Assembly (NCBI GenBank): GCA_000165425.1
Contig: CT867993.1
Coordinates: 1-64,000, forward strand
Direction of reading: 5' to 3'
DNA: 64,000 nucleotides
Source of the DNA: Paramecium tetraurelia
Taxonomy: Eukaryota
This document shows positions 1 through 64,000 of this stretch, piece by piece. Under the pieces are notes generated by a model. That model ran no database searches and was not told where the DNA came from. It saw nothing but the letters and a program-made list of their open reading frames with translations. The position numbers were made by a program, and so were the translations under genes. Each line of letters begins with the position of its first letter. Position 1 is the stretch's first letter.

Positions 1-15
1 CCCAAAACCCAAACC
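1..15. repeat. Telomeric repeat remnant (C3A3-like), probable macronuclear chromosome end
   Basis: Window starts CCCAAAACCCAAACC. Paramecium telomeres are mixed C4A2/C3A3. Only about 2 imperfect units are present. Confidence 0.5.
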
Positions 16-826
16 TCGAAGGTCAAAAGTACATAATGTATATTGCTCCAATACATTTGAAATCGATTCAAATTTTGAATTATAGTTAATTTACGAATAA
101 ACTGTTTTTTTTTTTAAATTCTAAAAATTTATCAAAACAATATAAAATTAGAATTTTGTTAATTTTATTTTCAAATAAATATGAATTCATTTTATATAGA
201 AGAAGTAGGTTAATATAATATAAATATATTAAGGATTTCATAATTAATAGATGAAGCATTTTCTTTGTGATATTTCTTTTGAAATTTATTACGTCTGTTT
301 GCTGAGAATTATTTTTTGCCAAATAAATTTGTCTAGATTTCTACTTTTTATCTAATTAAAACTAATAAACAATTAGTTCTTATTCCTCGCCTACAATAAA
401 ATAATATAGAAATTTTAAATATAGTAGTGTTGTTGGAGAAGGATCTTTTTTAATGGTATTTAAAAATTGCTTAAGTTGGATCAATAAAAGATCAGAGTAA
501 AGGATATTAGGATTTTAGAAATTATAAAAATATATAATTTCATGGAACTCAAAATATAACTCTAAGAAATATTAGACCTTATTCTAGAAGATTGTTTTAA
601 AATAAAAATTCAAATTCTTAAAAATCCATTATTATTAAATTTGAGCCTAAGAGATGCTTTGATGTATTTCAATAAATTATTGGAAATATACAATTAAGAT
701 TTTTCCATAATGTCCCTCAACAGATTGATTTTTGCATTTAATTTTCTCAAAAGTAAACAACACATGATGAAAATTTCAAAAGAAATTATCAGAGAGAATA
801 CTATTTGAGAATGATTAACTGTTGAT

Positions 827-3800
827 ATGATAAAGATAATTTAATATAATAGGGGTGATAAGGGTGTACAACAATCAATTAGGAATTTTTGATTGTATTG
901 TATTAAACGACAAAATACAATTAAGAGGAGGAGGTATTTGCTCTTCGTCATCAAAAATTATAAAAAATTAACAAAAAAGAGAGGAATTGAAGAACAAATT
1001 GTAATAACTTATGAATATCAATGGAGTGATTGATTTGCAACAACAAACATTAATCAAAGAGAGTTTAGATTTAATTGTGAGCATCTATAAGGATGAGAAA
1101 GAAAATCAAACCGTCTTTTTGGAGAATCAGTATCACCAATAATTTCATTTATATGTTAAATAGATAAATACTATATTGATAGAGAACAAAGGTTAAGTCG
1201 GAAAATGGTATTTAGAATAATACTTAGAATTGATTAGCATTTCTTTAGAAAATTTTTCAATATATGCATCTTAAAAGAAAAGCTTGAATATAATAGACTT
1301 ATTTATATAAATTTCAAGGCAAAAAAATAATAATTAAATCATCCCATAATTGATTGAAGCTGCTAATATTTTACTTGTAGATGTATAATGTAGATATTAC
1401 CATTAATTATAAAAATTTGAAACATTTTTTTTTTTTAAGACTTTGAATGTAGTAATAAAAGAAATGGTTGCTAAGGGTTTATAAGTTGAAGCCAAAAACA
1501 ACTTTGACAAAATCAAACATTAATACATTTAAAATTCTTCAAATTGGACTCTCCATAATTTTTGGATTGAGTTTTTAGTGGATCTTCTTATTTTTTGTTA
1601 CAAATTTAAGGAATAGAATACTTAAGCCTCTAAAGTATTAGGGATTAATGAGGCAAATAAGATTATATCATATATTTGGAATCAGGAAGGAGAAAACATA
1701 TTTGAAATTTATATAAACAATTTCCATTATACAGAATTTAACAAAAAAAGATGGAAATGTATTGATAATCATGAATTTCATCGGTTGTAGAGAATATTAA
1801 GTATGTTTACAAGCTTAGTTAAATAAATTGAGACTTAATTCTAAGAATTACAATCATCTGAAGATTAGGCAAACATATTACAGATTTGTTAAATTTTCTA
1901 TCATGATTTTCTAATTACTTAAATTTATCTCATAGAAATGTCATAATCCATATATAGGATATAAGAAATCATATAAAAGTCCAGTAAAATGATACCTCTC
2001 ATTAATAATACAATAGCAGAAATAAAGAGTCATTTTAATATTGACAATATTTATATTTGTTATTGCTAACTTTACATGATGGAAAAGAATAAGTTTGATA
2101 GAAATAAATTTTTAACACATGGAAGTATAATTTAGTTGCGGAGCCAAATACAATAATTAAGTCAGCTAGTCTATTCAATTTAAACTCTAATTCTTTAAGA
2201 AAGATTATTAAAGTTAAGTATAGAATCTAAATGGAATCCTTCATAGTTTTAAATGAAATAGATATTTAAATCAGAAACTTTTAATTCAATTGAATAATCA
2301 TCTTCAATCATTGAGAACTTAGACGATTTGTCATTATAAATTACCATTCATCTTTTATAATATAAGAATATCAAATTACTTTAGAAAATATATGATTTGA
2401 AAATGAAACGCATTAATTCTAGACTTCATTAGGATGATTATATAGTGTAAATCAAAGACAAAATTGCTGCATTAAAAAATTTGAGGCTAAATTTATACAA
2501 AATACAAGAACTTGGCCCTTTGTAAGATTAATTTAAAAGAATTACCGAAAATACCTACTTTCATGCAGAACAATATATAATTAGAGGATAAGAAGAGTCT
2601 GATTCTAATATTGGAGATTTATTTTTTTGGAATGAATTGGAATTCCCATTAATTTATAAATCATAATATTAAGAAATTGAATAAATTAGTGTCTAATCTT
2701 ATGGGGATGAATACAAGGTAGGATAATGCTTAAAATTTCATTTTTAAGCAATCAAAGATTATCTAGAAAACCAGAAATCGAGTATAAATTCATTAAATAC
2801 ACAATCAAACTCCAATAATACAAATAGCTGTAAATTTTAAGAAATTTTGGAAATTTATTAATAAGTTGATTATGCTTGTAATAAATTAAATAAGGACGAA
2901 GAAACTGTTGAAAAAAAATTTGAGCTTGAAGAGTTGATTAAATAAAAAGCTGAAAAAATATTACAAAAAAACAAAATTTATATTGAATTGAAGGCCTAGC
3001 AAAGAAAGTTTACTGGGAATCAATTTGTTTAAGTAGATTAATCTAGAAAATTATTCATAGAAATCTAATCTGATTAAGATCCATATAATTTTTTAGATGC
3101 TGAAATTAATGACTTTATTTGGTCAAAAGAGAATCAAAATGTCGCGTTGGTAATATCTGGTCCAAATGGATGTGGTAAAACAAATACTTTGAGAAGATTA
3201 GAAAAATAATTGTTGTAACATTATAAAATCAATCTATGTGGTCATAATTGGATTCCAATATATTTCAATCTTTTGAAATATAACCCTTAAGAGAACCTAT
3301 TAATATAAGCCATAAAATTTTAGTATATAGAACAAAATCAAATGCTTCAAAAATTTTACTAAGCAATTCTTAGAGGCCAAGAAAATGTTGTATTAATCTT
3401 GGATAATTATAATTCAAACGAAGATTTAATTTTATTAAATTAATTATAAAGAAAAATAAAGAATCTTAATTAAAATGTGACTTTAAAAATTATTATGGCA
3501 ACAAGAAAAGACGTTAATTCTTTAAAGCATCTTAAGAAAAAAAACCTGCAATTTACAGAAGTATAACTTATTAATAGTGAATAATAGTAAGAATACATAA
3601 AGCAATCATATAAAATATTAATAATTAATTAAATAATTAAAGTATAGAAATAGTCTTAAAATGATAATAATTTAGACTTGGAAACAAAAATATAAATTGA
3701 TTTACTGTTTTAATAAATTCCAATTTTTTATTTAATACCAGAAACTATTGAATGTAATTTAAGTTTGTAATTGAGGAAAATCATTAAAAATATAAAATTT

Positions 3801-6695
3801 GAAACATTGTTATATTAGAAAATGAAGAAAATGAAATACTTCTTAGAAAACCTTCTTATTCCATATTTGAAAGATATACTACTAACTCCTCTGTTGCTTA
3901 AAATCGCTATTAAACATTTGCAAAACACAGAAAATTTAGAATCCTTAAAATCTATAAATATAAATGGTAGAGTAAAGACTCTTAAAAAGGATCAGGAGCT
4001 AATTTTATTGCCAAGTAATGCATAAATTTTTTCTAAATACAAAGTTTTAGAATTTTTCATGAGTTAATGTCATACTAAGAGAAAATAAAAAAATGAAACC
4101 TCGGACTTGCAAATTTCTTTTGAAGAATTTTAGAACAATTTAAAATTAACTTGTTTAAATGATTTAAATGAACAATCATAATTATAATCCCTGATTCTGA
4201 AAAATAATTAGGAAGGCTTTAGTCTTGAAATTTCAGAATTAAGTTCCAGTACTAATAGTAAATTGATTACTTTCAATAATAACTAAGTTTAATTTCTTCA
4301 TTAATAAATTCTAGATTTCTTTATTGCTTAAAAAATTCTAAAATATTTACAGGTGAAAAATGAGATAACTAACTTCTTGAATAATGAATAAGTTAATCTA
4401 TCATAAAAACAGAATGAATAGGTTGTTGAATTATTAATTGATCGATTGAAAAATGATGAATTTAGAAAAAAAAATCTCAAAGAAGTCTTAAAGTTGTCAA
4501 TAAATGACAAATCAAAAGTTAGAGCATCATCGAATGGAATATTTTTATTATCTAAAATGGGAGCTTGTTTAGAAAATGAGAATTTTAAAGGCATTATAAT
4601 TGAAAATACTAGTATGATAGGATTGAATTCGATTAATTGTGACTTTACAGAATGTAAAATTAAAAACGTTGATATAGATTTCTGCAATCTTAATTGTTGC
4701 AAATTTATGAATTCGGAATTTTAAAATGCTTCATGTTGTGAATTTCCAGAAATATAAGAAAATGAAGAAGTCTTACAAGTTATCTCTTTTAAATAAGATC
4801 AACAGTTAGCTGTACTAAAACAGAATGGGAAGGTAAACATTTGGAATGTAGAAGCAGTAGAGAGGGATGTAGAAATTGAGAACATTATTAAGAACAAATA
4901 TAAATAGATAATAATTTCAAAAGATGATTCTACATTGATTGCACTAACAGATTATTAGATAGAGTTCTGGAATTTAAATAAATATGTTTCGACAGCTCAC
5001 ATAAGCTTTATAAGTAAAAGTAAATATATGTTTCTATCGCCAGATAATACCTTATTAATATGCAATAGTTAGAATTAGGATATAGAAAAAGTAAAATACA
5101 CTCAAAGTGATTAAATATGGAGAAAATAACAAATACCTTTATCACTTAAGTAAGATGCAGTATAAATGGCTATTAACCATTCGAATGAACTCTTAGTTGT
5201 TAGAAATACATCAAATTAAATAAAATTTTTCAACCTTTCCACATCTAATGAAATTATAATAACACAACAAATTTCTGGGAATGCATTTACATCTACAGCA
5301 GATGGAGAAAGATTAATAATATAACATAAAAATTAAATTGACTTCTATTAATTTGAAATATCTAATGGAACTTTAAATTATTTAAAGCATTTTAATATCT
5401 CTAAATTAGAAAATCCAAAAGGATTGTATATATGTCAAAATTCTGAGATTATATTAATTCAAGGTCAGAATCAAACTAAAATTTTCTATGAAAGGACACA
5501 GTAATTGTAATAACTCCCAAAAAGGTTTTATGGAGAAAATTCAGTTCTTTCTAGAAATGGAGAAATCTTCATTAATTGGAAGGATAACAAAGTGCAGTTA
5601 TGGGATTTGAAATCTTTAAATAAAACAAAATAAAAAGAAGAAATAGATGATTATGTAAAATGTTGTTAATATTCTCCTGATGGTTAAAAATTATTGATAG
5701 TTTCATCTAAAAAGACTTTATTTTATAATATAGATTAGAAAATATACCATTGGATTTTTGAATCAATTTATTCTTTTTGTTTTCATCCAACAAAGGAAAT
5801 TTTGGTGACTTTTTCAAAACAAGGATTAAAATTTTGGAGGATCAATACTGAACATTAACTTATATCATTGCCAAAATTTGATATATTTTAAGAATTTGAA
5901 GTACAAAAATTGATATTCTCATAAAATGGTGAATGGTTGGTTTTTTGTAATAAGAACATTGTAAGCATTATGAACGTATTAAAAGTTCTTAAGGTTAGTA
6001 ATTAAATTGATTAACTCGAGAACATTATATAAATTCCTGGGTTTAATTACAATGAGAAAGACTAATTCAACTTTAGTAAAAATTTGTTGTAATATAGCTT
6101 CGATAATTAATAACTTCTTAAATTCAATCCTCAGGAACAGAAGTGCGAAATTTTATAAAATTTTGATTCAAATTGTGAAGCTTAAACCTTTTCTCCAACA
6201 GGTAAATATATTGCGTATGGAGAGAAAAGTGAAAAAAAAGTAATTATTTACAATATCTCTAATTAAAAGAATTTTATAACATATAAAGTTTAACATGAAA
6301 TAAATGCAATATACTTTTCTAATAATGAAAAATAATTATATTTTGTGACATAAAAACATACTGAAATATAAATTTATTTTATTTTAGAAAGAAATAGTAT
6401 ACGAATGCTTTAATAAATGCAAGTAATTAAATCACATCGAATAATAAGATCTCTTTCGCTTCATCCTAAAAATGTTTAATTTTTAGTGGTAGGTAAAAGT
6501 GGAGAGATATTGTTTTATAATAAAAAATAGGATTAGAATGAATATGAAATGTGTGTAAAAATGGGTGAGTCAGATGAATTATGTTCTTTAAATAGTGATA
6601 TATCTTTATTAAGAATTACTTCTAATATTAAACAACAGAATTTACGTTTATTATTATTATAAAAAGGAGCCAAAACTTAACCAATTAATGCCTGA
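827..6695 (+). CDS. Large NACHT-like NTPase + pentapeptide repeat + WD40 protein (NLR-like architecture)
   Basis: Code 6, one frame from about 883 to TGA 6693-6695 (spot-checked). Walker A VISGPNGCGKT at about 3150-3183; pentapeptide stretch 4560-4740; WD40-like repeats 4750-6600 (VNIWNV, IEFWNL, VQLWDL, YSPDG, FHPTKE, FSPTG). Start inferred via a 28-nt intron at 855-882. Confidence 0.8.
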
Positions 6696-7380
6696 CCTTT
6701 CTATATTTATATTCAAAATTCTTTATTCTTAATCAATCAAAAATATTTTAACTTCCTATACATTCCTTATTTATGTAATTGCACATTTTCACCTTACTCC
6801 TGAATTAAATTCTATCTCTCTTTGAATTCAATTCAGAAGAACTAAATGGTGATTAAATACTGATGTACTTAAATTAAATTCATATATGATATCGTTTTGG
6901 CCATCAGAATATGCTGAAGTTCATTTTAAAAAGATAATTAATATTGATATAGCAATTTCAGATTCCTAGCTCAGGTTTTGAATGAATAATAATAAATTAT
7001 TTCTTTAGAAATATTGATTTTCTCCTGAAAAAAATCTAATAGATTCAGTCTTTGAAAGATTCTCAAAATATTTAATGCTGTCAAAAAATTTTAATCATTT
7101 ATTATTTTTGTCTTTTTTTCATATATATATCCCCATATTTTTCATTTAGGTTAAGCTTAAATTAATCATTTAAATAAAATTTTCAATTTTTTTAATCCAA
7201 CTTCTTATTTTTAGGGATTTAAAATTCTTTTCGGTTTTTTCATTAGCACTAATACCTAAAGAGCATGGTTTAGAGAAATGACGATAAGAAAATTCAGTAT
7301 TAATATTTTGGTAAAGTCTAAAATAGAAATAATATAAAGGGTTTATCTAATTTTTATAAATATATTATATTCTTTTAAAT

Positions 7381-7967
7381 ATGGGTTGCCTTACTTCCTC
7401 TTCAAAAGAAGAAGATATAAGCATGGCTTTGCAAAGTTCTAAGAAACTTAAAATTGTAATAGTTGGACTAGAAGGAAGTGGAAAAACCTCAATACTTCAA
7501 TATTTGAAGAATGGAAAATTTATAGAAGCTTAGCCTACAATAGGTATTGCAAAATGAAATTAGGTTTGAATGTGGAAACAATTTAATTTAAGGCAAGACA
7601 TTATTTAGTATTTGATGTTGGTGGGAAGGTTAGAACATTATGGTCTCATTACTATGAAAATTTAGATGGATTGGTATTTGTAATTGATACAACCGATCCA
7701 GAAAGAATAGAAATTGTTAAAAATGAATTAAAAAAATTGGGAAGCGAAATAAAGTAGAAAGTATGAAGTCATCTAAAATAGATAGTGTTGCTAATATATT
7801 TGAATAAAATAGATTTACCAAGATCAGCACCTATGGAATTATCTAAGGATATTCAATAGCAGGAATCAGATGTAATAATGCAGAGATGCAGTGCAAAAAC
7901 AGGAGAAGGTATTTGGGAAGGTATCGATAAAATGAATAAATTATTGGATCATAAATTTTAATAGTGA
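7381..7967 (+). CDS. Arf/Arl family small GTPase
   Basis: MGCLTSS N-terminus; GLEGSGKTS, PTIGLNVE, DVGG, NKID, CSAK motifs; two introns of 20-21 nt. Confidence 0.92.
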
Positions 7968-7980
7968 TATAATTTATTTA

Positions 7981-8730
7981 ATGTTTGGATATGCTTTACG
8001 AAAGTTAAGTAATCTTAGATTCAACTTCTGTAATTAGAATAAGCAAAGTTAAGGGAAGCCAGGCAATAAAGCGGCATCTACTAATTATTCTTACACTTTC
8101 GATGTGATAAATCACTATGATCAAATCAGTAAAATCAAAGGAAAAGGAGCAATAGTTTCACTCATGCCTTGTTATGTAAGATAAAATATGATGTAGCCTC
8201 AATATCAAGTGACTAAATTTGGTTCTGTCGTTGCAAAGATGAAGTATTCAAGAAATTATATTTATTTATGGAGATTTTAACCTATAGCAGAAATAGGAAA
8301 AGAAGTATAAAAGAATCTATTCAATTCTAGGTTAATAATAAAGAATCTTTAAATTTTCCAATCAGCTATGAGAACTGTGGTTATATTATAGATTTATGCG
8401 ATCATATGTCAACTAGCCCTGAAATCAAACTTGAAGAGTAGACCATCAAAGGCAATTTAACCTTCACAGTTTAAATTGACTATGCCAATAAAGCTGCTCG
8501 TATCTCATTATAAGCAATTGCTTAATAATAGTAATAATAGCAATAATCTTAATAATAACAATAAGATTAGAAATACGAGGTTCAAATAGCTTTGGCACAA
8601 TTTAAATTAATGTGTGAATAAATGAAAGTAAGACTTTTTAATTTATTCTTAGTAAGGATTACCATTAGTGACTGGATGGATAATTCCTGAGAAATTTCTA
8701 TTTTAAACAAACAAGGAACAAGCAGAATGA
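7981..8730 (+). CDS. Putative mitochondrial Whirly-like ssDNA/RNA-binding protein
   Basis: Basic acid-free N-terminus MFGYALRKLSNLRFNF; KGKGAI motif (cf. Whirly KGKAAL); WRFQP; C-terminal LPLVTGW; three short introns keep the frame open. Confidence 0.6.
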
Positions 8731-9154
8731 TTAAAATAAATATTCACACCTCTTTAAAATAAATAGGTTTTGTTCAATATATTTACGCAATTCCTTAAAT
8801 TCTAGTTAATACTTGGTTTAAATTGATATTATTTTCAATTTTATTCAAAGGTCCTTCAACAATATTCATATATTCATAAATGAGTCTAATATATTTAGTT
8901 TCATTTACATTTCCCTGATCATATATATTCTTATATTTATAGTCTCCTATATCTATTGATAATTAATTTGCTAATTTATGTTTTTTTCATGCTATATTTG
9001 ATTAATAAGAGATCAGATATCCTAATCTTCGGTATTATTGTTACTTGGTTTGTTTATATGTCTTTTAACTACATAAATAATAATTTATTTATGTTAGATA
9101 GTGAAAGTTTTCCTATTAGAAATCCTCATAAATTATACATTTCAGGAAAGAATT

Positions 9155-10244
9155 ATGAAGCTGTAATCTTAACCATCATCTCCACATAAACTTACTAGGA
9201 TTAATGATTTAAAAAAACAAGTGGAAAACTATTTAGATATGTTAGAATCTAAAGTAACAATGGTAAAAGAGAAAGCGCTATCTGAGTCATCATAGCATAT
9301 AACGGTTATATGAGATAGGTGAAGGAGGACTTGAAATATTTAGAGGAGAAAAGCGTAGAGATGGAGAGATACTATAAAGATAACAAACGAATTCAAAATA
9401 TGGAGTAATAATTAGAATGGTTCAGAGAAGAAAGTGTTAAGCTATATACAAAAATAGAGGTAAAAAACAAAGATATCTTTGAATTGAAAATTAGATTACA
9501 AGAAGTTTAAAAAGAAAACGAGTTCCTTGAAGTATAAATTAAGTAATTGATGCGAAGGAATAAGAAATATGAAGTTATTAGACACGCAACAAGTGTGGCA
9601 ACAGAATAAATAAAAGAACAATAATTATTCTGCACTTAACCAAAACCTAAAAGAATTATGTCAGGTTATGCATAACCAAAACATATTAAATAATTGCAAG
9701 ATATCTTTGAGAGGATACCAAATGATGATCAAAATTAAATAATAAATGAAGTTGCTCAGTATGTTACATTTATTGAAAATCCTTAGACCAAGTAGATACA
9801 ATTATTACGCTTCAGAATTAGTGGTATTATTACGACTATAGAAAATGAATTAGCCAATTTGTCAATCAACAAAGGCATTTGCAACTAGAAGCGAGTATGA
9901 GGAATTCTTTATTGATTGTGTTGAGGTAATGAATAGTAAGTAAAAAGTAAGTTCGTAAAGATATTGTGCGTCGCCGTCAAATGTTCAGTAGATAATAGGT
10001 TATCTGATTTAATGTTTTTTAGAAAAAAGATAAATTAAAAGTACTAGAACTTGTTTTAATGAATGAAAATTGCTATAAGTCTTGCATTAGAAATTATTCC
10101 CAAGAATACATGCTGGATAGTTCTTCGAACCTACGACAATATTGACTGAATATTAGGATATATTTCATTAAATTGATAAAAAGCGAAGTTTTTCAACAAA
10201 AGACAGAATGATTATGAAAAATAGGGAAATTGTTGTATAAGTGA
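9155..10244 (+). CDS. Hypothetical coiled-coil protein
   Basis: Open code-6 frames with heptad-rich segments (AYNGYMRQVKEDLKYLEEK, LEWFREESVKL). Intron structure and 3' end uncertain. Confidence 0.55.
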
Positions 10245-10296
10245 TATATTTCATTTGCAATTCTAATTTTAATTGAATTTTTAATTAAATATTAAA

Positions 10297-11379
10297 ATGT
10301 ATCCGTAACCCATAGCTAGTGCCCCAGTGTAATCTGTGGTCTTAGGAACCAGCGGTATTCAAAGACCACCTTTCCAACCTTATTAATCACCAATTAAGGT
10401 TCCAACAGGATAGTCGATTTACACTTAATAAGGAATTTAGAATTAATACATTCAAAATCAATAGGTGAAAACAGTTTAGACCCATCACATGTAATTCAAT
10501 TAAAATAATGTAGGCATCACACACATGAATATAAGATACCCTAATATTAATATTAATAAAGATCGCCTTAATAGGTGCAACCTTAACAATTAGCTACTCC
10601 ACCTCCTTAATAGCCAGAAATAAATGAACTATATCATGTGGAAAGAGAAATGCAAGTGCTTTCAGTTGAGGATGTCGAAGAGCCATGGAAGAAGAAATGT
10701 GTAGAATTAGAAGTCAAGATTTATGACTTATAAACAGAATTGGCACGATATAAGAATTAGGGTTAAGAATTAAAGGTCACTTCTAATGAAGAGTTTTAAG
10801 TTAGAGAATTGGAAGCTAAAATAAAGATGATGAAGGATATTGAAGATGGATTAAGAAAGGAAATATAAAATTAATAGAGTGAAATCGATTCATGGAGATA
10901 GAGATATTAAAAATTGTAATTAGAATATTAGTAATTGTTGCAAGGAGGAGATGAAGTAAGATAATTAAGAGATGCATTGGCAGATAAAGAAAGACAAATA
11001 TTGAAATTAGAAGGAGCATTGAATCAACAATTAATGGAAATGCAAAATTAGAATAGAGTCATCTAGTATTTATATTATGTTATTACACATTAGAAATAAA
11101 GAATAAGAAATTGGATAATATAAATAAATGATTCGCCAACTAGAATCTGAAATGAGTGAATTCCAACAAACTAATGAAAAATTGAAATACTATTCAAATG
11201 AAGCAAATGTGTGGAAGGAAAAATTCATGAAAGCCAATTAAGATTATCACACTGCTTAAGAATAATGTATGATGGCTTAAGCAGAATTGGATTCATTGAA
11301 GAAACAAAAAACCATAACCACAACAGAGAAAACAACTTCAATCTAATAAAATAATGTAAGAAGACAATAATAATATTGA
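10297..11379 (+). CDS. Hypothetical Q/P-rich, coiled-coil protein
   Basis: MYPQPIASAPVQSVV start, several short introns, coiled-coil C-terminus, TGA at 11377. Confidence 0.65.
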
Positions 11380-11420
11380 TTCATATTAAAATAACAATAT
11401 TTTTGTATAAATATTAATTA

Positions 11421-12302
11421 ATGGTTTTCTACATCATTGGTTTAGGACTTGGGGATCATTTAGATATTACTGTCAAAGGACTTGAAGTATACCGTAAGTT
11501 TAAATTAGGCTGTAAAAACCTGCAAGGAAATTTATTTAGAAAGCTATACATCTATTCTTGGAATTAATAAATTAAAACTTCAAGAGTTTTATGGAAAAGA
11601 AGTCATCGAAGCTGATAGGGAATGTTGTGAAACCGGAATTGATAGAATACTTGAAAATGTTTCTGCAGATACTCAAAATAACTATGCATTCTTAGTAGTT
11701 GGAGATCCCTTTTGTGCAACTACACATACAGATCTCTTTTTAAGAGCAGTAAAATTGGGAATAAAAGTAGAAGTGATTCACAATGCTTCTATTATTAACG
11801 CTATTGGTTGCACAGGTTTACAAGTCTATAGGTTTGGGGAAACAGTATCTGTGCCATTCTTTACTGAAAAATGGAAGCCTTATAGTTTCTATCCTAAAAT
11901 TAAGGCTAATTTAGATCATAATTTGCATACTCTAGTTCTTTTAGATATAAAAGTTAAGGAAATTTCTGAAGAAAATTTAGCTAGAGGCAAAAAGATTTAT
12001 GAGGCTCCTAGATTTATGAGTACTCAAGTAGCTGTTGAATAAATTATAGAATCTGACAAATAATTGGGCTTAAATGCAATAGATGAAAAAACTAAATGCT
12101 TTGGAGTGGCTAGAGTTGGATTTGAGAGTTAAAAAGTAAATATTTATTGTATTTTGAGATTGTTTCTGGATTTTTACATGAGTTTTTAGAAATAGATATG
12201 GGGCTGCCTTTGCATTCATTTGTAATTTGTGCTAAAGAATTACATCCAATAGAAGAGGAAATGTTCTAGTTTTATAGAAATAATTAGCAAAAAATAGATT
12301 GA
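11421..12302 (+). CDS. DPH5: Diphthine methyl ester synthase
   Basis: [78 protein letters not shown]; 2 introns. Confidence 0.97.
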
Positions 12303-12313
12303 TTAATTTATTT

Positions 12314-12957
12314 TCATTCTTTTTGCATTTGTTCAATTAAATATTAAGGGTTGATTTTCTTTAATTAGCTTTTTGGAACTTAGACAATAATAGGCTTATT
12401 CTTTGTATCTTCAATAGGAGGAAGTTTGCTTGATGCTGATTGATCTTTAAGAGAATGTTTTTTATAGTAGGCAATAATTTGTTCATTTAGATCCAATTTT
12501 TATTGCTCTTCTAAATATCTACAGTATTATAAATGTTGATTACTGTTTGTCTTTTTTTTTCCTCTCTTAATTATCATATTTATTAGTTTTTGCATCAGTT
12601 TTAGGTGCACTTAATGAATGCTCATGTTATTAATTCTCTTCATCTCTTTGCAGTAACTTTTTTCTTCATCATAATTAATTATTTACATTAATCCATTTAA
12701 TTTAGTAGTCACAAAATCCTATTTGGCGATTAATTCTTCTAGTAACATAATTTAAGCAGCTCGTTCTTATTTTTCAATTTTATAAGTTTCCATTTACTCA
12801 GACAAATTTCTAATCAACTGAATTAATACTTATTTTATTTCTCCAATGCTTGTATTTTTTTTTAGAGAATGATTTTTTCTCTTTTCTACTCTAAAACTTG
12901 TTGCGAGAGTTGCAAATTTCGATCATCTGTTTTCAAGTTTTAATCAAAGTTTTCCAT
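12314..12957 (-). CDS. Hypothetical coiled-coil protein
   Basis: MENFDQNLKTDDRNLQLS start, Q/E/K-rich code-6 frame, TGA at 12314-12316. Confidence 0.55.
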
Positions 12958-13050
12958 AAATTATTAATTAATATAAAATTATATAATAAGTGGAAGAAGC
13001 AATAAGGGAAAGAAAGTTCTCATAATTAAAAGAGTCTTAATTATTTAAAA

Positions 13051-13740
13051 ATGCAAGTTTTCGTTATTATCCTATGATTTAAGTTTAAAAGAAGAGATTG
13101 AATTGAATTCAAAGAGAGATAGAATTTAATTCAGAAGTAAGGTGAAAATGTGCAATTACATAAATAAGGAATGTCTAGGTATTTAAATTATTTTTGATTG
13201 ATTAAGAATACAAGAATTTTGAATATAAATATAGAAGGTTCAAGTATTAATTGGTTAAGTTTTGGCTCCTTTTTATAATAATAATAAACGTAAATTCTGT
13301 TGTTTAATATTAGAAGCAATTCTTAATAATTGGAATGTGCATCTGAAAGATACTGTTGATAGAAATATTAAATTTATTCTTTCTGCTTGTGAAATGGCAA
13401 AAGGCAGCATTTTCTTAAGGTTTCCCATCACTAATAATCAAAGCATTAAATCAACCTAATTAATTTATAGAAATGCTATTAACTCTATATAAAACATACT
13501 TGTGCATTGGTATAAATGATAAATACTCAGTTTTGGTTGAAAATCGAGATCAATTGGATTTTTTAATTAAAATCATAAAATGACTGTAAATAATTCACTG
13601 GAATTTGTAAAAACTTAAAGACCAATAGCATTTTCAAACAAGGGACTCATGAAGCAACTTCAGTAATATTATGATATAGTATTATCTCTTCTATTGTGTG
13701 TATAAATTATACAAGAATATTAATAAAGCAGTAAGAATGA
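13051..13740 (+). pseudogene. Degenerate dual-specificity protein phosphatase
   Basis: NIKFILSAC; after a 21-nt intron the catalytic loop reads NILVHCFG*KSRS (TGA 13538-13540 replaces Gly); FVKTQRPIAFSNKGLMKQL; 5' part disrupted. Confidence 0.7.
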
Positions 13741-13762
13741 TTTATATTATTTTTATGATTTA

Positions 13763-15688
13763 TCATACATATTTATTTTTCTACAGTAATGCTTGTTATG
13801 CCAACTCTAAAAATAATAGGCATAATTACTTTGTCTCTGGGCTTCAATATTATTTGTAACTCCTACTCTCTCATTAAGTAATTTTGTTTTTTGATCTAAA
13901 TTATCAAGTTGCTCCTTAAATTTATCAGCTCTTTTGAGATTTTCATCAAATCTGACTTGCTTTTATCCATTCTGTATTTCTGATCTAGTTGGAGATCTAT
14001 TATTTATTGTGGAAACAGATCCACCAGGACCTGAAAAAGGTTTCTTTTGTTGATTCAAAATTTATTCAATTTCTTCATCTTCGCTTCTTAATTTCTTTTT
14101 AGATCCTTTTTCTTTCTTTTCTTACTTCTTCCCTTTGAACCAGAATTAATACAAGAGCACAATGACAATTGCAATAATGATTATTGGGAATCTAAAATTT
14201 GAGAAGATGTCGGTATCCTTCTTCTAGGGCATAGTTATCTCATAATAACTGATCAATTCGTGATCATTCTATACTTCTCTAGTCAATAGATAATGAGAGG
14301 CACCATTTCCCTTAATAGACTACAATACAACTTATTGACCTTTGATTTACTTAAAGAATTCAAGATTAAACGGTTGATCATAATCAACTTCAGTCAAGAT
14401 ATCAGTAGTATTATATAATAGAGATTCCCTGTTTTCCTAATCATAAACAATTAGATAATGTCTTAGACTAAGTAATTTGGGATTGCTCAATGGGAATTAT
14501 GGTTATTGATTGTTCACTAATTTCAATTTCATTTTGCATTGCTCATTTTGTTTGATTTCGAAAACATATACTTCACCTAAATCAGATAGAGCATAAACAA
14601 TATTGGTTTGTTAAATATCAAGTGTCAAATGAACTATTTAAAATGGCAACTGTCAATAATATAAAATATTATACATTATCACAAATGGGTTACACTATTT
14701 CTAAGTTGGTAGGATTAATGTATCCAAATCCTGTTGATGTCAAATATAACATATTTGGATATGATTTAACTACTTGTAAAATGGGAGTATTAAAATTCCT
14801 CTCCCCTATTAATGTACCATTTCGATTGTACACACTTTTATTATATAAATATTAAAGTACTAGACACTTCCGTTGCTTGAACCAAAAAGGATATATTTAG
14901 TTCCTTTCACGATTGCATATATCATAGATGTGATTTATTGGTTCTCAATGTTCAATTCGAATTCTTTATTCAATTGAATCACTACTTTGGTTTTGGCCTT
15001 TTGTGAATCTTGAGTTTCAATAGGTACTCTGGAATTCTCTAATTTATATAGCGCAAATTGTCCATCTTTATCTAGAATAATGTAAGCTTAATGAGTACTT
15101 GCCAATGCTAATATGGGATCATCTGCACGATTACTTATTGATACATATTAAGGTTAGAAGTCTAAAATCAAATATTAATATACCCAATTAGGTATTTACT
15201 ATCATAGTATTGGATAGATCGTAAATCTCAATTTCTTAAGTGTTTGTTACAACATATAGCATTTAAGTAAAGGAATTGTCAGTGGTGGGTGATTTGTATT
15301 AAAAACTATAATATGGGGAATCAATTACGTTTGAATCAATGATGCATCCAAAATGGAATTGGTAATATTAAATTAATATTTCTTGAGCATTCTATTTGTG
15401 AATGATCTCTCCTTATTTAAATTTTGCTTCTCACCACTCTAAGTCTTGTAAGGTTTCTTTTATACAATCTCTTAGAGTACTTATTAATCGATTGACTATC
15501 CTATATTAATCATTCAATACAGGAATGTTTTATTAATTGGCTATTGAAATTTCTCTCAATTCCTTTAAGTAATGTAGTTTCTCAGTATGCAATTATATTA
15601 AATGTTCCAATTATGCTATCTCAATTTCAATCAAATCAGCATCTCTCGCTACTATACAACTTAGTGCAATTAATATAATTAATAGCAT
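13763..15688 (-). CDS. Type I membrane protein (signal peptide, short coiled coil, beta-rich lumenal domain, TM, basic tail)
   Basis: MLLIILIALSCIVA signal; TM FPIIIIAIVIVLLYQFWF followed by KGKKQEKKEK. Confidence 0.7.
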
Positions 15689-15782
15689 TCAGATTTTTTA
15701 TTTATTAATTATTCACATTTATTTGTTGCACTCAATCATTATTTATGATATAATCTAAAATAATATTTTATTTAATCAATGA

Positions 15783-16560
15783 ATGACAACAACCTCAATT
15801 CATTTTCATAATACTAAACATATTCTACTTATTAATCTAGAACAGTATTGCCACAAAATAATCATCAATCACTCAAAATATAAGAGTATACAAGACCTGA
15901 AATTCAGAAAATCAACTTAAAATTGGATTAAATGCTTGAAACTTTAAATTAGTTCACTCCCTCCTTAATGAATCAATAAAAATAATAAGAGTCCCACTTA
16001 AATAATAGTCAACTTGAAACCTAACTTCCTCCTTCTTAATATAATTCGTTTATTGGAAAAGATAACATGTAATATTCATAATAATAATAAAAATAATTTA
16101 CAAACTAACGATGTCAACCACTTCACTATTCTATCAGTCCTCAATAAACATAATACAATGCAAGTCTCAAATAAGAATTTGATGAATACCTTTAATTTAA
16201 AGACTTTGTTAAAGCCAAGAAACTTGTGCTCAATAGCAATGCTCCCCTGTCAGATTTATATAAATATTATCTAGAGAATGACGTTTACTAGAAAACTTAA
16301 TACTATAGATACCAAGAAGAAAAAGTTAATAAAATCATCTTATAAAAATGAGCAATTAATTCTATTCCTACATTTTAGATATTAACAATCTCATAATTTC
16401 TTATATCTCTAATATATTAATATTGAACCTATAGATTCTAATCAAATGATGATTAAATCATATAAAAACAATAGAAACTCAAAAGTATTGTTACAAAATC
16501 AGTTTTAAGCAGCAGCCAATACTTCTTACCATGTTATCAGATTATCTATTCTCTCAATGA
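15783..16560 (+). CDS. Hypothetical low-complexity protein
   Basis: ATG 15783, Q/N/S-rich code-6 frame, TGA 16558; no recognised domain. Confidence 0.45.
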
Positions 16561-16580
16561 ACGCTTTACGATTTTTTATT

Positions 16581-19500
16581 TCATTACTATTTATCTGATT
16601 GTTTTTGCTATCTGCCTTCAATATTTTCTTAAATAAAATCTAGAATTTAATGAAAAATCATTACTTATGTTGTGATTGGACATCGAAGAATCTAAGTAAG
16701 GAAAAATTCTGCAAAAGGGACATTTTCTACAGAAGATTTAATCTTTTGTTTGTCTAATGATCTCAAATCCCATTCCCCTTAGGAAGTTGGTAAATAAACT
16801 CCGATTTCTTGAGTTGTTTCAATGTTGAGTACAGAGAATTTGACTCCACACATCCTTCTATTAGCTCCAATCACTGAAATTGTAACTACTGATATTTTGG
16901 AATTATCGTATAAAATCATTCTAATATATTTAAAATTGAGAATACCTTTTGAAGGAACCACAGTCATAAGAATTCTGAATTATTGGATTTTTATCAAATT
17001 ATTCTTGGCTTTATTCACAGGCTTTCTCAAATACGTTGAGATTGAACGAATATAAGAGTTATTAAAATATTACGATCTTCTCTTCAGATTATAATTTATC
17101 AAACATTATTGAGAATTCTCTTTGTATGGATGAATATGGAATGGTAGTTTATCCTTTTGCTTTAATTTTAGTTTTGTTGGGTCCAAATGTCTCAAAACAA
17201 TTTTATAAACAAACTTAAATGCTCTATAGATCTTAATTATCTAATACGATTTGTAATTAATTTTTAGATCCAGTATTCCAACTTTTACATCTAAAATATT
17301 TCTATCCAAATAAAGTATTCGAGAATGAAATTCCTAAAGATTTCAGATATTCCTCAAATTATATGATAATGGTCTTTAAATACTTAAGAAATTCTTTAGG
17401 ATTCTTGAAAATCAGATTCTCGGTCATAAAGGTTTAATTTAATGAGATTGATTAATGTACCTACTTTACTTTAGTTTTATCAAAGTGTTTCTCCTGTAAT
17501 GCTTCAGCCACATCATCATCACCAAATTTTGGTGTTTTTTCAGTCATTTTTAGCAATGTAGTCTTACTAAAGAATGAATATTGATCTTTAATAGATTTAG
17601 CATCTTAAAAGAAAGCATCCATAGTTGAATAATCCATTTCTAAGTCTAATCTCAAAGTATCCTTACTTATGGGATCACAGATTGATATTCTGAATTGATC
17701 AGTTTCAATATGATGGATATAAATTAAACAATTTGTATCCATGAAATCGACTCTCAAAGTCAATCCATTTAATAATCCATATGGTTTTGGCCAGAACTGT
17801 AATTTCATCTCTTGTGTTATCTCATCTGGAACAACAGCAGTATATGGTAATACCAAAAATTTAAAGAATTAATGAGTTGTATTGATGCTTGGTTGATTGG
17901 TTGGTAACATTTCTTAGAAATCTACATATGTTATTAAACCTTTTAGCAATTCTAAATTGATGTTTTCTTAGCAAATCAATGAATTTTTTTGATCAAATGC
18001 TTTAAGGAGTATTGATTTACCTTCATCTCTGGTATCAACTACCGTAGCTTCTACTCTGTAGTTAGCAATGTTCTATACATCACTATTCCATTGATCATTT
18101 TCATCCTAGGATGCTGATTGATATCTAGTATACATTTTAGAAAAGACAATGTTGACATCAAGCATTTCTAATAACTGTGTGATATAGCTTTAGTTTTATT
18201 TATAAATATAAGGTGTGGTTTCATCCATTTATATAAAGTCGTCATCTGGCGAATGATAAAGGCTGTTCTATTTTTTTTAAACCTCTTTTAGTGGTATTTG
18301 AATACTCATAGGGGCTGTTTGTATGAGAGAATTTGATGGTTATTAATTTAATGATTAAATAGTTTGAGCAGCAGCTTATTATTATTATAAAAGGTTTTAT
18401 TAGTATATTATCATTTATTATTATTAGGATTAGGATTGTAATAATTTCTCTAATTAAGATTATTTGGCAATCAAATCTTATAATTAAGACTTTAATTCAA
18501 TGACTTCAGTTTATTTTTATTCTTTTTCTTTTTTATTGGTTGAATTCTCATTTTTAATTTAAAATAGGTTGTTCTCTAATAAATCTATCTTTTTCTTTAA
18601 TTGCTCAGCTAATTGATTATTTTCTGGTTCTTGTTTTTTACTGTTTAGTGATTGAGTGTATAATTATTTTAATTCATCTAATTCTCTTTATTGGACAACT
18701 AATTTGTTTTGAATGATTTCAAATTCCTGTGAATCAAATTAATTAAGTTTGCCAGTGGAATGTAATGATCCAGATGACAATTATTGATTCAGAGGAGGTT
18801 TATTTGAATTTGGTTTATTGGTTGTGATAGCTTGTATTTGAGTTTATGAATTGTTATTGGAGAGAACATTAAAATTGTATGATTTGAATTTGCCTTGATT
18901 GGGACTGTTGATATCATTTTTAATTTGTTTGATTTAGAATTGCTTACCTGAACTTGGCCTGGCTTGATCATCACTGAAGATTGATAGCACTTTATCTTTT
19001 TTCTTGTTTTCAGGCAGGATTCTAAAATAATAACTATAGAGTTTCTTACTTCTCCATTATTATATAAACGTAAGGTGATGTTATAATGTTAGTGCTGATT
19101 CGATCAATATCAAACATATCCTTATAATTTTTGAGATAGAGCATGTCAAGTGAGTCTATAAGAAATTAGTGTATAAGTGTATCCTGAGAGACTACTTGTG
19201 ATCGGTTTAAATCAGGACTCATTTTTCTATGCAATCCATTGATTTACTCAAAGATCATTTGGCCTAGATATTTTTGTGACAATTTGGATGCATTAAAGAT
19301 GAACTTTCTCTTGAGATCAGTTATTGAGCCATCAATTGGCTTTCCAATGATTTCTAATGCCTATTTACTCAAGCCAAACCTATTACATAACTCTAATTGT
19401 TCACTCAATAATATGTATGCAATAACAAGTGTACTGATATCACTTTAATTAGGTATGGTATTGGCTTTAAATTGTTAAAATATAAAGCCTTCTAATTGTT

Positions 19501-20147
19501 CAAACAATGCCACTGCTCCTTTTAAAGATCGCAATATGTCATATTGATTAAGGAGGAACATACATCTTAATTGAATTCGATTGAATGAAACAGGAACAGA
19601 ATCTAATTAATATTCCAATTGAAATGAAGTGAAATCAGGGTTAAGGGTAAGCATTTCTTAAAAGATCTCTAAGAGACGGGTTGTATTACCAGATTTACCA
19701 ATTAGTTATTCATGGCAATGCAATATAATATATTTCAGAACATCTTTGTGTTATTTGTCGGAATAGGCATCATAAAGGATATTAATGAAATTGATTTCTT
19801 CATAGAGGTTGAGTTGGTATACTTTGAGGATGATGTTAAGTAGTTCTTGTTGAGAAAGATTTTCTATGTTGGAATCAGATTGACTGAATGTAGATATCAA
19901 TCTCTAGATTTTTGTTATGTTATTTGTGTAGAGGATTTCTTATAAGAGATGCTGGGGAATTTGAGGATATAATTACTTATGGATTCTTATCTCTCTTTGA
20001 AAAATTATCATTGTCAGTTTCAATTAATTTTTAGAGAGGTCCAGTCACAGGAGAGGTTTTGGCACTTGAGACATATCGTCTTGTACTGGGATTGGGATTA
20101 GTGGAGTAGGTGCTAGGGAATTTAGACATCTATTGTGTTGAGTGCAT
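16581..20147 (-). CDS. Large hypothetical protein with TPR-like N-terminal helical region and Q-rich coiled coil
   Basis: MHSTQQMSKFPST start; TPR-like segments (IYCIAMNNQLVNLV, AYILLSEQLELCNRFGLSKQALE); long open frames; TGA at 16581-16583. Confidence 0.65.
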
Positions 20148-20189
20148 AAATAATTATTGAAAGGGGGGATTTCAAATATATTAATAAAA

Positions 20190-20647
20190 ATGGAGAAGAG
20201 ATTTTATAAGACATGTTCAAAGCATGCTTACTATTAGTACATCAATAGATATGATCCAAAATTGTTAGCAACTTACTAGACAGGATATTATCATGGAATT
20301 GGTAGATAGTATGATATTGAATCACAATTATGAAAGAGGGCTATTCAAGACATTGGTGTTAAGATAAGCAGGAGATAGCATCGGAATGGAAGAGGATCAC
20401 AGTTATACTTATAAGATGCATGTGATGGCCATGAATCTTATGTACAGAAGTGGCTGGGTTTTGTTTGCTTACATTTTAATTTGGAATACTTTCTTATTGG
20501 GAGATCCTTGCTAAGTATCAATCAATCGATAATCAATAGGTGTTTAATACTTCTTACTGGGATTTGGCATGCAAACCTTCAGGTGACATGGATTACAACA
20601 CCAGATACGAAATGTTGTATGTCCAAGACAGAGTATTAAGATTCTGA
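20190..20647 (+). CDS. Small single-pass membrane protein, possibly mitochondrial
   Basis: C-terminal part reads MNLMYRSGWVLFAYILIWNTFLLGDPCQ-intron-VFNTSYWDLAC..VLRF*. 5' exon structure unresolved. Confidence 0.45.
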
Positions 20648-20695
20648 TCTAATTATATATTAATCATAAAAACATAATTAGTATTATAAATAAAA

Positions 20696-21239
20696 TCAAT
20701 AGTAAGAGTAAATGGATTGATCGATTGTTGTTATTCTTTTTGCTTACGAATGTTTGAAATCTTTAATTCTACTTCAAATTTAGGAGAGTTTCTTGATAAA
20801 CTGCATTGCTGCTGTATTTCTAGTTATATTTAAATAGCTATTATTGGTTTTTAAGAAACAGTTTGTTAGTTTATACAGACACACTGCGTTTCTTAATCTG
20901 ATGATGCTTATCCTAATCAGACTTAGTGTTATCATTTATATCATGAGAACATTTCAGATTCTTCGGATTATCAACTTCATTGAGTCCGAAACTTGAACCC
21001 ATATTGTAGAATTCTTTGTCTTCATTTGATTGCGTAATGGGATCTTACTTCAATTCTACTTTAAATCTCAACGAAAATGAATAAGGTTCTGATTCTTCAT
21101 TGCATTCACAAATAGTAGAATTAGCATCGAAATAGTCGGTTGATGCTTTCATTACAAATAAGGCTTGTGAATCCCTTTTCAATTGAGGAGTGTCATCAAT
21201 AATACATTTTAATTGAGACAAATCAATGTGGTATGCCAT
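20696..21239 (-). CDS. Hypothetical protein
   Basis: MAYHIDLSQLKCIIDD frame continues through TAA=Gln; 3' end uncertain. Confidence 0.45.
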
Positions 21240-21255
21240 TAAAAATAAAAATATT

Positions 21256-22635
21256 TCATTTTAAATTCCTTATATACGGTAAGACTTTGGTTCTCCACTC
21301 TTAATCAAATGTCTCAGTCCTAAAAGTCTCCACACCTTTCTTCAATTACTGTAGAATTTAGGATTCAAATCTAAAAGCTTATGACAAATGATCGAACAAA
21401 TCATCTGGAGTGTCAAATACTATGCCGTTCTTCTAATGTTACACCAATTCAGATATTCTAAAGAGTGGATATGATATGAATACGCATTGAATGATTTGGC
21501 GAAGACAGGAGTACCAGCTCCAAACATATCCACTACTTTCATTGGTAAATCTAGACCAGATGAAGAGTAATGTAAACAAATTCCTAAATCAGCACATGCC
21601 AATAATTTAGGATAGTCATCGATGTCTAACCAGGCTAAATTTACTTTTACATGATTCCAACATATATTGCACTTCTAAAATATCTCTCTAAACTCCTCCT
21701 TCATTGGTCCCTTACCTGTTATAACTACATACAATTTTCTATACTCTCTCCCCTACTCAATATCTAAATCATCAATCTTTAACTTACTTGCCAAATCTTC
21801 ATATTTCTACAATGCCTACACCAGTATATTGAAATCCTCATCCTTAGTCCAAGAAGTACTACTCACTATCAATCCTGGTCTATTCACCTTCTCGACCGCC
21901 TACTGATTATTTATTTCCTCTGTGAACAATGTCTCATTGCTGTTCAACACTTCCCATTGCCAATGGAAGTCCAACTTCATGTACAACTCGTGTTTCTCCC
22001 TTGCCTTATTTATCACATTGAAATTGATGTTTGCCTTATCATATACTACAGTAGCACTTTCATCTATAGTATTATTATCTATACTTTATCCTCCAATTCT
22101 ACTACAAGTCCTTCTGCATAGCCTGTGATACGCATAAGGCGAAATCCTATGATCGACTAAAGTAATGTTCATAGGATCTAGCCATCTTCAAGATATATTT
22201 GTTTCTCATCTGCAATGCCAATATTGTATGTCCATAATTGTGAAAATCTATGATGATCTTTGATCTGCGGAGGGCCTTTATTAAACTTACTACTTGCAAA
22301 ACTGGAATTGAGGGAGGATTCTAAACCAAAATAAACTCCTATTTCCTACTAAATAAAAGCAAGAGGAATAAGTAACATGATTGTAATACAATTCGGAGTA
22401 TTGCATACAATAAAAATAGGAATCTTGGCATTTTCTTCAATTGATTTACAATCCAAAGGTTCAGATCCACTATTCGAATGTTTGGATTTGACAATAAAGC
22501 CTAAGTCGGCTTATTATCCAAATACCCATAGAAATTAATGCGGTACTCTGTGTTATCAGCTATTGCTAAAGCATGATTAACCATTCTTGGTGATCTTCCT
22601 ATGTCTCCAAACACTATTATGGAACATTATTTCAT
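21256..22635 (-). CDS. ALG1: Chitobiosyldiphosphodolichol beta-mannosyltransferase
   Basis: [73 protein letters not shown]. Confidence 0.96.
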
Positions 22636-22871
22636 TGATGTATTATTAATATTATTGTGTATTATTTCTAGTAATGAAATCTTTTTAATTTCATATGTTC
22701 TTATTGACTTTCATATCTATTCATTATACTAAATCAACATGCAGGATTGACATCTTTATACACACTTTTTGGATTGTTAAAATTCATAAAAATTGATATA
22801 AATTTAATGGAGAAACTGAATATATTCATAATGATTGTCAAAATAATAAGAAGTGAGAATAATTTTTAAGA

Positions 22872-23564
22872 TCATTTATATTATAAAAGGGTTTGCGAAG
22901 TGCAAAACATTTCTTTTCTGTTCTATACTTTTTCTGCATTATCCGAACATTTCGATCAATCTTAAATACTTAAATATTGATACCTAATCAACATTGTTTC
23001 GATATCTAGTTTAATTTACTAATTAATTTCGTTCCCTCTCTCTCTCCTTTCGTCTTTAAAATATTTCATTATTTAAGTAAACTCCACCACTTCTATGTTC
23101 AAAATCAGAGTAACTCTTGTTCCTTTGTTAAATTGAACGGTGAAATTCAACTCCAGTCTTTTATTGACATTCGATCATCTAGCTCATCTTGGTCTTGTTA
23201 ACACTTTTGCTACTCTAACTACTTACAATTCAATGTTATGTCTGGTCTTCTTCCATTTCTCTAACTACTATTCGACATTATGCAACTTGTTTATTATGTG
23301 AGCTTATCTATTGAACGAACTTCGTTTCTCTCTTTCAAACATTTCTTGCTCCTGCAATTTCTATCTTGCCTCTCTCTCTGCCTGCAATATCTTTAACTTC
23401 TCCTAAACATCAGCCTAATTTGGAATCCCTTTCACCGGACTTGAAGGAAGAGAATCAACACGCTATTTGGCCATTGGTTCACCTGGTAAAAATAGTACCT
23501 TAGGTATCCTCAAACGACCTAATTATTGCAAAGTTCCATTTTCATGTTAGGAATGAGATTTCAT
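22872..23564 (-). CDS. Hypothetical protein
   Basis: ATG 23564, charged code-6 frames, TGA 22872; no recognised domain. Confidence 0.4.
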
Positions 23565-24238
23565 TATATTAATATATTATTTTAACGCTATTTATTATTG
23601 CAAGATATGTTTAGGATTGTCTTCTGTCGAACAATTTGATATTTAATTCAAATTGTCAATCCATGACTCATTTGTAACTGATCATTATTCCACTCTTAAA
23701 GTCTCAAATCGATGCATGATATATATTAATTGAGACAGTATAATAGGTTAACTCAATAAATTATGTTACTAATATAGTATAACAACCTTAATGCATGACA
23801 TTAACTAATATAGATTATTGCATTAATACTTTACATACTCAAATAAATGGATGGCTCCTAAAATTGGATAGGATGAGCCTATTAAATTATAATAAGTTTA
23901 AGATTGCCATAACAGATATAGGATTTTAGTTAATTGTTCATATTAGATACCAATGATATGAATAGGTATGATGTTTTTATTTATTCTCATTAATATCCAA
24001 GCATTCAAAAGGTAATTTGCTATCATTAATAGAAGATATCTATGAATTGGATAAAAATAGTAAGACATTTGAGCTAAATAGAATTACAGATGGAACTCAA
24101 TTTACAATGGTCTCATTATTTGATTGCACTCATACATATACGTATATTTAAAATTGGACATAATATTTTCTTAAATTTCTATTTGATCATTATTAATTCA
24201 AATTGAGAATTGATATAATTTAATTATTTTTACACGTA

Positions 24239-25530
24239 ATGGATTAAGCCTCATTGATCGATGAATCGGAATAGTCTTTTGAATAATCCAGAAGGGTAGA
24301 ACCAACAGTATCAGATAAAATGAAAAGGACTGAATCTGCAACACTCAAATAAAAAATAATTAAGTAGCATTGATCATGCATTTAAGTTAAGTTTCATTCG
24401 AGATGTGTAACAAAGCAAACTACCACTTGATTCCATGCCAAGCATAGTACAATAAAAAATAAGCGACTTCGAAGATGAATTTTAAGATCTGTGGAAGGAA
24501 TCTGATGAATATCTAAGAGAAAATGGAGAAGCCATTGAAAAACTTGTCATGAAACCACTATGTTCAAAGTACATGCATCTATCTGAAATTTTAGATTGAT
24601 TTCAATTGATCCAGTCAAAGATAGAGAAATTGAATTTTCTATGAAAGCATATTCATTTGTTTAAGCTAAACATCTTGAAATTGATGAAAACATAGAAAAA
24701 CATAAAATGTTTAACTAAGTAGTTGATTGTAAATAGTGAATTTATCTTAGTGATATCTAAAATTGATAAGGTAGAAACACCAAAAGAAAAACTAAACTGT
24801 ATTGTGAATGCAGGTAAATAAACTAGTGGTAATAGATTAATATAAATTACGTAGCTATTGTCAATTAAATGGCTAATAATTAGCCAACAGGTGCTGATAA
24901 TCTATTACCTGTGTTAATATACGCCACTTTGAAGGCATAACCATCAAAAGCCTATTCAAATATCTTATTTGTGAGCTATTATAGATCACCTAAAAGAATC
25001 ACTGGAGAGGATGAGTACTATTTTACTACTTATGAATCGACTCTGCAATTTATTGAAAAATTAGACTACCAAAAATTAAATATCAATCATCAAGAATTTC
25101 AAGATCTAAGCAAAGAACGTTTAGATGTGATTAAAAACTCTTAAAATGTAATCAAATTCTATTATCCTTAATAGGAATTATCATAAAATGGAATTTTTAA
25201 TATGGATGCACACTAAAATTATGTGAATCTGTAAATGATTAAAATGAAAATATAAGATCTTCAACGTAAATCAAAGTTCTACGAACAATCAAAGAAATAT
25301 AAATTAAAATTCAATCAAAAATAGTTAAATGTAAAATTGCATATTTCATTTAGAATATCACTTTGAACGAAATACCAGAGTTTTATGATGAATATTAAAA
25401 TCTATATAAGAATTTATTAGAAATGCAAAAGGATATTCACAACCTATACAATTTGACCAATGAAATTATAAAGGAAAGTTAAAGTGAAACCAAGAAGGTG
25501 GCTACTCGAAAGTTCTTTGGAATTATATGA
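24239..25530 (+). CDS. VPS9-domain Rab5-family GEF
   Basis: TPKEKLNCIVN, PTGADNLLPVLIYATLKAQP, SNILFVSYYR, GEDEYYFTTYESTLQFIE; several introns of about 25 nt. Confidence 0.9.
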
Positions 25531-25782
25531 ATATTGTTATCTATATTATATTGTAAATAATATTAGTATTATTTGACATCATTTATTATTATGGAGTACA
25601 ATATACAGTATTTATTATGTTTAGAAGTGCTTAGGTATATTAAAATATTTTGCTATTAAGAATTAGCAGAAACATTTAAATCAATCAATTAGGATAATGG
25701 AAATGACTTTATAAGATGAATAAAATATATTTGAGTGTATTGAATAATTCTAAAAATAATGAGCACAAATAACTTTAATCTA

Positions 25783-27122
25783 TCAATTATAAATTTTAGG
25801 GTTATTCAAAAAAACATCTGTCACTCTAATGATATTCTCTGTTGAATCCTTTTCCAATTTAAACACTTAGACTCTTTCACTAAATTTCTGTTCAATCAAT
25901 TTCACAAATGCCTGATACCTAGTTATCCTCTATTTTAGTGATTATTCATTATGAATCTACATTAGTTTATTTAATTACCTGATAGTTCTGTAATCTGTCT
26001 AATAATGGTTTATTATTTAATGGCACTTTCTCATATTTTATTTTAGTAACAGGATCAATCTTCAGTTACTTAGACTTGTTAATTAGGACATCTTCATCTT
26101 CATTCAACACTACAAACAAGTTAACATGTTGAGCCTCCAAAAACTTCAATTAAGCTTCATTCTTAGGAAATCCTTCCAAAACCCATCCCTTAGTTCTTGC
26201 CTCAGTTGATAGTACTTCTGTGTAGATAATACTATTCATAATGTCATTAGGAATTTCTTCTTCCTTTTAAAGAGTATTATAAATTAGAGGTCCCAAGGCT
26301 CCTTTGTTTTGAATTTATTATTGAATCATATCAAAAGTTACAATTTAAACCAAACCATATCTCTTACTAAATATTTATGCCAATTAATTTGCTCTCTCTT
26401 TTAAACCAGGAGGGCGTATAATTGCTACTCTTGGAAAACGAAGAGGAGGAAACTTCCTATCCCTCAAACGAATAATCTATTTGATATTTTCAATAATATC
26501 TTCTTTAGCTCTTTTGGATGTATTGAATATGTCCATATAAGATCCGTAGATGTACTCTAAATCCTTCTTATTGAGTCTATCTCTAGTCAATGCCTTAGTG
26601 ACTTCCTCTTGAGATTAAGATATTTATTCATAATATTATCTGCAAAAATCCAAATCGCTCTCCAAATAAAAGAATCTAAAATGAATTCATATTTTACCTC
26701 TCTTGTATTATACCTAGGGATTGTAAATAATATGCTTGTTTGATGTTATTGGGATACCCAGATATTATGACACCCCTGAAATGTTTTTCAGTTTTTTTCA
26801 ATTCTGAATGAATGAATTCATTTACTTAATCGTCATTCACCCAATGAGATTTAAAGTGATCTTCTATGGTAATAACTTTGTAATTGAACAAATTAGCAAG
26901 TGATACTACTATTTCCTATCTTGTTGTAGCAACTACACCTGTTACTAGGATAAGCCGTTGCACTCTTCTATTTTCAAGCACATCAACCAAGAATGTCATA
27001 GGATCCTGAGGTCTCGAAAGCACTAATAATCTTGTCAGATTTTCAAACAAGTCAGTCATTTTATGATCTTTTATGTAAGCCTCCACTTTTTATTGATACT
27101 CAACCAATTCACTTGTATTCAT
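25783..27122 (-). CDS. AK8-like protein: docking/dimerisation domain + two adenylate kinase-like domains
   Basis: YIKDHKMTDLFENLTRLLVLSRPQDPMTFL docking domain; GVIISGYPNN; RYGLVQI; RTQGWVLEGFPKN; RLIDPVT lid. P-loops degenerate. Confidence 0.8.
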
Positions 27123-28584
27123 TTTTAATATATAAATTTTTACAAAACAAATTCAAATTATCATTAAAATTAATACAAGAAAGTTTAGTAATAGATCTAC
27201 TTCATTTGTTATACAAATATAAATTACAATCTAGATCTAAGTGAATACATCTGTTCATCTATTTTATCTTATCAAACTAAACTATTGAATTATCTGTAAT
27301 TAATTATGCATCCTTATGGCATTTACAAATTAATTTTATGTTGTTTTTCCAATTTAAAGTGTGATTGGAAAGATCAAATAAAAATCAGTTTTAAATTCTA
27401 TATTTAATAAATTTGGCAACCATCAAAGAATGCAATTGTAATACTGCATAATTAATTTTATTAATCCTTGAAACTAAATTAAAAATCCTTGAACAGATTC
27501 ATTACCTTAATTTGTTAACAAATCGTTTACTTTTACAATCTCAATTATTCATCAACTGTCATATCAGAGAATTCTAAAAATAGTTAATATTTATCAACAT
27601 TATTTTTTAAATGATTTATCTTTAAATCTCATTTAATGTAGCCTTAGTTAATTAGAATAAAATGAATTGTAAGTATGGAAATAAATTGATAGAAAGGATT
27701 AATCGAATTTGACATTCTACATAATTTTAATATTTTATTTACTATTGATGTTGTAACAGTTATAATTTTGAATGATTTGAATTTCAATCTCTGGATCAGT
27801 ATTTTGTCTTATTTTGCTTTATATATTTGTGTAAATACTTGAATGAGTAGTCAGATTAATATATAATAAATTATTTTATTATTGTCAATATGTACAACTA
27901 TTCTCTGACAAGGAAATAAATTTAACGATTAGAAGAAAAATATTACGTTTTGCTTCCAGATAATTCTAAACTCTAAAATTCAAAAGTATCGGATGTAATT
28001 GAAACTCAAACTAATGATCCATAATTAGATTAACAAACTAATTCAGATTATTGTAATGTTAAGAATTCCTTTAATGCATGTCAAAGCTTGTAAGAGATTG
28101 ATTAACACTAGTTTTTTGGAAAGATTCAAGTTCGCTATGATTGGCATAATAACTATATTTTTTTTAAGAGTTGTTATTGTTCTCAATAAATATGATAAAT
28201 CAAAGTTGGATATATTCTCTTTGGTTGCATTAATTAGTAGGTATTAATTATTTATTAATTTAGCTATTCCTTTTTGATCATATCAATTAAATCTTTATAA
28301 GTAAGAGAAGATAGATAAGAATAAGTAATTAAAATGCACAACATTACAAGTCTAATTGCATTGATTTTTATTATATTTTGTAATATTTGTACATTCCTAT
28401 CAACTAATTAGGACAGTTAAAAGTATTTGATTCGAAATATATTAGAATTTTAGTTTTATCATGTTTTCTAGCCACTGATGTCTTGATTCACAATTGGGCG
28501 TATTTAGAATAAAGATACAGCAAGAGATTAATAAAATTATTAATGAAAATTAAAGTACATCTATGAATTTATTATTTTTATTAA

Positions 28585-29532
28585 ATGAACAAGCTTCTGG
28601 CTCTCTCTTTAGGATCTATTAGTTTGATAGCAGGAAAGTTACAAATTATGGGAGGGATTAACTATTTTAGAAAACATCAAGAAGTACAAATTATTTTAAA
28701 TGAGATTGCTTTGCATGATAAAACTATATTAATAACTGGGGCTACAGATGGAATCGGTTGGGAAACAGCCAAAAAATTATCAAAAGCCAAAAGTATTATT
28801 GTTGCAGGAAGAAATATTGAAAGAATCAAATCCTAATTAAATAATTACACCAACATCTAATACATGTACTTAGATTTAAATGATTTGGATAAAGTTTAGT
28901 AATTCTGTGAGGAATTTAAAAAGAGTTATGGAAAATTAGATATCCTAATTAATAATGCAGGAGTTTTTAATTTAGATTAAAAATATACTAAATAAGGATT
29001 TGAATAGAATTTTGGTATTAATTATTTATCTCCTTTTTTGTTAACTTATAATTTACTTGGTCACATTCCAAATGAGTAAGAATCAAGAATAATCTTTGTT
29101 GCTTCACGTGCACACACAGACACTCCCCGTTAAGTTGATTTCAACTATTATCTGAATCAAGATCCTATTCCATATCCTTGGCATAAAACCTATGGCATTT
29201 CTAAATTAGCTAATATGTATGAAGCATCATCATTTGCAAATCATCTCAAAGGAACTAATATTAAAGTTTATTCATTACATCCTGGAGTAGTTCGAACAAA
29301 TATGCTTAATTAATTTTAGTTTTACTCCTTTTTAGCTCCATTTATATGGTATTTCACAAAAACTCCTGAATAAGGATCAGTCACTTCAAAATTTTTAGCA
29401 ACATCACCAAACAACAATCTAAAGAATGGATATTATTATAAAGATTGCTATCCTAAGTATCTAAAATCAGACGATAATGTATTGTTTAATAATACAATAA
29501 AGTTACTTTAAAAACTTGGGTATATTAAATGA
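28585..29532 (+). CDS. Short-chain dehydrogenase/reductase (retinol dehydrogenase-like)
   Basis: ITGATDGIG, LINNAG, FGINYLSPF, YGISK, SLHPGVVRT. Confidence 0.93.
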
Positions 29533-29556
29533 GTATATATAATTAAATTCATAAAA

Positions 29557-31187
29557 ATGGGAAACAAATAATCTAATGAAAAACAAATTTAAGAGTCATA
29601 AATATCCTAAAACTCAGCCAGAGAGAGCTAATTATCTAAATCTAATATAACTATCAATAAAGTATCGAAATAAGAATTACTTTCTTAAGAATTAATATAT
29701 CCATCCTCTGATGATTGCCCATCTAAAATAAATGTAACTTTAAATGGAATCACTTTTTGGAGTAATTATGATTCTGGGAATCTATATTATGTGGAATAAG
29801 TTGAAGCAGCCACATTTAATTTAAGCATATCAGAAGATTGTCAAGGAAGAATTCCTCCAGTATAATCCAATAAAGGCACCAGATAATGGTTTAATTTTAA
29901 AGTTGTCTCTGTTGCTGATTGTTAAGCAAACTTTGTTATTGTCAATATAGCAACCAGATTTAAAAAAATTTGGACAAACGATTCCGATATTTATGTGAAG
30001 ATTAACAAAATATGGAGTAGATATCCAGCAGTATATCAAGGATTTTAAGTGAAGTTTTCATTCGAATTTAAAGCTAATTAAATTGTTTAATTTGCTTATA
30101 TGCCACCTTGGTCTTACAAAAAGAATTAAAAGTTTTTTGACTTTTATTTTTCTTAATTACATCCTGATATCTATTTCAGAAGAGAGACTATTGCACATTC
30201 ATTAGAAGGAAGAAACATTGAATTAATTACTATCACTAAAGATGGGCCTCACGAGTAACAAGAGTATTATTGCCCAGAATATTTATTTCCAGATAAGTAA
30301 TTAAATGAAGGGTTAATAAAATTCAAGAAGTAATATATTTTAATTTCATGTCGTGTCCATGCAGGGGAAGTACCATCGTCATTTATTTTGAAAGGAATTC
30401 TTGAATCCTTACAAAATTATAATGAATCTGCTAAGTTTTTACTTGAAAACTATGTTTTTTTAATCATTCCAATGCTAAACCCAGATGGAGTTTATCGTGG
30501 TCATTATAGATTAGATTCACTGGGATATGATGAAAATAGAGTTTACAATAGAATTGTAAAATTTCCAAAATTTAATGGTCCTTTGGCAGTCTTGGAAACA
30601 TGTAAAAATTACAATGTAGCCTTCTATATTGATCTCCATGCGCACAGTGTACTTAGTAATAGCTTTGTTTATACAAATTGGCATCCTGATCCATCTATTC
30701 ATCAAGCTATACTAGTAAAATATTTAATTATTAGTAGGAATTCCCTAAACAATTGAAATCAAAAGTAGTTCATTTTCGTATAAAGGAAGCTATGTCAACC
30801 TAAATAAATTATGAAAAAAATTAGTATGAAATTGAAGGAATTTACACTGAGAAAGCAGAAAATTTTTAAAAAGCACCAGACCTCAAAATTCACTTCACAA
30901 AGGAGAATCTAGTACCTTAAAGTATGAATGATGATTGTCCATATTCCATAAATCCATATTTGACAGGAGTTGCAAAATCTGATGTTTATCTTACAACACA
31001 AGTGATGTTTAGTTATACTCTAGAAGTTAACTACCGGTTTTATACAAAAAACAAATAAGTATTTAAATATGAGATTAATGACTTTGTTAACTTAGGAAGA
31101 GATATTATAGAATCACTTTATTAAGTTCATCAAAATTAAGATTTTATCTAAATAAAATCACAACTAGAATCAAATATATTTAACTGA
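29557..31187 (+). CDS. Cytosolic carboxypeptidase (M14, AGBL/CCP family, tubulin deglutamylase type)
   Basis: FWSNYDSGNL, WFNFKV, RVHAGE, PMLNPDGVYRGHYR, YIDLHAHS, SYTLEVNY. Confidence 0.92.
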
Positions 31188-31225
31188 CAGAACTTTTTTA
31201 ATTAAATATAAATAAAATTTAATTA

Positions 31226-32298
31226 ATGAAAAGAATCCTAATCTGTTTGCTTTTCATATCTTTGATATCAGCCAGAGCTGTAAATCACCTTACAGATGCA
31301 CCTAAAGCAGCCGATCCAAAAGCAGCTGATCCAAAGGCAGCTGATCCTAAAGCAGCCCCACCTAAAACAGAAGCACCTAAAGCCGCCGACCCCAAAGCAG
31401 CCGATCCAAAGGCAGCTGATCCAAAGGCAGCTGATCCAAAAGCAGCTGATCCAAAAGCAGCCACACCTAAAACAGATGCACCTAAACCAGCCGATCCCAA
31501 AGCAGCCGATCCTAAAGCAGCTGAACCTAAAAAGGATGAAGGAAAGAAAGAAGAACCCAAAAAGGATGAAGGAAAGAAAGAAGAACCCAAAAAGGATGAG
31601 GGAAAGAAGGAAGAGCCAAAAAAAGATGAAGGAAAAAAAGAAGAACCTAAAAAAGATGAAGGAAAGAAGGAAGAGCCCAAAAAGGATGAGGGAAAGAAAG
31701 AAGAACCTAAAAAGGATGAAGGAAAGAAAGAGGAACCCAAAAAGGATGAAGGAAAGAAAGAAGAGAAGAAGGATGAAAAGAAAGATGAGAAGAAAGACGA
31801 GAAGAAGGATGAAAAGAAAGACGAAAAGAAGGATGAGAAGAAGGATGAAAAGAAAGATGAGAAGAAAGATGAGAAGAAAGATGAGAAGAAAGATGAAAAG
31901 AAAGACGAGAAGAAAGATGAAAAGAAAGATGAAAAGAAAGACGAAAAGAAAGATGAAAAGAAAGACGAAAAGAAAGACGAAAAGAAAGATGAGAAGAAAG
32001 ACGAAAAGAAAGATGAGAAGAAAGACGAGAAAAAAGATGAAAAGAAAAAGGAGGAGCCAAAATAAAGCCCAGAAGAAAAGAAGTTCAGATCATGCATTGA
32101 AGATAAATGTGGTTCATAAGCTAAAGCTTGTGATAAGGATTGCAACTCAAAATTAGAATAATGCAAGAATGTAGTTTATGTTGCTGGATATCAAGCTGTA
32201 AGACTATATATTTATATTTATAGTATTTGGATTGCATTAATGAGAGTAAGCCTGCAGTTGCCCTACTTGATTGTGTTTAATCTAAATGCTTAGAGTGA
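31226..32298 (+). CDS. Secreted protein with K/A/D/P and K/D/E tandem repeats and an 8-Cys C-terminal domain
   Basis: Signal MKRILICLLFISLISA; frame continues past TAA 32063 (Gln); one 25-nt intron; ends DCVQSKCLE* at TGA 32296. Confidence 0.85.
31304..32041 (+). repeat. Coding tandem repeats: 15 x 15 bp (KAADP-like), about 8 x 30 bp (KKDEGKKEEP), 23 x 12 bp (KKDE)
   Basis: Counted from the translation; in the 30- and 12-bp blocks the units differ essentially only at synonymous positions. Confidence 0.95.
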
Positions 32299-32541
32299 AA
32301 ATAATTCTACATTTAAAAATATTCATATATAAATATATTTAAGAAATAAATTGCTCATTGCTAAAGTTTGTCAACTTTCTAATTATTAAACAAACTTTAA
32401 TTATGAAAACTCTTGAAAAAGATCCATATTAAAAATACACATATATTTCCAATGTATTCTCATTAATAAATCGCATTTATAAAAAGTGGATCAACTTCTT
32501 AGTATATTTATATTGATTATTTAATTATTATTTTAGAAAAA

Positions 32542-34034
32542 ATGTCTAATAACACAGAGGAAGAATTGCTAAGTTAAATGTAGTAAATCATTGAAAATGG
32601 AATATTAAAAAATATTGAAAATGTATAGCTGAAAAATAAAGTTCTTCAAAGTCTTTAGTTGAAGAGAGTTTCAAAGTTAACTTTAATTGGTATTGATATA
32701 AGTATAGAATTAAATTATATTAAGTCCTTGACTTAAAGTTTCGAGGTGGATCAACCCAACTGAAAGATAAATACTCAAAAACATATGTTAAGCTGTTTGC
32801 TTAATTACCTTAACCAAAAGATGAGATTATCAATTTCATTCTTTTCTTAATAACATATAATATTCATTGGTATTTATGGAAAGACCCAGAATACAAAGAA
32901 CAAGTGAACATTAGGTAGTTTTTTCAAAATAATTGAAGATTTGTATACGATTGTTATCATATAATGATATTTTACTCTAATGGATTATATGTATCAGATG
33001 CATATATAAGAGGATAAATAGATAAAATCTTTACGTCTAAGTTTTTAGAGTATAAGAGAATTTAAGATTAGATTATAATGTAAAAGAAATTGGAATAAAA
33101 GAGAAAAGCTTAAGAGAAAACTTTTTTAGGAAGGAAACTTATGTTCCCTAATCTTTCAGGGGATGGATTAACATTTGCTAAACATTTAAGTGAAAAATTG
33201 AAACCCCAAAAAATAGTGAGAAAGGATTCTACAAAAATTGAATAGTTTGAAGATCAGAATGTATAAGTATCGGCTTAAACTAAATATTTACTATCTCATC
33301 TTTAACTAAACGTTAATTAAGTTTCTCCTTCAGTAAAATTAGTTTTACATATGAATAAACCACAAGTTCCATTTTCAAGACCCAAAATGCTTTAGCATAA
33401 TTTCGAAAAGTCAGACGAAAAACTCAAATTTGTTGGTTTGCTTAATAATCAGCCTTAAGTGTAGAAAAAATAAGATATAAAATATACTCAGAATATTTTA
33501 GATAAATTTAATTTGAGAGCTCCTCCAAAAGAATATTATTAAAAATTTGCAAAAGTAGACCCCTTATTTAAGGAAATGCTTGAATTAAATTATGTTCTTA
33601 ACAACCATTAAGAGAGTCTTCATGATCTCTATTAATTCAAGGAGTTGGGACAATATGAAGTTTAGATGCCATTATCTGAAGAGTCCCCCTAAGAGTAGAA
33701 CATTCAACATAAGTCACAATTTGATAGTCCTGAAGATGGAACCAATACATAGCCAGTTTAATAAGATTAACCTCAAATTACTTTGCCTTAAGTTTAAACA
33801 GAATAGAATTTAAAGATTACAGATTCAATAAATATGCTTGGTTAGCGATAGTAATAGTAACAGAAATAAGATGTTCCACTTTATTAGTCAAAATAAAAAG
33901 AATACAAACAAAAATATGATAGATTTATTTAATCTGAAAGCACAGATAATAAAATTAATAGTATATATGTTGATCTCCAGAAGAAGTAACATGTATTAAT
34001 GAATCATCACCATAAGAGTTCAAGAAGAAAATGA
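32542..34034 (+). CDS. Hypothetical protein
   Basis: MSNNTEEELLSQMQQII start, short introns, long open Q-rich 3' exon, TGA 34032. Confidence 0.6.
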
Positions 34035-34257
34035 TAGTATTTATAAAAAATGTTGAGTCATATGCTGATTTCTAAAAATTCAACTAAATATTTTTCCTAC
34101 TTTAACAATTTTGTACATAAAGGTTATATAAAAATTCTCATCACTTGTGGAATTTCGAGTTCAAGTCTTCGAGTTGATGTACTTTTTTATTTAAAGTATT
34201 TTGTTATAATAATTGCTTGACAAAGTTTTTATATTTCATTACTAATACACTCCTAAA

Positions 34258-35706
34258 ATGATATCAGAAAATAGAATATCTAATAACTTAATTTAAAGTT
34301 ATCTGTTAATGGACCAAGTATTGACATCTCAACTCAATAATATCTTATATAGGCCTAATTCTCTAACAGGAAGCAACATCTTAATCTGAAAATATTGGAT
34401 TCTATTTTTTTCATATTTAGTTAAATATAAGTTTAACTTCAAGTAATTTCGGTGATTGATTTACTTCATAGCAAGATTATTGATTTCTTCTTTGAACTCA
34501 AATCTTTTATTTTTAAAGTAATCTCTAGCATCTTAAAAAATGAATTAGCATTTTTATTGTAAAAATACAATGGCTGAGGGCCATTTGTTGTCTAGTTAGT
34601 GTGGATATAATATATATTAACGCTTATGATTTAGTCTCTAATTTGCGAACATCATTGATTTGAAATCTGAAGATCGGATATCCGGATCTTATGGGATGGT
34701 TTAGGAATTCAAGAGGAGAGGGACAATTTGTTCAAATTCATGAGTCTTGTTATTCATATTTTCATTAATTATTAAGACATTTTTAGAGCTAAGAATAAAC
34801 AATTACATTAAAATTCCCACATACATCGTCAGTAGCTGGGTGGAGCGACAAGAACTAGAGGAGGACAGATTGACCACAGAACTGAAGGAGATATTGGTAA
34901 TCAAAATCAATTTTAGAGCTCAACAGAGGGAAATCTATTAAGTTAATTATTAAATGTCCTATCACATAGACAACAATCTGTTTCAGAAACTTTTATTAAT
35001 AAATATGTACAATATCCATATTCTAATTTATGGGTTCTTAATTATTTAATATAATGAATATTAATCAAACTTAATTTAGTTTTGAGAATGAAAAGCTGAA
35101 AATAAAAATCAAGTACCTAGAGGATTTTATTGAAAATTCTAATAATTATGAAAAAACTAATTAGCTCTTTGATCTCAAACAATTTCTATCCAAAAATTAT
35201 AAAAGATTCAGCATGTTATTAGATGAGATCTACTATTTGAAATAGTAAGTTGAAGGAGAGCAGATGCAAAGGATTAGTGAGGCTTAGAAACTGTAAGCAG
35301 AAATCAATTCACTCAGAATGACAACTGGCTCACTTTAACAATAATTGACTTAATCTTAACTTTAACTATAATAATAATAACAATAACAAATTGAAGAAAG
35401 TGAACCTGATATTTATAGAGGATCTTTGAATCCAATTTAAAGATTAGAACAAATAGAAAACCTTGAAAATACTATCAAATAATTATCAGATGAAGTATCA
35501 AATTATTTTTAAATAGATAGAAGAAATTACTCAACTCAATATCAAATAAAGAGAGTAGTTAAAAAAGAAAGACTTTTTTAGAGAATATGAATTGATGTGC
35601 AAAGAAACAGAAGGATTACGCTAACAAAATGCAAAATTGTTAGAATAATTAAAATCTGGCAATTCTAACAGAACGAATACTAATCCATAAAACCAAGGAA
35701 ATATGA
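34258..35706 (+). CDS. Hypothetical coiled-coil protein (boundaries uncertain)
   Basis: Heptad-rich code-6 frames 35050-35700 with short GT..AG introns; start not resolved. Confidence 0.4.
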
Positions 35707-35764
35707 ATGGATTTTGAGTAACATTTTTCTATATATATTATTAAAAGTAATAAACAAAAAAGCA

Positions 35765-37082
35765 TCATTTATATGTTCTAGGTGCTTAGTAATAATCTTA
35801 TCGAGGTTTATATTCCAAAGCTGTTGGTTAGGCTTCTAAAGGCTTTCTTTGCTATTATTATAAGCTGTCAAAATATGCCTTCTATTATTCTATTTCTTCC
35901 CTTGTCAAACCCAAAGCTAGGTAATCTATGTCGTTATCAACAGCTTTAGGTAATTGTCTAAATCATCATAATTTTATATACTAAACTATGGATTCTGGTT
36001 ATTAAATATATTATCTTTGTAAATTTTGAACTGAGAACTTTTTATCAATAACTCGATTATCTAATTTCTTATTCCCATAGTATTTATTTTCTTGTTATTT
36101 ATTCAAATAGGAATTAGGATAGTTTTATCGTTATTCATTCAGTTTTTTCTCTGGAACTCTCTCCTAGTATGGCAATTAATTAGTATATTTGCCATTTAAT
36201 TTTTATTATTATGAATAACCATTTTTTATATCTTAATTGTCTGAACCTTATCTTTGATAAGATTTGTTGGTTTAAGAGGATAATCTTTTGGTTTACTTCT
36301 GTGTTCTGCTGCAACTTGTTATTACTATTAATTAAAATTGTAATTTTATTATTGGATCTTGTGATTTTGAAAAATAATTATCTACTTTAGTTTCAATATA
36401 TTTATTATGTAGATTATCGAATTTATTATTATTATTATTATTAGTAATTATAAGGGATGGGTGGCTTTTCATAACCAAAATCTCATGCTTTGCTTATAAC
36501 TATTATTAAGGTCTGTTAACTTATTCAGCTTCAGCCTGATACTTTTATTTATAATCAAAATTTTTGTAATCAGGCTTGAATGGTTGAACATTTTATTTAG
36601 GTTATTACGAAATTTATGGATTTTCATCTGTTTTTTTGATATGGTATTTTTATAAAGCAATTTCTTTGAAGTTGGTGGTACACGCGTAGCCATATGCTTA
36701 GTTAGCTCTCTTATCATTATATATTGTTTGCAAATATCACACTTTTCTGTTCTACTACCACAAATGTTTTCATGTTAAAATATTAATTCTCTTGCTTAAT
36801 CCAATCCACAGTGTATGCATGAGATTGGTTTTTTCGGACATTAAGTGTGTTTTAAAATATCTATGTTAATGTATTATAGTACCTTAGAATATTTCTTTAC
36901 AAAATCACAAGAAGTGCCGTTATGAAATCTTCTTCATGAGATTAAGGATCATTTTATCAAAAAAATTATCCGCATCTCTTACATTCTATATTATTTCTAA
37001 TGCAATAAATTTCATGAAATGCAAATATTGTATCTGCTACTAGGGCTCTGCAGTTTGAACACTATTATGTCTGTTGGGGCAT
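35765..37082 (-). CDS. TRAFD1/XAF1-like zinc-finger protein (frame broken by homopolymer indels near the 5' end)
   Basis: CSNCR..HEIYCIRNNIECKRCGQ, CPKKPISCIHCG, HENICGSRTEKCDICKQYI; Q-rich middle region. Confidence 0.75.
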
Positions 37083-37121
37083 TATTTTTTAATTAAATAA
37101 TTGTTGGTTGAAATATTTATT

Positions 37122-37715
37122 ATGAGAATAGGTCCAATAAAGATAAAACTTAAACCATTACTTGTTTATACCCCAATTATATTTGCTCCATTGGCTCTTT
37201 TTAATTGGTATGAATATAGAAAATTGAACCTTGAGTTTAAGCACAAGGAAGATGAAATAGTTCTCCAAGCTCAATTAAAAGCAAATAAAATATCTGATAA
37301 ATCATTTCCAACTGTGTATTTTGATCCTTATAATCAATTTTTTATGGAGATGGAGGATTTATAGGGCCAAATAAAAATATTTGTATTTTCTGATTAATCA
37401 ACATATAAAAGGTATATTTTATTTAATTTTAGGATGCATTCGACTTTGTAAAGCCATCTTAGTAGATTTCAAGCAAATTACTTCAACATTGTTGCCCAGA
37501 AACAATTTGATTCTAACTTAGGAGTAGGCAATTAAAAATCAACTCAAATACTTACAATTGAAAACCAGATTGAAAATTAAGTGATAGTTACATATAACAA
37601 TGAGATTATATTTTCTGATAAGTTATTGGAGAGAAATGATAAATAAGTGTAAGTAATTGAAAGATAGATTTCAAAGATGATTGAAAAGGAATTTTTGAGT
37701 AAAATAAAATTTTGA
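37122..37715 (+). CDS. Hypothetical protein with N-terminal TM segment
   Basis: MRIGPIKIKLKPLLVYTPIIFAPLALFNWYEY; one intron; TGA 37713. Confidence 0.6.
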
Positions 37716-38061
37716 GTAATATTATAAATATATAATTACTCCTCTTATTAATCAATTTTGAGAATAGATTAAACATCAATATAGCGTGCCAATTTCAATT
37801 AAAAGATAAAACTCCTTATTTGTATTCAATTGCTACTTTATAGGAATGTTACTTGAATAAGAGAAAACCTTTGTCTTTTTTTAATTTGAAAATCAAAGAT
37901 CGACTTTAAGAGCATAATAAAATTGGCCTAGAGAATTAATTATATATATAATGCTTGGCAATTGTAAACTTCAATAATTGAATTTGGCTAAATTTGTTGA
38001 AATTAGTAGCAATAGTAGTAGAATATGAAATTATTGATTTAATAAGTATTATAAATAAAAT

Positions 38062-39580
38062 ATGGATTTATAAAATTAGAGAAGAAAGAGCAAATTTTCA
38101 TTTTCTCGAGCTCCTGTTTGTGATAACCCATAGTCAAATACATTGCAATAATTAAAGAATAAGTTCAAAGGTAAGAGTTTGATGTAGAATAGAACAGGCT
38201 AGATGTTACAATTAATAAATAAGAATGATAATGGAAATAATAAAGAATAGGAAATATAATAATTTTTAAGTCGAATAAGCGTTGAATTAGATGGGGATGA
38301 TTATAAATATATAAAATTTGAGCTGAGTGAATTTTAAGAGAAGTATGTGGAAGGGGAAGTTTTGGGAGAAGGATGTATAGGATTAGTAAAGAGCATAACA
38401 AGAAAGAATGATGGACAAGAATTTGCATGTAAGACAGTTAAAACTGATGCTGAGGAAATAGTGAAGAATGTAGATAATAATCATATATGAGTTAGATGAT
38501 ATTGGAATTCAAGAATCTAAAAAAGTTGAGTCATCCTCACATTGTAAAAATGGAGGAATTATATATTCAATGGAATGAAGGATTCCAATCAACTGGGACT
38601 GTTTATGTAGTAATGGAGAAGGTAAAAGGTAGTGAGATGTTTGAAGTGATTTAAAAATAAAAGAATTACAGTGGTATTTAAATAAATAAGAGTAGAGTGC
38701 ATTGCCAGAATCTTATTTAAATAAGTATTGGAAGCAATTGATTACATGCATGAAAACTATTGTTGTCACAGAGATTTGAAACCTAATAATATTTTATGTG
38801 CAGAAGATGGTAGATCTATCAAGATTACTGATTTCAATGTAAATTATGCTTCCTAACTAATTAAGGTGTCTAAGTTTACGGATGGATACAAGGAATTTGG
38901 GAATCTGAATGAACATGGAAAAATAGAGATGTGGACATATACAGGGACGGTTGCCTTTTCAGCACCAGAGATATTCTCGGGAGGGTTGTACAAGTAACAA
39001 CCTTCATTTATTTAGTGAATAAGTGGATTTATGGAGTGCAGGAGTGATCTTATATGTAATGTTAAGTGGAGAATTACCATTTAATTCTCAATATTTAAAT
39101 GATTTGATCGACAAGATTTAATAATGCAAATACGAAATGGTCGGTCCCATTTGGGATTAGATATCTTATTAAGCTAAAGATTTGATAAGCAACTTATTAC
39201 AATTTGATCCTTAAAGAAGACTAACTCCATAATAGGCTTTGGATCACCCTTGGGTTAAGAATGTACAGAACTAATCAGATTTGCCGAGGGATAGATTGAA
39301 AAAGAATATGGCTCGATTTTTGAATTGGAAACCTCAAGAAACTTAGGTGAGTGAAAAGAAAATTAAATAACTTTGCTTCCTTTTTGGAGCAGGGGAAATT
39401 TGGAAAAGACATTCGGTTAAACATTCATCAGTCTCTACTCTTTCAGAAGAATTTAAGAAGTTCAAATCAATTGATATAAGTTCATTCAAAACAAACGAAC
39501 ATATACAAGTGGTTAAGGATTAAAATTCAAATCATGTATATCATATTGATTACCCCTTTAGTGATGATGAATCTGATTGA
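38062..39580 (+). CDS. CAMK-group Ser/Thr protein kinase
   Basis: [64 protein letters not shown]. Confidence 0.93.
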
Positions 39581-39627
39581 TATATTTAAATACATATATG
39601 TATATTTGATATTATATAACAACTCAT

Positions 39628-39940
39628 TCAATCAAACTCATCTTTCTTTTTAATTAATTGATCCTTCTCGTACATAATGTAAATCCAAGATTTCCTCTTG
39701 CCTCCCTTTACAGAATCAACTATGTATGGTTGGATCTAGGTGGGCTCACCATTATGAGCCCAAAATTCATCTTCCATATCTTCCTTTAATTCTTAAAATG
39801 ATTTCTATTATGCTTTTTCAAAATACATCATCAAAAAGCAAATAATCACACAATTTCAATCCAGCCATAAAGCCTACAAACGATAAAACATGATTTTTGA
39901 TTAGGGTTTCGTTCTAGAATTTGCGAATAATTGAAGTCAT
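39628..39940 (-). CDS. Small single-pass membrane protein (about 96 aa)
   Basis: MTSIIRKFQNE..VLSFVGFMAGLKLCDYLLF, 22-nt intron, EDEFWAHNGEP..KSWIYIMYEKD..FD*. Confidence 0.7.
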
Positions 39941-40068
39941 AAATAATTTATTATATAAATATATATATAAATTATTTATAGATGTGTGCTTGTATCAAAA
40001 TATTATTATGAGCACACTTCCAAAGAATGTATTTATAATTTGTATTCGTTTTTAATAATAATAATAAA

Positions 40069-41295
40069 ATGAAAATACTATTATTAGTTCTAATTGGCTT
40101 GGTAGTATTCACATAGGATAATAGGCATTATGCAAATTAGGCACAGATCCAAAGATAGTCTTAGCCGAAATCGATGACCATCATATGGGCAAAACATTTT
40201 TGAATGCTATTCAAATCAGTCTTGCAACTGGATCACCTGTCCATGAAATTCAAAGCTACATCAACAATATCAGGTAATTACAAAGCATAACATCAGATTC
40301 ATGTTGGAATAAGAACAAAAGGATTCAGATCTCTTTATTCAAAATACGTAAGCCTCTTGCAATAGACTGTTGCATGACTTTTCCACAAACTTGGCTTATC
40401 ATCAAAGCTAATTGAAGGCACACTAAAAAATAGTTGATGTTAGATATATTATAATAATCTTAGGAAAACACAAACAATTTATAAAGATCACTCAATAAAA
40501 TTGCTGAAGTCTCTGTGGAAATTGAAGAAAATTCAAAGAAAACTAATGCAGGATAGAGTGAAAGAGATTTATAGTATGCAGAATTCTAATCCAAAATAAA
40601 GGATCATACTGAAGCAATTTCAGCAATAGATGAAGCTTATGCACTCATTGAACATTTGTCTGGAGGTTCTTCATTCATTCAAGTTAAGGGAAGATTTAAC
40701 AAAGTTCTATAGAGATTACAAAGGTATTTCGATTTCAGTATGTGGTAGTCAATCTACAGGTTTGTTGTTTTAACCAATCTTAACTATGATGACTCAATTG
40801 TCTTCAAAATCAGATTCAGACACTGCTAAGAAAGTGCTTTAATTGTTGGCTAATTTGAGAGTTCAGATAGTTGAAAGCAAAGGAAATGATGAATCCATTG
40901 AGAAATAACAAAATTTGAATTGGTAATAATTCTTGTCAGACTTGACAAATGAGAAAAACACATTGTAACAATTCTATGCTGTATATATTTAGATCAGATC
41001 AGAGATAGAATTTAGAATAAGCAATATTGAATTATCAAAGCATAATTGAAGAGTCTGAAGGGAAAGTGGAATATCACGCTGCTGAAGTAGAGAGAAATCA
41101 GGTAAAAAGAAAGTTATACAATAGAATAACTTAGAAGGATAAGATTAATGGTGTAGATAACAATAAGATATTTATTAGATGGAAACTCAATCCAGAGTTT
41201 AGACCTAGGATCTCATATCAAGAATATCTGATCACATCTAAGATAAGATCGTTACACTCAAGGAGTATTTAAGAGAGAGACTTCAATTAAATTGA
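40069..41295 (+). CDS. Trichocyst matrix protein precursor (TMP/Grl family)
   Basis: Signal peptide; LAEIDDHHMGKTFLNAIQISLATGSPV; helical acidic body; GGSSFIQVK processing-type motif; multiple short introns. Confidence 0.85.
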
Positions 41296-41369
41296 TATTT
41301 CTTTAAGTATTGATATTAATAAAAAACAATAAAATATATATGGAGAAAAAAAAGTTTTACTCTAATTCA

Positions 41370-41850
41370 CAAATTGAATTGTAACTTCTGGTTCTAGACT
41401 AATTTTATCATGCTGCTCTCTAGTTTGAATTATTATGCTGAATTTTCCTAATTTAAAAATACATGGCTATTTAAATATTGAAATAAAATACTTTATTAGA
41501 AGGAGTATTTATCCACTTTCTTCCATTAAAGTATATAGAAATCGCGTTGGTAAGATTGGGACTTTAAATTTATGAAGGCATAGCCAGGATTAGTGGATCC
41601 ATCAAAAGACAAGTTAAAGTATTCAAAAATGTTTTGGATCGATTTTCATCATAATCATTTCATTGATGTAGCCTAAATGTTTATCTTTTATGGATGTCCA
41701 GAAATCAAATCAGAACTACTTCTTTTAATGTAAACAATGATGAAGAGATAGTATTTTTTGCATATTCCTCATAGATTTTTATCTATTTTTCACATATTTT
41801 ACAAAAATAATTCTTTTTTTTTCAACAAATATTAAAAAATTACATTTCAT
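41370..41850 (-). pseudogene. Degenerate Mei2-like RRM (RRM_2) gene
   Basis: EYFNLSFDGSTNPGYAFINL..RDFY.YFNGRKW..PSNK, 25-nt GTA..TAG intron, then PC; frameshifts and TGA stops. Confidence 0.65.
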
Positions 41851-42234
41851 CTTAACTTTTTTCAAATCAAGATTATTTACAATGATTTAATATTTAAAGA
41901 GTAAAGGATAATACAAATGAATAATAAATTAGATATTTACTATTATTGGCTGCCGTAAGTGCAGGAAATCAACGGCGTGGATTATGAATCCTCTTCATAT
42001 TATCGGCGACAATTATGAAGATATAAACGGTGAATTTTGGAATGAATCTGTGAGTTGAATTCAATGATCAGGAGATGCCAGAACACAAGAGGGGATGAAT
42101 CAGATAAGCGATACCTCTAAAGAAGCAAACAACTGTTAGAAATTACGAAGGAGATTTTATATCCAACAGCGATGACATGCTTGCCCTTCTTACATACCAA
42201 GATGACCATATAGAAAATCTAGTAAAAAGCCACC

Positions 42235-42510
42235 TATGGAAAAATTAAAAAAAATTTTGTTAAATATGCTGTAGGACAATTTGGCAGTGGATGGGTATGG
42301 TTTATAAAAAATAGGACCGATGTATCATCTCTTCGGTCAAAAAAGGATGCAGAACTACTACTTTTATACCAGGGAACTGTATTCGTATTTTGTGATGTAT
42401 GGGAACATTCTTATTAATTAGACTATCAAAATCGTCGGGCTAATCATGTTAGGATGTCATCTCACATCTTTAGAATGGGGATTTTGCTGAAGATAATTAT
42501 TTAAAATTTC
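42235..42510 (+). pseudogene. sodB: Fe superoxide dismutase, C-terminal half
   Basis: FVKYAVGQFGSGWVWF..CDVWEHSY(TAA)LDYQNRRANHV..W/DFAEDNY; N-terminal metal-ligand half absent. Confidence 0.85.
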
Positions 42511-43125
42511 CTTTTAAAAAATACATCTGTCATCATCCGACTATCTAAAATACTGTGTCCTGGAAGAAAGATAAAGGATCTTTCACTTGGAGAGCTCTTT
42601 TGATACAGATTCTATCAAATCCCCTAACTTTGGCGCTAAGCTGAGTAGTATAATAAAAAAAATAGGGCGAAGATGAATAAAGTCATCCAACATTGTATAG
42701 TTAAAAAGGCTATAAAATAGCTATTAATTATGCCTGACCATTTTTTCGCAAAACTTATTAAAAGAAAAATCTTTGGACCATCAAAATAAGAACTTATAAT
42801 ATATACACCGTAATATCACTAAGAACAGCAATGATTATTACAAAAATATTAACCCTTTACTTGATATTGCCGAAAAATTACCAAAAAAAATTAAAACTAT
42901 AAAAATCCCCAATATACCACAAATACATCCAAGAGGAAGTTTAAATGATATACATATTACAAATTTTTACTAAAGCAATCCCCTTTCCACATACTAGTAG
43001 ATGATCTAAAGTCAATTTGCCCCACATCCAATGCAAATTATCCAAAATACCAACAACAATATACAAGAAGTATATATATACGTTGATAAAATAACGTCAT
43101 ATTGATTATTTCAATATAACCATTT
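42500..43125 (-). pseudogene. cdsA: Phosphatidate cytidylyltransferase
   Basis: Hydrophobic frames; SDITVY..GPKIFLLISFAKKWSG (cf. GGPKLAPxISPxKTWSG); LGDLIESVSK/RALQVKD../PGHSILD (cf. GDLxESxxKRxxxVKDS..PGHGGxLD); frameshifted. Confidence 0.8.
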
Positions 43126-43149
43126 TCAAATATTAAAGATGTTCTTCGC

Positions 43150-43777
43150 GCACTTCATCAAACTGACTTGAACATTGTTTAAATCTTAAATTGCAAATAC
43201 CAAATCTTCTACATTAAAATCTGGCCAATATTTATCAGAAAGATAAAGTTCCATATAGCTAGATTGCCAAGGTGATGTATATAAAAATTTTGTTATAAAA
43301 TTTTCAAAAAGCTCATCAATTGTATACACTCCTTCGTTTATTTTTCGACAAGTTTTTTGCATAACTTGCAAATATCATTTCTTCCGCAATAACTAAATGC
43401 AATTTTTAATCGAAGATATCTATTGTTTGCCGTTAAATCTTCTACTTCTTGAATCAACTTTTACATAAAGGGAGATAAAACCTGCCTTTGATCAATAACA
43501 CATATACAAACACCATTTTTTGCAACAGATCTCTTTTATTTTTAGATAATATTCCATGAAACGTAAAATAGCCTTCAATTCGCCAACAGGCCTTTTCCAT
43601 TTTTCTGATAAAAGCAAAAAACCTGATAAATAATTTATACCTAATTGATGGCACCCTTCAACAATACTTCGCAAAAATAATAGATCCTCTTCTATACGCA
43701 TTTATTTTCATTTCGTTGCCCATCTGCCATTTCTATCCATAATAATAGTCACATGAAAAAAAGAGTCTATTTTTCAT
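43150..43777 (-). pseudogene. uppS: Undecaprenyl diphosphate synthase (cis-prenyltransferase)
   Basis: HVTIIMDRNGRWA, LGINYLS..SEKWKRP, LKIAFSYCGRNDI, WQSSYMELYLSDKYWPDF; internal TGA, frameshifts, DLLIRTSGExRxSNF motif deleted. Confidence 0.9.
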
Positions 43778-43800
43778 TATGCAATCATTCTTTTTTTAAA

Positions 43801-44160
43801 TTAAAAACCATTTTTTTGTTCTACCCATAATGTTTTATACATCCCACCAATAGATAAATCGTTGAATGAGAAACTATCTTCAATAATTTTTCCATGACCT
43901 TACACAATAAAGTTGATAATTTATGCGTTATAATAATAGCTGTTTTATTTTTGATAAACTCCCATAACCATTTTGAATAATTTGCTCTGTCAGTGATTCC
44001 ATGTTTAATGTTGCTTCAAAATAAGAATAGGTGCATCTTTAAATTGTACCTGCTAAAATAAAACTCTGTCTTTGACAAACTGATAATTTTTCGCCTTTTT
44101 CTCCAACAAAAGTCTTATACTCTTTAGGGGATCCATATCGAATTTTGTCTTCTAAGTTTG
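43801..44160 (-). pseudogene. Bacterial ABC exporter (MsbA/MdlB-like), C-terminal half of the NBD
   Basis: KIRYG|PKEYKTFVGEKGEKLSVCQRQ../KDAPILIL../KNKTAIIITHKLSTL../GKIIED..GMYKTLWVEQKNGF then TAA; signature and Walker B mutated. Confidence 0.85.
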
Positions 44161-44940
44161 TGGGGTTTTTCTCATCATTAAGGTGGTTCTGTTATTGCAA
44201 TCAATCTAAAATTTAAGTCTGGAATCATACATTTGTTGTGTTGAAGTCAAATGATTATTCGCTTCTTCGGGTTTGTCAAAATCATCCTTGAATAAATTGA
44301 GGTAATTCAGAGTGAATTGAACTAAAAGTTTGATTGCTACTTATAAAGATCTATGATTCTTTGAATAATTAAAAGGAATGAGTACAATAAGCTTCGAGTG
44401 TAGAGTTTAGAAATTCATCAGATATAGACGAATGGTTTAAAATATTTAATCAACGTAATTAAAATGCTACTCTTTTTGTAATAAAAACAATCTCATTTTA
44501 ATTAGCAGAGATTGATTTAGTATCTAATTTACAAAAAATAGGAAAAAATAGATATTATTTGTCCATATATTAGTGCTAAAATTCCTATCTATTCTATTTT
44601 AGAAAATCTAGTAATTACTCCAAGATTTGTTTTTATGGACATTAACAGATTGTTACAACTATTGATAATCGCAATATCGAAAAAAAAATTTGATTTCATA
44701 CTATAAGCCAATTTTGAAAGACTTTCAGAAAAATCTTTCCAACGGTTTTCTTCTTCTGAATTCTTTATTGGTATTGCCGTGTCTCTTAAAAAGATATTTT
44801 AATCCTAGTTTTATAACAAAAAAGGAATTATTTTTGCAATGAAAAAATATAGATAATAATGTATAAGGAATATTTTAAAAAAATACTACCTCTTCATTAT
44901 TGTTTACAATACAAAAAGGTGTTAAGGGGTGTAAAAAAAA

Positions 44941-45654
44941 TCAAAGGGTGATGTGTTGAATTATGTTACGTGCTTTTTGCCAGCGTTGATGAATGCCATT
45001 TTGTTTAAAAGGGTCTTGTTCTTGGATTGGGAGCAAAGGGACCATTCCAGTTAAGCACCATGTATAACGCTCTGTCTCTTTTGCATAGTATTTGGCGTTG
45101 ATAGGAGTAATTTTGGTGGCGATAGATTCTAATTGTTGTAATGCATGGTTAATAACAGCACGAGTATGGCGAACTTCAAGTGGATCTTGATTTGTAATAG
45201 GTTGAAAAAAAGAAGGACAATGTTCTTTTGCAACCATTTCTATGTCTTTTGTGATATTTTCGATATACCAATCAACTTCTGCTTCTAGAATCTAATGTTT
45301 TATTTTAGGCAGCTCAATATCATAATTTATATAATTAGGATTGCTCTAATAACGATCAACATATCTGGCATAAGTTGCTGTATTAACATATGCATGAACA
45401 TCAAAGAGATTATGCATATATTCTAAATTAATAAGAAAATCCTGTTTTAGAAACTCATTTATTTCTTTTTTTTCTATCCATTATTCTAAAATATCTTGCC
45501 GAGCTTCTAAAAGCATTTAATAAGAGAACAAACCATTTTCTAAAGCACTTATTAAAGAAAGCATTATTTCTGTAGAATTTTCAGAACCATGATTATTTAC
45601 TTCTATCTCTTCTGCCTCAGTTGAAAATGTTGCGTTAACAAATTGTCTATCCAT
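44941..45654 (-). CDS. Hypothetical 237-aa protein of probable bacterial origin, intact under the ciliate code
   Basis: ATG 45654 to TGA 44941 with no frameshift, TGA or intron; 4 TAA/TAG vs 13 CAA/CAG Gln codons; several CGN Arg codons. Confidence 0.6.
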
Positions 45655-45779
45655 CGCTAAACCTTTAAAAATAAAATATAACTATTTAAAATAATGTTCA
45701 TTTATATAGTTTTTTCTTGTTATCTAATTAATTAACAACTTATTAAACTTTTAAATTATGTTAAAAACAAATTTATACA

Positions 45780-47151
45780 TCATTAAATAAATTGTTCGAC
45801 CCTTTATTATTTCTCTGGTTTTGGAGCTTCGTATTACCCTGGATTGTTGAGTTCTGCATTTCGTTGTTTTCTATTCTTAGATTCCTTCATTTCTTGTCTC
45901 TACTTCTTTTTATTCATAAGATATTTAGGTAGATGTCTATGTTTTGCAATTCTCTTGATTTCTGGATTATACTTAAACTTCTCTTTAAGTGCCTATCTAT
46001 AATTCGTTGCATTGGCTTCTCTTTGATTAATAGTTCCTACCTTCTGACTGGCATTGACCTTCCAAATTCTGATGTTCATATCATTAGATCCACTATACAC
46101 AAATTAAGCATCAGCTGAGAATGAAACTGAGTTCACTTATTGCATTCTCTATCCGTGATACACTTCCCTTGAATATCCTTTATTGAATGGGAAAATCCTA
46201 ATAGTTCTGTCAAATGATCCAGAAACGAATTCCCTCCCACTTGAACTAAATGCAACTGACATGACAGCCGAAATGTGATCTTTATGGATCATAGTAGGCT
46301 ATTCAATCTTCCTGATATCATAAGTATAACAATTTGAATCATCATTTCCAATCACAATATTTAATGGTTCAATGGGATTCCATGCCAAACATTAAGACTT
46401 ATTCAACATAGCCACTTTATGAATTGCAGATTCAGCTCTTACATCATACAATATTACACATCTATCCATTGAAGTTCCACAAATTAAATTACTATCAGCT
46501 GGAGAATATTTCACACAACTCACTGAATCCACTCCCCATTAGAATTTCATTATTGGCTTTGGTCTTTCATAATCCCAAACCTAAACTACCTATCCTGCAG
46601 TAGCAAATTATGATAACTAGTAATTGTGATCAACATTCCCCAAAGTTCCTTTACTTAAATATCTCATCAATGGTTCTTAAAATGTATTATTTGATTATTC
46701 CAATAATTAAGGAAAATCATATAAATTGATGGTCTTGTCTTCACCAGAAGAAACTACACGCATTCCATCTCTACTAAATGAAACTCCCTTCACCATCTAT
46801 TAATGTGCATCTATTAAATATAGTGATTATTTCCTTACTTAATTAAATTAATGTTCTTCTACTGGGAATATCCCAAATTCGTATTTCTCCATCATAGCTT
46901 CCACTTACTAATTTTGACAAGTTAAATCTGCATGCTTCAATGCAACTTACTCCATCTGAGTGTCCATTCAATGCTCCCAAGAATGGTTGAGCGTATATTT
47001 TCTCTACTTTTGTAGCCACTAAAGCACGTTGATATTCTCTAGCATGTGCTAAAGGATGTACTTTTGGATTAGGATTCCTATATACTTTAGTAATATCAGC
47101 ATTTGTCGATCTTTCTTATCCAGACCTACAGATTGTGTTGAATTTTACCAT
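45780..47151 (-). CDS. DCAF13: DCAF13/Sof1 WD40 protein (SSU processome)
   Basis: VHPLAHAREYQRALVATKVEKIYAQPFLGALNGHSDG, WNPIEP, DHISAVMSVAFSSSGREFVSGSFD, YHGQRMQ, GSNDMNIRIWK. Confidence 0.96.
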
Positions 47152-47185
47152 AAATTATTAATATATACATATATTAATATTAAAA

Positions 47186-47561
47186 ATGAATTTTATACAA
47201 AGGGCTGCTTATCGTTATGGATAAACCAATCTCTCCAAACTTGAGTAAATTGGATTAAGCCATACCAAAAGTGTCAATTTGTCCCGACCACCAAGGTAAT
47301 TGAAATATTATCAACAATTAGAAATTTCAATCCAGGACAATAAGCCCCAATAGCTTATACTGAATAATTCACTTATCCAAAGGACTACAGACCTTGGACT
47401 ATCAATTACAAGTACGAATACTATTAAACTATGATAGTAAGGATGGTGCTTTTTGGATGGTGATGAGTATTTCTTGGTTTGCATATTTTTCATATGAGTT
47501 GGCATACTTGAGAAGAACAGAGCAAGAGGAAAGACCTAATAAGGATTATTATGCTTCTTGA
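47186..47561 (+). CDS. Small single-pass protein, probably mitochondrial
   Basis: MNFIQRAAYRY presequence-like start; two 26-nt introns; TM GAFWMVMSISWFAYFSY; TGA 47559. Confidence 0.65.
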
Positions 47562-47599
47562 TGAAGTTAATAAATACATAATATAAATTATTAAAATCG

Positions 47600-50172
47600 A
47601 TGAAAGTTGATCTTGACAATCTTAGCAGTGATGATGATTTACTATTTCATACAGGCTTGGGATTTAAGAAATCTAAGGTAAATGATGATGATGAACACGA
47701 AATGGAGATGGAAATACCAAAATACAAGATCCCCCAAAAATAACAATAGAGAGCTCGATTAAATCTCTTTTAGGAATAGTTCGAATAAAATCCAAAAGAG
47801 TAAGTTTAGGAATCCCCCAACAATTAACACTAACAAATATATAAAGAATACCAGAGAAATTAAGCATTTGCTAATTTTCAAAAATCCAATGCCTCTCTTT
47901 TGTCTAATGTCGAGAAGGGTGTGACAGTAAAGATAATTGATAAGAATATGCCAAAGAATGAAAAAGTAAATCAAACAGAGTATAGGATAAAATAAAAGCG
48001 ATAGGTTCAATTTAATCTTGAGAACAATATGGTTCATCCAATAGTTAAAAATGAAGATGAGTATTTGACCTTGGCAGAGAAGCTTCATCTTTCAAACAAC
48101 ATCAGACGTTCTTGGTAATTGTACAGAGTCAATTCTGATTCTGAAGGAGAGGCTTAGGATGATGAGAGTGATGATTCCATAATTGAGGTAGTGAGTTCAA
48201 CTCCCTCTCCTAAACCAAAGGGCATTTTAAAGAAGAAACCCTAAGTTTTTAAAGAGGATGATGGCAAGAAAACAATAACTGTGGAGCAAGTTGCATTTAA
48301 AGATAGTAGAAATAAAAAAAATCTATCTTAAAGAGAAAAAAAAACATTAGAAAAAAGAGTTGAAGAACATGACTATGGTGTTGGGTTGAAGTTTTTGTAG
48401 AAATTAGGATATAAATACGGAGAAGGGTTAGGTGCGAATAAGTAAGGTATTCTGGAACCAGTGATTGCAGTAAAGAAATAATCATTTACAGGGGAGGGAG
48501 TCTAGGAATACGAATATTAAAATGAGGAAGAGGAGCAAGAAAATGAGAATAATTCCACTTAAGACAATAATTAGAAGCCTTTTTTTCAATCTAAAAAACT
48601 CAGTAAATATGAAAAACAATGGAGAAAAAAGAAGAATAAATAAGATGGGTAGCCTACTGTTTAAAACAAGAAAGAAGAAGTACTGAATTTAGATAGGAAT
48701 CACATCATGGACAGTCTTATTAAAGACAATTAGAATAGTAATAAATATAAGATAATTGATATGACAGGTAGTGATATTAATGATTATTTAAATAAGACTT
48801 AGGATGTACAAGTGACAAGTAGTAAAGTAGTTAGGGAATATTTGAAGGAGGTTCAAGAACTAACTTGGTCAGTGTAGAAGATTTTAGAAAAACGTTTAGG
48901 AAAATGGGAGAATAATGAATAGAGTATTAAGAAGGAAAAGGATAAAATTATTATTTTGGAACATGAAAAAAAGGAGGAATTATTATAATTTACATAGTGG
49001 AATGATTCTGTGAAAAGAAAGGAAGACTTTTTAAAATATTTAAAATTCTTTAAAGAGGATGAAGTTTTGATTTCAAATGATTAATTTCCTATTCTTGCTA
49101 AGTTTGAAGAATGCTTTAGGAAGTTTAGTGATTAATTCATATAATTTAATTTAATTGGGTTGTTGGTCAAGAATGCAGAATAGGAAATTAAGGCCCTGAC
49201 TCTTAAGTGGAAAGGACCCATTACAAAAATAGATATTTTATAAAATGAGCATCATTTAATATCAAAAGTAATCACTTTGGCGAAGGATGTGTATATTTAG
49301 AAGAAATCTTAGAATTTAAGCAAATATGCTGAATAATTAGATGTTTTTATAATAAATAATTAAATTTCAACCTCGGATGTGAATAATTTAAAAAGATTTA
49401 TTGGGATATTGATTGCTCCCATTCTAATCAGACTAAGGAATTATCTTTCTTCAGCATATGATCCAACATAAGAAAACTATTTAGTAGAATTTTTAGAATT
49501 GTGGATGAAAGACTTGGCCTTGGTTGAGACTGAAGAGACGGGAGTTAATCAATTTTAGACTATAAGATTGCTGGATTAATAAGTATAAAAGGATATTATG
49601 GGTATAGTTATGTCTAAACTAAAACTTAAGATTTAGGAATGGAATCTGAATTCAACAATATCTTTACATTAATGGTTGTAACCTTGGATCAATTCTAAAT
49701 TGAACAGTAAGGAATTGGTGGAAGAAGTAGAGAAGAAATTGAAACAATTGAAATTTACTGATAGAGATGACTTTGGCTTTAGTGTACTGTAACCTTGGGC
49801 CAGATATTTAGGAGATAATTGGAAAAATCTATTATACATGTCGGTTTTACCGAAGATGTTGTTCTGTCTTCACAATTTGGAAATCAACCCACAAAACCAG
49901 AATGTGCAGCCAATAAAGGAAATTTTCAAGTGGATAGAGGAAATTGATCCACATATTGAAATGATATTCCAGCCATTAATTGAGAAATTGAACACCACCT
50001 TAGAGAATTGGATACGACAGGGGGGAAGTCGAGAGGAGATGCACAAGTAACATAATTCTTACTTATGATTAGGTGGTTGGATGGATGGGAAAGATTCTTG
50101 ATGAAAAGAGTAATTTAGAGGGTGTATAAGTTTGAAACCCAATTCAGTTCGATGAAATAGAAAATTATTTGA
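47600..50172 (+). CDS. TFIP11: Tuftelin-interacting protein 11 / Spp382-like (G-patch + GCFC domain)
   Basis: G-patch YGVGLKFLQKLGYKYGEGLGANKQGILEP; LHQWLQPW; VLPKMLFCLHNLEINPQNQNVQP; WLDGW. Confidence 0.85.
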
Positions 50173-50340
50173 TGATAGTTAAGTTTTATATCATTAGTAC
50201 AATATATTATAAATGTTCTGTTGCTCTCCTCATTCAACTTCATTGATTGACATCTATTAAATTAATGAATAAAATTTTAAAAATAAAATGTAATATCTAC
50301 TGAAGTTTATATAGAGCTATTGAGTACATAAAGCAAGTAA

Positions 50341-50673
50341 TCAATTGAATTGATCATCGTATTCCTTGAAGCAAGACTTCCTTCTGTTCGATTTGCCCAA
50401 ACTACACAATTATGGATTTAAATATGAAGACTCAATCGACTCTATACTACATTGTAATTAGGATCTCAATCTTTATCTAAAATGTGTAATTTCCTCTTCT
50501 GAGTATCTGAGGAAAACCAGAGTGGAAGCTGCAAAACTTACTTTACGTTCCATTTTGGAAAGACTCCATAATCTCAATTCTGGATCGCAATTCCCTTCAA
50601 GAATCTCTTCGTGTACGACAATCTTTTTGGGAGGCATCACAAACTTTAACTTGGGTCCCAAGGTCGTAGTCAT
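50341..50673 (-). CDS. Hypothetical 110-aa protein with RVxF-like motif
   Basis: Intronless code-6 ORF of 333 nt; RKVSF; RRKSCFK. Confidence 0.6.
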
Positions 50674-51032
50674 TTGATATAAAAAGATAATATTATATTA
50701 AATAAAGTAAATTGGATTTTAATATTTTATTGGAATGCTAAACTGACCACCAAAAATGTTTCTCCAGAAAGGAGAGTAAAATTATATCAAATTAAAAGAT
50801 ATTAATTTCAATCTTTTATTTCTAACATTATATATTGATAATATTTATTAATAATTAAATTCCTACTTTTTGTATTGATATTTATCATCCTCTTCAAATC
50901 TTAAATTAATATTAATATTACCAATAATATATTCATTTGACATTCTGCCATTTCTCTCAAATAACAGAACCCTCATTTTAAATACATAGAAATATCACTT
51001 ACAATAATAATTATTAATTAAAATATTGTAAA

Positions 51033-51282
51033 ATGGGAGGTTTTTAGAAGTATCCGATTCCTCGTTATGTGTTGGTAATTATGATCTCATAAATGTCTCT
51101 AGAGTGATGCCTGGCTCTACAACAGATAATGGTTTAGACACTCAGTTCATGTGGCTTTTCCAACATTAATATTGTCATTCCTGATTTATAGAGGAGCCGT
51201 AGCTTCATAGACACAGAAAATGGGAGAAGACTATTATGTTGATCCATAGGATTATCAATCCCCAAAGAAATTGATTTTCTGA
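51033..51282 (+). CDS. Small TM protein resembling NUUM-type complex I accessory subunits
   Basis: MGGFQKYPIPRYVL-28-nt intron-SDAWLYNRQWFRHSVHVAFPTLILSFLIYRG..YVDPQ..LIF*. Confidence 0.6.
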
Positions 51283-51314
51283 GACTTAAAACACAAATAT
51301 AAATATATAATAAA

Positions 51315-51975
51315 ATGCAATCAACCAACACTTCAAGTCCCTTGAAACCATCAACTGCTTCTGCAAGTAATACTTATTTTACATAAAATCAGGTAGACCT
51401 ATTGGACCATATCGTACTGTAATTTTATATAGCAATATCTCTTTTAGATTATTACTAATTATGCTCCATTTGCTACTACTAATCAACGGAATTCCTAGGT
51501 AGAAGATTCTCCAATTAAAAAAGTTTAAAAGATTGACAATGACACACTGATTAAATTGATGAAATCCAATCGAGAGGTCCCTAAAAAGTACTCCAAAAGT
51601 TCAGATAAAATTATTATTAAGGATATCAAACAAGAATAATAAGAAGATATAGGTTCTGGACTATTTAGAACAGGCTTTGGTAAATTGTATAATGCTTAAG
51701 GCATTTTGTGGTATGAAGGATAATTGTTTAATGATCAAATGCATGGTAATGGTATGATGTTTAATCATGATGTAAATTCCTATTTCACCAAATATATTGG
51801 GGAATTTCAGTTTGGATAAAGATGTGGAGCTGGAATTGAGTATTACAAAGATGGTTCTATGTATGTTGGCAACTTTGAAAGTGATTGTCGAAATGGAATG
51901 GGATAACTAACAAAAAAGAATGGGGAAAAACATAATGGAATCTGGTTAAAAGGTAAATTGATTTCTAAAATATGA
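51315..51975 (+). CDS. MORN repeat protein
   Basis: WYEGQLFNDQMHGNG, YIGEFQFGQRCGAGIEYYKDGSMYVGNFESDCRNGMG. Confidence 0.85.
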
Positions 51976-51990
51976 TTTTTGTTATTTTTA

Positions 51991-52783
51991 ATGGAATTAT
52001 AAAAATATGCAGATGCTCATTCTCACATCTAAGATTTTGAGAATATCGATCAAATCGTTAAGGAATCAACAGACTCTGGCATTAATCATATAAGTATTGT
52101 CACTCTTCATACTATCTGTAGTCTGCAACTCAACGACTTTTGATTTTCTTCCACCATCCCTTCTTAACTTATATCCATTCATAATACCTTGTATAGGTTT
52201 GCATCCTTGGTATATCAATAAGGAATAGAATGTTGAGTATGAAAAGATGGAGAATATCTTAAAATCAGACGAGAGAATCTAGGTGGGAGAGATTGGATTA
52301 GATTTCATTAAAGCGAAAGAAAAGGAAGATTAGAAAAGACAATGCGAGATCTTTATAAGTTAATTGCAATTGGCTATCAAATATAATAGATCTATGAGCA
52401 TTCATTGTGTTAGAGCCTCAGGAGAAATGCTTAAAATCTTTAAGAAGCAATTGAAGGGACAGAATTACAATGCTGCTATCATCATGCACAGTTATGGATG
52501 TCCAAAGGAAATTACAGGGAGTTTGGATAAATTATATCCAAATTTTTATTATTCTCTTTGTTTGAATATGAAAATGGAACAATTAAATCACATCGATAAA
52601 AATAAATTGCTTTTTGAAACCGATGCTCCTTATCAATACAATCCAAACATAGTAGAATCGGAGGATAAAAAATCTCATCCTAAATTTCTGATTAAATTAA
52701 TCCAAGACTGTGCTACCTATCTAAATGAACCTCTATTGGCACAAATAGTATATAATAATTTTAGAAGAGCACTCAAGTTATGA
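51991..52783 (+). CDS. TatD family DNase
   Basis: DAHSH, GLHPW, VGEIGLDF, SIHCVRA, IMHSY, LFETDAPY. Confidence 0.93.
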
Positions 52784-53055
52784 TTATTATTACTGTAGGA
52801 AAATGCGAATATATTTAATTATATATATATTTATTGATATAACGTAATCTAGCAGTTAGAAACGGCTAATATTTGGTTAATATTTCATGAGAATATCTTA
52901 GTAAGGTTTGAATTTAGAAATTCCGATACAAGTTCTCAATTCTCTTTTATATTACCTTGTAAATTAATGATTGTATCTGTTTATTGCATTAAAATTCATG
53001 TTTTTAAATCATAAAATATGTATTCAGATAATACATTATTAATCTTATCAAACAA

Positions 53056-54069
53056 ATGAATTCTTCACAAAGCTCATTTACTGATCTTAACGATTAGGCT
53101 TTAGTATACTAAAATCTTCAATCCATTGAACCAGAATATCTATCTTTGAAGCTCAAATTACATTTCAAAACTCTACCCAATTTTGATGACTTTATCAAAC
53201 TTTATGAGTCATCCAAGATTGGTTGTGACGAAGCTTGGAATCAAAATGAAGAGATTTTCTTATAACTCGTTGTCTTGAGTCTAAATCCTAGATGCATAAA
53301 GGTATTATATTAATTGAATATTTAAAGAATCGCTTCGACTGGGAGAAGGTCCAAAAGTTAATGCCAAAGCAAAGGAGTCTGTCAGAATTGTGCTTTAAAT
53401 TCTAATCTTTCTATAAAGCACAACTTCCCAGACAACCTTGGTCTTCCTTTGAGGATAAAACTTTGTTGCAAATCATTTTGTATTCATATTCCACTATTAC
53501 TTAGGGACAACACCAGTCGTTGTAAGAAAAAGTGGAGCTCTATTGCTAATCAATACAATCTAATCTGTAAATCTGAAATTCTTAGAAATGCTAAACAATG
53601 CCGAGAGAGATGGAACAACAAACTTGATCCATAGATTAATAGGTAATTATAAACATTGAATCATCCTAGAGAACCATGGTCTAGATCTGAGGAGTTACAC
53701 TTTCTTCAATTGCTTCTTCAGAATGGACGAAGGTGGGCTGACATATCTTTAAAATTGTCAATGATCACCAAATACAAGAGAAGAACTGAATTTGCTCTTA
53801 AACACAAATTCAAATAGCTCTAGAAATACTATGGTATTCAAATAATTCTATAAATAGGTCACAAAGCCAAAAGACTCAATAAGACTGATTTCGAGATCAG
53901 TCCTCGTTGGAACATTCAGGAAATTGATATGGTCCTATCCAAAATAGAGATACTCTAAGAAAAATAAAAAAAGATGCTAACTCAAGAATATTCTTTTTGT
54001 GAATTTTTGAGTTTGGATTCTGATTTTTCCTTAGTGGTAATCAAAAACGGATGCTTGATAAAACTATGA
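53056..54069 (+). CDS. Myb-family transcription factor
   Basis: WSSFEDKTLLQII, KWSSIA, RNAKQCRERWNNKLDP, EPWSRSEE, NGRRWADIS. Confidence 0.9.
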
Positions 54070-54769
54070 TGATTTCTGTTGATCTAACAATTATAATATA
54101 TATATTTAAATATAATATAAATGAAAAAAGCAACTTGCCATTTTTTTTACGTTCATTAAACAACCCTTTATAAATAAATATAATAAAAATTATAATTATA
54201 ACTAATTATAACTAACTTTTCTTTAAAGAATTCTTAATTCAATCCAATATTAGATAATATAGACATTATTTATATATAATCAATATCAATAGAGTTTAAT
54301 TATAGAGGAAGGATTGGCTACTTAAATTATTAAATTTTGGAACAATTTCTTATAATTTGAGTAAGCGATCAAATAAAAAAAAGAACTCTAAATTATTGAA
54401 TCTCTTTTTTAATTTCATACATCATTTTTTAAGCATAATTTAAAATTTAGTAATATTATTTAGAATAAGAATTGAGTATTTTATAGTTTTGTTAGTAAAA
54501 GTGGCGATTAAGTTAACTTTTTGACTTTAAAATAAATTTCACACATCTTCGTATATAATTATTGTTTAATTATTAACATTACTTCTCCATAATGGTTAGT
54601 TAGATTAATTGTAATTTATATGAATGAAATAGAACAATCAGGTTGAGTTATAAGATTAAATCAGTCTATTTTATCAAATTAGACTCTTTTTTAATTAAAG
54701 TATTACTACTTTTTCTAAGAAGTTGGACTTAAGATAATTAAATATATTTAATTTGTAAAATATTTCATT

Positions 54770-55782
54770 ATGGAATCTTCAATTAATTCTTAAATTAGAA
54801 TTAATACAACTTAAAACTAGATACTTTCTATGAACAATGCCAACAGTAGTAATCTCAAAAAATAAAACATGGAACATTCGTATTCTACTACTCGTTTACC
54901 TCATCTGAGTCTATAATATAGGACATTACAAAAAACTGAATCGGCATCAAAAAGGGTGAGAACAATGAAAAGTCTAAGAATCAGAGAACAGGAAGCAATA
55001 CTAAAACGGATTAGTAAGAGTTTTGAATTGAGAAGTGTGAGGAATTCGAAAAAGTAGTAAAGAAGGAAAAGTGGTACAGAACAACTATCTTAAAAGTAGG
55101 TAAAACATTTAATATGGAATTGTAGCTACATATTGATTGTTAATACCCCAAAACAATAGTATAGTAATAGGAAGTGATATCGAATGAATTGCAAAGGACA
55201 AAGGAAAGAAAAAGGACTATTTTTAAGAGAATGTCTAGCATACTCATCAAACATCAAACGACCATTCGTAATATTAGTAATCAAGGGAATGAAAAGAACA
55301 GCGAAATTCAGTTACTCATACTATAATCGTAATAATAAGGGAATGATGAACAAAATGTTACATAATCTCAAGAAGTGAAAAAACATAAATTAAGATCCTC
55401 AGTCGTAGAATCTGAAAAACCTAAAGTAGTCTTAAATATGTCTCGAAAATCTAAAAAGGCATTTGCTTCCATCTAAAGTTACATAAGCGAAAAAGCATTA
55501 ACATAAACTACAGCATAGACTATCAATTAAACAAATCCATTCATAAGTTATGTGTGCTGCCAGAGTCTTACAGAAATGAATGGATAAATTTAAAACAATC
55601 TATCATAGAATTTAGGGAGATGTCAATTAATTAAACCTACTTATCCTCTACCAGAAATTAAATTGATTTCTTCAGCCAGGAATAATTGTTCGTTGTTAGA
55701 TATGAATTTCCTAAAACACAAGAAAACAATTATTAATACTGGAAATACTCAGAGAAAATAGAGGATTTCTACAAACTCATGA
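54770..55782 (+). CDS. Hypothetical protein
   Basis: MESSINSQIRIN start; S/K/Q-rich frames with an intron; TGA 55780. Confidence 0.5.
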
Positions 55783-55814
55783 AATATAAATTTTTATTAA
55801 TTTAACGTTCACTA

Positions 55815-56396
55815 ATGCAAAGATAACCATAAGAATCCAGTCTCTAATAGCGTTTAGGGTTTGTGTAATAGTACCACAAGAATCACCCTAATATCACAGA
55901 ATTGAAACCTTTAAAGGATTATTAGACATAATAGAACTCAAAGTATACGATTAGTAAAATTGTTATTAGGAAACCAAAAGAACTTGAAGAATAACCCAAG
56001 ACTTCATTGATGGACAATTTGAATAGAATCAACAATCTCTATAAAGCAGTATCTCAACCTCGAATCGATGCTAAAGAAATCAACCCACCTTAATATTTCT
56101 ACAATCATAAATAAGGATGTTAGTAACCAGAACCAACAGCGAATAAGGCTATCAAAGAGAACCAGAATATTAAGACATTTCTGAATAATAATGAACTCTC
56201 ATTGAAGGACTATGAATGGAAATCCACAAAAGGCAATGCAGTGAGTACTAAGGGAAATGCTGTCACCACAAAGTCTACTTCTCCAATTGATTTCAGTGTG
56301 AAAAGTCCATTGAACAAGGTTGCTCGAACAGACTCGGTGTTGGGGAGCAAGAAGTAGAATGAGTAGAGTGTAACATTTTTAAGAGGACTTTATTGA
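55815..56396 (+). CDS. Hypothetical protein
   Basis: MQRQPQESSLQQRLGF start; ends FLRGLY* at TGA 56394. Confidence 0.55.
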
Positions 56397-56445
56397 TAAA
56401 ATGTATAATTTTAATACTTATAATACATATTTAAACAAAATTTGC

Positions 56446-58731
56446 ATGACTGAAAATTTGCTAATTAATAAAATGCAAAATTTTCATTATCAATCCTGCA
56501 ATATAGCGGAACACGAAGAAGAATTCTTGAATATGGTTTGCATTGACGAAAAATGCAATAAACATCAGCTTTTATGTGTCTATTGTATGGAGGAACATTA
56601 ATCTTGCATTAAACATCCTGTTAAAAAATTTCTGAGGGACTTCAAATCACAGCTTCACTCTTAGAATGCGGAATTGAGTCCTAAAATAGATGAGTAATAA
56701 TGATTAAAATTAATTAGTCTTATTGCTTTTTATGATTAAATTAAGATTACGATGGAACAAGCATAAAAATAATTGAATGAAATGTTCGAGAAATCTAAAT
56801 AAACTATACTCGAGTAAACTTGTATGTTAATTTTAGCACTAAAAAAATGATTGGATAATTTTCTTAGCAAGAGACCGCCAAATCAGTATAAATGCAGAAA
56901 TTAAAAGAATTTGAATCAACTTCGAATTAAGAGAACTTCTTTTAACTTCTCACTGAAATCGAAAGCTTTAAACCCAATCCTGATCGATTTTCCTTCTCAA
57001 TCAAAAAGATTCAAGGACATCAAATTGACCTTATATAAGAAAGAATTGCAAATGGCAAGATCCATTCACAACAATACCAAACCGCCATTACCAATTTTGT
57101 TGAATCATTTGTAAATCAACACGAAGCACTCAAGAAAAACCTACAGAATTACTTTTTGAATGCACCCAAAAGACCTTTTGAACAAGAGTCAAATGAAGGA
57201 AAACAATCTAAACAATCAAACCCCCTCTCTCTAATTCAACAACCCTCTCTTGATGTCTAGGACAAATCAATAATTGCAATCGATGATGACTTAGAGGAAA
57301 TCGAAAAAAACAATAGAAATAATGAGAATTCTAATAATAAAATTAAAAAACAAAATAATAACAATAATAATACTATTACTAATAATAATCAGAATAATGT
57401 CCAAAATAATACTCCACTCAATTTGAATAATCTAGGCCATCAAAATAATTATCAAAAAACATAAGATTCCCAAATATCAATTACCGATATCCTAGACAGT
57501 AATAGTTCCAAGAAGTAGACCATCTAGGATAACAAATCCAATTATACAAGCAATCTTAAATAACAATCCTATAATAATAAAACCAAATAAGCACCTCCTC
57601 AACCTCTGTCGTAAACTACTCCCTACTAAAAATAACCAGCATCTAATGGCTCCATCCCCATTCCTCCAAAATAGGCTCCTCTTCCTTTATAACAATCTCC
57701 ACTCAAAGGTACTCAAATATATGTAATAACTAGATGCCTTCTAAGAGGACAATCAAGGAGAAGTGGAGACCGTTCTGAATGTTTCTCAGGATCACAACTT
57801 CTAACTTGTGTAAAATGGAAAAGAGATCACTAAATTATTGATTTTAAGTAAAACCGTAGTGGCAGGATGCGGTGGAAATCTATTTTAAGGATTTGATATT
57901 TCGACCTGTCAAAAATTATTTACACTAAATGTTGACTCAGACATAACTGATGTTGCATATTTGGAAACCGATGACTGCAATGGAACCCTATATTTGGCCA
58001 CCAAAAAAGGCAAAATAGAAACCTTCATTAGAGAATCAAATAGCGAGAATCCATTCACATTTAGATCCAATTCATCACAAATCGTTGACAAATACGGCAA
58101 TTTGCTTATCTAAATTAATCAATAGGAGAAGTAACTTGTAACTCTGGGAGAGGAGAAAATCATAAGGATCTTGCCAGTGAAGACTTTAAGAGAGTCAAAG
58201 AGATGCGAAATTTAGGAAGTTGGAACAGCACTTCATGTTGATTCAAAATATGTTTATGTTGGTGGCAACAAATTTTTATTCATTTGGGACTCAGCAACAT
58301 AGGCCAAGAAGAAAATCTAAATGTCAGATATAAATTTAAAGGTGATATCTATTCAAACATATGAAAATAAATTAGTGGTGGGATTGTAGGACAAAATTAA
58401 AATATTTGAAAGGAAAACCAATGATGATTACCAACTCATACATGAATAAGCATTTGGAGACATTAGTTCCATGCATATCCTTAAACAATGGCCAATTGTC
58501 CTCATTTCATGTACTTAGGTATTTAAAAAATTTAAATATCAATAGCAATTACAATAGAAAATCTGTCTTTACAATTATGAGCAGGATTCTTCAGAGAAAT
58601 TACATGACTAAAAGGCTACTAGTTGTGTTGTCAGAGAATTTGATAAAGTTTACCACGTTGCATTTGGTTAGGAGAAGGGATAGTGCATCATCTATAAAAT
58701 TGAATAAACTTAATAGCAACAATCATAATGA
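56446..58731 (+). CDS. B-box-like Zn finger + coiled coil + N/Q-rich linker + WD40-like beta propeller
   Basis: CNIAEH..CIDEKC..LLCVYCMEEH; coiled coil; C-terminal beta-strand repeats (VVAGCGG, LYLATKKG, VYVGGNKFLFIWD). Confidence 0.75.
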
Positions 58732-59067
58732 TTTTATTAATAATCCAAATAATATTATTTAACTATATTATCCTATTGCAAAATTGCAAACAATATCTTA
58801 TAGTATTAACTATTTAATTATTTGTGTATATTTGATTCTCATACAGACCAGTATAGGATTCAACACAATTTTATATATATTTATCATATTATGATACAAA
58901 AATAATTAGCAACGCTTAGAATGTATTAATACGGTTCGACACTTACATGTCTTATATATAATGAATAGAGATTAGCACATTAATCTCACTTAATATTCTT
59001 TGCATTACTTGTATCAAATTTGGTCAGATAAGTGGTAAATAAAAACTTAAATATTAATATTAATAAC

Positions 59068-60340
59068 ATGGGAACTTGTCAGGCTAATTGTTGTAACAAA
59101 GATTTTGAGTATGGTTTGAGAACACATTAAAAGAGTGAAAGTAATGCTGATGAAGGCAATCCTGAATTTGAGGATTCAAAAATAAAGGAATCACATAATT
59201 CAATATAGAAGGACAGGGATAAATTTCAAGAAGATCGTATGCAAGACGATCAAAAATTAAATTTAAAGAAAGATAAACCAAAAGATTCCAGTAGTGTGAA
59301 TAATGATAAGGATGATAATAAAGGAAGAGCTCAAAACAAAGAAACAAGTTATAAAGTTCAAGAGTATAAGACACCTTTTCCTGAATCAAAAGAGTAAGAG
59401 AGCAAGGGTCATACAGATAAATAGGAGGCGCAGGATAAAGCAAGTAAGAACTCTGTTTTTTCTAAGAAGAAGAATTAGAATTTAGAGTATAATTAAAAGG
59501 TGTTGAATACTGATTAAGATGAGACAATGAGTGATGTGAGAGTAAAGTTGGGAGCTAAGACTCTTGACAAAGGAGCAGTTTATGAGGGGGAATGGTTGAA
59601 GGGGAAACGAGATGGGACTGGGAAACAAGTTTGGCCTGATGGGTCAATATATGAGGGAGAATGGGTAGAAGGTCGATGTTGTGGGAAGGGAAAGTTAATC
59701 CATGGAGATGGAGACATATATGAAGGAGATTGGCTGGATGATAAAGCACATGGAATAGGAGTGTATTTACACATTAATGGAGCTCGATATGAAGGACAAG
59801 TATTTTAGCTTATCTTAATCTAGTGGTTTAACGATAAGCAATAGGGCAAGGGTTTGGAGACATGGCCAGATGGGGCTCATTATGAGGGAGAGTATCATGA
59901 GGGGAGGAAGGAGGGTCATGGAACTCTTCATTTTGCTGATGGGTCAAAATATACAGGGTTTTTTGCTAATAATGAGATACATGGATATGGGATATATGAA
60001 TGGTAGGATGGGAGAGTCTACAAGGGGAATTGGAAACAAAACAAAATGAACGGAGTGGGTGAAATAAAGTGGAGTGACGGTCGATAATTCATTGGAGTAT
60101 TGTTAATATCCATAAAAGAATTACTAAGAAGATTTGAAGCATGGGAGAGGATAGTTTTTGTGGCCTGACGGTAGAAGATATGTTGGCAACTGGGTTTATG
60201 GTAAGTAGGAAGGTTATGGGGCTTATTACTTGCCAAATCAACCAGCAAAATATGGAATTTGGTCTGATGGGAAGAGAGCACAATGGTTGGAGAATGACGA
60301 GGTGGATTAGTTAAAGAGTAAATAAGTTATAGATTTCTGA
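59068..60340 (+). CDS. N-acylated MORN repeat protein
   Basis: MGTCQANCC start; about 9-10 MORN repeats [19 protein letters not shown] at 59580-60290. Confidence 0.92.
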
Positions 60341-60358
60341 ATGGTGATTTATTTATGA

Positions 60359-60913
60359 TCATTTTGTCTTTTTAATTTTTTTCTTTTGAATTGCTATAAA
60401 GGTATCATCTTCTGAGTCACTGTCTTATTCAATCAGAACTTTAGCTGATTATGCATAAGTTTTTGGTTTTTTGGAACGATTGATCTTGTGTTTTTCATAA
60501 TCTGAGAATTTGTCTTCTTCATCTGAGGAATTTGGTTGTGGAAGCTAATATTGATAGGAAGGGGGTGATTACATTTTTAGTGGAAATGGGTTTAAGATTC
60601 TTGAGACTGCTTGAATAGCTCTGTTCCCACCACAAGTCATTCCAACTTTATCCTAGACTGTGCTGTTGGGCTCCGAGCTAGAGATATAAAACAAATGGGA
60701 TACAGCCAATTAATCAGCTCTTCTTTCGATCTGGACACAATCTGTTTGACCATCTTTATTCTTGCCGAGTCCTTGACCTTGATTCCATCCCATCTTTTGC
60801 ATCAATTTCATAGCATAATCAGATTCAAATTTCTTGTTTGAGACTCCGGTACCTAGAAATATGATAAGGAAGGCGATACCTTATAGTAATCTCTCTTTAA
60901 ATTTTTAAGCCAT
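60359..60913 (-). CDS. G-patch domain protein (GPATCH4/PinX1-like)
   Basis: YAMKLMQKMGWNQGQGLGKNKDG, WNDLWWEQSY, K-rich tail; two short introns. Confidence 0.85.
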
Positions 60914-60942
60914 CTAATAATAAAAAATTATTTTACTCTAAA

Positions 60943-62459
60943 ATGGACGAACTTTTGGGAGCTATATAGCAAAGAAAAGCCAAAATAAATGAGATTCAAG
61001 AAGCTATTTATTAGATCAAGGGTAATTAACAACAAGAGAGATTGACTGTCTACTCGATGGTAAGGAAGTTGAAGGAAGAGGAGAAAATAAGGGCGGAGAA
61101 AGAGAATTGGATCATAGGAGTGATTCGGAACACAAAATCATATAACGAAGAATAAATGTGGTAATATATGGTTTTATCATTAGTCACATCTATGTCAAGA
61201 CAAACGAAATGATGAAAGCGATCAGCCAATCAATTTTTAGAAATCCCCTACGCCCCTACATGTAATTTGTACTAATACTTGGAAAATTATTACATCCTTC
61301 ATTCTAGTTTTCAGAAGCATCTCAATCAGGAGTCCCAATTGAAGGTGCAATTCAAGCAGGCTGTCAGAGCTGGAAACATCTCATTAGTGACCGATCTAAT
61401 TAAGTCCCTTTTAGGAACTTCTCGCAAACAATACAAAGACTTTGTAGACGAATTGAGCAATCAAGTTAAAAAAGAACCATCTCCTTAGAAGGTTAGACTC
61501 GAAAATCAACGCATTCGATCTTCAACACAAAAGATTGAGGAAGTCAAATTAGTTGAAAAACCACTTACAACTACTATGATCAGTAGAGTTGACAGAATTA
61601 AACGAAAACAGATGACTATTTCCAAAATACAAAGGTAATTATCTATTAGTAAATACAGTTCATGCGATCTCTCTCCAACCACTGAGACTCCTTCTTTATA
61701 TCTCAGGAACAAATTCAGGGAAGTTGAAAAAACTCCATTCACTTCTATGTTTGCAAACATCCATTCTGCCATTGATGATCTGGATGAACTTAATATGTAG
61801 GTCTGTGATTACCAAACAGTGAAGAGACAAACTCAAAATTATGAGGAGTTTAAGACCAATTATGATGCTCTTTGCGATAAGATTCGATTGAGAAACAATC
61901 TTATTCAATAGAGTGTTTTTGATTACACCAATTATGCTTTGAAAAGGTTATATTAATATGTAATTAATATAGGGTCTAAAATGTTGAAATCGAATATCCA
62001 AATCTCATCAAAGAAAAATATACTACTTTGCAGAACAATCAGGATTATCATTTTTGTAACATTCAATTGAAACCCATTTTCGACAGTCTATGTCCTTGCA
62101 TGCAAAAACAAACTATTCAACACAAACCTTCACCCATTAAAAACAAGGTGATCATCAGAAAGTCAGTCCAATAGATTAAAAAGTAGGTAAATAATGTATA
62201 TAAGTAGTCTGATTAACTATCCAAAAAAGAATAGATTGACATGAGCAAACATAACAATAGTCCCAGTAACAATGGAAAGTCTAAACAGTAGATGCCACCA
62301 ATTAGGTTTTACAAAGAGACCCAACTGATTAAGCCTCATCCAAGGGCATTATCAGCCAATAATCAACAACAACCTGTCAAATACTTGACTTGCTCAAGTT
62401 TTATTGAGAATCCTATTGCAATCAAAACTAATCTCTTAGTTCGCAGCACTTATGAATGA
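60943..62459 (+). CDS. Hypothetical protein
   Basis: MDELLGAIQQRKAK start, several short introns, TGA 62457. Confidence 0.55.
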
Positions 62460-62765
62460 AAATCTGAAATCATCTAATTTCTCAAATGTTTAACATTTTT
62501 ATTATTCAATTAGTATGAATATTCAATTCTTTATATTAACATTCAAATTGTGGTAATTAATAACCAATTTCAAAAATTCTGTAAAAATATTTAAATTCAC
62601 AACTTTCTCCAATTACTAGAATTGTAACCTAAAAGTTGAAAATGTTGAGCCATCGTTTATTAATTAATATTGAATAATGAATGCAGAATTGGTGTTGTAA
62701 ATTAAATTCAAAACTTAAATTATAGAATAAATTTTTGATAAATAAATTAATATTCCATCAAAAGA

Positions 62766-64000
62766 ATGATGTCCATTTGGCAATAAGCCATCGTAGTTTT
62801 CCACAAAAACTTCACTATTTATTACCAAGAACGGTAATACAGACAAGAGTTCTTCGTGGCTCTTCTTGTCTTCGTCATCCTCCTAGTTGGAAGTAAGAAT
62901 ATACAGCATATCCTTTTTAGAAGAAACTTCAAGTTCTACTCTCCTTTAAGTTGGAGCAGAATTTTTACCCATGACTCTCTTGATCAGTTCAAGGTATATA
63001 GTCACCTCAATGATATCAGAGAAGAGTGACAGATAAAAGGAGATCTAAAAAGTAACCATCTTTCATCATTTATCTTTAGATCATGGGCTTAAAACAATCA
63101 GCATACTAATTAGGTTGGTTTCTATTCAACTTTGCAAGAATTATGGCTATCTCATTCTTCTTTCTCGTTCTGGCACTGCCCACAGGCTGCTTTGGACCTT
63201 AAGAAGAGATAATCTAAGGAGATAATGAAATAGTGACAATCCATTACTTTAGTCCAATCCAAACCATTGGTAGCTACCTGTTATATGCAATGGGATTGAC
63301 AGCATAGCAATATTTCTTAACAACGTTATTCGACCAACCTAAAAATGGAGCTGATGTGTCAATGCTACTTAACATATTCGGGTCTGTGTGTTCAGGATTA
63401 CTCAGCATCCCCTACTTTCAAAAGTACTCTACTTATTTAAAATAGTCATTCCTGGATTGTAATCGTATTTGGTATTGTATTTCCAACATTTCTGTTTGAT
63501 ATTTATCCATACAATCAAATATTAGGAATCATTTCTAAAGGCACTAAACCAGCCTTAGATCCTTCTGTTTACTTTGCATTATAAGGAGCAGAAATATTTT
63601 TTTATGGAATTTTATATTTATATTTAGAATAAGTTCTATCAAACGAATATGGAACAAATAAACATCCTTTGTTTTTTATTGGAAAAAAGTATGAAATTTA
63701 AGGAGAGGATGCTTCAAATCAATTTGAATTGCCCAACATGAACAAACCTTTTATTGGTGCAACACAATCTGAAACCTAGGAAGACAATAGTTCAGCCATA
63801 TACCATGAGGTTTTCGATAATCAAAAATAAGCCAAGGTAATGTATACATATTATAGTTGTAGAGAGCAATTTCAATTAAAAATGTGAAGAAATGTTTTAA
63901 TGATCTAATGGCTGTGAATGGTGTAACACTCCAAATGTATGATTCGTAGATTCTTTGCTTGTTAGGACATAATGGAGCTGGAAAGACTACTCTCATTTCA
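62766..64000 (+). CDS. ABCA-family transporter (5' part; runs off the window)
   Basis: KNF at N-terminus, EKSDRQKEIQKIMGL, YLEQVLSNEYG..HPLFF, AVNGVTLQMY..CLLGHNGAGKTTLIS. Confidence 0.92.

Follow-up and report, generated by a model that had tools for sequence, protein, structure and literature searches.

The locus described here raises the question of whether a ciliate somatic chromosome holds a piece of a bacterial one and, if so, what has become of the genes on it. The window, i.e., the entire stretch of 64,000 nucleotides analysed, is a Paramecium tetraurelia macronuclear scaffold, and the proteins encoded in it match macronuclear records of P. tetraurelia at 100% identity. The original prediction had placed the fossil of an endosymbiont-like chromosome at 41880..45710, with remnants of a superoxide dismutase (SOD), a CDP-diglyceride synthase (CdsA), an undecaprenyl-diphosphate synthase (UppS) and an ABC exporter. 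The core of this claim holds: several bacterial-type genes, the native uppS-cdsA pair included, are dead remnants inside host DNA. The extent has to be narrowed. Recognisable bacterial remnants occupy 42232-44191 (1.96 kb), within a 3.67-kb gap nearly free of transcript, whereas the right third of the predicted block is a host gene (44944-45654) that is intact under the ciliate code, is expressed and has Paramecium homologues in other records at 52–67% identity, and the left ~350 bases contain no detectable SOD. We conclude that a piece of bacterial DNA of ~2–3 kb, with four broken housekeeping genes, lies within a somatic chromosome of P. tetraurelia.

Four gene remnants and the DNA around them

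The UppS remnant (43168..43755, minus strand) is nearly full length. Read through its lesions, it matches the Pfam family Prenyltransf with an E-value of 3e-17 (63 bits against a cut-off of 27) over profile positions 1–209 of 219, and it lies in three pieces, each in another frame. Alignment to the protein P0012 covers residues 22–242 of 258 with 36% identity over 197 aa, and reveals two frameshifts and four to six stops (the six being one TGA and five TAA). A deletion of 21 aa takes out the RTGGE..SNFLLWQ core, and DRNGRW stands in place of the catalytic DGNGRW, so that neither the catalytic segments (DGNGRW and RTGGE..SNF(L/M)LWQ) nor an intact frame is left. The corresponding 63-bp deletion was considered as the scar of an internal eliminated sequence (IES) and rejected, the junction having no TA. 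The 150 UppS matches listed have 27–49% identity, and the full-length ones that were aligned carry bacterial UppS motifs. No close donor is found among 1.84 billion representatives, in which the best non-self match has 40% identity, and the best 80 genome loci come from many phyla at 21–35% identity.

Convergent to UppS, the SOD remnant (42232..42506, plus strand) consists of the C-terminal domain of an Fe/Mn superoxide dismutase. In a read-through translation with stops written as X, Pfam Sod_Fe_C is matched with an E-value of 1.1e-15, its 58 bits lying above the gathering score of 20.9. Relative to the metagenomic SOD P0160, the remnant has 46% identity over 91 aa, one frameshift and two stops (TAA and TAG). 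The claim of an Fe-SOD remnant stands for this domain and not for the N-terminal one (Sod_Fe_N), for which the frameshift-aware score of 32 falls within the null range of 20–35, Pfam returns no match, and a search of the PDB in three frames returns nothing relevant (one chance match, an arginyl-tRNA synthetase, E 0.71). Having neither an N-terminal domain nor an intact frame, the locus is a remnant and not a member gene of the Fe/Mn superoxide dismutases. None of the 119 non-self SOD matches listed bears a eukaryote name and none is from a ciliate; four of the seven top matches with organism names are Alphaproteobacteria.

The other two remnants, both on the minus strand, are supported by a custom frameshift-aware aligner with small shuffle controls (8–20 shuffles), in which the scores are 2–5 times the shuffled maxima; no single-frame Pfam match accompanies either. 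The C-terminal half of CdsA (42513..42926) scores 73–110 over five references, as compared with 28–45 in 20 shuffles, and 85–110 with the four references outside a Holosporaceae metagenome-assembled genome (MAG). Identity is 37–43% over 93–125 aa, with three to six frameshifts. The CdsA signature region (S-x-x-K-R..KD..PGHGG..D) reads GDLIES..KR..VKD..PGHS-ILD here, colinear with CdsA, with PGHS where PGHGG is expected. The locus has 23 weak colinear tblastn matches (best E 0.004), and none of the three minus-strand frames matches Pfam CTP_transf_1 at E≤1. The ABC remnant (43804..44191) comprises the last ~117–135 residues of the ATPase domain of an ABC-B type half-transporter, down to its natural C-terminus, and scores 110–193 as compared with 29–42 in eight shuffles. 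The best score, 193, corresponds to 53% identity over 110 aa with a 588-aa exporter from an alphaproteobacterial MAG. A phmmer search of the PDB returns 100 ABC-B-type chains at E≤1 (best 2e-5), and none of the single frames has a Pfam match. LSGGQ has become LSVCQ (in LSVCQRQ), and the Walker B and D-loop region is degenerate (ILIL-EAT). Upstream, at 44129-44945, the Walker A motif, the Q-loop and the membrane domain are undetectable (score 31–34, null 28–44). The in-frame ABC piece does little to tell lineages apart: across 50 named genomes it reaches 25–30 bits in alpha- and beta/gammaproteobacteria alike. The CdsA assignment of the original prediction is upheld, as is that of UppS, and its ABC assignment is probable; the degenerate motifs it had quoted (IIMDRNGRWA, KLSVCQRQ, LPGHSILD, GQFGSGW and DVWEHSY) are all present in the sequence. 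All four remnants carry frameshifts, stops, deletions and mutated motifs.

Neither 41276-42231 nor 44192-44940 has a detectable bacterial signal in Pfam and frameshift-aware searches. The left unassigned segment (41841..42231), without a Pfam match, a relevant PDB match or a frameshift-aware signal of the SOD N-domain, is GC-richer than its surroundings (0.375 at 41931-42231 vs 0.232 at 41276-41930), and may be an SOD N-terminal domain decayed beyond recognition, or DNA from another part of the donor. The right one (44192..44793), between the ABC remnant and a repeat arm described below, is untranscribed and has no Pfam match in six frames. Six-frame Pfam searches of the block find no transposase or other domains; a match to an oedema-factor helical domain (E 0.049) is due to chance. 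No tRNA or Rfam RNA exceeds its threshold (one SCARNA7 row has 22.7 bits, where the gathering score is 65).

Gene order, donor and rival origins

The order and spacing of the remnants are bacterial. The end of ABC (43804) is 49 bp from the start of UppS (43755), CdsA follows UppS directly on the same strand, as in bacteria, and the ends of CdsA and SOD abut (42513 and 42506), with sodB on the plus strand convergent to ABC-uppS-cdsA on the minus strand. In the bacterial arrangement frr-uppS-cdsA-rseP-bamA, seen in an alphaproteobacterial MAG (locus L034), uppS is likewise followed by cdsA on the same strand; the block differs in having the end of an ABC exporter gene upstream in place of frr, and a convergent sodB downstream in place of rseP. 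We read the locus, with a probability of about 0.82, as a fragment of a bacterial chromosome, most likely alphaproteobacterial, that was captured between convergent Paramecium genes and whose genes never became host genes.

A contiguous piece of one symbiont chromosome is not the only form that bacterial DNA could take here. The ABC-uppS and cdsA-sodB adjacencies occur in none of 80 named genome loci, and SOD or ABC motifs occur near uppS in none of 80 metagenome loci. Forty genomes from two small-genome alphaproteobacterial orders (22 from the order of the Holosporaceae MAG and 18 from that of an alphaproteobacterial MAG) contain neither adjacency of SOD or ABC to uppS nor a closer ABC match. 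Since these adjacencies are absent from the genomes examined, the block may be a mosaic of separate fragments, or rearrangement may have followed its insertion. It is possible, at odds well short of even, that the remnants derive from a mosaic or from a larger, rearranged insert, perhaps of a food or free-living bacterium: Paramecium feeds on bacteria, and in the MAG that gave the best ABC and CdsA matches, the genes stand in the usual order frr-uppS-cdsA-rseP-bamA. Against this, all three junctions lie at natural gene ends, 0–60 bp apart, as a compact donor genome predicts; the nearest tree rows are from genomes of ~1 Mb, as are the highest identities for ABC, for CdsA and for the concatenation; and the sample of genomes searched for the adjacencies is small and biased.

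As to the donor, the nearest sequences of the remnants (UppS, SOD and the tree) are all bacterial. The tree, built from bacterial rows, puts the fossil among alphaproteobacterial rows, the best-scoring CdsA references in tblastn are alphaproteobacterial without exception, and the CdsA WSG motif is present in 24 of 35 alpha-type rows and in 0 of 47 others. Together with the four of seven named SOD matches, these comparisons make an alphaproteobacterial donor likely, in part as predicted; the AU test, however, does not reject a position outside the alpha-type rows (p-AU 0.71), the constrained tree being better by 7.0 log-likelihood units, and the placement at the level of class is not robust. 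The narrower attribution to a Holosporales or Rickettsiales symbiont is not borne out by synteny, which is lacking in all of the 40 genomes from the two small-genome orders. The donor may have been an endosymbiont.

It is very unlikely that the remnants are native eukaryotic genes, i.e., SOD, CDS, cis-prenyltransferase and ABC-B paralogues of the host that decayed where they stood. The best PDB matches of the ABC piece are eukaryotic ABCB1 chains, in which two ATPase domains sum to a higher score, and Paramecium has cis-prenyltransferases of its own (PMC12998183). Set against these are four unrelated genes at bacterial spacing, including the uppS-cdsA pair, in less than 2 kb; SOD matches that list no Paramecium protein besides the models made on this locus; listed UppS matches among which the pseudo-ORF P0008 is the sole other Paramecium row beyond the locus models; and a CdsA WSG motif confined to alpha-type bacterial rows. 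Taken by itself, the ABC remnant could formally be a host ABC-B pseudogene.

Integration, transcription and the marks of a host chromosome

In stranded polyA RNA (run X22), depth is 0 at 42977-44680 and 0.4–2 at 41273-42976, as compared with 35–51 for the neighbouring gene. Transcript over the SOD frame runs on without a break from the 3′ end of that gene, at ~4% of its depth, which makes read-through the likely source. This bears on two annotated models, the 179-aa P0159 over the SOD remnant and the 173-aa P0005 over the UppS remnant. That the former, 179 codons open under the ciliate code and covered by sense-strand RNA at a depth of ~2, is a young host gene, or that the block has a structural role, seems highly improbable, given that level and continuity of the RNA, the missing SOD N-domain, the frameshifted C-terminus and the partial excision of the frame in a fraction of molecules (see below). 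Both models are artefacts on pseudogenes, and these deposited 'proteins' should be re-annotated.

The block is joined to host DNA on both sides. A single unitig of 3879 bp from an independent run (X2), spanning 41131-45009 with 0 differences to the window, covers ~140 bases of the expressed host gene on the left, crosses the block and takes in the first ~65 bases of the host gene on the right. Depth in X2 is 192.8 in the block and 170–250 in the flanks; in X12 it is 31.3 and 28–35, so that the block is present as a single copy. There are loose ends at 43301 and 43554, as would be expected if germline-only sequence began at these points. At least half of the sampled words are present in 20 of 24 listed runs, from 11 studies. 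That an assembler joined bacterial reads to host DNA is scarcely credible, as had been argued of simple contamination from the start: the original assembly by itself is unable to exclude it and three listed runs are flagged as a possible source of this DNA, but the same sequence occurs in independent runs of other studies, unitigs bridge both sides without differences and at flank-like depth, and a GC content of 27–32% with many frameshifts is unlike a living bacterium.

An inverted repeat of ~127 bp brackets the block, with its left arm at 41714..41840 matching the inverse of 44923-44794 (75% identity over 134 columns, blastn E 2.3e-20, 88 bits); it is unique in the window, the runner-up match having 38 bits. 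The right arm (44794..44923) belongs to the 3′ flank of the host gene whose end is at 44944. It is host sequence, as the Paramecium octaurelia model P0002 continues into the stretch orthologous to it. The left arm was also considered as an inverted paralogue of the host gene and rejected (score 29–31, null 24–42).

A segment of 63 bp (42209..42273), at the left edge of the SOD remnant, is variably excised in macronuclear molecules. The joint 42208>42272, which skips 63 bases, has a depth of 5.3 of ~15–24 in X1 and 15.8 of ~31 in X12, both DNA-like runs, and is absent in X2. An intron was rejected as the explanation, as GT..AG ends are lacking and the runs cover untranscribed DNA evenly. The IESs of Paramecium have a TAYAG end consensus, and variable macronuclear 'TA-indels' occur. 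The 63-bp segment shares with these the TA boundaries, TAYAG-like ends (TATAG and, in reverse complement, TACAG) and presence or absence among macronuclear molecules according to sample, but differs in sitting within foreign-derived DNA. The elimination machinery may now be treating part of the block as an IES.

Two sequences in other public assemblies, P0008 and P0156, match 43499-43260 with 49–50% identity over 80 aa. The matches take in parts of the sequence that lie outside the UppS frame, and the two partly keep the true UppS frame where the window departs from it. This combination points to independent decay of a common insertion, and the existence of an independently decayed homologous copy suggests that the insertion is probably old; it would predate a Paramecium speciation event. 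The event could be dated by way of the inverted repeat or of the copy found in other assemblies.

Proposed capture, decay and meaning

According to the preferred reading of a captured bacterial fragment, DNA carrying at least the 3′ end of the ABC exporter gene, uppS, cdsA and a convergent sodB would have entered the intergenic space where two convergent Paramecium genes meet tail to tail, and would have been inherited there as ordinary macronucleus-destined DNA. Without promoter activity, the captured genes would have acquired frameshifts, lost catalytic residues and drifted toward host base composition. Capture at a double-strand break or hairpin would account for the inverted duplication of the ~127 bp host flank. 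The fragment would have passed through the germline, and would there have escaped DNA elimination. A fuller history, in which an alphaproteobacterial intracellular symbiont was the source, an old germline capture at a hairpin or break preceded the split of several P. aurelia species, the insert survived the RNA-guided genome defence, and newly arising IES-like sites are now carving it, is offered as a tentative and, as a whole, rather doubtful scenario; if true, the block would be a molecular fossil by which a past symbiosis could be dated, and a natural example of IESs being born in DNA of foreign origin.

Wolbachia-to-host insertions in animals ('nuwts') are multi-gene, mostly untranscribed and accumulate frameshifts and stops. 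The block resembles them in being multi-gene bacterial DNA on a host chromosome, mostly untranscribed and decaying, but the Paramecium insert is small and far more decayed, with 36–53% protein identity to the nearest bacteria. In ciliates, functional transferred bacterial genes are reported for rumen ciliates (PMC1413528), Euplotes (MsrB; PMC4247871) and Pseudocohnilembus (PMC4614350). These are likewise bacterial DNA in macronuclear genomes; they are reported as single, expressed, host-adapted genes, whereas the block is dead, multi-gene and operon-like in order. Searches of the full-text literature available without subscription turned up no account of fossil bacterial DNA in a nuclear genome of Paramecium.

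P. tetraurelia, then, has taken up bacterial DNA and has retained it. Paramecium eliminates germline DNA that is missing from the maternal somatic nucleus, yet this bacterial insert is kept in the somatic genome, which makes it a natural test case. The block bears on how foreign DNA evades the elimination defence and on the pace of neutral DNA decay and deletion in a very compact genome, and it may be the record of a former symbiont.

Four broken bacterial genes between two host genes

The remnants of bacterial genes lie between two convergent Paramecium genes, in an AT-rich window (22–36% GC in 1-kb bins) whose encoded proteins are identical to Paramecium tetraurelia (macronuclear) records. 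The left host gene (about 40137–41275, plus strand) is well expressed, with an RNA depth of 35–51, and many of its RNA molecules end at 41262–41275. In X22, a stranded run of polyA RNA, read ends are loose at 41100 (behind) and 41128 (before), which fits an intron of ~27 nt (41101–41127) and confirms the flanks as typical intron-bearing Paramecium genes. The right gene (44944–45654, minus strand) can be read without a stop for 237 codons in the ciliate code, is transcribed, and has relatives in two P. octaurelia proteins (67% and 52% identity) and one P. tetraurelia protein (52%); it is therefore a host gene and no part of the fossil, which is accordingly smaller than the 41880..45710 of the original prediction. 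The 3.67 kb in-between (41276–44940) is nearly RNA-free: in X22, representing one run and one condition, RNA depth is 0.4–2 at 41273–42976 and 0 at 42977–44680.

The degenerate motifs on which the prediction relied are present in the six-frame translation, and all four broken genes are recovered, SOD and UppS by Pfam profiles, CdsA and ABC by frameshift-aware scores above those of shuffled sequence. The plus frame at 42232–42480, read through its stops as X, matches the C-terminal domain of Fe/Mn superoxide dismutase (Pfam Sod_Fe_C, E 1.1e-15, 58 bits), and 42232–42506 aligns with a metagenomic SOD at 46% identity over 91 residues, with one frameshift and two stops. The N-terminal SOD domain was not found, either by alignment (score 32, versus 20–35 in 30 shuffles) as a Pfam match, or as a relevant PDB match in three frames. 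On the minus strand, 43183–43761 matches Pfam Prenyltransf (E 3e-17, profile positions 1–209 of 219); aligned to the 258-residue UppS reference P0012, the remnant covers residues 22–242 at 36% identity. Relative to P0012, it carries two frameshifts and six in-frame stops, and it has lost 3 residues in one deletion and 21 in another, the latter taking out the RTGGE..SNFLLWQ core.

CdsA (CDP-diglyceride synthase) has no Pfam match; 23 of the 97 tblastn matches obtained with 59 bacterial CdsA queries fall in one 0.7-kb stretch (best E 0.004), all of them colinear and on the minus strand. Frameshift-aware scores there reach 73–110, versus 28–45 in 20 shuffles, at 37–43% identity over 93–125 residues. 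The ABC exporter ATPase domain, likewise with no Pfam match, is recognized from an 87-residue read-through that hits 100 PDB chains of ABC-B type at E≤1 (best 2e-5), and from scores of 110–193 with eight bacterial half-transporters, versus 29–42 in 8 shuffles. Only its last ~117–135 residues are kept, through the natural C-terminus, and no further ABC part was detected upstream. Other frames of the block hold no further Pfam domain, tRNA or Rfam RNA. The junctions are tight: ABC ends at 43804 and UppS starts at 43755, UppS reaches 43168 and is followed by CdsA, and CdsA and SOD end at 42513 and 42506. These distances of 0–60 bp between gene ends are bacterial spacing.

Two deposited P. tetraurelia protein models cover this DNA, P0159 (42066–42605, plus strand, 179 aa) over SOD and P0005 (43183–43701, minus strand, 173 aa) over UppS. 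Both are stitched from dead frames, with TAA/TAG read as Q and frames skipped, and P0005 has zero RNA support in X22.

Chromosomal continuity, excision and flanking repeats

A chimeric assembly is dismissed by the X2 run, in which a single 3879-bp unitig reproduces 41131–45009 with 0 differences and bridges both junctions. Of the 24 public runs listed, 20 (from 11 studies) contain half or more of the words sampled from 41000–46000; the run search flags three of these 20 as a possible source of the DNA. Depth was compared in three DNA-like runs from three studies: the block is flank-like in X2 (192.8, flanks 170–250) and X12 (31.3, flanks 28–35), and somewhat lower in X1 (15–24, flanks 26–52). 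From this continuity and these depths, the block has a host-like copy number.

Additional low-depth contigs in X2 and X12 track the window to 43301 and 43554 and then diverge into unlike sequence, for which germline-only DNA, a variant form and a related copy are all possible sources; X2 bin depth climbs there from 192.8 to 229. Separately, an X2 contig (depth 15.1) joins 40041 to 45685, skipping 5643 bases with the block and both neighbouring genes. The shorter side of this join is only 20 letters, X1, X2 and X12 all show groups of loose ends near ~40051 and ~45687, and either a repeat artefact or a rare internal deletion may account for the join.

Within the SOD remnant, 42208 is joined to 42272 in part of the molecules (X1, depth 5.3 of ~15–24; X12, 15.8 of ~31); X2 has no such joined form. 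The segment (42209–42273, 63 bases skipped) is TA-bounded, with ends TATAG and TACAG (reverse complement). TA boundaries with ends of this type are the signature of Paramecium IESs. Since the segment bears this signature and is missing from some molecules, a part of this foreign-derived block acts like an IES whose excision varies.

The block is bracketed by an inverted repeat of ~127 bp (41714–41840 versus 44923–44794; 75% identity over 134 columns, E 2.3e-20), unique in the window (88 bits, versus 38 for the runner-up match). Its right arm lies immediately 3′ of the host gene stop and is host sequence, since P0002, the P. octaurelia orthologue model, conserves it in its read-through tail. 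This model (280 aa) seems to run past the stop of its gene into non-coding sequence, its tail matching the 3′ flank in the window (44820–45008, minus strand) in a different frame. No remnant paralogue of the right host gene was found in the left flank. We infer that capture either came with an inverted duplication of ~127 bp of the host flank or landed in the middle of a pre-existing palindrome. GC is 0.29–0.375 over 41931–44128, 0.23–0.24 toward both arms and 0.16 in nearby host spacer, which fits foreign DNA still short of host intergenic composition.

Donor and age

The alphaproteobacterial affinity proposed originally is favoured by several lines of evidence. The top-scoring CdsA references are all Alphaproteobacteria, and the K-T-W-S-G motif, K-K-W-S-G in the fossil, is found in 24 of the 35 alpha-type rows and in none of the 47 others. 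The best ABC match (53% identity; P. putida 49%, Limnohabitans 39%) is an alphaproteobacterial MAG with a ~1.2-Mb genome. In a quick IQ-TREE analysis of concatenated UppS and CdsA (83 rows, 285 columns), the fossil, on a very long branch (2.27), falls within a set of SH-aLRT 95 comprising all alpha-type rows, nearest to the same MAG and its order. Against this, placing the fossil outside the alpha rows is not rejected by the AU test (p-AU 0.71), and the tree so constrained is the better one by 7.0 log-likelihood units. On these sequence comparisons, we would put an alphaproteobacterial donor at roughly two chances in three.

Among 119 non-self SOD matches listed, seven are organism-named (three "Alphaproteobacteria bacterium", and one each of Kiloniellaceae, "bacterium", Patescibacteria and Pseudomonadota), with no ciliates among them. 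For UppS, a full HMMER scan yields 362 proteins (E≤1e-3), and since identity to the top non-self match is 40%, there is no close donor. The ABC–uppS and cdsA–sodB adjacencies are absent from 80 named genome loci, 80 metagenome loci, and two alphaproteobacterial orders with small genomes (22 and 18 genomes examined); missing throughout this sample, they link the block with no known Paramecium symbiont. In the best-matching MAG, the order is the usual frr–uppS–cdsA–rseP–bamA. In a ~1.0-Mb genome of its order, uppS (G033:C1:819479-820125) is interrupted by an in-frame TGA and listed as two pieces; decay to a pseudogene, a sequencing error or recoding of the stop could explain this.

Two 82-residue ORFs (P0008 and P0156), on ~2-kb contigs of other public assemblies, match 43499–43260 gap-free at 49–50% over 80 residues. 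Some of the matching stretches are not in the UppS frame in the window, and the ORFs partly keep the proper UppS frame at places where the window has shifted out of it; such a pattern would be expected of an orthologue that decays independently in another Paramecium species. By comparison, the P. octaurelia model has a non-coding tail that is 53% identical to the window. The 25% divergence of the repeat arms, together with the similar divergence between the fossil copies, suggests, as a rough guide only, insertion not long before the two copies split.

In sum, the block is a real multi-gene fossil of bacterial DNA within the somatic genome of P. tetraurelia, dead, probably old, and probably of alphaproteobacterial derivation. 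Nuclear insertions of bacterial DNA are a known phenomenon, of which this is another instance, and its added interest lies in the genome-defence biology of Paramecium.
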